Shown: piece after piece, positions 1 through 42,752 of the stretch | Position numbering within the stretch: the stretch's first letter is position 1 | Layout of the letters: each line of letters opens with the position of its first letter | IMG/VR virus record: IMGVR_UViG_3300029775_000005 | Span: 1-42,752 of that record | Reading direction: 5' to 3' (one strand) | DNA length: 42,752 nucleotides | Source of the DNA: a virus | The notes under the pieces: model-generated | What the model was told of the DNA's origin: nothing | The model's input: the letters and a program-made list of their open reading frames with translations, nothing else | The model's database searches: none | Made by a program: the position numbers and the translations under genes

Positions 1-608
1 ATCGCCTGGGTGCGGATGAACTTGTCGTACTTCCGGGCGGTCTCGATCACGGTGTCGGACAGGGTGTCAACTGAGACGCCCACCGGGTTTCGTATGGTGA
101 TCGTGGCGATGGCGGTGTTGAGGAGGCCGTTCCAGTAGATCCGGTGCTCCCGGAGATCCGTCGCCAGCATCGGCGGCCTGAGCGGGGGATCCTGAACTTT
201 GGCGGCGGTAGTCTCGACGACGGCGGCGAGGGCATCGGCCTTCTCGACGCTCATGGCCTGTTTATCGTTCCCGGATGCAGGCTCTTGCACTTGCTCCTCC
301 GCCGGGGAGGTCTTCGCCGCCCGGTTCCAGGGCAGGTCTTCCGGGGCCACCTTCTTCGGTGCGGGCCGCGCCGGTGCAGGGGGGGGGCTGGGGTAGGAAC
401 GTTGGTAGGTGGAGTTCGGCTCCTCCCGGGCGATCCGGAGGAGTGAGGCGCCGTCGTGCTTGTAGCTGACGGTGTCGCCGGCCCGGACCTTTTGGGCGTA
501 GGGCTCGACGTAGTCCGGGACTTTGTAGGCCGTGCCGCCGATGCCGATCGCCCGGAGGTCGGGGGAGTAGGGGGAGGTGACCGTGCCGGTCTTGACCGCG
601 TCGGTCAA
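1..608 (-). CDS. Partial ORF running off the window start; small beta-rich (OB-like) N-terminus, Pro/Ala linker, helical C-terminus; possible ssDNA-binding protein
   Basis: My translation from TTG at 608, which overlaps the TGA of 605..1009: LTDAVKTGTVTSPYSPDLRAIGIGGTAYKVP...PSPPPAPARPAPKK...MSVEKADALAAV...REHRIYWNGLLNTAIATI. Not in the ORF track because there is no stop in the window. The SSB guess is architectural only. Confidence 0.5.
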   Translation of the reverse strand, partial: MTDAVKTGTVTSPYSPDLRAIGIGGTAYKVPDYVEPYAQKVRAGDTVSYKHDGASLLRIAREEPNSTYQRSYPSPPPAPARPAPKKVAPEDLPWNRAAKTSPAEEQVQEPASGNDKQAMSVEKADALAAVVETTAAKVQDPPLRPPMLATDLREHRIYWNGLLNTAIATITIRNPVGVSVDTLSDTVIETARKYDKFIRTQA

Positions 609-1009
609 GGGATCACCTTCTTCTTCCCTTTCTTCTCCGGCGGCGCAGGAGATACGATCTGCTCGATTACGGCCCGGATCGTTTCGGCCTCCTCCTCGCC
701 GCGCAGGACGTGGCAGGTCTCCAGGAATACGAGGCGCTGCGGGGTGGCTGCTCCTCGATGCAGCATCCGGCTGCCGATGAAGAGCATCGTCCGGAGGTCC
801 TGGTCGCTGATCAGGCCGGTCCGGTTGGCCTCCTGCAGGAGATCCATGTCCCGGTATGCCCGGTTGAGGGGGTAGTCGGTCGGTACGTCGAGCGGGCCGA
901 GGATCTCTCTGCTCTTCGGCAGGGATAACTTGGCCAGGGCGTCGGCGACCGCGAGCACTCTGGTCTCGAGTGGGGTCGGGTCGGCCTGGGTGGGTTCTGG
1001 TAATTTCAT
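605..1009 (-). CDS. Hypothetical protein, 134 aa
   Basis: Start preceded by GGAGCACAGAC, the ACAGAC-ATG context shared with other genes here; overlaps both neighbours. Confidence 0.7.
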   Translation of the reverse strand: MKLPEPTQADPTPLETRVLAVADALAKLSLPKSREILGPLDVPTDYPLNRAYRDMDLLQEANRTGLISDQDLRTMLFIGSRMLHRGAATPQRLVFLETCHVLRGEEEAETIRAVIEQIVSPAPPEKKGKKKVIP

Positions 1010-1440
1010 GTCTGTGCTCCGTTTGTGGTCAGATGGGTGTCTGCGGGTCCCTGTTGGATCCCTATGTTTTTAGGTTCATCGTTCAGCCAGTCGCGCCGGG
1101 TCTGCGTTTTCTCGCCGTCCAGGATCGCCCGGATAAAACGAGGTTTGAACCACAGCGGGGGGGCGGTCGGGATCTCTTCGTCGGTCCGTTCGAACTCGAG
1201 GACGACGACTTCCCGGTCGGCCTGCCAGGGCCCGATGTGGCGGGTCCACCAGCGCTGGAATAAATGGGGGATACCGAGGAATCCCTCTTCCCGGGCGTCG
1301 GCTTCCGTCATGGCGCCGAGGGGTTCGGTCCGGACCTGGGTGATCCGGATGTAGCCGGCCGGCCGGTTGTCGTCCGCATCTATGATCGGGACGATATCGC
1401 CCGGCCGGTATCGGAGCCGGGGGTCGGGGGTGCCGGCCAT
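1006..1440 (-). CDS. ASCH (PUA-like) domain protein, circularly permuted
   Basis: YRPGD...IRITQVRTEPLGAMTEADAREEGF...W...VVVLEF is followed by LWFKPRFIRAILDGEKTQTRR (GxKxxTxR motif). Start placed at 1440 from the TGATG overlap. Confidence 0.8.
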   Translation of the reverse strand: MAGTPDPRLRYRPGDIVPIIDADDNRPAGYIRITQVRTEPLGAMTEADAREEGFLGIPHLFQRWWTRHIGPWQADREVVVLEFERTDEEIPTAPPLWFKPRFIRAILDGEKTQTRRDWLNDEPKNIGIQQGPADTHLTTNGAQT

Positions 1441-1661
1441 CAGGATCCCTCCCGGTGCACCAGGGGGATCAAACGGTCCCGGATCTCCTGTATGACGCAG
1501 TGATCCCCTTCTTCGGCGGGGCATCCGGAGCAGACGTAATCTTCACCGGGCATTGTCTCGCAAATCGGCAGGGTGCTGTCCAGCACCGCGAGGGCGTCCC
1601 GGAGGGCCTGCGCGATGGGATCGAATTTCGGATCCTGGGTAGGGGTCGGTGCGTCGCTCAT
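1440..1661 (-). CDS. Small Cys-rich protein, 73 aa
   Basis: C-x9-CSGC-x7-C cluster; coupled overlaps on both sides. Confidence 0.65.
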   Translation of the reverse strand: MSDAPTPTQDPKFDPIAQALRDALAVLDSTLPICETMPGEDYVCSGCPAEEGDHCVIQEIRDRLIPLVHREGS

Positions 1662-2104
1662 GCGGGTTTCCCTCCCTGCCGGATAAGTTCCTCCGCCCGG
1701 GTGGAGAAGTCCTGGATGGCGGCGTCCGGGGTCGGGCCTCGCCCGATCACCGGGAGGTTAGGGGACATGACTCGGAATCCGCCGGTCGCGGGGTCGGTGG
1801 TGACCACTCCTGTGACCATCCGGGGGGCGGGGGGTGCCGCGTCCGCGAGCGTGGCGGCGGACTCCTGGACAGTGGCCAGGATCTGCGAAAACAGGTTCCG
1901 GGCGGTCTCCTGGGATCCGGATGCGTCGGCCGCCAGGGCTTCAGCCATCTGTTTCCCGAGGGCCATGGCGTCGTGGAGTTGGTTGATGGCCTTCCGCCGG
2001 CCTTCGTTCGACGGGTGGCTCTCGAGGCCGTCGATCAGCTGGTAAATGTCCAGCACCATCTCGACGGCCTCGTTCGGGCCGAGGGGGGGGCCGTGGAGGT
2101 TCAT
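1658..2104 (-). CDS. Helical protein with a C-terminal HicB-like domain, 148 aa
   Basis: GGFRVMSPNLPVIGRGPTPDAAIQDF resembles the HicB N-terminal fold; ATGA overlap at 2101-2104. Confidence 0.6.
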   Translation of the reverse strand: MNLHGPPLGPNEAVEMVLDIYQLIDGLESHPSNEGRRKAINQLHDAMALGKQMAEALAADASGSQETARNLFSQILATVQESAATLADAAPPAPRMVTGVVTTDPATGGFRVMSPNLPVIGRGPTPDAAIQDFSTRAEELIRQGGKPA

Positions 2105-3117
2105 TCCTCCAGCACCTCCTCCTCTTCGCTGTCGACGACGTCGGCCTTGCCGGCGACCAGGCCCCAACAAATCTTGCAGACCCGCTCCCCTTCTTCCGGG
2201 TGGTCTGTCGATACGTCGATCGGGGTTTTCATGCGGCCGCAGACGGCCATCCCGTCCAGGTCGAGGGCATGATAGGGGCCGTAGCCATCGTGGCGGTATA
2301 TGCGGCCCCATCCGAGGATCATCCTCCGGGGCGGGGCGGGCTCCTCCTCCGGGGTCTCCGAGTGGTCCTCTTCATGCCCGGGGATCGGCGGCAGCTCTTC
2401 CTTGTGGAGGACCTCGATGCAGGCCGGGCATGCTCCGTGCAGCGGGGGCATGGCCTGTGGGTGAGTGCGAGGCAGGTCGTCGAACCCGCAGACGGGTTCG
2501 CCGTCCCGGAAATAATGCCAGACTTCCGGCCGGACGACTGTCGGGGCCCATCCTTCGGTCTCGATTTCGTCTACCTCCTCCGGGTCTCCATGCACCTTCG
2601 CAAACTCCAGGGCGGCCAGGCACTCCCTGCAGGCCGGGCTGCCGAAGGGCGGGATCCCTGCCGGGGCTTCGCACTCATGCGGGCCGCCGCGAGCCTCCGC
2701 GCAGCCGCAGAGGGGTATGTCGCCGAGGTAGTAGTGGTAGGTCGGGCCTTCCAGCGCCGGCGCCCATCCTTCCGTCCGGGTGCTCTCCGGCAGGGCCCGG
2801 GGCTCGATGGGCTCCAGGCCCTTCTCCTCCGCCCTGGGGGTGCCGAAATCAAAGATCGAGTGATTGATCTCCCGGTCGAGGGTGAACGTCAGGGCGGCCG
2901 TCAGGGCGGCCGTCAGGGCGGTCGCCTCGATCTCGATCTGTCCCGGGTCGGTGCCGGCGTAGAACTGCTCGATAAATTCGTCGTGAATCGCCTCCTGCAG
3001 ATCCTGGAGGGCCTGCGGGAACGTCCGGGCCTCGATGACGGGGCAGCCGGGGAGGGTCTTGCATTTCGCCTCGAACCGGCCCGAATCGAGCATCCTGATA
3101 TGTGCGGTGATCTTCAT
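2101..3117 (-). CDS. HicB-like N-terminal domain plus three tandem His/Cys zinc-binding repeats, 338 aa
   Basis: GRFEAKCKTLPGCPVIEARTFPQALQDLQEAI, then three W...H-x6/7-CG...CxxC units. Confidence 0.7.
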   Translation of the reverse strand: MKITAHIRMLDSGRFEAKCKTLPGCPVIEARTFPQALQDLQEAIHDEFIEQFYAGTDPGQIEIEATALTAALTAALTFTLDREINHSIFDFGTPRAEEKGLEPIEPRALPESTRTEGWAPALEGPTYHYYLGDIPLCGCAEARGGPHECEAPAGIPPFGSPACRECLAALEFAKVHGDPEEVDEIETEGWAPTVVRPEVWHYFRDGEPVCGFDDLPRTHPQAMPPLHGACPACIEVLHKEELPPIPGHEEDHSETPEEEPAPPRRMILGWGRIYRHDGYGPYHALDLDGMAVCGRMKTPIDVSTDHPEEGERVCKICWGLVAGKADVVDSEEEEVLEE

Positions 3118-3130
3118 CGTCTGTCCCTCC

Positions 3131-3535
3131 TCAATACGACCTCGCCATGTCGGCGTCGTTCCGGGGCCCGGGCGCGGGCCGGCGCAGGGGGAGTTCGGCG
3201 ATCGGGGCGGCCTTGATCCGGCCGGCCAGGACTCTCTCGACCCGGCCGAGCGGGAGGGTGTATTCGCCGCCCTCCGGCTGGAGTTTGACGAGCAGGCCTT
3301 TCCCGCTCATGGTTAGTGCGATGGTGCCGCTATCGACGAGCCGGCCGTCAGGGGCCTGCCGGTAGAGCGAGGCCATGGTGCCCTTCTCGAGCACGGCCTC
3401 GATCTCAGCGTTCGGGACCCAGGCGTCGATCGGGGATCGGTTCTCGTGCCGGATCCGGAGGAAGAGGTCGCCTCCCCTGGACCGCTCTGCGTATCCCGCC
3501 GGCGGAAGCGGCGGTTTCTGGTTCTGTCCGTTCAT
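3131..3535 (-). CDS. Hypothetical protein with an internal duplication of a beta-beta-beta-helix unit
   Basis: GYAERSRGGDLFLRIR...WVPNAEIEAVL and GTIALTMSGKGLLVKL...YTLPLGRVERVL. Confidence 0.65.
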   Translation of the reverse strand: MNGQNQKPPLPPAGYAERSRGGDLFLRIRHENRSPIDAWVPNAEIEAVLEKGTMASLYRQAPDGRLVDSGTIALTMSGKGLLVKLQPEGGEYTLPLGRVERVLAGRIKAAPIAELPLRRPAPGPRNDADMARSY

Positions 3536-3936
3536 GCTGTTTCCTCAGTGGTTTCGGGTTTCAGATGGCGGCGCTCGATGCCGAGGATCTCCGCCACCCA
3601 TTCGTCAATCGTTCCGGTGCCCTCCGGCACCTGCTCCAGGTAGGACTGATGTTCCCGGCCGTTCGTCCGGACGACGGTCGTCGGGATGCGGCCGGGGGCG
3701 GCCGGGGCCTGGTAGGAGACGTAGGTCTCCGGGTCGGTCGTGGTGCGGCTGTGGTAGATGATGTCGAGCCGCCAGAGGTAGCGCCCTTCGGCGATCGTGA
3801 CCCGGGCCCCGGCCTCCTGCTCGAACCGGAGCACAGCCGGGTAGACCGGGCGGCTGTGGACGATGTCGGGGGAAGCTCGGCCGCGGGTCAGGGCCGGGCT
3901 CCGGTTCCGCTGCTTTGCTCCCGGGATCGGGGCCAT
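3532..3936 (-). CDS. Hypothetical protein, 134 aa
   Basis: Natural composition; ATGA overlap with the next gene; GGAGGT upstream. Confidence 0.65.
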   Translation of the reverse strand: MAPIPGAKQRNRSPALTRGRASPDIVHSRPVYPAVLRFEQEAGARVTIAEGRYLWRLDIIYHSRTTTDPETYVSYQAPAAPGRIPTTVVRTNGREHQSYLEQVPEGTGTIDEWVAEILGIERRHLKPETTEETA

Positions 3937-3937
3937 C

Positions 3938-4150
3938 TCATACCTCCAGGATCGGGGCGACGCAGCGGGGCGCCGCAGGGACGGGATCGGCGATGCGCTG
4001 ACCGGCGATCTCTTCGATCTTGCGTCCGTGCTTGAGAAGAGTTCTGATTCTCTGTTCCATCCGGTGTTCCGGGACGGTCTCGGAGACCGTCGCGTCCTGG
4101 CCTGGGATCCGGTAGATAACCTCTATCCGGGGCACACTCTCGTAGGTCAT
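3938..4150 (-). CDS. Hypothetical protein, 70 aa
   Basis: GAGGAACAGAC-ATG start context; MTYESVPRIEVIYRIPG... Confidence 0.65.
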   Translation of the reverse strand: MTYESVPRIEVIYRIPGQDATVSETVPEHRMEQRIRTLLKHGRKIEEIAGQRIADPVPAAPRCVAPILEV

Positions 4151-4202
4151 GTCTGTTCCTCGTGCGGAGCGGGTCAGGCTCCTACAGTCACCCATCGGCG
4201 CC

Positions 4203-4218
4203 CTAATAATATTAATTT
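4203..4218 (-). promoter_or_regulatory. AT-rich TATA-like element upstream of the 4150 start
   Basis: Minus strand AATTAATATTATTAG in an otherwise very GC-rich region. Confidence 0.45.
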
Positions 4219-4718
4219 GTCGGATTGAATCGGAGGAGGGCCCGGAGGCGGCCGGCGATCTCCTCCGGGTCCCGACGCTGATACCGAGCGATCGCCGGGA
4301 TGCTGTTCCCGGCTTCGAGGTGAAGGCGGGCGGCGACGACGTCCTGGTGGTCGACCGGGCCGGCCGGCCCTCCTCCCTCCCACCCGAGGTGCCAGAGTTC
4401 GATCCGTTCAAGCGGGGTGAGGGGCTCGAAGATCCGGGGGTCGAGCGCGTATCCTTTCGTGTCGCCGGCCGGGCCGCACTTCCCGGCGGCGTATCGTTTG
4501 AGCGCCCAGCTGATCGTCCGGAGGAGCAGGGTGCGGCTGGTGTGCCGCGGGTCGAAGAGGGGGCCGATCTCCGGGTCGGCGAGCATGTCGGCGCCGAGGT
4601 AGCCGATCCCGATCACCGTGGCGTCCGGACGGTGTTTCTGGACGGCCAGTTTTACGGCCGACCGGTATCGGATCCCGAGGGGCATCGCCCGGGGGATCTG
4701 GATGTCGTCGGGGGTCAC
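4212..4718 (-). CDS. Hypothetical protein, paralog of 4715..5035 with an extra C-terminal HTH-like segment
   Basis: AVKLAVQ...LDPRIFEPLT shared with the neighbour; NSIPAIARYQRRDPEEIAGRL is HTH-like. Confidence 0.65.
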   Translation of the reverse strand: MTPDDIQIPRAMPLGIRYRSAVKLAVQKHRPDATVIGIGYLGADMLADPEIGPLFDPRHTSRTLLLRTISWALKRYAAGKCGPAGDTKGYALDPRIFEPLTPLERIELWHLGWEGGGPAGPVDHQDVVAARLHLEAGNSIPAIARYQRRDPEEIAGRLRALLRFNPTN

Positions 4719-5035
4719 GCGACCGCCCCCTGGAGCCAGCCCCGTTCCTCCTCCGTGAGGGGCTCAAAAATCCGGGGGTGGAGGTCGGTGGTCTTCGTCC
4801 GATTCTGTGCGCCGCGTTTCATGCAGCCGTAATACCGGAGCGCCACGGAGATCCGGGCCTGCATGACGGGCCGGCGCGCGATCAGGTCGTCGGGGAAATA
4901 CCGCCGGAGGTCGGGGTCGTCGACGATCCGGTCGTAGAGGGTCAGCCGGCCCAGGCAAGTGGCGCCCTGGTAATACCGTTGCACGGCCAGTTTCACGACG
5001 GCCCGGAGGGTCTCGTTCGTGGGTTGGGCGGCCAT
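4715..5035 (-). CDS. Hypothetical protein, 106 aa, paralog of 4212..4718
   Basis: VVKLAVQ...LHPRIFEPLT; TGATG overlap at 5033-5037. Confidence 0.65.
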   Translation of the reverse strand: MAAQPTNETLRAVVKLAVQRYYQGATCLGRLTLYDRIVDDPDLRRYFPDDLIARRPVMQARISVALRYYGCMKRGAQNRTKTTDLHPRIFEPLTEEERGWLQGAVA

Positions 5036-5439
5036 CAGGCCACCTCGTATCGCTGCCGGTCTTTCAACTCCTGCTGCTTGCCGGCGTTCCAGCCGGCGAC
5101 GTCCTGGAGGTAGCCGGTGACCCGGCTGATCTGCATCACGTCGTGGCCGCCGCAGGTCGGGCAGACGGGTTCGCCGCAGAGGGGGCAATAGGCGATCCGC
5201 TCGACGACGTCGTGGGGGCAGGGGTGATCTAGCGGGCACCGGATCTCGAGGCCGGTGGTCTCGCCGCAGACCGGGCAGGCCTCCCCGTCGACGAGGGCCT
5301 GGTGGGGGATCCCGGTGGTCAGGCATAAACGGCAGCGGTAGGTTCGGTCGGCCTTGGGGATGCGGTCGAGGACCGCCCGGCTCGGATGGGCGCCGGCGAG
5401 GAGCGAGGCTATCCGCTCGTTCTGGTTCGTCTCAGTCAT
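5035..5439 (-). CDS. Stand-alone class III ribonucleotide reductase (NrdD) C-terminal module: zinc ribbons plus glycyl-radical loop
   Basis: CRLC, CPVC, CPLC, CPTC, then ISRVTGYLQDVAGWNAGKQQELKDR, the RxxGY...WNxGKxxExxDR signature of NrdD C-termini. Confidence 0.85.
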   Translation of the reverse strand: MTETNQNERIASLLAGAHPSRAVLDRIPKADRTYRCRLCLTTGIPHQALVDGEACPVCGETTGLEIRCPLDHPCPHDVVERIAYCPLCGEPVCPTCGGHDVMQISRVTGYLQDVAGWNAGKQQELKDRQRYEVA

Positions 5440-5452
5440 CGAGGATCCCTGC

Positions 5453-6379
5453 CTATTCCGTGACGGGGGTCGGGGCGCTGATCCGCTCCCGGAGTTCGTC
5501 CTCGGCGCTCATGATCCGGATTCGGTCGGGAAATAGATCCTTGATCGCGGTCGGGATCTTGTCGTCCGGGCGGTAGATGAGGGTGCCGCCCATGGCGAGG
5601 GCCTCGGCCGCGGTCCGGATCTCGGCCTCCTGTATGGCCAGTTTGAGGTCGGCCCGGGTCGGCCATCCGTTCAGCCTGCAGATCCGGTCGACGTCCTGCT
5701 CTCGCTCCTCGACGAGGTCGAGGACCCGGACGATCGTCGGGGTGTGGAGGACGGTGCCGCGGGTCTCCTCGAGTTCGGCAGCGATCTCACGCGCCCACTC
5801 AAACGTCAGCCCTTCGTCCTGCTCCTCCCGGACGTGCATTGCCCGGGCGAGCCGCACCCGGCTTGTGACGAGGTGCTTGTAGACGGTCTCGGCGTGGCGC
5901 TGGTATTCGAGGTCATACTGGAGCCGGGCGCGGGCGGAGTGGATCTCGCCGCTCTCCCAGGCCCAGCGTTTGAACTCTGCCAGGGCTGCGCGGATGCGGG
6001 CCGGCGGGATCTCCGTCCCGGTCTCCTGGAATATGTCGGCCCGGATGCGCTCAGTCGCTTTGCGGCCGACGTTGCCGTATCGGGCGAGGTGCCGCAGGAT
6101 CTGGTTGCGGTTCCGGTCGACGTGGTCGGCGAGGATGCGCTCGATCTCCTGCTCTGCGAGGGTCTGCTCGACGTCGAGGTGCTGCGCCACGATCCCGGCT
6201 TCGGCGCGGTTCAGGTCTTCCTGCAGGAGCCGGGTGGTGACGGTCGTCAGGTCCCGGGCGCCGTCGAGGTAGGCCTCTAATGCGCGGGCGCAAAATTGCG
6301 AGATATTCGTGATTCCGTTCTGTTTCGCCCGCCGTAGCAAGTCTGGCGGCAGGGTTAATGTGGTTCGCTGCGTAGCCAC
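5453..6379 (-). CDS. Ribbon-helix-helix DNA-binding protein with long helical C-terminus, 308 aa (regulator or origin-binding candidate)
   Basis: RTTLTLPPDLLRRAKQNGITNISQFCARALEAYL; GTG start with GGAGG upstream. Confidence 0.7.
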   Translation of the reverse strand: MATQRTTLTLPPDLLRRAKQNGITNISQFCARALEAYLDGARDLTTVTTRLLQEDLNRAEAGIVAQHLDVEQTLAEQEIERILADHVDRNRNQILRHLARYGNVGRKATERIRADIFQETGTEIPPARIRAALAEFKRWAWESGEIHSARARLQYDLEYQRHAETVYKHLVTSRVRLARAMHVREEQDEGLTFEWAREIAAELEETRGTVLHTPTIVRVLDLVEEREQDVDRICRLNGWPTRADLKLAIQEAEIRTAAEALAMGGTLIYRPDDKIPTAIKDLFPDRIRIMSAEDELRERISAPTPVTE

Positions 6380-6438
6380 TTCCGATCCTCCGTATGTGGA
6401 TGCAGATCACCGCCGCGGGCCTGGTATCCCGTCGGAGG

Positions 6439-6853
6439 TATGCATATATGCATAATGATGTCCCTGTCCCCCCCCCTCTCTGGTCCTGGGATGGGGGCCC
6501 TGGTCGGTCGGGCCATCAGGTCTCTGCTGATTGAGGAGTATGTGGTTCGGATTTATTATTTTACCGATCAGAGCGATCGCGCGGCTCCGTTGGTTTTAGA
6601 TCCGAAGATATATATAAGAAAAACGATATATCTTACACAGGGACCTTGAAAATGTCGGGATCGGGGATCCCGGAACCTTGCCCGGTTTCCCCCGGTTCCC
6701 GGCGGGGGGGGACAGGGACAATTTTATGCATACCTTTTCTCCTGGTTGTCCCTCAGTTTTCGTCGCTCGCTGTCGCTCTTGAAAAACGGCTGTTTAAAAA
6801 ATGGTTTTTGGGGGAGCGTGGGGCCGGGGGTTATGCATACGATCGTATGCATA
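6439..6853. promoter_or_regulatory. Palindrome-rich control region or candidate replication origin
   Basis: Five TATGCATA copies; 29-bp inverted repeats (26/29 identical) at 6447-6475 and 6704-6732; perfect 22-bp palindrome at 6832-6853; AT-rich core. Confidence 0.6.
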
Positions 6854-6982
6854 CCTGATCCGTCCTCGATTTGGAACCAGTCATGTTTAAATCTACCCGG
6901 TCTGCGGTTGTTCCTGCGACAAAAGTTTTTACCGAGGCAGGTAGCTGGTAACCCCTATATATACCCCCTACCTGCTTCCATT

Positions 6983-7924
6983 TTATAATGTTACTGAATT
7001 TATAGGAGGGTCATGAACCAATTCAGCCACCCCACATAATTGGAAATTCGTGATGTTACCAAATCCGTTGTTTGAGGAGTAGCCGGGATTGGTGGTGCCT
7101 AATAGCGTCCAAATCTGGATCTTATCCCCTGCCTTCAGTCCTGTGGCATCGTAACTGCAAGATTCTGTTCCCTTAATAGTGGGAGTAACTTTAACATCGT
7201 TAATTCTGAGGTGGCTCATAGACCAACCGCTGGAAGTCAAAGAGTGAGTATACTTTACCCGGTATTGGTTATTAGTTCCATAATGTTCTGGGCCGAGCGT
7301 AATCTCCTTGATTTTTACGGACGTAGATCCAGTTGGAACTGCAATCGGGCCGGGTATAGACAGGATTATGTCATCGGACAAGGTAACCCGTGAGCACAAC
7401 CTACCTTTTAGTAAATCTGCCTCGATTGCCCCAACGTTCGTGATACTCTTCCCACCCCAGTTCTTGTTCGCGTCAATCGCGATCTGCGACAATTTCAGCG
7501 CCGCAATCAGCCCATCCACATACGCTTTCGTGGCCGCGTCGGTCGAGGCCGCCGGGGCGCCGAGGTTGGCGATCTTCTTGCTCTTCATATCCAGCCCGGT
7601 CGCGCTGAAGGCCTGGGTTATCGTCCAGGTGATCGGGTTCGCGCCGGCGGCTGCGGTGGCGACCTCCAGGGTGCCGGCCGTCGAGTTCAATGCCAGCCTG
7701 ACGGCCGGGGCTCCGGTATTGACCCGGTTCCAGGTGCTCCCGTTCCACCGGGCGTTCGCCGCGACGTAGGTCACGTTGTTGATCTGGTAAACGGCGCCTT
7801 CGACGATGTCTGCCAGGGCCTGTAGGGTCGCGTCGATCGTGGTCAGGTTCCCGTTCATCTTGTCGTCCCAGGCCACCTTGCCCTGTCCCGGGAGATATAG
7901 CCCGTAGTTTGGAGTCGTGCTCAT
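6983..7924 (-). CDS. Tail fibre / receptor-binding protein, 313 aa
   Basis: Last gene of the tail block; LDMKSKKIANLGAPAASTDAATKAYVD fibre motif; AT-rich C-terminal half. Confidence 0.75.
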   Translation of the reverse strand: MSTTPNYGLYLPGQGKVAWDDKMNGNLTTIDATLQALADIVEGAVYQINNVTYVAANARWNGSTWNRVNTGAPAVRLALNSTAGTLEVATAAAGANPITWTITQAFSATGLDMKSKKIANLGAPAASTDAATKAYVDGLIAALKLSQIAIDANKNWGGKSITNVGAIEADLLKGRLCSRVTLSDDIILSIPGPIAVPTGSTSVKIKEITLGPEHYGTNNQYRVKYTHSLTSSGWSMSHLRINDVKVTPTIKGTESCSYDATGLKAGDKIQIWTLLGTTNPGYSSNNGFGNITNFQLCGVAELVHDPPINSVTL

Positions 7925-8283
7925 TATGCGCTCCTCCCGACCGTCGTCTGAACCTGGAACGTCGAACCGTGGGTCGAATCGATCAGAACCGGCTCCCGGG
8001 TCTCCCTGCGGTACATGTCGCCGGCCGTCGGGGTGGCGGCCTTATGGACGCCGAGCTCCGTGATCATCGTGTTGAGTTCGCCCGGGTTGACGGTGCAGGT
8101 CCAGGTCACCACGGCGCCGGACTGGGTGACCGTGGCGGCCTTCCGGAGCACCTCGGTCTCGAGGGCGGTGTCCTGGCGGGTCGGGTCGGTCGTGCCGGTG
8201 CCGAAGCTCATCCAGCCGTAGGCCGCCCGGATCAGTTCGGCCGTCCCGGCCAGGCCGTCGTCAACGATTGCTTCGCCTGTCAT
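7924..8283 (-). CDS. Tail-collar / baseplate-fibre attachment protein
   Basis: FGTGTTDPTRQDTALETE...ELGV resembles the P2 gpH N-terminal type domain. Confidence 0.65.
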   Translation of the reverse strand: MTGEAIVDDGLAGTAELIRAAYGWMSFGTGTTDPTRQDTALETEVLRKAATVTQSGAVVTWTCTVNPGELNTMITELGVHKAATPTAGDMYRRETREPVLIDSTHGSTFQVQTTVGRSA

Positions 8284-8324
8284 GCCGGAGGGGTCGGCCG
8301 GAGGCGGTTAAAAAGGAAAGTCGG
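8281..8324 (-). promoter_or_regulatory. Late-promoter element, copy 1
   Basis: CCGAC at -41, TTTTTAA at -31..-25 and CCGAC at -14 relative to ATG 8283. Confidence 0.8.
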
Positions 8325-8326
8325 GG

Positions 8327-9001
8327 TTACTGCTCAAATGGGGTGACGAGGGCCGGCCCGGTCGCCAGGGTCAGGTATTTCCCGCCGTAGGGGTATGTGC
8401 CCCAGGGCGAGAGGCCCCATCCGCCTCTGCTCCCGGTATTGATGACCATGATCGTGCTCGGCCGGGTTCCCAGGGCCAGGTCGAGCGGGGTGAGGTCGAT
8501 CGTCGTCTGGTTGATGTTGAACGCCACGCCGGCTGCCTTTCCGCGGTTCACCTGGTCCTCGAGGATCGCCAGGCTGAACGGGAGGGTATTCTCGCCGGCC
8601 AGCCGGATCCTGAACGATGCATCCGGGTCGTAGGCCTGCCGCTCGAGGATCTCGACCTGCTCCGCCGGGCAGCCGGTGACCCGGGATACGATCGTCTTGA
8701 TGTCCTGGACGGTGCCGCAACTCAGCCGCTGCGCCTGCGCCCCCAGGATCCGGCTCCGGTAGTCGTCGTCGGTCTCGAAGAGTTCCCGGCTGCAGCTGAA
8801 GAGGGCGCCGATGGCGTCCAGGCTCGCTCCCGTTGCCCGGAGGATGTGGTGGGCGTCGACGACCCGGGCGAGGGTCTCCTGCAGGGCATTCATCTCATCG
8901 GCGGTGACGGCCAGGGTGCGATAGGTTACCGTCTCCCGGCCGCGCCGGAAGGCTGAGGGCAGCCGGTCCATCATCCGGTCGGCTCGTTCAGTCCCGTCCA
9001 T
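8327..9001 (-). CDS. Baseplate wedge protein (gpI-like)
   Basis: GASLDAIGALF...ETDDDYRSRI...KAAGV; position after baseplate J. Confidence 0.75.
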   Translation of the reverse strand: MDGTERADRMMDRLPSAFRRGRETVTYRTLAVTADEMNALQETLARVVDAHHILRATGASLDAIGALFSCSRELFETDDDYRSRILGAQAQRLSCGTVQDIKTIVSRVTGCPAEQVEILERQAYDPDASFRIRLAGENTLPFSLAILEDQVNRGKAAGVAFNINQTTIDLTPLDLALGTRPSTIMVINTGSRGGWGLSPWGTYPYGGKYLTLATGPALVTPFEQ

Positions 9002-9002
9002 C

Positions 9003-10103
9003 TCACGTCACCGTGATGCTGTGGGTTCCGCCGACGGCCATCTCGCCCGTCCCGATCGTGATGTGCTGCCCGAACCCGGAGATAGTCGTCGTGCCGTCCG
9101 TCGCCGAGATTGCGGTGATCCAGTCGACGCCGGCCGCGCTCAGAACGGTCTCGACGACGTCGGAGAACTGGACGTCCGCGCCCAGGCTGAGGCCGGCGAA
9201 ATATTCCGCCAGGGCGGCCTCGATCGCCAGCTGGACTTCGCTCGGGTTCGCGTCGCCCATCGCCTGGGCGGCGACCGAGACTGTGACCGTCCGGGGTGTC
9301 GGGCGGATATGCGTCGCGGCGATCCCGGCCGCCCGGGTTGCCTCGAGGGCGGCGATGATGTCCGGGTCGTCGCCGCCGATCACCGTGGCCGTGATCGTGT
9401 TGTCCGTCTGGTTTTCTGCGACCAAAACGCTCGAAACACCGGATACGCTCAACAGGGCGTTTTCAATCGCACCGATGGTTGCCTTGGCTCCCGGGGTGTA
9501 TCGGATCGTCCGGTATCGGAGGGCCGAGTCGCTCTCCGCTGCCGCGCCGCCGGTGGTGGGGTCGGCGTTCGTGGCGGTCTCGATGCCCGGCACCGTGCCG
9601 GCCAGGGAGGTGATCGTGCCGGCGGAGACGTTCCCCTCCGGGCCCGGGGCGACCGCCCGGATCGGGACGTCGACCTGGGTCTCGCCGCGCTTGAGGATCC
9701 GGACTTCGGTGGTCTCGAAGGCGACCATGCCGTCCTGGGTGAGGAGCCGGGTGCCGGCCGGGATCGGGTAGTCCTGCGCGGCCGGGAGCGACCGGGCGAG
9801 GGTGACGGTGCCGGTCGCCCGGGTCGCCGGGGTGCGGACGATCCCCACCAGGCGGACCGTCTCGTCCAGGCTGGCGCCCGTCGCGTACTGGATATATCCG
9901 GCGTAGTAGGACGCCTCGGTGGTCTCCCACAGGGTCGCCATCTCGGCCGCGACGTCCTGGAGGAACTGCTGCAGCGGACTGGTATCGGTCAGGTCGATAT
10001 CGGGGCCGAGCCGGCTCCGGGCCCGCTCCTGGAGGTCGGCCAGGATCGCGCTGTAGGGCTTTCCGGCGAACCCGGTATCGGTGACGCCGTAGTCGGGGCT
10101 CAT
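9003..10103 (-). CDS. Baseplate J-like protein
   Basis: ATGASLDE...ATRATGTV...IPAGT...AVAPGPEGNV...GGAAAESDSALR. Confidence 0.92.
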   Translation of the reverse strand: MSPDYGVTDTGFAGKPYSAILADLQERARSRLGPDIDLTDTSPLQQFLQDVAAEMATLWETTEASYYAGYIQYATGASLDETVRLVGIVRTPATRATGTVTLARSLPAAQDYPIPAGTRLLTQDGMVAFETTEVRILKRGETQVDVPIRAVAPGPEGNVSAGTITSLAGTVPGIETATNADPTTGGAAAESDSALRYRTIRYTPGAKATIGAIENALLSVSGVSSVLVAENQTDNTITATVIGGDDPDIIAALEATRAAGIAATHIRPTPRTVTVSVAAQAMGDANPSEVQLAIEAALAEYFAGLSLGADVQFSDVVETVLSAAGVDWITAISATDGTTTISGFGQHITIGTGEMAVGGTHSITVT

Positions 10104-10444
10104 ACCCTCACCTGCTCGCCGGCGGGGGTCATGACGTCGATCTGGACGGTGGCCGCCCGGGTCGCCGGGTCCCGGGTGATCTGGATGCCCTGGATCGCCT
10201 GGACGTGCGGGTATTGTCGGACGGCCGCCCGGATCTCACCGGCGATCTCCCGGTCGGTTCCGGAGACCAGGGCCTGGACGTTCGTTCCCCACCGGGGGTT
10301 AAACGGGCTGCTCCCGGTCGCGCTCCGGAGGAGAACCCGGAGATCCTGAGCGACCTTGTCGGTGCCCTCGATCATGTGGAGCCGTCTCCGGGCGAGGAGG
10401 AGGTCTCCGTCGTCGGTCATGGCGAGCGTTTTTCCGTATCCCAT
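10100..10444 (-). CDS. Sheath initiator (gp25/XkdS/DUF2634-like)
   Basis: Q.LRVLLRSATGSSPFNPRWG; located immediately before baseplate J. Confidence 0.8.
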   Translation of the reverse strand: MGYGKTLAMTDDGDLLLARRRLHMIEGTDKVAQDLRVLLRSATGSSPFNPRWGTNVQALVSGTDREIAGEIRAAVRQYPHVQAIQGIQITRDPATRAATVQIDVMTPAGEQVRV

Positions 10445-10485
10445 GCCTGTGGCGTCGGTGGCAGGCAGTTAAAAAGGGGAGTCGG
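10442..10485 (-). promoter_or_regulatory. Late-promoter element, copy 2
   Basis: Same spacing relative to ATG 10444. Confidence 0.8.
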
Positions 10486-10509
10486 TAGTTTAATGCCGGC
10501 GGGGGCTCA

Positions 10510-10692
10510 ATGCCGGATATGGATGAATCTCTTTACGAGCGCTCGCTCCGGGAGTGGGCGCTGCGTCGGCAACCGCGCGGCCGATGTCATGTCTGTGGGG
10601 CGCCGCTCAACTGGCGTGAGGGTGATGACGGGAACGACGAATATGTCTGCATGAATCCCAGCTGTCTGGGAGAGAGCCCTAAAGTCGTATAG
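10510..10692 (+). CDS. Small antisense zinc-ribbon protein, 60 aa
   Basis: CHVCG...CMNPSC; fills the gap between spike-tip and sheath-initiator genes. Confidence 0.6.
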   Translation: MPDMDESLYERSLREWALRRQPRGRCHVCGAPLNWREGDDGNDEYVCMNPSCLGESPKVV

Positions 10693-10853
10693 CATCTTAT
10701 GGTTTATGGCTGCCCCGGTCCTCCTCCGGCCGGCCTCCCTTGGGGAATCGGGCTGATATCGGGGCCGGGTTACTCATCAAGAGGGTGATCAGTCGGATCG
10801 GGCTCCGTTCCCTGGTTCCCGGGCAGGTAACTGGATTACGGGAAATAACCGTT

Positions 10854-12422
10854 TCACGCAGAACCGTCGAAGACGTGATCGTTGTGGGTGACGGTGATCC
10901 CCGTCATCGTGTGCGGCGCGGACGAGACGTCGCCCTCCCTGCAGACCGGGATGCCGTTGATAAAAATATGGGGGCTGCCTCCGGTGCTCGCGCCGGCGGC
11001 GCCGGTGCCACAATGCACCGTGAAGTCCTCGCTCTCCTGGACGACGAGCCGGCCGCCGATCCGGACGTGGGTCTGCCGGTCCACCGGGGAGATGGGCCAG
11101 GGCCCTCCTCCGCTGAGCTCCTTGTGGTCCGGCAGGGCGGTATCAGTGTCGCCCTCGACCGCGATCCGGAGGATGGCGGTGAGGACGGCTATCGGTTCGT
11201 GTCCTCCGGTGCTCGGGGCCGTGGTCCCGGCGATGCCGGTGACCTGCAGGGTGACGGTATAGGTGCCTATTTGCCGGTAGACGTGGACCGGGTTCTGTTC
11301 CGTGGAGATGATCCCGTCGCCGAAGTCCCAGAGCCAGCCGGTGATCCCCTCGCCGGTGCTCATGTCGGTGCAGGTCAGCACATTACCTTCCAAGGCGAGG
11401 CTAAATGCTACGACGGGCGGTTCTCCGTAGGTGATCAGGGCGTCCCGGAGGGCGAGGTTCGTGATGGCGATCCAGGCGGGGGAGCGGGCGATGGAGGAGA
11501 CGGTGGCGAGGTAGATGTCGTATTTGCCAAACCCCGCAACTATATTAGGTCCGGCGATGTTAAATGCAGTTGGGGTTGACAGGGCCACATTTGCAGAAAT
11601 ACTGCTAGTATGGTTCCCGTTCCCGTGTGAGGCGAAAGTCTTTTTATCCCATGTCCACACGGCATGAAATATGCTCCCTCCTCCTGTTATGTAGGGGATC
11701 GTTGGACGCTGGAGCAGCGTGCCGTCTGATTTTTTCAGGAATCCTGCGAGCCGGTCGGGGTGTTCGGTGAGAGGGTCTATCCGTGCCCCAAATTGATTGT
11801 TACCCCCGAGCCCCCCATAATGAGGCGCAGGCGTCCGGGCGAAGAACTCGCATGTAAACCCACCCGCCAGATCCACCGGGTTTGCCGTTAATGCTCGATC
11901 GTCCACCCCGTCATATGAGTAGCACGCCCCGAGCGGCCCGGTCGTCGGCGTCGCGCCGTAGATCGTCGCATGGTTGCCGTTCGGCGACGAGTCGAGCAGC
12001 AGCCCGCCGGAGGGCTTGTGCCAGACGCCCGCGTAGCCGTTCGTCCACACCTGCTGCGCCGCCGGTTCTCCGGTATCCCCAACGTATACTGTGTTGTCAG
12101 GCTGATTGGAGTCGTAGTAGAGGTAGAGCCGGGTCGGCTGTACCGATGATATCAAGGGAACTTTAACCCAGAGCCAGGCCTTTTTATTCGTCTGATCCCA
12201 TTCCTTGATCTCGACGTAGCACTGGGTTGTCCGGTCGTCGGTGGTGACCGCGATCTTCTTCCGGTTCGCCGCGCTCCCGAGCGCCTCAAAAACCTTAGAG
12301 TGGTCGTATCCTCCCTTGCCGGCCGATGCCGAAAGGGCGACCATCACCGGGATGTCGGTTAGGTCCTCGGCCGCCGGGTCGAGGACGAGTGCAATCGGCG
12401 GGTTTCCGCATTCAATACTCAT
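10854..12422 (-). CDS. Spike-tip protein: DUF2341-like + LamG/ConA-like + PKD + C-terminal PAAR-like
   Basis: CYVEIKEWD...AWLWVKVP...LYLYY; DSSPNGNH; WLWDFGDG...QNPVHVY...YTVTL; VRIGG...HC...IFINGIPVCREGD...HVFDG; lies next to the spike gene. Confidence 0.8.
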   Translation of the reverse strand: MSIECGNPPIALVLDPAAEDLTDIPVMVALSASAGKGGYDHSKVFEALGSAANRKKIAVTTDDRTTQCYVEIKEWDQTNKKAWLWVKVPLISSVQPTRLYLYYDSNQPDNTVYVGDTGEPAAQQVWTNGYAGVWHKPSGGLLLDSSPNGNHATIYGATPTTGPLGACYSYDGVDDRALTANPVDLAGGFTCEFFARTPAPHYGGLGGNNQFGARIDPLTEHPDRLAGFLKKSDGTLLQRPTIPYITGGGSIFHAVWTWDKKTFASHGNGNHTSSISANVALSTPTAFNIAGPNIVAGFGKYDIYLATVSSIARSPAWIAITNLALRDALITYGEPPVVAFSLALEGNVLTCTDMSTGEGITGWLWDFGDGIISTEQNPVHVYRQIGTYTVTLQVTGIAGTTAPSTGGHEPIAVLTAILRIAVEGDTDTALPDHKELSGGGPWPISPVDRQTHVRIGGRLVVQESEDFTVHCGTGAAGASTGGSPHIFINGIPVCREGDVSSAPHTMTGITVTHNDHVFDGSA

Positions 12423-12904
12423 ACGATCTCGCCTCCGTTCAGGTGGATGTCCCGGGCGGTCAGGACGATATCGCCCTCGTCGGTGATCTTGATGCTTGCA
12501 CCGCTCCGGTGCTGCAGCAGGATCTCGCCCGGGGCAAGGGCGGGGCAGTCGTCCTCGTCGGTGATCGGGCCGCCGAGGATAACCGCGTTGCTGATGCTGA
12601 ACCGCACCAGGGGGTTGATCTCCGCCGGCTCGCCGTCCCGGAGCTGGAGGTCCCGGTCGTGCTTCGTGAACCCGACTAGGACCGTGTCGCCCGGGCCCGG
12701 GGCGATGAAGAGGGTGCTCCCGCCGAGCCGGGGCCAGGCGGCCGGGACGTTCCGGATCTCGACCCGTTCGCCGCCGGTCATCCCCTTCAGGACGACGTCG
12801 GCCCGGAGCCGGTCTCGCGTCCGGACGACCGTCGCCAGGGCCAGGGTGTTCATGCCGGCGAGCCGCTGCTCGATCAGACTGATGACCCCTTCGCCGGCCC
12901 TCAT
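12419..12904 (-). CDS. Baseplate central spike (gpV/Gp138-like OB-fold)
   Basis: NVPAAWPRLGG...PGPGDTVLVGF...RFSISNAVILGG...GASIKI..GDI. Confidence 0.85.
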   Translation of the reverse strand: MRAGEGVISLIEQRLAGMNTLALATVVRTRDRLRADVVLKGMTGGERVEIRNVPAAWPRLGGSTLFIAPGPGDTVLVGFTKHDRDLQLRDGEPAEINPLVRFSISNAVILGGPITDEDDCPALAPGEILLQHRSGASIKITDEGDIVLTARDIHLNGGEIV

Positions 12905-13770
12905 AGCGCCTTCACCTCGATGCTCGTCGTATAGTCTCCTCCGCTGCTGCTCCCGCTGTGGTCGAGTTTCACGACTCGGTAGTTCCCGGCCACCGTCCGG
13001 CCCTCAATGACGATCGTGCTGTCGAGGGCGATCCGGTGCTCGAGCAGGGTCGTGACCTTGTAGTCGGAGTCGCCGCCCTCGTCCGTCTTCGGCTGGATCT
13101 CCTGGAGGCCGGTCGCGCTCGAGACCAGGACGGCCGTGCCGGCCGGCCGGCTCCGGGGGGCGAAATGGAGCATGTTGTTCGCGATCGTCGTTATCCAGGG
13201 GTCTATCGGCCCGAGCGGCTGGTAGGGCTTTCGCCATCCGATATCGGGATCGTCCCGGCTCAGGGCGCCGTTGACCCGGTTGGCGACCTCCTGCAGGACG
13301 GCCGCCGGGGTGCCGTAGAGGGTGATCTCCTGCTCGGCGGTGGTGCCGGGATCCTCGATCGTGCCCGGGGCGATGCCGGCCAGCCGGCAGGCCTCCCGGA
13401 CCGCCTGGACGTGCCGGCCACCGGCCGGGAGGAGGATCGTGATCCGCTGCGCGTCCCGGAGTTCCTGCAGGGCGTCCAGGGCGGTGACGACCGTCCCGGT
13501 GTCGGCTCCGTCCCGGGTCTGGTGCACGGTGTCGATCTTGCCGAGGAATATGCCGCCGTAGTCGTCCTGGTATCCGGCGATCACCTGGATCGGCGTATCC
13601 TTCTCGAAGAGGGCCCGGGTCGCCGGCCCCAGGTTCCAGATCGTGACTTCGGCCTTCGCCGCGGCCTCCTGTCCGCCGGCCTCGACGCTGAACTCGATAT
13701 CGATCTCGTCGCCGTAAAACGTCCGGGTGGGGAGCCGGACTTCGACGTGACGAATCCACTTTTCCGTCAC
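12901..13770 (-). CDS. Baseplate hub protein, 289 aa
   Basis: GTG start overlapping the upstream TGA; IEFSV...AEVTIWNL...AGY...IFLG. Confidence 0.8.
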   Translation of the reverse strand: MTEKWIRHVEVRLPTRTFYGDEIDIEFSVEAGGQEAAAKAEVTIWNLGPATRALFEKDTPIQVIAGYQDDYGGIFLGKIDTVHQTRDGADTGTVVTALDALQELRDAQRITILLPAGGRHVQAVREACRLAGIAPGTIEDPGTTAEQEITLYGTPAAVLQEVANRVNGALSRDDPDIGWRKPYQPLGPIDPWITTIANNMLHFAPRSRPAGTAVLVSSATGLQEIQPKTDEGGDSDYKVTTLLEHRIALDSTIVIEGRTVAGNYRVVKLDHSGSSSGGDYTTSIEVKAL

Positions 13771-14057
13771 CAGACCACCCAAACGTCGGCCCCGGCCCGG
13801 TCGACCGTCCGGGGCAGGATGCTCATGATCGGTAGGGCAGTCTCCGGATCCCGGATCTCGATCGGCCAGTTCGGGGCGATCTTGCCGATCCAGAGGGTCG
13901 CTCCGGTGCCGGCGTCGGCGACCTCGAGCGTGGCGTAGTCCGCCTGGTAGTTCCAGCGCCAGAACAGGTCGTAGGTCGTGCCGGCGACGACGATCCGCTG
14001 TCGCTGTGGCCATCCGAGCCGCTTGTCGAACGGCAGGGTTCGGACGGGTTCGGTCAT
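13767..14057 (-). CDS. Small baseplate (plug-like) protein
   Basis: Position and YDLFWRWN pattern typical of Mu-like baseplate modules. Confidence 0.65.
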   Translation of the reverse strand: MTEPVRTLPFDKRLGWPQRQRIVVAGTTYDLFWRWNYQADYATLEVADAGTGATLWIGKIAPNWPIEIRDPETALPIMSILPRTVDRAGADVWVVW

Positions 14058-14611
14058 TTCAGGGCCTCCTTCAGGGCGTCGACCTCGTCACTATGCTCCA
14101 TCAGGACGTCGATCCACTCCTCGCCGTCCCGAGGTTTCCTCGGGGCCCGGTCGACCTCCTTCGTCGGCGGGGCCTGCGCGACGGTGCTGCCTGGCATCTC
14201 CTCCTTCGCTGCCGGGACCTCGAAGGCGATCGTCGTGAGCCGGGAGACCGCCGTCCGGACGCGCTTGAATTTGACGGTCGCCGGGATCCCGGTCTCGCTG
14301 CTGTCGCCGAGGAGCCGGATACTCTCAATCATGCAGTCGGGGTAATGGCCCCATCGGGTGATGACGAGAAACCGGGTTCTGTGCTCCTGCAGGGCCTGCA
14401 GGGCGTCCAGGTCGCCGCGCTCCTCGAAGAGGAAGACCGAGGCCGAGAACGTCTCCGGGCCGGGGTGCGCGTGGTCGGCGACCTCATACTGGTCTTCGAC
14501 CGGGTGCTGCGGGATCGTGGTCGGGGCCGTCATGTCCATCTGTGCCAGGCCGGTATAGTTCCGGCCGGCGATCGTAATGATCCGGGGATCGTCGTCTGTA
14601 TCGGGACTCAT
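14054..14611 (-). CDS. Tail tube initiator / Dit-like protein
   Basis: HPVEDQYEVADH...MIESI...F; follows the tape measure. Confidence 0.75.
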   Translation of the reverse strand: MSPDTDDDPRIITIAGRNYTGLAQMDMTAPTTIPQHPVEDQYEVADHAHPGPETFSASVFLFEERGDLDALQALQEHRTRFLVITRWGHYPDCMIESIRLLGDSSETGIPATVKFKRVRTAVSRLTTIAFEVPAAKEEMPGSTVAQAPPTKEVDRAPRKPRDGEEWIDVLMEHSDEVDALKEALK

Positions 14612-16197
14612 GTGGTCGCTCCTGCTCCGTGCGCCCGGAGGTCCTGCACCAGCCGGCGGTCGGCCTCGTCGGCCGCCAGCCCGCCGGCCTCCTTCACCAC
14701 GCGCTTAAACTCCTCGTCGTCCATCCGCGTGGCCACCTCCGGGATATTGACGTTCACCTCGAGCCGGTCGACCTTGGTTCCGGTCGCCGGGCCCTGTGCG
14801 GCCTCCAGCGGGAGGAGGGTGCGGGCGGCGTTGTAGCCGATCCCCATCGGGGTCAGGCTGAACAACGTTCGTGCGGCCGTCAGGGCGACCTGGATCGCCG
14901 GGTTTTCGAGTGCCTGGTTGATCACCGTCGCGGCGTTCTTGAACCCATCCCGGACCCGGTCGATCATGCCGCGGAGCCAGTCCATGGCTGTGTTGACGTC
15001 CTCGATCGCCGGCTGGAGGAACTCGGTGAGCCAGTCGACGGCCCCTTTGACCGCGCTGTTATCCCATCCGTTCGCCCATATGTCATGCAGGAGCCAGAGC
15101 GCCGCGATAATGGCCCCGATGATGAGCAGCCAGGGGGCGGCCGCCAGGGTCGCGGTGCCGATGCTCGCCGCGAAGGCGGTGACTCCAACGCTCGATATAC
15201 TGAGCGTGGCGCCGAGGTAGGTCGCCGCGGCCGCGGACGTGAGCAGGGGGCCGATCAGGCCCAGGGCGCCGGTGGTGGTGAGGGCCAGGAGCCCGACGAT
15301 CGTCTTGATGGGGCCGGGGGCGTCCTTCATTATGGATAACACTCCGGATATTGCCTCCAGCAGGAGCATCTGTGCCGGGATCGTCGTGCCAGCGATCTCC
15401 TGGGAGACCTCCTCCTGCAGGGCGGCGATCCGAGCCATCTCGTCGCCGTAGGAGCCGTAGGCCATCTCGGTCTCCTCGACCATGGCCTTCGCCTGTCTCA
15501 TGACCTCCTGTTGGTAGGCGAGTTTCCGCTCGTTCTCCGTGAGGGCTCCGGTGGATTTCCCGATGCTCGTCGCGTAGTCCTTGTATGCCTTCTCCGCGTC
15601 GACGATGATTCCGAGGTTATCGAGGATGAGTTTCGACTGCCGGGCCGTTCCGGTTACGATGCTCTGGTAGTAGTAGGAGACGTCGCCGCCGAACCGTTTA
15701 GATGCCGCCCGGGCGGCCTCCATCATCGAGGGGATGGCTTCGGCGTCGATCCCCATCATCATCGCGTAGTTCGCCTGCTTGATTTGCTCGTAGGCCGAGA
15801 CGGTGCCGGCGGCCGCCCGGTCCATTCCATCGAGCATCGCGTCTGCGTCCGATCCGAGGGTCTTGCGGAAATTGGCCAGCATGCTCTCATATTCACCGGC
15901 CCGCTTCGCCTGGTTCGTCAGCATCCAGGCTCCGGCGGCTCCGGCGACCGTCATGGCGGCGCCCAGGGCGGCGACCGCGGCCTGGTTCTCCTCGAGTCGC
16001 CGGGTCACGCCGCCGAGGATCCCGCCGGCCCGGTCGGTCTGCTGCTGGAGTTTGTCGACGTCCTGCTGCAGGCCCTGGACTCGAGGCTTGGTCCGGTCCA
16101 TCGCCTGGTTGACCTGGGAGAGCGGCGCGGTCGCCTTGTCCACCAGGGTGATGGCCGCGTAGAGGCCCCGGACCATGCCTGCCGGGTTCGCTGTCAT
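14608..16197 (-). CDS. Tape measure protein, 529 aa
   Basis: Ala-rich helical protein with a hydrophobic middle; IVTGTARQSKLILDNLGI motif; follows the chaperones. Confidence 0.9.
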   Translation of the reverse strand: MTANPAGMVRGLYAAITLVDKATAPLSQVNQAMDRTKPRVQGLQQDVDKLQQQTDRAGGILGGVTRRLEENQAAVAALGAAMTVAGAAGAWMLTNQAKRAGEYESMLANFRKTLGSDADAMLDGMDRAAAGTVSAYEQIKQANYAMMMGIDAEAIPSMMEAARAASKRFGGDVSYYYQSIVTGTARQSKLILDNLGIIVDAEKAYKDYATSIGKSTGALTENERKLAYQQEVMRQAKAMVEETEMAYGSYGDEMARIAALQEEVSQEIAGTTIPAQMLLLEAISGVLSIMKDAPGPIKTIVGLLALTTTGALGLIGPLLTSAAAATYLGATLSISSVGVTAFAASIGTATLAAAPWLLIIGAIIAALWLLHDIWANGWDNSAVKGAVDWLTEFLQPAIEDVNTAMDWLRGMIDRVRDGFKNAATVINQALENPAIQVALTAARTLFSLTPMGIGYNAARTLLPLEAAQGPATGTKVDRLEVNVNIPEVATRMDDEEFKRVVKEAGGLAADEADRRLVQDLRAHGAGATT

Positions 16198-16238
16198 GCT
16201 GGAGGCGTCGGGGGCCGGGGTTTAAAAAGAGGAGTCGG
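16195..16238 (-). promoter_or_regulatory. Late-promoter element, copy 3
   Basis: Same spacing relative to ATG 16197. Confidence 0.8.
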
Positions 16239-16341
16239 ATTTTATGGATCGATCGCTTTTACCGGGAGACCTCTCCCGGCCCGGGTGTTCCCCTGGAACA
16301 TCCTTATCGCACAGGGCCGGGGACGGGAAAAAGGGGGGGCG

Positions 16342-16614
16342 TTACAGCCGCCGTTTGATAATCCGATCCCCTTCATGGACGTAGATTGTGCCGCTTGAAG
16401 GGGTTTTCGGTGCGGCAGGTGCGGCACGGGTGCCGGCCTGCGCCTGGACGGCCTTCCGCGTCTCCTCGGCCATCAGCTGGAGGGCGGTCCGCCACCGGGC
16501 GATCTTCGCCAGGGGCCAGGCCATCACCTCATCTATATCGGTGTGGGTCTCCCGGGCGATCACGTAGAGGTCCAGGTCCTCCTGGACCTCCGCCTCGATC
16601 GCCTCTACTGAAAA
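16342..16614 (-). CDS. C-terminal (T-like) extension of the tail assembly chaperone, reached by -1 frameshift
   Basis: Open -1 frame FSVEAIEAEVQEDLDLYVIARETH... beginning at the G GAT TTT site. Confidence 0.65.
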   Translation of the reverse strand, partial: FSVEAIEAEVQEDLDLYVIARETHTDIDEVMAWPLAKIARWRTALQLMAEETRKAVQAQAGTRAAPAAPKTPSSGTIYVHEGDRIIKRRL

Positions 16615-16898
16615 TCCAGGCCGTGGATCCGGGTGATCGTGCCGGTCAGTTCAAACCAGGCCCGGGCGGGGAGGGCCTTGATCTCCTCCCGGGTCATCGC
16701 CGGTTCGACGCAGAGGGCGATCAGCTCGACCAGGGCGTCCTCCTCGCCGGCGCCCGATTTGACCGGGCGCTTCATCGCCCGGGTAAGCTCGTAGCCGGAG
16801 ACCTCCCGGATCCGGTACTCCGTGCCGTCGATCGTCAGGGTGGTGCCGGCCGGCTCCTCCTCGGGTTCAGGCTGTTTCTTCCGGGCGGCCATGCTCAC
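16605..16898 (-). CDS. Tail assembly chaperone (G-like), 97 aa
   Basis: Acidic protein between tube and tape measure; ends in G GAT TTT CAG TAG. Confidence 0.8.
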   Translation of the reverse strand: MSMAARKKQPEPEEEPAGTTLTIDGTEYRIREVSGYELTRAMKRPVKSGAGEEDALVELIALCVEPAMTREEIKALPARAWFELTGTITRIHGLDFQ

Positions 16899-17281
16899 CT
16901 CGGGTCCTCATTGATCTTGAGGGCCAGGCCCTCGATCGTGACGTCGTTCGCCTCCGGCCCCTGATCGCCGGTATCGACCTTGGTGATCACGGCCTGCAGG
17001 CACCGGGTGACCTCCGTTGGGCTCTTGAATATGACTTCCGTCGCGGTGAACTCGTCCCGGAGCTGCTTGGCGTAGGGGACGATGCTGCTCGTCGCCTTGA
17101 CCACCAGGCGCCAGGCGGGTTTCGGGGGTTTCCGGTTGTAGCCGCTCGGGCCGGTGGTCGCGTCGATATGCGTGATCTCGGGGTTCACGTCCTTCCAGAA
17201 CGTCTGGAACCCGTCGACCACCCGGCCGCCGAGGCTCACCTCGCAATCGGTCGCGTTCCAGGATTTAATGTCGTCTGCCAT
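16895..17281 (-). CDS. Tail tube protein, 128 aa
   Basis: Directly after the sheath; beta-rich, with typical size. Confidence 0.8.
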   Translation of the reverse strand: MADDIKSWNATDCEVSLGGRVVDGFQTFWKDVNPEITHIDATTGPSGYNRKPPKPAWRLVVKATSSIVPYAKQLRDEFTATEVIFKSPTEVTRCLQAVITKVDTGDQGPEANDVTIEGLALKINEDPR

Positions 17282-17285
17282 CTCA

Positions 17286-18329
17286 TCACACTCCCAGGGT
17301 CAGTTTCAGGGCGAACGTCTGCAGGTCGCCGGCCAGGGTCGCCTGGATCTCGACGCCCTGCAGGATCCGGGCCTCCTTGTCGGCCGCGGGGATGTCCGCG
17401 AGCGCCGGGATCTCGATCTGATACGCCGCCAGGGCGTTCTGCCGCACCAGGCTATCGAGCGGTGCCGCGATCGCGGCCTTGACCATCTCAAGCCCGAGGT
17501 CAGTATACGGGATCTTCTCTGCCTTCTGCCGGAGGGCGGCGACGCCCTCCGGGATCATCTTCGCCAGATATTGTTTGGTCCGGGTGATATCGATCCACCG
17601 GGGGGTGGTTCCGCTGGTGGTCAGATTGTACGAAAAGACTGTTTTCCCGCCCATCTCCATGATGGCGTTCACGTTCCCGGCCTCGAGCGTGGCGAGGTCG
17701 GTCGGGGCGAAGAAGGTCTTGACGTCGCAGGTGATCGGTTTCCACTGCATGCTCACCCAGGGTTTCTGCGCGAGGATGGCGCCGAGGGCTCCGGCCGCGA
17801 TGTCCTGGGTGGTCGTCGGGTCGGCATGCGCGAGGTAGACGCCGTTTCCGCTCGCCAGGGCGGTCCCCTGGGCGACGATGTTTGAGACGGTCTCGCCGGG
17901 CTTGTTCGCGGCCACGAAGAGGAGATCGTAGGCCTCCGCGAACGTCTTGAGTTCTGCCGCCTGCTCGTCCTGCTCTCCGGTGATCCCGGCCAGCACGACG
18001 CCCTGGATCAGTTTGGACGTCGCATGCTGGTTCAGCGATGCCAGGGCAGCCTTGACCTCGTTGGCGCTCGGGACGCCGGGGGTATCGACCTCCATCGAGA
18101 CCGCGTATACCTGCCGGATCCCCTGGTCGAAGAGGGCCCGGCAAGCCTTGTAGACGTCGCTGGTATCGCCGTGCTCCGTGGCGATGGCACCCAGGGCGGT
18201 AAAGGCCTTCGGGACATTCTTCGCCGTGGCGGTGCTTTCTCCGACCACTACCGGGGTGCCCCATGCGCTGATCGTGGCGGCGCTCGGGACGGTCGCCTGG
18301 AGGGTGATCGCCTGTCCTATGGTTGGCAT
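17286..18329 (-). CDS. Contractile tail sheath protein, 347 aa
   Basis: L...NVN...G...G.WIDITR...KIPYTDLG...; DUF3383-like. Confidence 0.9.
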   Translation of the reverse strand: MPTIGQAITLQATVPSAATISAWGTPVVVGESTATAKNVPKAFTALGAIATEHGDTSDVYKACRALFDQGIRQVYAVSMEVDTPGVPSANEVKAALASLNQHATSKLIQGVVLAGITGEQDEQAAELKTFAEAYDLLFVAANKPGETVSNIVAQGTALASGNGVYLAHADPTTTQDIAAGALGAILAQKPWVSMQWKPITCDVKTFFAPTDLATLEAGNVNAIMEMGGKTVFSYNLTTSGTTPRWIDITRTKQYLAKMIPEGVAALRQKAEKIPYTDLGLEMVKAAIAAPLDSLVRQNALAAYQIEIPALADIPAADKEARILQGVEIQATLAGDLQTFALKLTLGV

Positions 18330-18370
18330 GAGAGATGCGTCGGCCGGAGGCGCTTAAAAAGGAGAGTCGG
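18327..18370 (-). promoter_or_regulatory. Late-promoter element, copy 4
   Basis: Same spacing relative to ATG 18329. Confidence 0.8.
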
Positions 18371-18382
18371 GGCCTGGCGGGG

Positions 18383-18622
18383 TCACCGGCCCGGTCGGAG
18401 CCGGGCCAGGACGTCGACCCATTCCCGGGCGATATCGGCGGCCTCGTCCCGGGTGATCCGGACCCGGCCGTCCGGGTCGGGGCGGAGGGCGTCGTCGGTG
18501 ACGTCGACGGCCTCCCGGATCTCGCGCAGCAGCCGGAGGGCGCTCCCCGTCCGGACCGCGTTGAATGCCAGGGCGATCAGGATCCCGGCCTGGACTATGA
18601 TATCGAGGTGCTCTGCGGGCAT
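18383..18622 (-). CDS. Small membrane protein with an N-terminal TM helix (holin-like candidate), 79 aa
   Basis: LDIIVQAGILIALAFNAV hydrophobic helix and charged C-terminus. Confidence 0.6.
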   Translation of the reverse strand: MPAEHLDIIVQAGILIALAFNAVRTGSALRLLREIREAVDVTDDALRPDPDGRVRITRDEAADIAREWVDVLARLRPGR

Positions 18623-18662
18623 ACCTCCCGGTTGCGGGTCGGGGGTTAAAAGGGAACGTCGG
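18620..18662 (-). promoter_or_regulatory. Late-promoter element, variant copy 5
   Basis: CCGACGTTCCCTTTTAA at -40..-24; downstream CCGAC displaced. Confidence 0.6.
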
Positions 18663-18824
18663 GGCGGCGCGCCCAGGGGATCCGGGTGGTCATCCCGGAT
18701 CGACGGGCGTGTGCTTGGGACGAGGATCCCGGGTAATAGAGGGGATCCGGCCCGGCCGGGGCAGACCAGTTTGTCCCGTCCGGGCCGTAGCGTCTGTCTG
18801 TCTGGGTAGGGCCTGCCACAGCCC

Positions 18825-18856
18825 TGATTAGTATGTAATCAAGGCTGCTATATAAA
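18825..18856 (-). promoter_or_regulatory. Consensus TATA box (TTTATATA) followed by palindromic operator TGATTA-N5-TAATCA
   Basis: TATA at 18856-18849; palindrome at 18825-18841 over the predicted start site. Confidence 0.6.
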
Positions 18857-18960
18857 TCTGATTCCGGGCGGGGCGAAAATGGTTTTTTGCGGTGCTTGTG
18901 GGGTGCAGCGGTGCACCCGGGCCCCCGTTTTCTGCTCCTCCCGAGCACCGGGGCCGGTGC

Positions 18961-19467
18961 TCATTCGTCCCGGCGGCCGCGGAGGAGGTTCCCGACCCTC
19001 TCCCGGAGCGGCACTTTTGCGGGCGGCAATCGGGGAATCAGGGACTCGTGGAGGAAAGCGACCTGTCCCTCCAGCCACCGGATCCGGTCGGTCAGGGTAT
19101 CGATCATCCGCTCCCGCTCCTCACCGCGAGCGGTGCAGGAGTGCAGCTCCCCGAGGATCCGGTCGCGCTCCCGCTTCTGCGCGTCGGCGGCCGCCTCGGC
19201 TGTCTCAGCCCGGGCCTGGAGGTCCTCGGCGCGCCGGATGTCGCCGGTCTTGAGCCGGTCGATCTCCTGACGATGCGCTTCGACCTCGTCCAAGAGCCGG
19301 TCGAGGTCCTCCGGGATCATGTCCTTGATCCGGGGGAACCGTTGCCGCTCGAGCCACTCAGTGGTGGCGTCGCTGACGAGCTGGGATCTCGACACCCCTC
19401 TCGTCTCCGCTATATGGTCGAGCTCTGCGATGTCCTCGTCCTCGACCAATCCATACACTCGTCCCAT
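18961..19467 (-). CDS. RHH (CopG-like) DNA-binding protein with coiled coil, 168 aa
   Basis: VYGLVEDEDIAELDHIAETRGVSRSQLVSDA; heptad-rich C-terminus. Confidence 0.75.
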   Translation of the reverse strand: MGRVYGLVEDEDIAELDHIAETRGVSRSQLVSDATTEWLERQRFPRIKDMIPEDLDRLLDEVEAHRQEIDRLKTGDIRRAEDLQARAETAEAAADAQKRERDRILGELHSCTARGEERERMIDTLTDRIRWLEGQVAFLHESLIPRLPPAKVPLRERVGNLLRGRRDE

Positions 19468-19557
19468 GCTGAGAGTGGTTTATTCCGCACAGGCTTTTCT
19501 ATTTTTTGGTGTTTTCGGCGGCGGCGCGGCAGGAGGATGGGGATCAAAAAGGGGGGT

Positions 19558-20082
19558 TTATAATTGCGGGGCTGACCATCTGAGGCCGCACTTCAGCGGC
19601 ACTTTATCCTCCCCCATTTTCATCTCGTAGGGGCCGATGTGGTAGCGCCATCGGGCCGAGTCGACGACCCGGCCCTCATGCCATCGCATGGCGATGATCC
19701 GGGGGTCGAGTTTCCCGCTTGGCCGGGCGCGACCCATGATGTCGCAATGCTCGATCCACCACCCGTCGGCGACGAGTTCGGCGGTGATCGCGTAGAGCGC
19801 CGCCATGATGTCCGGGTATCGGATCTCGTCGTCGTCCCTGCTCCAGCCGTCGTCGTCGCCGGTGCGGTCGACCTGGCAGAAGAAAAACGCCAGGAGGTGG
19901 TCGGCGCCGGGAAAGTGGAAATTGGCGTTCGAGATCTCGACCTGGGGCGGCTTGATCGCGTGCGGGATCTCCGCTGCGGCGATGCGGTCCGCCCACTCCC
20001 GGGAGGTCGTCCGGTAGAGAGGGGTGCCGTCCTGGTCGGCGGGGGAGAAATACTGAAAAAGGGAGGTCTGGTTCCGGGTCAT
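19558..20082 (-). CDS. Hypothetical protein, 174 aa
   Basis: ATGA overlap; natural composition. Confidence 0.65.
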   Translation of the reverse strand: MTRNQTSLFQYFSPADQDGTPLYRTTSREWADRIAAAEIPHAIKPPQVEISNANFHFPGADHLLAFFFCQVDRTGDDDGWSRDDDEIRYPDIMAALYAITAELVADGWWIEHCDIMGRARPSGKLDPRIIAMRWHEGRVVDSARWRYHIGPYEMKMGEDKVPLKCGLRWSAPQL

Positions 20083-20426
20083 TCCTCGACCTCCCGGGCG
20101 GCCCAGGCCAGGAAGGCCTCGACGGCGATCTTCGGGTAGTGCCGTCCGTCCCGCACCGCCGGCCCGTCGTACTGGACCTGGTGGGCGTCCCGCCAGATTA
20201 TCGTACGATCATTGTAGAGGTTGCCGAAAACACCAGCCTTCCGGGGTTTTTTCGCCCGGTAGGTTTTGCCGACCTGGAGGTCCTCGGCGGTGAGCCCGGG
20301 ATCCTTGGGGCAGCCGTCCGGGTTGTGCCGGGGCACCTGTCCGGTGATCCGGCACCGGAACCCGAACTCGCCCGGGGGGATGATGAGGTCTTCGCACCTC
20401 CGGGCCTTGCAGGCCTTGGTGCTCAT
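20079..20426 (-). CDS. Hypothetical protein, Cys cluster plus SH3-like segment, 115 aa
   Basis: C-x4-C...C...C, then LQVGKTYRAK...RTIIW; ATGA overlap. Confidence 0.65.
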   Translation of the reverse strand: MSTKACKARRCEDLIIPPGEFGFRCRITGQVPRHNPDGCPKDPGLTAEDLQVGKTYRAKKPRKAGVFGNLYNDRTIIWRDAHQVQYDGPAVRDGRHYPKIAVEAFLAWAAREVEE

Positions 20427-20806
20427 CTGCATGGGTCCCCCTCCGGGGCTATGCCGGCCTGATACAGGATCCAGTCCGCGATCGCTCGCGGGTCGGCGAC
20501 GTCGACCCGCTCGAATTTGAGGAGGGTGAACAGGTCCCGGCGCTCCTGGGGCGTCAGGGGGAGGGTGAGGTGCTCCATGGCCGCTTTCGCGATCCCACGG
20601 GGGGTGATCTGCCATCGGGTGATGTTAGGATCGCTCCCGCCTTGGCGACGGGGGGTATGTCTCCTTGCGTACCCTGCTCTCTGCATGGCAGCCAGGGTCG
20701 AGGGCGAGGATAGGCCCGCCCGAAGGTGGGCCTCAGCAAACGTGAACGTATCCTCCCCGAAGGCCTGCACCAGGTGGGCCAGGGTGTCAAGGGGCGAAGC
20801 GGGCAT
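20423..20806 (-). CDS. Winged-helix protein, paralog 3
   Basis: FTFAEA...LAAMQRAGY...WQITPRG. Confidence 0.7.
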   Translation of the reverse strand: MPASPLDTLAHLVQAFGEDTFTFAEAHLRAGLSSPSTLAAMQRAGYARRHTPRRQGGSDPNITRWQITPRGIAKAAMEHLTLPLTPQERRDLFTLLKFERVDVADPRAIADWILYQAGIAPEGDPCR

Positions 20807-21041
20807 CGAACCTCCTCGCTCTCAGGATCCCCGTCGGCGTGATCTGCCAGACGGGAGAGGTATATCTCCGCCCGGTCCCGGTCGCCGGGGAAACGAGCTG
20901 CACGTATCCTCGCTTCCGGAGATGGCTCAAGACCTGGGTCGTGGGGATGCCGAACTCCCGGGATACCTCGGAGGCCGAAAACGGCTGGTTCCCGAACCGC
21001 TCAACTAGGAGAACCAGGCGGTCGGTGAGCGTGGGGGCCAT
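20787..21041 (-). CDS. Winged-helix protein, paralog 2
   Basis: FSASEV...LSHLRKRGY...WQITPTG. Confidence 0.75.
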   Translation of the reverse strand: MAPTLTDRLVLLVERFGNQPFSASEVSREFGIPTTQVLSHLRKRGYVQLVSPATGTGRRYTSPVWQITPTGILRARRFDARFAP

Positions 21042-21334
21042 CAGGCCTCAACCTCCTCCGGATACCGTTTGAGGGCGCGGACCGCGTCCGGCGTGAGGAG
21101 CCAGGTCTTGGGCCCGTGCTGATGCTGCCGGCGCCGGGGTAGCCCGGTTTGCGATTGGGCCTCGTCCGGAGGATGCATTAGGATCCCGTCGTTCCGGAGT
21201 TTCGCGAGGTTGCCGGGGTGCACCTGGATCCCGGCCTGGACGATCTGCTCATAGGTAAATTCGGCGTCTCGTCTCACCCGGAATATCGCCGCGGCCATGT
21301 CGAACCCGCGTTTCCCGGGGCTAAATCCTCGCAT
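21041..21334 (-). CDS. Winged-helix protein, paralog 1
   Basis: FTYEQI...LAKLRNDGI...WLLTPDA. Confidence 0.65.
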   Translation of the reverse strand: MRGFSPGKRGFDMAAAIFRVRRDAEFTYEQIVQAGIQVHPGNLAKLRNDGILMHPPDEAQSQTGLPRRRQHQHGPKTWLLTPDAVRALKRYPEEVEA

Positions 21335-21337
21335 CGG

Positions 21338-21643
21338 TCAGGCCTCCTGGACGGTCTGGGTGGGGAAGGCCACCTCGAACCCGACCCGGCGCTCCGTCAG
21401 CTCCTCGCTGTAGAGGAAGAGGGCCTCTGCCTCCGTGATCGGCTCGAGCCGGGCCTGCTCGCCCTGCCAGGCGGTCCGGTGCTGCAGGAAGTACCTGCCG
21501 GCCGGGGAGCGGTAGAGAAAGCGGTTCCGGCCGCGGCGCTCGTAGTTGTGCCCGTCCCACCAGTCGTCGCCGGCGAGCAGGGTCGCTTTTTCGGTATCGT
21601 AGGCCAGCAGGCCGTGGGTCTCGCGCAGGGAGAGGGGTTTCAT
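21338..21643 (-). CDS. Conserved-type phage hypothetical protein, 101 aa
   Basis: YDTEKATLL...LYRSPAGRYFL...LEPITEAEA pattern. Confidence 0.7.
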   Translation of the reverse strand: MKPLSLRETHGLLAYDTEKATLLAGDDWWDGHNYERRGRNRFLYRSPAGRYFLQHRTAWQGEQARLEPITEAEALFLYSEELTERRVGFEVAFPTQTVQEA

Positions 21644-22128
21644 CGGGATCCCTCCGTCCGGGCCGCGACGAGGTCGCCCAGGCTGCGTTTTTTGTATCCT
21701 CGCTGCCGATCGAGTTCGTCGTCGATCTCCGCCTGGGTGACGCCGATCTTCCCGAGGCTCAGTTCGTACCGGCAGGCCGGGCAGCGCAGGGTGATCCAGA
21801 GGTCGGATCCGTAGCCCGGGAGCCGGTATCCGCCGGTGCCGCGGTGGTCGCGCACCTGGAGGTATCCGGCCGTGAGGGACTCGCCGCATCCCCTGCAGGA
21901 GATCCGGTAGGTTCCGCTCCGGGCCCGGTTCCGGGCATATGCCTTCTGCACGGCCTTGAACGACCGGCCGGCCAGTTTCGCGTCGACGACCGTGATCGTC
22001 GAGCCGTCCTCATGGGTCGTCCTGGTCGCGGCGCGGATCTTGGCGTAGCACTCGGGCCCGTAGCCGCGGGCGACCGAGGTGGGATCCGAGAGGATCCGGC
22101 CGCAGGCGATGCATCGCCGGGACGTCAT
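21640..22128 (-). CDS. DUF6011-like zinc finger plus a second zinc ribbon, 162 aa
   Basis: CIACGRILSDPTSVARGYGPEC; CRGC...CPAC. Confidence 0.75.
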   Translation of the reverse strand: MTSRRCIACGRILSDPTSVARGYGPECYAKIRAATRTTHEDGSTITVVDAKLAGRSFKAVQKAYARNRARSGTYRISCRGCGESLTAGYLQVRDHRGTGGYRLPGYGSDLWITLRCPACRYELSLGKIGVTQAEIDDELDRQRGYKKRSLGDLVAARTEGSR

Positions 22129-22262
22129 CGCTGCTCCTCCCCCTTCTTCGATTTCCGGACCGCGACGATCGGCCAGGTCTCGGGCGGGGCCTCGGGGTCG
22201 GTGACCTCTGCCTCGACGATGCCCCGGGGGCCGCGCCGGTATGCCCTGGGTGGGGTGCTCAT
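22125..22262 (-). CDS. Small protein, 45 aa
   Basis: ATGA overlaps at both ends. Confidence 0.5.
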   Translation of the reverse strand: MSTPPRAYRRGPRGIVEAEVTDPEAPPETWPIVAVRKSKKGEEQR

Positions 22263-22450
22263 GCGCTCCCTCCTTCCTGCGCGTTGAGATTTGAAACCGT
22301 TTCTTCGACCGCGTCTCGATCCGTCGTGTATCCTCCGGAGTATTCGACGTTCCCTCCGTGGAGGGGCTGCGTCGGATCCCGCGGGCGGCCGGCAATGAAC
22401 ATCCGCTGGCTGTCGATAACCTGCGAGAACACGCGCCATGGGGCCGCCAT
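22259..22450 (-). CDS. Small phage-type protein, 63 aa
   Basis: WRVFSQVID...MFIAGR.RD...PLHGGNVEY; GGAGG upstream. Confidence 0.65.
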   Translation of the reverse strand: MAAPWRVFSQVIDSQRMFIAGRPRDPTQPLHGGNVEYSGGYTTDRDAVEETVSNLNAQEGGSA

Positions 22451-22451
22451 G

Positions 22452-23045
22452 TTAGGCCTCCTCCTCGTCGCGCTTCCCGGGACTCTCCCGGTCGGGCCGG
22501 ACCTCGCGCCAGATGTGGGCCGGGGGTCGGGGTTGCTCCCCGGCCGCCGGGGCCTGGTCGGGGGTCCGCCGGAACCCCAGGGAGCGCTCCTTCTCGTCCT
22601 GGATGCAGCCATCCAGGTGTTCGAGCCGGGCCTCCAGGGCCTCGATCCGGTGCAGGAGTTCGTCCCGCTCCTGGTAGAGGTCGTGGCGGTGCTTGTCGAG
22701 GTCGGCGATCTGCTCATTCCGGTTCCGGAGCTTGGTCTCGAGGTCGGCGGTGCACTCCCGCACCGCGTCCTCGATGATGGCCGCCAGGTGAGCCCTGGGG
22801 ATCGCGTTCTCGGGGCAGTCCTGGACGTTCGCGTGGACGGGGATCCCGTAAAGAGTCCACTTTCCGGGCTCCTGGTCGTTCCGGGCGGCGATGATCAGGC
22901 CGGGTTTGGATCCGGGGGTTACGAACACCTGGACGTTCTCTAGCTGGTAGGCACTCTGGTTCAGGGCCGCGTTGTTCAGGGCCGGGTCCGACTCGTAGTC
23001 CTCGTCGCTCAGCACTTCAATGTGGTAAAGGGGGAGGGCCTTCAT
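22452..23045 (-). CDS. Coiled-coil protein, 197 aa
   Basis: Heptad stretch LETKL...LEARLEHL. Confidence 0.7.
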   Translation of the reverse strand: MKALPLYHIEVLSDEDYESDPALNNAALNQSAYQLENVQVFVTPGSKPGLIIAARNDQEPGKWTLYGIPVHANVQDCPENAIPRAHLAAIIEDAVRECTADLETKLRNRNEQIADLDKHRHDLYQERDELLHRIEALEARLEHLDGCIQDEKERSLGFRRTPDQAPAAGEQPRPPAHIWREVRPDRESPGKRDEEEA

Positions 23046-23046
23046 T

Positions 23047-23370
23047 TTAGATCCCTCCCCGCTGCATGATCGCTTCCGAGCCGGCCCTGATGTGCAGGGT
23101 TATGCGGTCGATCTCCTCTGTCCAGCGCCCTTCCTCGTCCTGGTAGACCACTGTGATCTTGGTCAGGTTGCTCGGGCAGTCGAGTTCCTCCTGGAGCATC
23201 CTCTGAACCGCCCGCTGGTAGGGGGCGTTTCCGGGGAGAAAGGGGTTGTTGCCGGCCGTGACCTCGTAGGTCTCGTCGTTCACACCTTCAAAACAGAGCC
23301 GGATTTGGTGCATCTGGCTTTCCTCGGCCCTGGTCGAGGCCGCTTCCTGGGTTGCTTCATGTCCATGCAT
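23047..23370 (-). CDS. Hypothetical protein, 107 aa; first gene of the embedded operon
   Basis: GACAGACAGATC-ATG context downstream of a strong TATA box. Confidence 0.65.
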   Translation of the reverse strand: MHGHEATQEAASTRAEESQMHQIRLCFEGVNDETYEVTAGNNPFLPGNAPYQRAVQRMLQEELDCPSNLTKITVVYQDEEGRWTEEIDRITLHIRAGSEAIMQRGGI

Positions 23371-23440
23371 GATCTGTCTGTCCTGGAGTCCGGGCGTCTA
23401 TGCGCTCCTTTGGGCTCCTATACATACCTTTACCTGTGAG

Positions 23441-23462
23441 TATATATAACCATCCTTTTTGT
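23441..23462 (-). promoter_or_regulatory. Canonical archaeal promoter (purine-rich BRE-like segment plus TTATATATA)
   Basis: Minus strand AAAAAGGATGGTTATATATAC; no CCGAC flanks. Confidence 0.7.
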
Positions 23463-23567
23463 TCGGCGGGCGGTGCTGGCCTGATTCGGGCAGAGGGCGC
23501 CGGATAATGAAGTTCTGATTTTGCCCGATCGGTGAAAAATGGGGGTGGGCCGTCCGGGTGCGGCACC

Positions 23568-24077
23568 TCATCCCAGGTAGGCGATCGCCGCTGCGGCGCC
23601 GGCGGCGGCTCCTACCAGGAGCCCGAGGGTAAAGGCCCGGGCCTCCGTCCGCTCCATCGAGAGGATCCAGTCGAGGAGGTGGAGCGCCGTCCGCGCCAGG
23701 TCCTCCTTCGGCACCGGGAGGTCGGCCGGCGGCTCCGCAGGGGCTTCCTCCTCCTCCGGCGGGTCCTTGACCGGGACATGATCCGGGATCTCCTCGGCCG
23801 CGACCTTGATGATCACGCTTCCCACGCCGACCTCCGGCGGGGCGTCCGGAGCGTCCTTCCGAATCCGGGCCGTCCGGAACTTCACCAGGTACTGCCCGGG
23901 AGCCTGGAAGGTGGTTTCGATCGCTGCCTGCCCGGTCACCTGGTGGAGGAGCGGTTTGTCCGGCAGGTCCTCGTCCCGGATCTCGATCCAGGTCTCGTCG
24001 GGGATCCCGACGTCGGTCGTCCAGACGCGATACCGCATCGGCCCGGTCTTTTCCTTCTCGATGTTTACGATCCACAT
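23568..24077 (-). CDS. Membrane-anchored late protein with a C-terminal TM helix, 169 aa
   Basis: AFTLGLLVGAAAGAAAAIAYLG terminus; own late promoter. Confidence 0.7.
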   Translation of the reverse strand: MWIVNIEKEKTGPMRYRVWTTDVGIPDETWIEIRDEDLPDKPLLHQVTGQAAIETTFQAPGQYLVKFRTARIRKDAPDAPPEVGVGSVIIKVAAEEIPDHVPVKDPPEEEEAPAEPPADLPVPKEDLARTALHLLDWILSMERTEARAFTLGLLVGAAAGAAAAIAYLG

Positions 24078-24118
24078 GTCTGTGGCGTCGGCCGGAGGCG
24101 GTTAAAAAGGAGAGTCGG
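24075..24118 (-). promoter_or_regulatory. Late-promoter element, copy 6
   Basis: Same spacing relative to ATG 24077. Confidence 0.8.
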
Positions 24119-24146
24119 GGGCGGGCGCGAGAACCGCGGCCGGGGC

Positions 24147-24674
24147 TCACTCCCGGACGATCTCCGGGTCGTAGGTGGCATATCGGCCGGCCCGCCAGTC
24201 GTCGATGAGATCCTGATAAAATGCGTGCTGCCAGCCGGCCTCGGCGATCAAGTCGTATCGCCGGGTGATCCGGTAGAGCAGCCGGCGGAGGGCCGATGCC
24301 TCGATCCAGTCGTGCATCCGGTCGGGGTTGTGCTGGCCGTCGTCGAGCAGGTGGAGGAGTTCATGCGTCGCCCGGAGGTTCAGGGTGCGCCGGTCGTCGC
24401 CCGGGCAGACCATGATCGAGGCTCCTCCGCGCCAGGCGCCGCCGCGGATATGCGTGGTGCGGCCGTCCTGCGGGAAGGCATAGAGGGTCCCGGGCTCCGG
24501 GACCAGGGGCCAGTCCTGCCAGGTCGGCCCCCATCCCCAGGCGGGGTCGGGGTATCGGAGCCGGGCCGGCCGGCCGGTGGTGGTCGTGACCTGGAAGATC
24601 GGGGGCAGGCGGATCGGGTGCTGCAGGTCGAGGTCGGGGTCGAGGTAGAGCCGAATGTGGGCGGTCGGGGTCAT
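24147..24674 (-). CDS. Zinc metallopeptidase (zincin) late protein, 175 aa
   Basis: HELLHLLDDGQHNPD motif; start reassigned to 24674 using the promoter element. Confidence 0.7.
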   Translation of the reverse strand: MTPTAHIRLYLDPDLDLQHPIRLPPIFQVTTTTGRPARLRYPDPAWGWGPTWQDWPLVPEPGTLYAFPQDGRTTHIRGGAWRGGASIMVCPGDDRRTLNLRATHELLHLLDDGQHNPDRMHDWIEASALRRLLYRITRRYDLIAEAGWQHAFYQDLIDDWRAGRYATYDPEIVRE

Positions 24675-24714
24675 GCAGGAGGGGTCGGGGCCCGGGGATA
24701 AAAGGGAACGTCGG
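24672..24714 (-). promoter_or_regulatory. Late-promoter element, variant copy 7
   Basis: CCGACGTTCCCTTTTAT upstream and CCGAC at -14. Confidence 0.7.
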
Positions 24715-24820
24715 ACCGTCATATCGGCCCTGTGGCGGCCGCAAGCCGGGCGGAGTATGTCCAGCATGGCCCGGTGCACGATCGGGGATTTTTGCCCCTA
24801 TGGGGGGGCTATCAGGTGCG

Positions 24821-25363
24821 TCACTGCACCGACAGGGTATGGTCGATCTCCTCGATCGTCCGGACGGCCACCAGGTATGCGGTCGGCACCTCGATGATGA
24901 CGTCCATCTGCCGGCGGGCTCTCCCCTCCTCCAGGTAGGAGAGATCGTGCACCGGGCCGCGCTCCCGGACGGTGACGGCCCGGGGCAGGTCGCGGATGCT
25001 CCAGAGGATCAGGGCGTCGGCTGCCTGGTCGACCAGGTCCTCGCCGGGAGGTTCGCCGCCGGCCCGGGCGAAGAGGTTGAGGCTCATCGTGACGGCGGTG
25101 ATCTCGCCCCGGGTCTCGACGATATCGCCCTCCTCCGGGACCCTGACGGCCAGGAGGCGGTTCGTCGGGGTCGCTGCGCTCGGCCTGTCGTCCATGAAGC
25201 GGAACGTCAGGACGATGGGGGCGGTCTTGAGGTGGTCGTCGACCCGGGCGTGGCGGGCGTCCTCGACGTAGATCTGTTTCGGCGTGGTGGCGCCGTCCGG
25301 GGCGGTGTGGGTGAGGGTCTTCGGGATGCTCTTGATCATGCTCTGGATGGTCGCGGGTTTCAT
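24821..25363 (-). CDS. Tail terminator / completion protein
   Basis: Position after the neck gene; about 180 aa alpha/beta pattern. Confidence 0.6.
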   Translation of the reverse strand: MKPATIQSMIKSIPKTLTHTAPDGATTPKQIYVEDARHARVDDHLKTAPIVLTFRFMDDRPSAATPTNRLLAVRVPEEGDIVETRGEITAVTMSLNLFARAGGEPPGEDLVDQAADALILWSIRDLPRAVTVRERGPVHDLSYLEEGRARRQMDVIIEVPTAYLVAVRTIEEIDHTLSVQ

Positions 25364-25704
25364 CCTGCTCCTCCTCTGATCATCGTGACCAGGCTCATGA
25401 GTTTCTCGAAAATGATGTACAAAACGGCCCCGACGGAGCCGGCCAGGACGGTGTAGCCCAGGGCGAGAACGGCCACCTTGGTCTTGAGCCGGCCGATCTC
25501 CTTCTCCTGCACATCCTGCTCCTCCTGGAGATCTTCGACGGCTTTCTCGATGTGCATCTGGTTGATCCGGGTGACGGCCGCGGCCTCTTTGATCTCGGCG
25601 ATCGCGTCATCCAGCTCGTCGACCTTCTTCTCGAGCCGGTCGGCGATGCGTAAAAAAACGGTCTCAAGATCGTGCGCCGGTGGTCCGCCGGTCTGTCCGC
25701 TCAT
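25360..25704 (-). CDS. Coiled coil plus C-terminal TM protein (XhlA/BhlA-holin-like architecture), 114 aa
   Basis: LEKKVDELDD...IGRLKTK followed by VAVLALGYTVLAGSVGAVLYIIF. Confidence 0.65.
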   Translation of the reverse strand: MSGQTGGPPAHDLETVFLRIADRLEKKVDELDDAIAEIKEAAAVTRINQMHIEKAVEDLQEEQDVQEKEIGRLKTKVAVLALGYTVLAGSVGAVLYIIFEKLMSLVTMIRGGAG

Positions 25705-25745
25705 GCCTGTGGCGTCGGCCGGAGGCGCTTAAAAAGGAAAGTCGA
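25702..25745 (-). promoter_or_regulatory. Late-promoter element, copy 8
   Basis: Identical over 43 nt to copies 10 and 11. Confidence 0.85.
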
Positions 25746-25752
25746 GCCCGGG

Positions 25753-26250
25753 TCAGGAGGGGGGGCGTTTCAACGTCTCCTGGAGGGCCTGCGCGAACGC
25801 CCCGGCCATGAACGTCTCCAGATTGTCGTAGAGCCGGGTCTCGACGCGGGCAGTGACTTTCCGGAACAGGGACCGTTCCGGGATCGTGGCGGTGCCGAAC
25901 TCGAGCCAGGTCGCCTTCAGGGCGTTCTCCTCATCGAACACGCCGACAAAGGCCGTATACTCCCGGCCGCCGGTCCGCCGGACCTGGTGGGCGATCTTCG
26001 CCCGGAGTTCCCCCGTATCGACCCAGGCTTTCTCGCCGTTCCTCATGGCCCGGCGGGCCTTCTTCCGCTTCCTCCGGACCGTGGCCGGGGCCAGGGGCGG
26101 CCAGCCGAGCCCGATTACCATCTGTTGGTCGATCGTCTCGACGATCTGCCCCTCCAGCCAGGCGCCGATCTGTCCCGCACCCTTTTGCAGCGTCTGGTTG
26201 ACGACGCGGGTTATGGCGGCTGTGTTGTTGATGTCGTCGATTTTCGCCAT
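25753..26250 (-). CDS. Neck / virion morphogenesis protein (HK97 gp10 / Mu gpG-like)
   Basis: WPPLAPATVRRK...DTGELRAKI...EFGTATIPERS. Confidence 0.85.
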   Translation of the reverse strand: MAKIDDINNTAAITRVVNQTLQKGAGQIGAWLEGQIVETIDQQMVIGLGWPPLAPATVRRKRKKARRAMRNGEKAWVDTGELRAKIAHQVRRTGGREYTAFVGVFDEENALKATWLEFGTATIPERSLFRKVTARVETRLYDNLETFMAGAFAQALQETLKRPPS

Positions 26251-26384
26251 ACGGCTCCTGTTTGGAGTAAGTTTTTTATGTCGGGCAACATAACTATGTT
26301 CGTCCCTTCCGGATCCACTGGGTTCTCGGGGAGGGCATGTCTGTCCGTTTGTGGATGTAGAAGGGGGGAGCCGGGGCGGCCTGG

Positions 26385-26813
26385 TCAGCCATTGTGTCCA
26401 CTCTCCCTAACTAAACCTGGTTTTATGTTTTTACGGTGAGCAGGGGAGTATCCCCTGGCCCTCATCTTCGTTTCGACGGCCTCCTGGCACTCCCGGCTGC
26501 AACAGATCCGGACGGTTTTGCCGTATCGATCGGTAAACGGGCCGGTGAGATCCTCGTATTGGCGCCGGGTCATGGGGATCTTCGCCTTGCATCCGCTGCA
26601 GGGGATGGTTATGATCTCCCGGGCGAGGGTCTCCCTGATGGCCATGGCGGCCTGGAGCACGACTCGCTCGTAGGCGTTGAGCGGGGTCAGATCGCGGACG
26701 ATCATCCCCCCCTGGACGCGCTGCTCGCAGAGGTAGGGCTGTCCGTCCTGGGTTACTATCGATCGCTGCATCGGTCCGTCCTCGGGCCGGCGCTTAGATG
26801 TCTGCCAGGTCAA
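26385..26813 (-). CDS. Accessory Cys-containing protein
   Basis: CSGC...CCSREC (TRASH-like finger). Confidence 0.6.
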   Translation of the reverse strand: MTWQTSKRRPEDGPMQRSIVTQDGQPYLCEQRVQGGMIVRDLTPLNAYERVVLQAAMAIRETLAREIITIPCSGCKAKIPMTRRQYEDLTGPFTDRYGKTVRICCSRECQEAVETKMRARGYSPAHRKNIKPGLVRESGHNG

Positions 26814-27039
26814 TACGGGGATAGTAGGGGGCCCGGGGGAGCAGGAGGCGAGCCTGGTCGATCTCCTCCTGCCGGCGGACGCCGATATCGTTCACGTAGC
26901 TCTCCTGGTATACTGCGCCTGTCCGTTCGTCTGTGATTACTGTCCGGATGAGGCCGGGGGTCCTGGTTTTCAGGCAGGTCTCCCGGTTCGGGCAGTCGGT
27001 CGTGCAGAGGGCCCGGTTTTCGCATATCGGGATCTGCAT
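26794..27039 (-). CDS. Accessory small Cys-rich protein, 81 aa
   Basis: C-x5-C-x3-C-x5-C N-terminus. Confidence 0.55.
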   Translation of the reverse strand: MQIPICENRALCTTDCPNRETCLKTRTPGLIRTVITDERTGAVYQESYVNDIGVRRQEEIDQARLLLPRAPYYPRIDLADI

Positions 27040-27064
27040 ACTCTTGTCTCGTCGTCCTGGCTGT

Positions 27065-27415
27065 TCAGGTTATCCGCTTCAGGACGTATCGGCGCCGCTG
27101 GATCCCGTAGATCCGAGCCATAGCTCGATATTCCTGCGCAAGTTCCGACGCGGCCCAGGTGGTCGTGGTGCCGTCGGTCTCGAGGATCTCGACCTGGTCG
27201 CCGGCGGCCAGGTGGGCGTCGGTGAAGAGGAGGCGGTCGCCGGCCGCGACCAGGCCCTCCGGGTATCGGGAGAGCCGTTCGAGGGTGACGTCCTGGACGT
27301 CGCCGGTGATCGGGGTGGTCGTCCGGGTCTCGGGGATCCGGAGGCCGGTCTCCTGGTCGGTGGTCGCCGGCTGGATGGCCACGTGGGTGAGGGGGCGGTC
27401 GAGGTCCTCAAACAT
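27065..27415 (-). CDS. Head closure / stopper protein
   Basis: Beta-rich 116 aa; GD..LFTD...GDQV; follows the adaptor. Confidence 0.7.
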   Translation of the reverse strand: MFEDLDRPLTHVAIQPATTDQETGLRIPETRTTTPITGDVQDVTLERLSRYPEGLVAAGDRLLFTDAHLAAGDQVEILETDGTTTTWAASELAQEYRAMARIYGIQRRRYVLKRIT

Positions 27416-27770
27416 CCCGCGTCACCCATCCGAATCCCGGGGGATCCCGGGTCAGGCGGCGTTCGAGCCGTCGGATCTCCTCGTCCCAGGCCTGTGCCCG
27501 GGCCCGGAGGTCGCCGAGATCGATATCGATATCGTGCTCCTTGAACCGCTGCACCGCGCCGCCCTGGATGCGGCCGAGGTAGTCGGTCGCCAGCATCCGG
27601 GCGGTCTCGAGCCGGTGCAACCGTGCACCGAGGGCGGTGCTGAGATCGGTCCCGGGGTGCAAGGCCGCGGCCTCGCTCATCGTCATCTCGATGTAGGGAT
27701 CGTCAAAAACGGCGGTCGCACCCAGGGCGCCGAGGGTGGTCCGGACCAGGGCGACTGTGGTGGTTGGCAT
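27408..27770 (-). CDS. Head-tail adaptor protein, 120 aa
   Basis: VRTTLG...FDDPYIE helical pattern; first gene after the major capsid gene. Confidence 0.7.
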   Translation of the reverse strand: MPTTTVALVRTTLGALGATAVFDDPYIEMTMSEAAALHPGTDLSTALGARLHRLETARMLATDYLGRIQGGAVQRFKEHDIDIDLGDLRARAQAWDEEIRRLERRLTRDPPGFGWVTRDV

Positions 27771-27793
27771 GTCGGCCTCTGAAAGAAAAGGGG

Positions 27794-28729
27794 TTACGGG
27801 AGGCCGTCCTCGCCGAAGATGCCCTCCAAGAGCACCCAGGTCTCGCCTCCCTCGATGATCGGTTCCCGGCGGGCCCGTTCCCAGTACCGCCACTGGATCT
27901 CCGGGTGGAACGCCGCCCGGCCTTCAGCGTAGAGGGTCGAGAGAGGTTCGACTTCCGCGAGGTAGCCGAGCATCGGCCCCTTCTTCCCGAGGGCCACGCG
28001 GCCGGTATCGAGCGGGTCGACCTGGTCGTCGAGCATGACCTCCATGCCCATCAGCATGGGGATCTGAGCCGTCCGGACGTATCCGCCCTCGGCTCCCGGG
28101 GGGGCGTAGTAGAGCCGGTTCTGGATCTTGTCGAACTTGCCCAGGTATTCGAACGCCATTTCGCTCATGACGATCGTGTCCGGGGTGACGGCGCCCTTGG
28201 TCGCCCTCCGGACGATCCGGCGGCCCTTCCCGAAGTCGGCGATCGGGTCTCCGGCGGTCACGCCGGCAGCGTCCTTGGTGATCGTCCAGTCGGATCCCGG
28301 GACGGTGTTGTTCTCCGGGATGCCGGCCAGGATGTCGTTGTAGATGACCGCGTCCTCGAACTTGACCATCATGTAGGTGTTGAGGGCGATCTTGCGGGCG
28401 ATCGTCGAGAGCTGCTGGTACTTGAACTCCTCCGTGAGAATGTCGAAAGATACGCCGTAAGGCCGGATGACCTTCGGGATCTTCGTCCATTTCATGTCGG
28501 TCTGGTTGTAGCCGCCCTTTTCCGAGAGCCAGTCGACCTCGCCCTGGAACCCTTCCTCCTTGACCTTCTGAATGGTCGGGGGCATGTCGCCCTGGAATCC
28601 CAGGAGCCGGGCGCCCTTAAACTCTTTCTGCCAGATCTGCTTGATCCGGGCGTCGATGACTTCCGGCGACAGGTGGATCTGTGCGCCGGCGTAGTCGAAG
28701 TCCTGTTCCGTGTATGCTGCTCCAGTCAT
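27794..28729 (-). CDS. Major capsid protein (HK97 fold), 311 aa
   Basis: VDWLSEKG...K..RPYG...I.TEE...TPDTIVMS...MLMGMEV; size and position. Confidence 0.88.
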   Translation of the reverse strand: MTGAAYTEQDFDYAGAQIHLSPEVIDARIKQIWQKEFKGARLLGFQGDMPPTIQKVKEEGFQGEVDWLSEKGGYNQTDMKWTKIPKVIRPYGVSFDILTEEFKYQQLSTIARKIALNTYMMVKFEDAVIYNDILAGIPENNTVPGSDWTITKDAAGVTAGDPIADFGKGRRIVRRATKGAVTPDTIVMSEMAFEYLGKFDKIQNRLYYAPPGAEGGYVRTAQIPMLMGMEVMLDDQVDPLDTGRVALGKKGPMLGYLAEVEPLSTLYAEGRAAFHPEIQWRYWERARREPIIEGGETWVLLEGIFGEDGLP

Positions 28730-28747
28730 GTCTGTCCTTCCTCCTCC

Positions 28748-29374
28748 TCAAACGATGATCAGGCCCATCGCGGTTTCGATGCCGCCCTGCCAGCAGATCC
28801 CGACCTCGTCCGTCGGGAGAGCCGTGCCTGCCAGGGTTGCGGTCGCGGTGGTCGCCGCGGTGACGGCGCCGGCGACCGTGACGGCCGGCTGTGCTCCGGT
28901 GGACGTGACCTGGGTCTCGCCCTCCGGGATCGTGCCCTCGAGGTCGGTCGCGTCGACCGTGGTGGTCGCCTCAATGGTCGCGCCGAGCGGCTGCGCCGCG
29001 ACATAGGCCATGGTCGTCGGGTCGTAGGCCACCCGGTTGCCGGCCTGCAGGCCGCCGGGCCCGATCGGGACGCGGAGAACCTTGCGGCCGTACTTGAACG
29101 GCAGCCAGGAGACTCTCGTCCGGTCGTCCGGCCGGGCCAGGAGCTGGCCGGCGGCGCCGGGCACCTGCGTCCAGAAGAGCGATTCCGTGGCGATGCCGTC
29201 AGCGTCCTCGCCGGGGCCGCAGGGCTTGATCGTCTTATCCGCGGTGATGCAGACCGGCTGCCCTTCGGTCACGAAGTAGCCGTCGGGGCCCGGGACCGTG
29301 GTCGGGTCGAGGATCGCCCGGAGGGCGGTCTGCATCAGGTCCTGATCCATTGCCGTGGTTTTGGTCGTTACCAT
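28748..29374 (-). CDS. Head decoration / cement protein with a Thr/Ala-rich insertion
   Basis: Between scaffold and capsid genes; EGQPV...ADGIA...AGNRV; GAGGAGG upstream of ATG 29374. Confidence 0.7.
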   Translation of the reverse strand: MVTTKTTAMDQDLMQTALRAILDPTTVPGPDGYFVTEGQPVCITADKTIKPCGPGEDADGIATESLFWTQVPGAAGQLLARPDDRTRVSWLPFKYGRKVLRVPIGPGGLQAGNRVAYDPTTMAYVAAQPLGATIEATTTVDATDLEGTIPEGETQVTSTGAQPAVTVAGAVTAATTATATLAGTALPTDEVGICWQGGIETAMGLIIV

Positions 29375-29385
29375 GGTTTTCCTCC

Positions 29386-29754
29386 TCAAAGCGCCCCGAA
29401 GAGAGCGTCAGCCTTCTGTTCCGCGGTCAGTTCGGCCTGTCCTGCTCCGCCGGCCGCGGATCCCTTCCCGGTGTTCCGGGTGCCGGGGGTCGGGGCCAGC
29501 GCCTGCAGTTCCGTCTGGAGGGCCTGCAGCTGGGTGTGGGTCATCTCCTTCAGGAGATCCTGGTTGAAATCGGGTTTCCGGGCCAGGATCGCCGCGACGA
29601 TCGGTTCTTTGCGGGCGGTCTCCAGGGCGGCCTTGGTCGAGGCGAGTTCCGTATCCTTGGCCTGGAGCTTCTGCTCGAGGTCCTGGTTCCGGGCGGTCAG
29701 CTCCGCGACCTTGGCTTCGAGTTCCTGAAGCCGGGCCTGGTCATTTTCTCCCAT
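29386..29754 (-). CDS. Nested in-frame scaffold protein, 122 aa
   Basis: Internal promoter element at 29752-29795 precedes in-frame ATG (MGENDQARLQELEAKVAEL..., coiled coil). Confidence 0.75.
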   Translation of the reverse strand: MGENDQARLQELEAKVAELTARNQDLEQKLQAKDTELASTKAALETARKEPIVAAILARKPDFNQDLLKEMTHTQLQALQTELQALAPTPGTRNTGKGSAAGGAGQAELTAEQKADALFGAL

Positions 29755-30381
29755 GCCTGTGGCGTCGGCGGCCGCGGTATTTAAAGCGAAGTCGGCCGGG
29801 GCAGCGCCCTTCTTCCGGGAACAGGAGACCTTGCTCTGCTCGATCCCCTTCGCGTTCCGGTCGGCCGGGTCGAGGACGTGGCCGAGGTGGACGAGGATAA
29901 AGTCCTTCATGTAGAGGGCTCCTTTCTCGTCTTCGGCGATCTTCCCGCGGGCACGGATGCTGTTCATCACCAGGGCCGGGTGCTTCCGGATGATGGCCGC
30001 GGCGTCCCGCTGCCGGGGGGTATCCTCGTCGTAGTCGACCCCGAGGATGATCGCCTGGACGCTCTTGCCGTCCGTCGTCTTGACTTTCCCGGCGCTGATC
30101 TCCGTGGCGGCGCCGATCAGGCATTCGATGCTGTCGCAATGGTCGATCACGGCCGGCACGATCTCCGTCCGGCCTTCCTGCTCCGCCAGGGCCCGGGTGG
30201 CCATGGCGGCCTTCTCGATCTCCTCCTTTTCGAAGGTGATCTGGTTATGGACGCCTTCGGTGATCGCCGCGATCTTCCGCCGGAGGCGGGTTTCGCCGTT
30301 TTCCAGGTTGATGACCCGATCCTCGATGATCAGGTCTTTGGCCTGGAAGTAGATCATGACGTCCTGGATCTTGTCTCCCAT
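29386..30381 (-). CDS. Prohead protease-scaffold fusion, 331 aa
   Basis: VIDH, MNSIRARG and HLGHVLDPAD resemble prohead protease motifs; coiled-coil C-terminus. Confidence 0.75.
   Translation of the reverse strand: MGDKIQDVMIYFQAKDLIIEDRVINLENGETRLRRKIAAITEGVHNQITFEKEEIEKAAMATRALAEQEGRTEIVPAVIDHCDSIECLIGAATEISAGKVKTTDGKSVQAIILGVDYDEDTPRQRDAAAIIRKHPALVMNSIRARGKIAEDEKGALYMKDFILVHLGHVLDPADRNAKGIEQSKVSCSRKKGAAPADFALNTAAADATGMGENDQARLQELEAKVAELTARNQDLEQKLQAKDTELASTKAALETARKEPIVAAILARKPDFNQDLLKEMTHTQLQALQTELQALAPTPGTRNTGKGSAAGGAGQAELTAEQKADALFGAL
29752..29795 (-). promoter_or_regulatory. Late-promoter element, copy 9 (inside a coding region)
   Basis: CCGACTTCGCTTTAAATACCGCGGCCGCCGACGCCACAGGC-ATG, exact spacing. 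Confidence 0.8.
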
Positions 30382-30422
30382 GCCTGTGGCGTCGGCCGGA
30401 GGCGCTTAAAAAGGAAAGTCGG
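30379..30422 (-). promoter_or_regulatory. Late-promoter element, copy 10
   Basis: Consensus copy before ATG 30381. Confidence 0.85.
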
Positions 30423-30492
30423 AGCCGGGCGGCGTTGAGGGGGCGGGGGCGATCCGTTACGTTTTTTTGGGAGGGTGGCTCATACGATCCCT

Positions 30493-30654
30493 ATGGCAGC
30501 AGCAGCTGATGGGACGTTGTGCCCACTATTGTATACCCACTCTTTGCCCCGGCGGCCGGATCCCTGCGTAGGGTCGACCTGCGTGCTCTGGGATCCCGCT
30601 CGCCAGGGGTGCAAGTTGAATTTCGCCCTGGATAAGATCATTGCCGGCCGGTGA
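30493..30654 (+). CDS. Small antisense Cys-rich protein, 53 aa
   Basis: My translation: MAAAADGTLCPLLYTHSLPRRPDPCVGSTCVLWDPARQGCKLNFALDKIIAGR; four Cys; below the ORF-track cutoff. Confidence 0.55.
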   Translation: MAAAADGTLCPLLYTHSLPRRPDPCVGSTCVLWDPARQGCKLNFALDKIIAGR

Positions 30655-30709
30655 CGGCTGGAAAAACGAGGGGCGGGGCGGCGTGGCAGGCCCTCTGGGT
30701 GCCCCGCCC

Positions 30710-30838
30710 TCAGTACACCTTTCCAGGTTTCGGTTTCGGTTCTTCGTCTTCCGCCCGGGTGATGACGATATCGTCTCCGCCCCAGCAGAACCTGTCCGCG
30801 GGGTCCGGGCGCCTGGGTTTCTCATCGTTTCCTGTCAT
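30710..30838 (-). CDS. Small peptide, 42 aa
   Basis: MTGNDEKPRRPDPADRFCWGGDDIVITRAEDEEPKPKPGKVY; starts 5 nt after the upstream stop and is followed by a hairpin plus T-run. Confidence 0.5.
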   Translation of the reverse strand: MTGNDEKPRRPDPADRFCWGGDDIVITRAEDEEPKPKPGKVY

Positions 30839-30843
30839 GTCCG

Positions 30844-31179
30844 TTAGTCCTCCTGTCCACCTGGTAGGGCCGGCAGATCGGTCTCAACCTGCCAGCCCGG
30901 GTGATTTATCGCTGTCGTCCTGGCGCAATCGAGGATCCAGTATGCGTCCTCGGAGCCGGCGACGCCAGGAACGAACGACCAGGGGCCGGCCTCGATCCGG
31001 GCCTGCACCTCCTGGTAAATTTTGCCCGGGCGGCCGGTGACGGTAGTCTCGATCTCGTCGGGGTGGTGAGGGTCGTCGCCGGTAACCGTGTAGGTGATCC
31101 GGACCTTATCCCCGAATAGGGCGACGCTCCAGGTGTCCATAGCTATCATCAGGTGTTCCTCCTTTATATTATCATCCAA
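30844..31179 (-). CDS. Small acidic protein, candidate immunity protein for the MuF toxin domains, 111 aa
   Basis: Overlaps the MuF stop by 8 nt; function inferred from position. Confidence 0.6.
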   Translation of the reverse strand: MDDNIKEEHLMIAMDTWSVALFGDKVRITYTVTGDDPHHPDEIETTVTGRPGKIYQEVQARIEAGPWSFVPGVAGSEDAYWILDCARTTAINHPGWQVETDLPALPGGQED

Positions 31180-33586
31180 GGCCGGCCATAATTGTCAAAA
31201 TGAACGAGAAATACTCCGGATCTGTCTCAAGCAGGGCCTTGGCCTTGTGGGCGGTTCTGAAATGTTCTAGACCGGTGCTGACCGCCTCGCCGGCCCGGAT
31301 CGCCCGGAGATCGCCCTCCTTCAGGGCGCCGACCAGGTTCTTGTTCCCGGGGATGAGGGGGTAGACCTTGCCCGCGTAGGGGTGGACGGGGTCGAACCCG
31401 GCAAAGGTGATCTCGTCGGCCCGATAGCCGTGATCCGGATACAGGTCTTTCATCTTCCGGAGCTTGAACCCGTTATCCCGGGCCCGGGCGGCCAGCATGG
31501 CGTTATGGGCGTATCGGCTGTTCTGGTGCTCGAGATGATGCCCGTACTCGTGCAGGAAGATGCGCCAGGTATCCAGTTCGCTCCGGCCGGCCGGGAGAAC
31601 GATCTGGCCGGCGTTGTAGAATCCTCTGCCGTCTCCCGTGCTCTTGATCACGACCTTGACGGGGCCGGCTCGCCGGATCGCGTCCTGGTGGACCAGGCCG
31701 GGCAGCAGGTTTTTGATGTGGTTTTGCAGGAGGTCTGCTCCTCCAGCCGGCCCGTCGACCGAGACCAGGCCGTCGCTGATGAGGGCCGATCCCATCTTTC
31801 GGATCTCCTCCCGGGAGACGTCCCGGCCGTAGATGATCCGGGTCGCCAGGGTGCGGGGGTCGGCCCGGTAGCCGGGCTGCTTCGCGGTCAGGGTGTCGAC
31901 GGCCTCCCGGGTCCAGCCGATCCGGGTCTTGAGCCAGGGTTCCCACTCCTTCAGGCTGAACCCGCCCGGGCCCAGGTGGTCGGCCGGTTCGAGGACGATC
32001 TCCCGGAAGACTTGCGGGCCCCGATCCTCGTCGATGATGTCGGCGACACGCCATTGCCGGCGGCGACCGAGGATGATCTCCGCCTCCGGAGCGATCGCGC
32101 CCTTGTTGCCGACGAAGAGGGCGTGCTCTCCCTGCCGGGCCTGGTAGCGGAAGATGATCCGCGTCGGTTTCCCCGTCTTCGGGTCTCGGGGGTTGGCGTA
32201 GGAGAACCTGGCCGCAGTCCCCTGGTCATAACTCCAGGAGGTGTAGGCCTTGTCGAGGAACGTATCGCCGACCCGGAGGTCGATCTCGTCGTGCTTCCCC
32301 TTGATCCCGCGCCAGAGGGTGCGATCTTGAGCCAGCCGGCTTTTGGCCATCCCGCTCTCGAGCAGGGTGATGTTCTCCCGGACGCGGTCCGGGTCGAGGC
32401 GGTTGGCGGCGCAGGCCTGCAAAAAGGCCTCCTCGCCTTTATGGAAATACGCATTTATGGGGGCGAAATGCATATCCGTGAAATTACTGACCGCTAATGC
32501 CTCCGAACCGGTCAGCCGGGAGGTCGCATCAGTGACCGGGCTGTCCTCCCGCGGGATCTCGGCGGCCAGGTTCCGGGGGCTCTCCCGGCCCCAGATGTTC
32601 TCGGCCTTCGGTTTCGCGGCGGGTTTGAACGGCTGTAGGGCTTCGAGCGGGTCGGGCCTCAGGACTTCCGGGGGCTTGACCGTCTTCCCTGTGGCCACTT
32701 TCGCGAGGTATTTCGCCTCGTCGCTGTCGGGGTCGAGACCCGCTGCAGCCTCCTTCGCCCACCGGATCCGTTCGGTCTTGTAGACCTCCTCCGGGGTATC
32801 GAGGTTCGGGTCGCCGTAGTAGGGCGCCGGCCGGCACCGGCACCGGGGCTCGCCCATGACTTCGAGCGCCAGAGCCTCGTCCGGGCTGCCGATGACGAAG
32901 ATCCGGCCGTGCATCGCCAGGTGCCGCAGCCGGGTCCGCTCGTCGGCCACGCAGGCATATCGCCACGCCTTGATGCCGGCTGATTCGTAGCCGGCGATGT
33001 GGCCCTGTGCGTAGGCCCTCTTTGCGGTGGTCTTTGTCAGGATATCGGCGTAGTCCTTTGTCGATATCGTGACGTTCCGCTTGATTCGGTGCTTTGTGAC
33101 GGTCATCTTGCCGTTCGGCGCGACCTTGATCTCCCGGCGCCATTTCCCCTTGTTCTCGAAGGGGATCCCGTCCTTGAAGTAGCTGTCCAGCCGGCGGGTC
33201 AGGGCCGTCCGGATCTCCGGGTAACTCCGGCCGCGCTCGATCCCGTCGTGCAGGTCCTCGAGCAGGCCGTTGGCGATCGAGCCGAACGTCCCGGAGATCT
33301 CCGCGGCCGCCTGCTCCATCACCGGCTCGAGCCGGGCGGTGGGGACGGGGCTGTCCCGGATCCGGAGCCCGAGGTGCTTGAAGGCCTGTCCTGCTCCGCC
33401 CTCGTAGGCCCAGGCGGCGTGGCCGGCCATCAGGGAGGCGACGCGGTCGGCGGTCTCCTGGGTCCGGTGCTCGATGAACGCCCGGACCGCCCGTTCGAGT
33501 TCCTCCTGGGATGCGGTCGCGAGGTCCTGGTGCTCCAGGTCGGCCAGGAAGGTCTCGATCTCCCGGAGCAGGGTTGCGAGGCTCAT
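31172..33586 (-). CDS. MuF (SPP1 gp7-like) minor head protein with VIP2-type ADP-ribosyltransferase and C-terminal zinc peptidase domains, 804 aa
   Basis: DERTR...HGRIF...PRCRC (MuF); LWRG...YTSWS...EAEIIL (R-S-ExE ART); HEYGHHLE...GKVY...EAVSTGLE (zincin). Confidence 0.88.
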   Translation of the reverse strand: MSLATLLREIETFLADLEHQDLATASQEELERAVRAFIEHRTQETADRVASLMAGHAAWAYEGGAGQAFKHLGLRIRDSPVPTARLEPVMEQAAAEISGTFGSIANGLLEDLHDGIERGRSYPEIRTALTRRLDSYFKDGIPFENKGKWRREIKVAPNGKMTVTKHRIKRNVTISTKDYADILTKTTAKRAYAQGHIAGYESAGIKAWRYACVADERTRLRHLAMHGRIFVIGSPDEALALEVMGEPRCRCRPAPYYGDPNLDTPEEVYKTERIRWAKEAAAGLDPDSDEAKYLAKVATGKTVKPPEVLRPDPLEALQPFKPAAKPKAENIWGRESPRNLAAEIPREDSPVTDATSRLTGSEALAVSNFTDMHFAPINAYFHKGEEAFLQACAANRLDPDRVRENITLLESGMAKSRLAQDRTLWRGIKGKHDEIDLRVGDTFLDKAYTSWSYDQGTAARFSYANPRDPKTGKPTRIIFRYQARQGEHALFVGNKGAIAPEAEIILGRRRQWRVADIIDEDRGPQVFREIVLEPADHLGPGGFSLKEWEPWLKTRIGWTREAVDTLTAKQPGYRADPRTLATRIIYGRDVSREEIRKMGSALISDGLVSVDGPAGGADLLQNHIKNLLPGLVHQDAIRRAGPVKVVIKSTGDGRGFYNAGQIVLPAGRSELDTWRIFLHEYGHHLEHQNSRYAHNAMLAARARDNGFKLRKMKDLYPDHGYRADEITFAGFDPVHPYAGKVYPLIPGNKNLVGALKEGDLRAIRAGEAVSTGLEHFRTAHKAKALLETDPEYFSFILTIMAGLG

Positions 33587-33593
33587 CCGGGCC

Positions 33594-42456: not shown

Positions 42457-42752
42457 GTTCCCCTCCTGGCGACCTTGGGCTGGCGCTCCCGTATCGCCCG
42501 GGCGAGGTCGCGGACCGCGTCGGCCAGGTAGAAGAGGCCGTCCATCGGGTCGACGCCGTCGTCGAGCGGGGCCATCCGGATCACCTGGACGGCAGGGGTG
42601 CCGACCTCGTCGGCCGCCTGCGTGAACTCCTGCAGGCTCATGCCGGCGGGGACGTGACCGGCCTCCTGGAGGGCCTGCCAGAAGACGGCCGGGTCGGTGA
42701 TGCCGATCCCGGCCAGGACCTCTCGGGGGGGGAGAGGCGCCCGCTGCAGGAT
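42453..42752 (-). CDS. Partial hypothetical protein, runs off the window end
   Basis: Frame of 42453..42641 stays open to 42752 (ILQRAPLPPREVLAGIGITDPAVFW...). Confidence 0.6.
   Translation of the reverse strand: MLQRAPLPPREVLAGIGITDPAVFWQALQEAGHVPAGMSLQEFTQAADEVGTPAVQVIRMAPLDDGVDPMDGLFYLADAVRDLARAIRERQPKVARRGT

Follow-up and report, generated by a model that had tools for sequence, protein, structure and literature searches.

What is the function of an 804-residue viral protein that joins a MuF head-morphogenesis domain to two enzyme-like domains, and do the two small genes behind it encode its immunity proteins? The gene lies in a 42,752-nt stretch of DNA (the window; positions 1 to 42,752 of IMG/VR virus record IMGVR_UViG_3300029775_000005), which was analysed as a whole. 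The original prediction, made from the letters of the DNA, took the locus for an archaeal MuF polymorphic toxin with two effector domains and downstream candidate immunity genes.

Three domains in one head protein

The three-part build of the 804-aa ORF (product pI 8.8), a MuF domain combined with an R-S-ExE ADP-ribosyltransferase (ART) and a HEYGH zinc peptidase domain, holds as read from the sequence (Table 1). The MuF domain that had been claimed was recovered by both models that describe it, in each case above cut-off (PF04233, E = 7.9e-10, 39.9 bits, cut-off 29.6; TIGR01641, 43.9 bits, cut-off 39.65). Its gene adjoins the portal gene in the packaging module, where the order is TerL (35276–36640), portal, MuF, protease/scaffold-like gene and MCP, and a myovirus tail module is also present. 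Within the proline-rich linker the motif VKPP (residues 303–306) was invariant in 6 of 6 sequences.

Table 1. Positions of the MuF fusion gene, its domains and the neighbouring elements in the window
Feature	Position	Strand	Remarks
Late promoter-like element CCGAC-TTTCC-TTTTTAAG-...-CCGAC	35223..35254	(-)	Ends 9 nt before portal ATG
Portal protein, 539 aa, leaderless first operon gene	33594..35213	(-)	PF06074 Portal_Mu, E 6e-12; phrog_113
MuF-ART-zincin fusion protein, 804 aa	31172..33586	(-)	
MuF / SPP1 gp7 head-morphogenesis domain, residues 109-252	32831..33262	(-)	PF04233, TIGR01641
Proline-rich linker, residues 271-352, 13% Pro	32531..32776	(-)	
R-S-ExE ADP-ribosyltransferase, residues 353-519	32030..32530	(-)	PF03496
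C-terminal zincin module, residues 540-804: helical N-lobe and catalytic core	31175..31969	(-)	
Acidic protein, 101 aa, pI 4.4	30844..31149	(-)	AAGGAGG at -14..-8
Conserved micro-protein, 42 aa	30710..30838	(-)	GGAGGA at -16..-11
GC-rich hairpin followed by T5, terminator-like operon end	30662..30712	(-)	Starts at stop codon of 42-aa ORF
Next late element, exact copy	30391..30422	(-)	Before 331-aa protease/scaffold-like gene, ATG 30381

The ART had been called complete on the basis of its LWRG, YTSWS and EAE motifs, and this was upheld by a PF03496 match above cut-off (28.8 bits, cut-off 23.4) and by alignment to the arginine-specific toxin Vis (4xzj), the best solved relative (E = 1e-4 to 6e-4), in which LWRG pairs with YRG, YTSWS with FTSTS and EAE with EAE. 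The motifs start at residues 424 (LWRG, about nt 32317), 448 and 501 and comprise R426, S450-W-S452 and E501-A-E503. R426, S450/S452 and E501/E503 were kept in the four intact relatives (P0004–P0007), and the catalytic motifs were retained even where the ART is only 73–76% identical. By these motifs, the ART is predicted to be catalytically complete.

A zinc peptidase had been placed near 31545; a HEYGH motif stands there (residues 679–683, nt 31538–31552), in a domain with an HExxH family and a modelled zincin fold, and no Pfam model covers it. The family has 188 representative relatives (E ≤ 1e-3), and HExxH was present in 149 of 149 members examined. The core residues of the present protein are H679-E680-xx-H683, Y737 and E767; the first four are invariant in the family, E767 is at least 90% conserved, and the order HExxH, Tyr, Glu is kept around a variable insert between the Tyr and the Glu. 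The same residue order is found in M34 zincins. The AF2 model of the module (pLDDT 90.8) matched PPEP-3 (Z 9.2), anthrax lethal factor (LF, Z 8.8) and PPEP-2 (Z 8.5) over 143–156 residues; nearly all of the remaining fold matches listed were zincin metalloproteases, Foldseek returned the same top families, and the nearest folds also include the LF-like domain of Certhrax. The modelled fold is nearest to M34 (lethal factor / PPEP), and the zincin is predicted from the model to be catalytically complete and lethal-factor/PPEP-like. Membership of M34 was not found at the sequence level: PF07737 (ATLF) was matched by 1 of 65 family members (E = 0.044), and a PDB profile search with the zincin reached LF at E = 0.5, which is not significant. 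PF18818 (MPTase-PolyVal) gave no match to this zincin and matched 4 of the 65 members (best E 0.018). A MuF-like protein of Hardycor1, with HEFGH behind its MuF core, aligned to the family over the motif only (probability 17%); its membership is therefore not claimed.

In the proteins that carry it the module is almost always C-terminal. MuF-type domains were found in 33 of 104 scanned members (MuF in 30, Phage_min_cap2 in 3), and two long members are portal-MuF-zincin fusions. To judge by these sequences, the family is specific to head proteins; sizeable, head-protein-linked and outside the Pfam models, it merits definition as a family.

The claim of two effector domains was therefore borne out in part: two enzymatic domains are there, but the status of the zincin as an effector was not supported, since it is a widespread MuF module for which a self-processing reading has been published. 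In that work the zincin MPTase is a hub of polyvalent proteins, with autoprocessing predicted (Iyer et al., 2017, PMC5512222). A true dual effector, in which the zincin would attack host proteins as a second protease, in the manner of anthrax lethal factor, instead of processing its own chain, is a tentative alternative that we consider somewhat unlikely. Such a function of zincins in polyvalent proteins is allowed for by Iyer et al. (PMC5512222), the closest fold matches are endopeptidases that are toxins or secreted (LF, the PPEPs, the Certhrax LF-like domain), and the zincin N-lobe exists among the relatives as two alleles only 45% identical, as expected of an arms-race surface. However, the zincin module is widespread on MuF and portal-MuF proteins, which often show no further recognisable Pfam domain, and such wide attachment fits housekeeping processing or release better than a host-directed protease. 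We take a self-processing protease to be at least as likely as a second toxin.

Operon, small downstream genes and relatives

The late promoter-like element occurs six times when up to 2 mismatches are allowed, where chance predicts 0 occurrences, and the copy before the portal gene would mark the start of a portal-MuF-small-ORF operon. A TATA-like TTTTTAA(G/C) lies at −31 to −24 of the portal ATG, which has no SD. There are 11 leaderless starts with TTTTTAA(G/C) at −31 to −24 and no −10 box; internal genes are GGAGG-led. The hairpin at the far end has an MFE of −30.7 kcal/mol, with a z-score of just −1.4 in this GC-rich DNA. From this layout, the portal gene, the MuF fusion gene and both small genes are predicted to share one late transcript. 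Searches of genome and viral contigs for the late element gave no match. A sigma-70-like site at 31171–31198 was at chance level, and an Rfam scan of the whole 42,752-nt stretch returned no match.

Predicted late expression within a head operon would also suit enzymes that act only in the producing cell or head, where they might modify or trim virion proteins, and are not delivered to the next host. A match to phrog_595, covering MuF and ART, points the same way by its PHROG label, 'head maturation protease', but the label is probably a mislabel. A separate 331-aa protease/scaffold-like gene occupies 29386–30381, and the characterised ExE-type ARTs (T4 Alt, Bxa) target host proteins. Action confined to the producing cell or head is, in our judgement, highly unlikely.

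The first small gene had been read as a 111-aa acidic ORF overlapping the MuF stop codon, which proved to be an artefact of a TTG extension. Its ATG, at 31149, lies 22 nt beyond the stop behind AAGGAGG, and 17 of 17 homologues (71–98% identity), starting at MI.MDTW, are 98–103 aa long; the gene therefore encodes 101 aa and does not overlap. These homologues sit on contigs whose lengths agree with those of the MuF homologues. No relatives of the protein were found outside the virus group, and the ESM Atlas gave no match. Its AF2 model is a small alpha/beta fold (pLDDT 85.7; best fold match Z 4.4). The predicted 42-aa peptide was substantiated as a real conserved gene: its 90%-identity cluster has 9 members, including the RefSeq protein WP_282570275.1 of Methanoculleus sp. 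7T, and the protein is nearly invariant while the enzymes vary. Neither small protein matched a family or fold in Pfam, PHROG, TIGRFAM or fold searches. Of the proposal that these are candidate immunity genes, the position directly downstream stands, and the link to a known immunity family does not.

Five close relatives (71–90% identical) all keep MuF-ART-zincin, and shorter or split MuF forms were sought without result. Variation is allelic: the effector half is a mosaic, 45–76% identical where the MuF half is 88–98%. In three relatives the 101-aa protein is 88, 87 and 71% identical, the peptidase C-lobe 92, 92 and 59%, and the ART 89, 73 and 76%. The identity of the 101-aa protein appears to follow the adjoining peptidase C-lobe and not the ART, a pattern that plain linkage also predicts. 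Variable C-termini on a conserved N-terminus, the criterion of Jamet et al. (2017), were not seen in the sequences of the five; the survey for such C-termini proposed in the original prediction returned an invariant architecture. The term 'polymorphic toxin' accordingly fits in its parts (MuF, a C-terminal toxin-type ART and a downstream ORF of <150 aa) but not in domain variation. No usable locus came from viral, genome or metagenome contigs when these were searched with TerL, the 101-aa family and either the MuF protein or its alignment.

These observations bear on a classical toxin-immunity module, in which the ART and/or the zincin would arrest non-lysogenic competitors and the 101-aa and 42-aa proteins would be the cognate immunity. 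An ORF of <150 aa follows 89% of MuF toxin genes versus 25% of short MuF genes (PMC5576092), a small binding immunity protein adjoins Bxa (PMC11699363), and here each small ORF is conserved, preceded by an SD and predicted to be co-transcribed with the toxin gene. The mosaic effector half is in line with such a module, as is a 42-aa gene homologue whose place on a Methanoculleus contig of 530 kb is suggestive of a provirus. Even so, domain swapping is absent from the five close relatives, no integrase or repressor was recognised in the genome, and no ADP-ribosylhydrolase gene lies nearby. The 101-aa protein tracks its neighbouring DNA rather than the ART, and the 42-aa protein is almost unchanged while the enzymes vary. 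We regard the toxin-immunity module as unlikely.

Host of the virus

The virus is contractile-tailed, and its host is most likely a Methanoculleus-like methanogen. That the virus is archaeal, as had been claimed, is supported as likely because operon-first genes are leaderless with TATA-like leads and the 42-aa cluster contains the Methanoculleus sp. 7T protein; the call rests on promoter geometry and this one homologue. Other genes point in several directions. By TerL, Thermus phages and haloarchaeal viruses are equally near, and the top match is a Halorubrum virus. Compared with the proteomes of Hardycor1, MMP17 and Riverbug, TerL alone was shared, plus a weak baseplate J match in MMP17 and Riverbug, and the MCP fell only into generic phage capsid clusters in the ESM Atlas. 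No Hjc-like resolvase was among the Pfam matches at E ≤ 1e-3. A haloarchaeal host was rejected because the proteome is not acidic (pI 4.3–10).

A high-GC bacterial host, for example of the Deinococcus-Thermus group, would make the gene an ordinary bacterial MuF-ART. TerL is 29–32% identical to its counterparts in Thermus and Meiothermus phages, baseplate J weakly matches the same phages, and the nearest matches of the methylase are alphaproteobacterial CcrM-like genes (44–49% identity); the non-acidic proteome and the hairpin with its T-run, like a bacterial intrinsic terminator, are in keeping with this. Against a bacterial host, the leaderless starts lack a −10 hexamer, no peptidoglycan hydrolase or endolysin-type domain was found among the Pfam matches, the 42-aa cluster includes the Methanoculleus protein, and the top TerL match is archaeal-viral (Halorubrum virus). 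Moreover, portal, MCP and MuF had no tblastn match in 50,697 phage records, and 10 kb of the genome had no megablast match in the same set. A bacterial host is improbable.

Proposed role and relation to known systems

We favour, with moderate confidence, a reading in which the gene product is a polyvalent effector, anchored by MuF and packaged in the virions of a contractile-tailed virus whose host is most likely Methanoculleus-like. The MuF domain would bring a few copies into the head at the portal, and the packaged copies would pass into the next host cell along with the DNA. There the ART may ADP-ribosylate arginines of host proteins, by analogy with T4 Alt and Bxa. The zincin would most likely cleave the fusion itself, so that the ART is freed or activated; the cut site may, as a guess, lie in the proline-rich linker, in which VKPP is invariant. 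Alternatively, the zincin could be a second host-directed protease. As candidate inhibitors or chaperones, the acidic 101-aa protein and possibly also the 42-aa protein would silence the enzymes in the producing cell. Against the packaged polyvalent effector, its zincin is not detectably of the Pfam MPTase-PolyVal type, and neither small ORF can be recognised as belonging to a family or fold.

The original prediction also tied the ART to RNA polymerase and the late promoters, which is speculation. In its full form, an injected, protease-gated Arg-ART would modify RNA polymerase, TBP or TFB and aid the switch to the viral TATA-type late regulon, with the 101-aa protein as an inhibitor of a new kind, keeping both enzymes inactive until they are delivered. 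We hold this to be very improbable; if true, an injected enzyme of host takeover would be on record for an archaeal virus for the first time.

Descriptions and tests of MuF-fused toxins and polyvalent head proteins are so far confined to bacterial viruses, and viral protein ADP-ribosylation in archaea is essentially unstudied. A catalytically intact MuF-ART-zincin in what is probably a Methanoculleus virus would carry the biology of injected effectors over to archaea and offers a compact three-domain test case for zincin self-processing of polyvalent proteins. Since Methanoculleus are key anaerobic-digester methanogens, virus factors that disable them are of applied interest.

MuF polymorphic toxins of temperate bacteriophages are known from a survey of bacteria and their phages, in which ARTs make up 14% and metallopeptidases 20% of the toxin set (Jamet et al., 2017, PMC5576092). 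The present protein shares with them the N-terminal MuF domain encoded by the portal gene, the C-terminal toxin-type enzyme and the small downstream ORF. It differs in having two tandem catalytic domains instead of one, a probable methanogen host instead of bacteria, no ADP-ribosylhydrolase gene and no domain replacement among close relatives. Characterised members include Apk2 and Bxa, an Arg-specific MuF-ART with adjacent immunity genes, Bsi/BAH (PMC11699363); with Bxa, which modifies arginine, our protein shares an ExE-type ART. MuF-ART fusions of the Alt/VIP2 family are on record (PMC9503650). T4 Alt, which is packaged in the head and injected, is likewise an R-S-E clade ART of a myovirus head, and delivery with the DNA is presumed to be common to both, but Alt has neither a MuF fusion nor a protease domain.

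With the M34 zincins (LF, PPEP-1, -2 and -3) the C-terminal module has in common the fold (Z 8.5–9.2) and the HExxH-Tyr-Glu order. It differs in its low identity (11–16%), with no significant sequence or profile match, in its variable Tyr-Glu insert and, whereas those enzymes are secreted, in its proposed cytoplasmic, virion-borne location. In polyvalent proteins, too, a single head-associated polypeptide carries several enzymatic domains; the hubs of their domain network include MuF, ART and zincin-like metallopeptidase, and their zincin was likewise tied to anthrax lethal factor by profile search (PMC5512222). Unlike here, their ARTs are mostly of the H-Y-D type; the present zincin is below significance against MPTase-PolyVal, and the whole protein, at 804 aa for its three domains, is small. 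MuF-ART-zincin is a variant of the MuF toxin and polyvalent protein theme so far described for bacterial viruses.

A MuF protein with two catalytic domains

The original prediction placed MuF, ADP-ribosyltransferase (ART) and HEYGH motifs in one protein, here an 804-aa ORF, and all three positions were confirmed (HEYGH, residues 679–683). Pfam Phage_Mu_F matched residues 109–252 (39.9 bits, cut-off 29.6), TIGR01641 matched the protein at 43.9 bits (cut-off 39.65), and ADPrib_exo_Tox (Pfam) matched residues 353–519 (28.8 bits, cut-off 23.4). One PHROG profile, 595, covers both MuF and ART, so the two-domain fusion is a known family. The only solved structure related to the ART by sequence was Vis (4xzj, E = 1e-4), an arginine-specific toxin of Vibrio splendidus; the alignment matched R426 to the arginine of its RG, S450-W-S452 to its STS and E501-A-E503 to its EAE. 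The catalytic residues are retained in four relatives with ART domains just 73–89% identical.

Residues 540–804 gave nothing significant in Pfam, PHROGs or NCBIfam. Run exhaustively against 1.84 billion representative proteins, phmmer returned 188 relatives (E ≤ 1e-3), and HExxH was present in 149/149 examined, mostly ~100–130 residues before the C-terminus. H679, E680, H683, Y737 and D789 were invariant in the alignment; E686, R703, E725, G739, K740, Y742, E767, S770 and G772 were conserved in at least 90%. In an all-against-representatives search, the AlphaFold2 model from the family alignment (pLDDT 90.8, pTM 0.90) gave its best Z-scores with PPEP-3 (9.2), the catalytic domain of anthrax lethal factor (8.8) and PPEP-2 (8.5), nearly all remaining matches listed being zincin metalloproteases. 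Foldseek returned the same families with weak E-values, and sequence profiles did not reach the PPEP or lethal-factor families. Residues 540–804 thus form a distantly related zincin whose catalytic residues are all in place.

Among 104 members scanned, MuF occurred in 30 and Phage_min_cap2 in 3, with no further recurrent Pfam family; two long members were portal-MuF-zincin fusions, one with a weak PARP-like match. The association of the module with head proteins is therefore specific. Its combination with a PF03496 ART was found only in the window's own 50% cluster. The MuF-like protein of the haloarchaeal virus Hardycor1 (L083:5412-7382, 656 aa) has HEFGH ~170 residues past the MuF core, at the same relative position as HEYGH, although profile comparison aligned the motif alone (probability 17%).

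Late operon and probable host

The record is a complete IMG/VR virus (42,752 bp, G+C 66%) with essentially all genes on the minus strand. It encodes head and packaging proteins (TerL, Mu-type portal, MuF, a coiled-coil protease/scaffold-like protein and major capsid protein) and a contractile tail module (sheath, tape measure, baseplate J, gp25). Two classes of gene start were observed. Eleven operon-first genes begin, leaderless, directly behind a conserved ~45-nt element, CCGAC...TTTTTAA(G/C)...CCGAC, with TTTTTAA(G/C) at −31 to −24 of the ATG and neither a Shine-Dalgarno sequence nor a −10 hexamer; internal genes are led by GGAGG at −8 to −14. A 32-nt pattern of this late element had six copies at ≤2 mismatches (0 expected).

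Features of the MuF-ART-zincin locus and other regions discussed
Feature	Coordinates	Strand	Remark
MuF-ART-zincin ORF	31172-33586	-	804 aa
HEYGH motif	31538-31552		zincin module
101-aa gene	30844-31149	-	
42-aa gene	30710-30838	-	
Stretch between hairpin and late element	30423-30700		280 nt
Element-linked gene starts	8283, 10444, 16197, 18329, 18622, 24077, 25704, 30381, 35213	-	start-class observation
134-aa ORF	5035-5439	-	NrdD-like
210-aa ORF	24147-24779	-	
CcrM-like methylase region	38066-39630	-	
270-aa ORF	38818-39630		adjoins methylase ORF

The 111-aa ORF originally thought to overlap the MuF stop was a TTG-started reading and is rejected. Its homologues are 98–103 aa from ATG 31149, which AAGGAGG precedes, so the gene encodes 101 aa and does not overlap. 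These homologues lie on contigs sized like those of the MuF homologues (7,256, 44,337 and 25,600 bp), sizes that recur among the nine members of the 42-aa protein's 90% cluster; synteny is deduced only from equal contig sizes. The 101-aa model was confident (pLDDT 85.7), with no fold match in the PDB (best Z 4.4) or BFVD. A separate GGAGGA leads the 42-aa ORF, and a GC-rich hairpin begins at the stop codon of this ORF, followed by T5; the next 32-nt late element lies 280 nt beyond. The intervening stretch has no ORF with coding signal and no Rfam match, and folds no better than shuffles (z −0.9). From the late elements, the Shine-Dalgarno-led small genes and the hairpin/T5, the operon order is late element, portal, MuF-ART-zincin, 101-aa gene, 42-aa gene and stop signal.

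The geometry of the leaderless starts, with a TATA box ~27 nt upstream, is that of archaea. The genome has no recognisable integrase and, among its Pfam domains, no recognisable peptidoglycan hydrolase. The 42-aa protein shares its 90% cluster with WP_282570275.1, annotated 'hypothetical protein [Methanoculleus sp. 7T]' (contig 529,812 bp); Methanoculleus is archaeal and belongs to the Methanomicrobiales. For none of the other window proteins checked did the corresponding 90% cluster include a named NCBI entry. Against an archaeal host count the CcrM-like methylase and TerL, equidistant from Halorubrum virus Hardycor1 and Thermus phages. Because of the TATA-like, leaderless starts, the lack of a peptidoglycan hydrolase domain and the Methanoculleus cluster member, we consider an archaeal host highly probable. 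A halophile was ruled out, the proteome not being acidic. The 134-aa ORF, which we take to bear the match to the C-terminal part of NrdD (anaerobic ribonucleotide reductase; PF13597, E 2e-13), also occurs in conserved form in relatives, and it suggests that the host is anaerobic.

The N6/N4 DNA methylase is 251 aa long, other full-length members of its 90% cluster being 463–469 aa; with the 270-aa ORF adjoining it by a 4-nt overlap, the gene looks split in the window or fused in relatives. The 210-aa ORF had no Pfam, PHROG or NCBIfam match at the thresholds used.

Variation among relatives

The same three domains were present in 5/5 relatives (71–90% identical). The C-terminal replacement expected of a polymorphic toxin was not seen among these five; there were only mosaic alleles. 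Identity was 88–98% over the N-terminal 100 residues, 81–96% in the MuF core and 73–89% in the ART of intact relatives. The zincin N-lobe had two sharply distinct alleles (96% versus 45%), and the final 59 residues were either 92% or 59% identical. Since identities differ so sharply by domain, the effector half reads, from these sequences, as a recombining mosaic without domain replacement. One ENA relative, P0008, is out of frame through the ART (window residues ~440–590), losing the STS and ExE motifs and regaining frame before the zincin; either its ART has decayed or the assembly is in error.

A true toxin-immunity module, as first proposed, is a less favoured alternative. Across three relatives, identity of the 101-aa protein (88, 87, 71%) tracks that of the adjacent C-lobe (92, 92, 59%) rather than that of the ART (89, 73, 76%), a pattern indistinguishable, with n = 3 comparisons, from simple linkage.

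Proposed function and comparison with known systems

Domain architecture, intact active sites, late transcription together with the portal gene, and conservation are established. MuF proteins occur in a few copies at the portal and can bring cargo into the head (PMC5576092, PMC5512222); ExE-type ARTs target arginine, as demonstrated for the MuF toxin Bxa (PMC11699363); and for polyvalent-protein zincins the predicted role is to cleave the polypeptide they belong to, either before it is delivered or afterwards (PMC5512222). On these family behaviours, we favour a model in which the MuF part would carry a few copies of the protein into the head at the portal, the packaged ART would be injected and modify arginine, and the zincin would govern its release or activation. 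The linker (13% proline) contains an invariant VKPP; since the zincin also resembles Pro-Pro endopeptidases in fold, the linker is a candidate cut site, though only as a lead. The zincin may instead be a second host-directed protease.

Publications on bacterial viruses describe fusions of MuF to an ART or to a metallopeptidase, as well as polyvalent proteins in which MuF, ART and zincin are hubs (PMC5576092, PMC5512222, PMC9503650), and two haloarchaeal viruses are listed with ARTs (PMC8651126). In the literature we came across no account of MuF toxins from methanogen viruses. New here are a zincin family that is specific to head proteins and has no Pfam model, two orphan small proteins that are conserved (101 and 42 aa) and, probably, a Methanoculleus host for a MuF-ART-zincin virus. 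The tandem of ART and zincin on MuF is likewise new.
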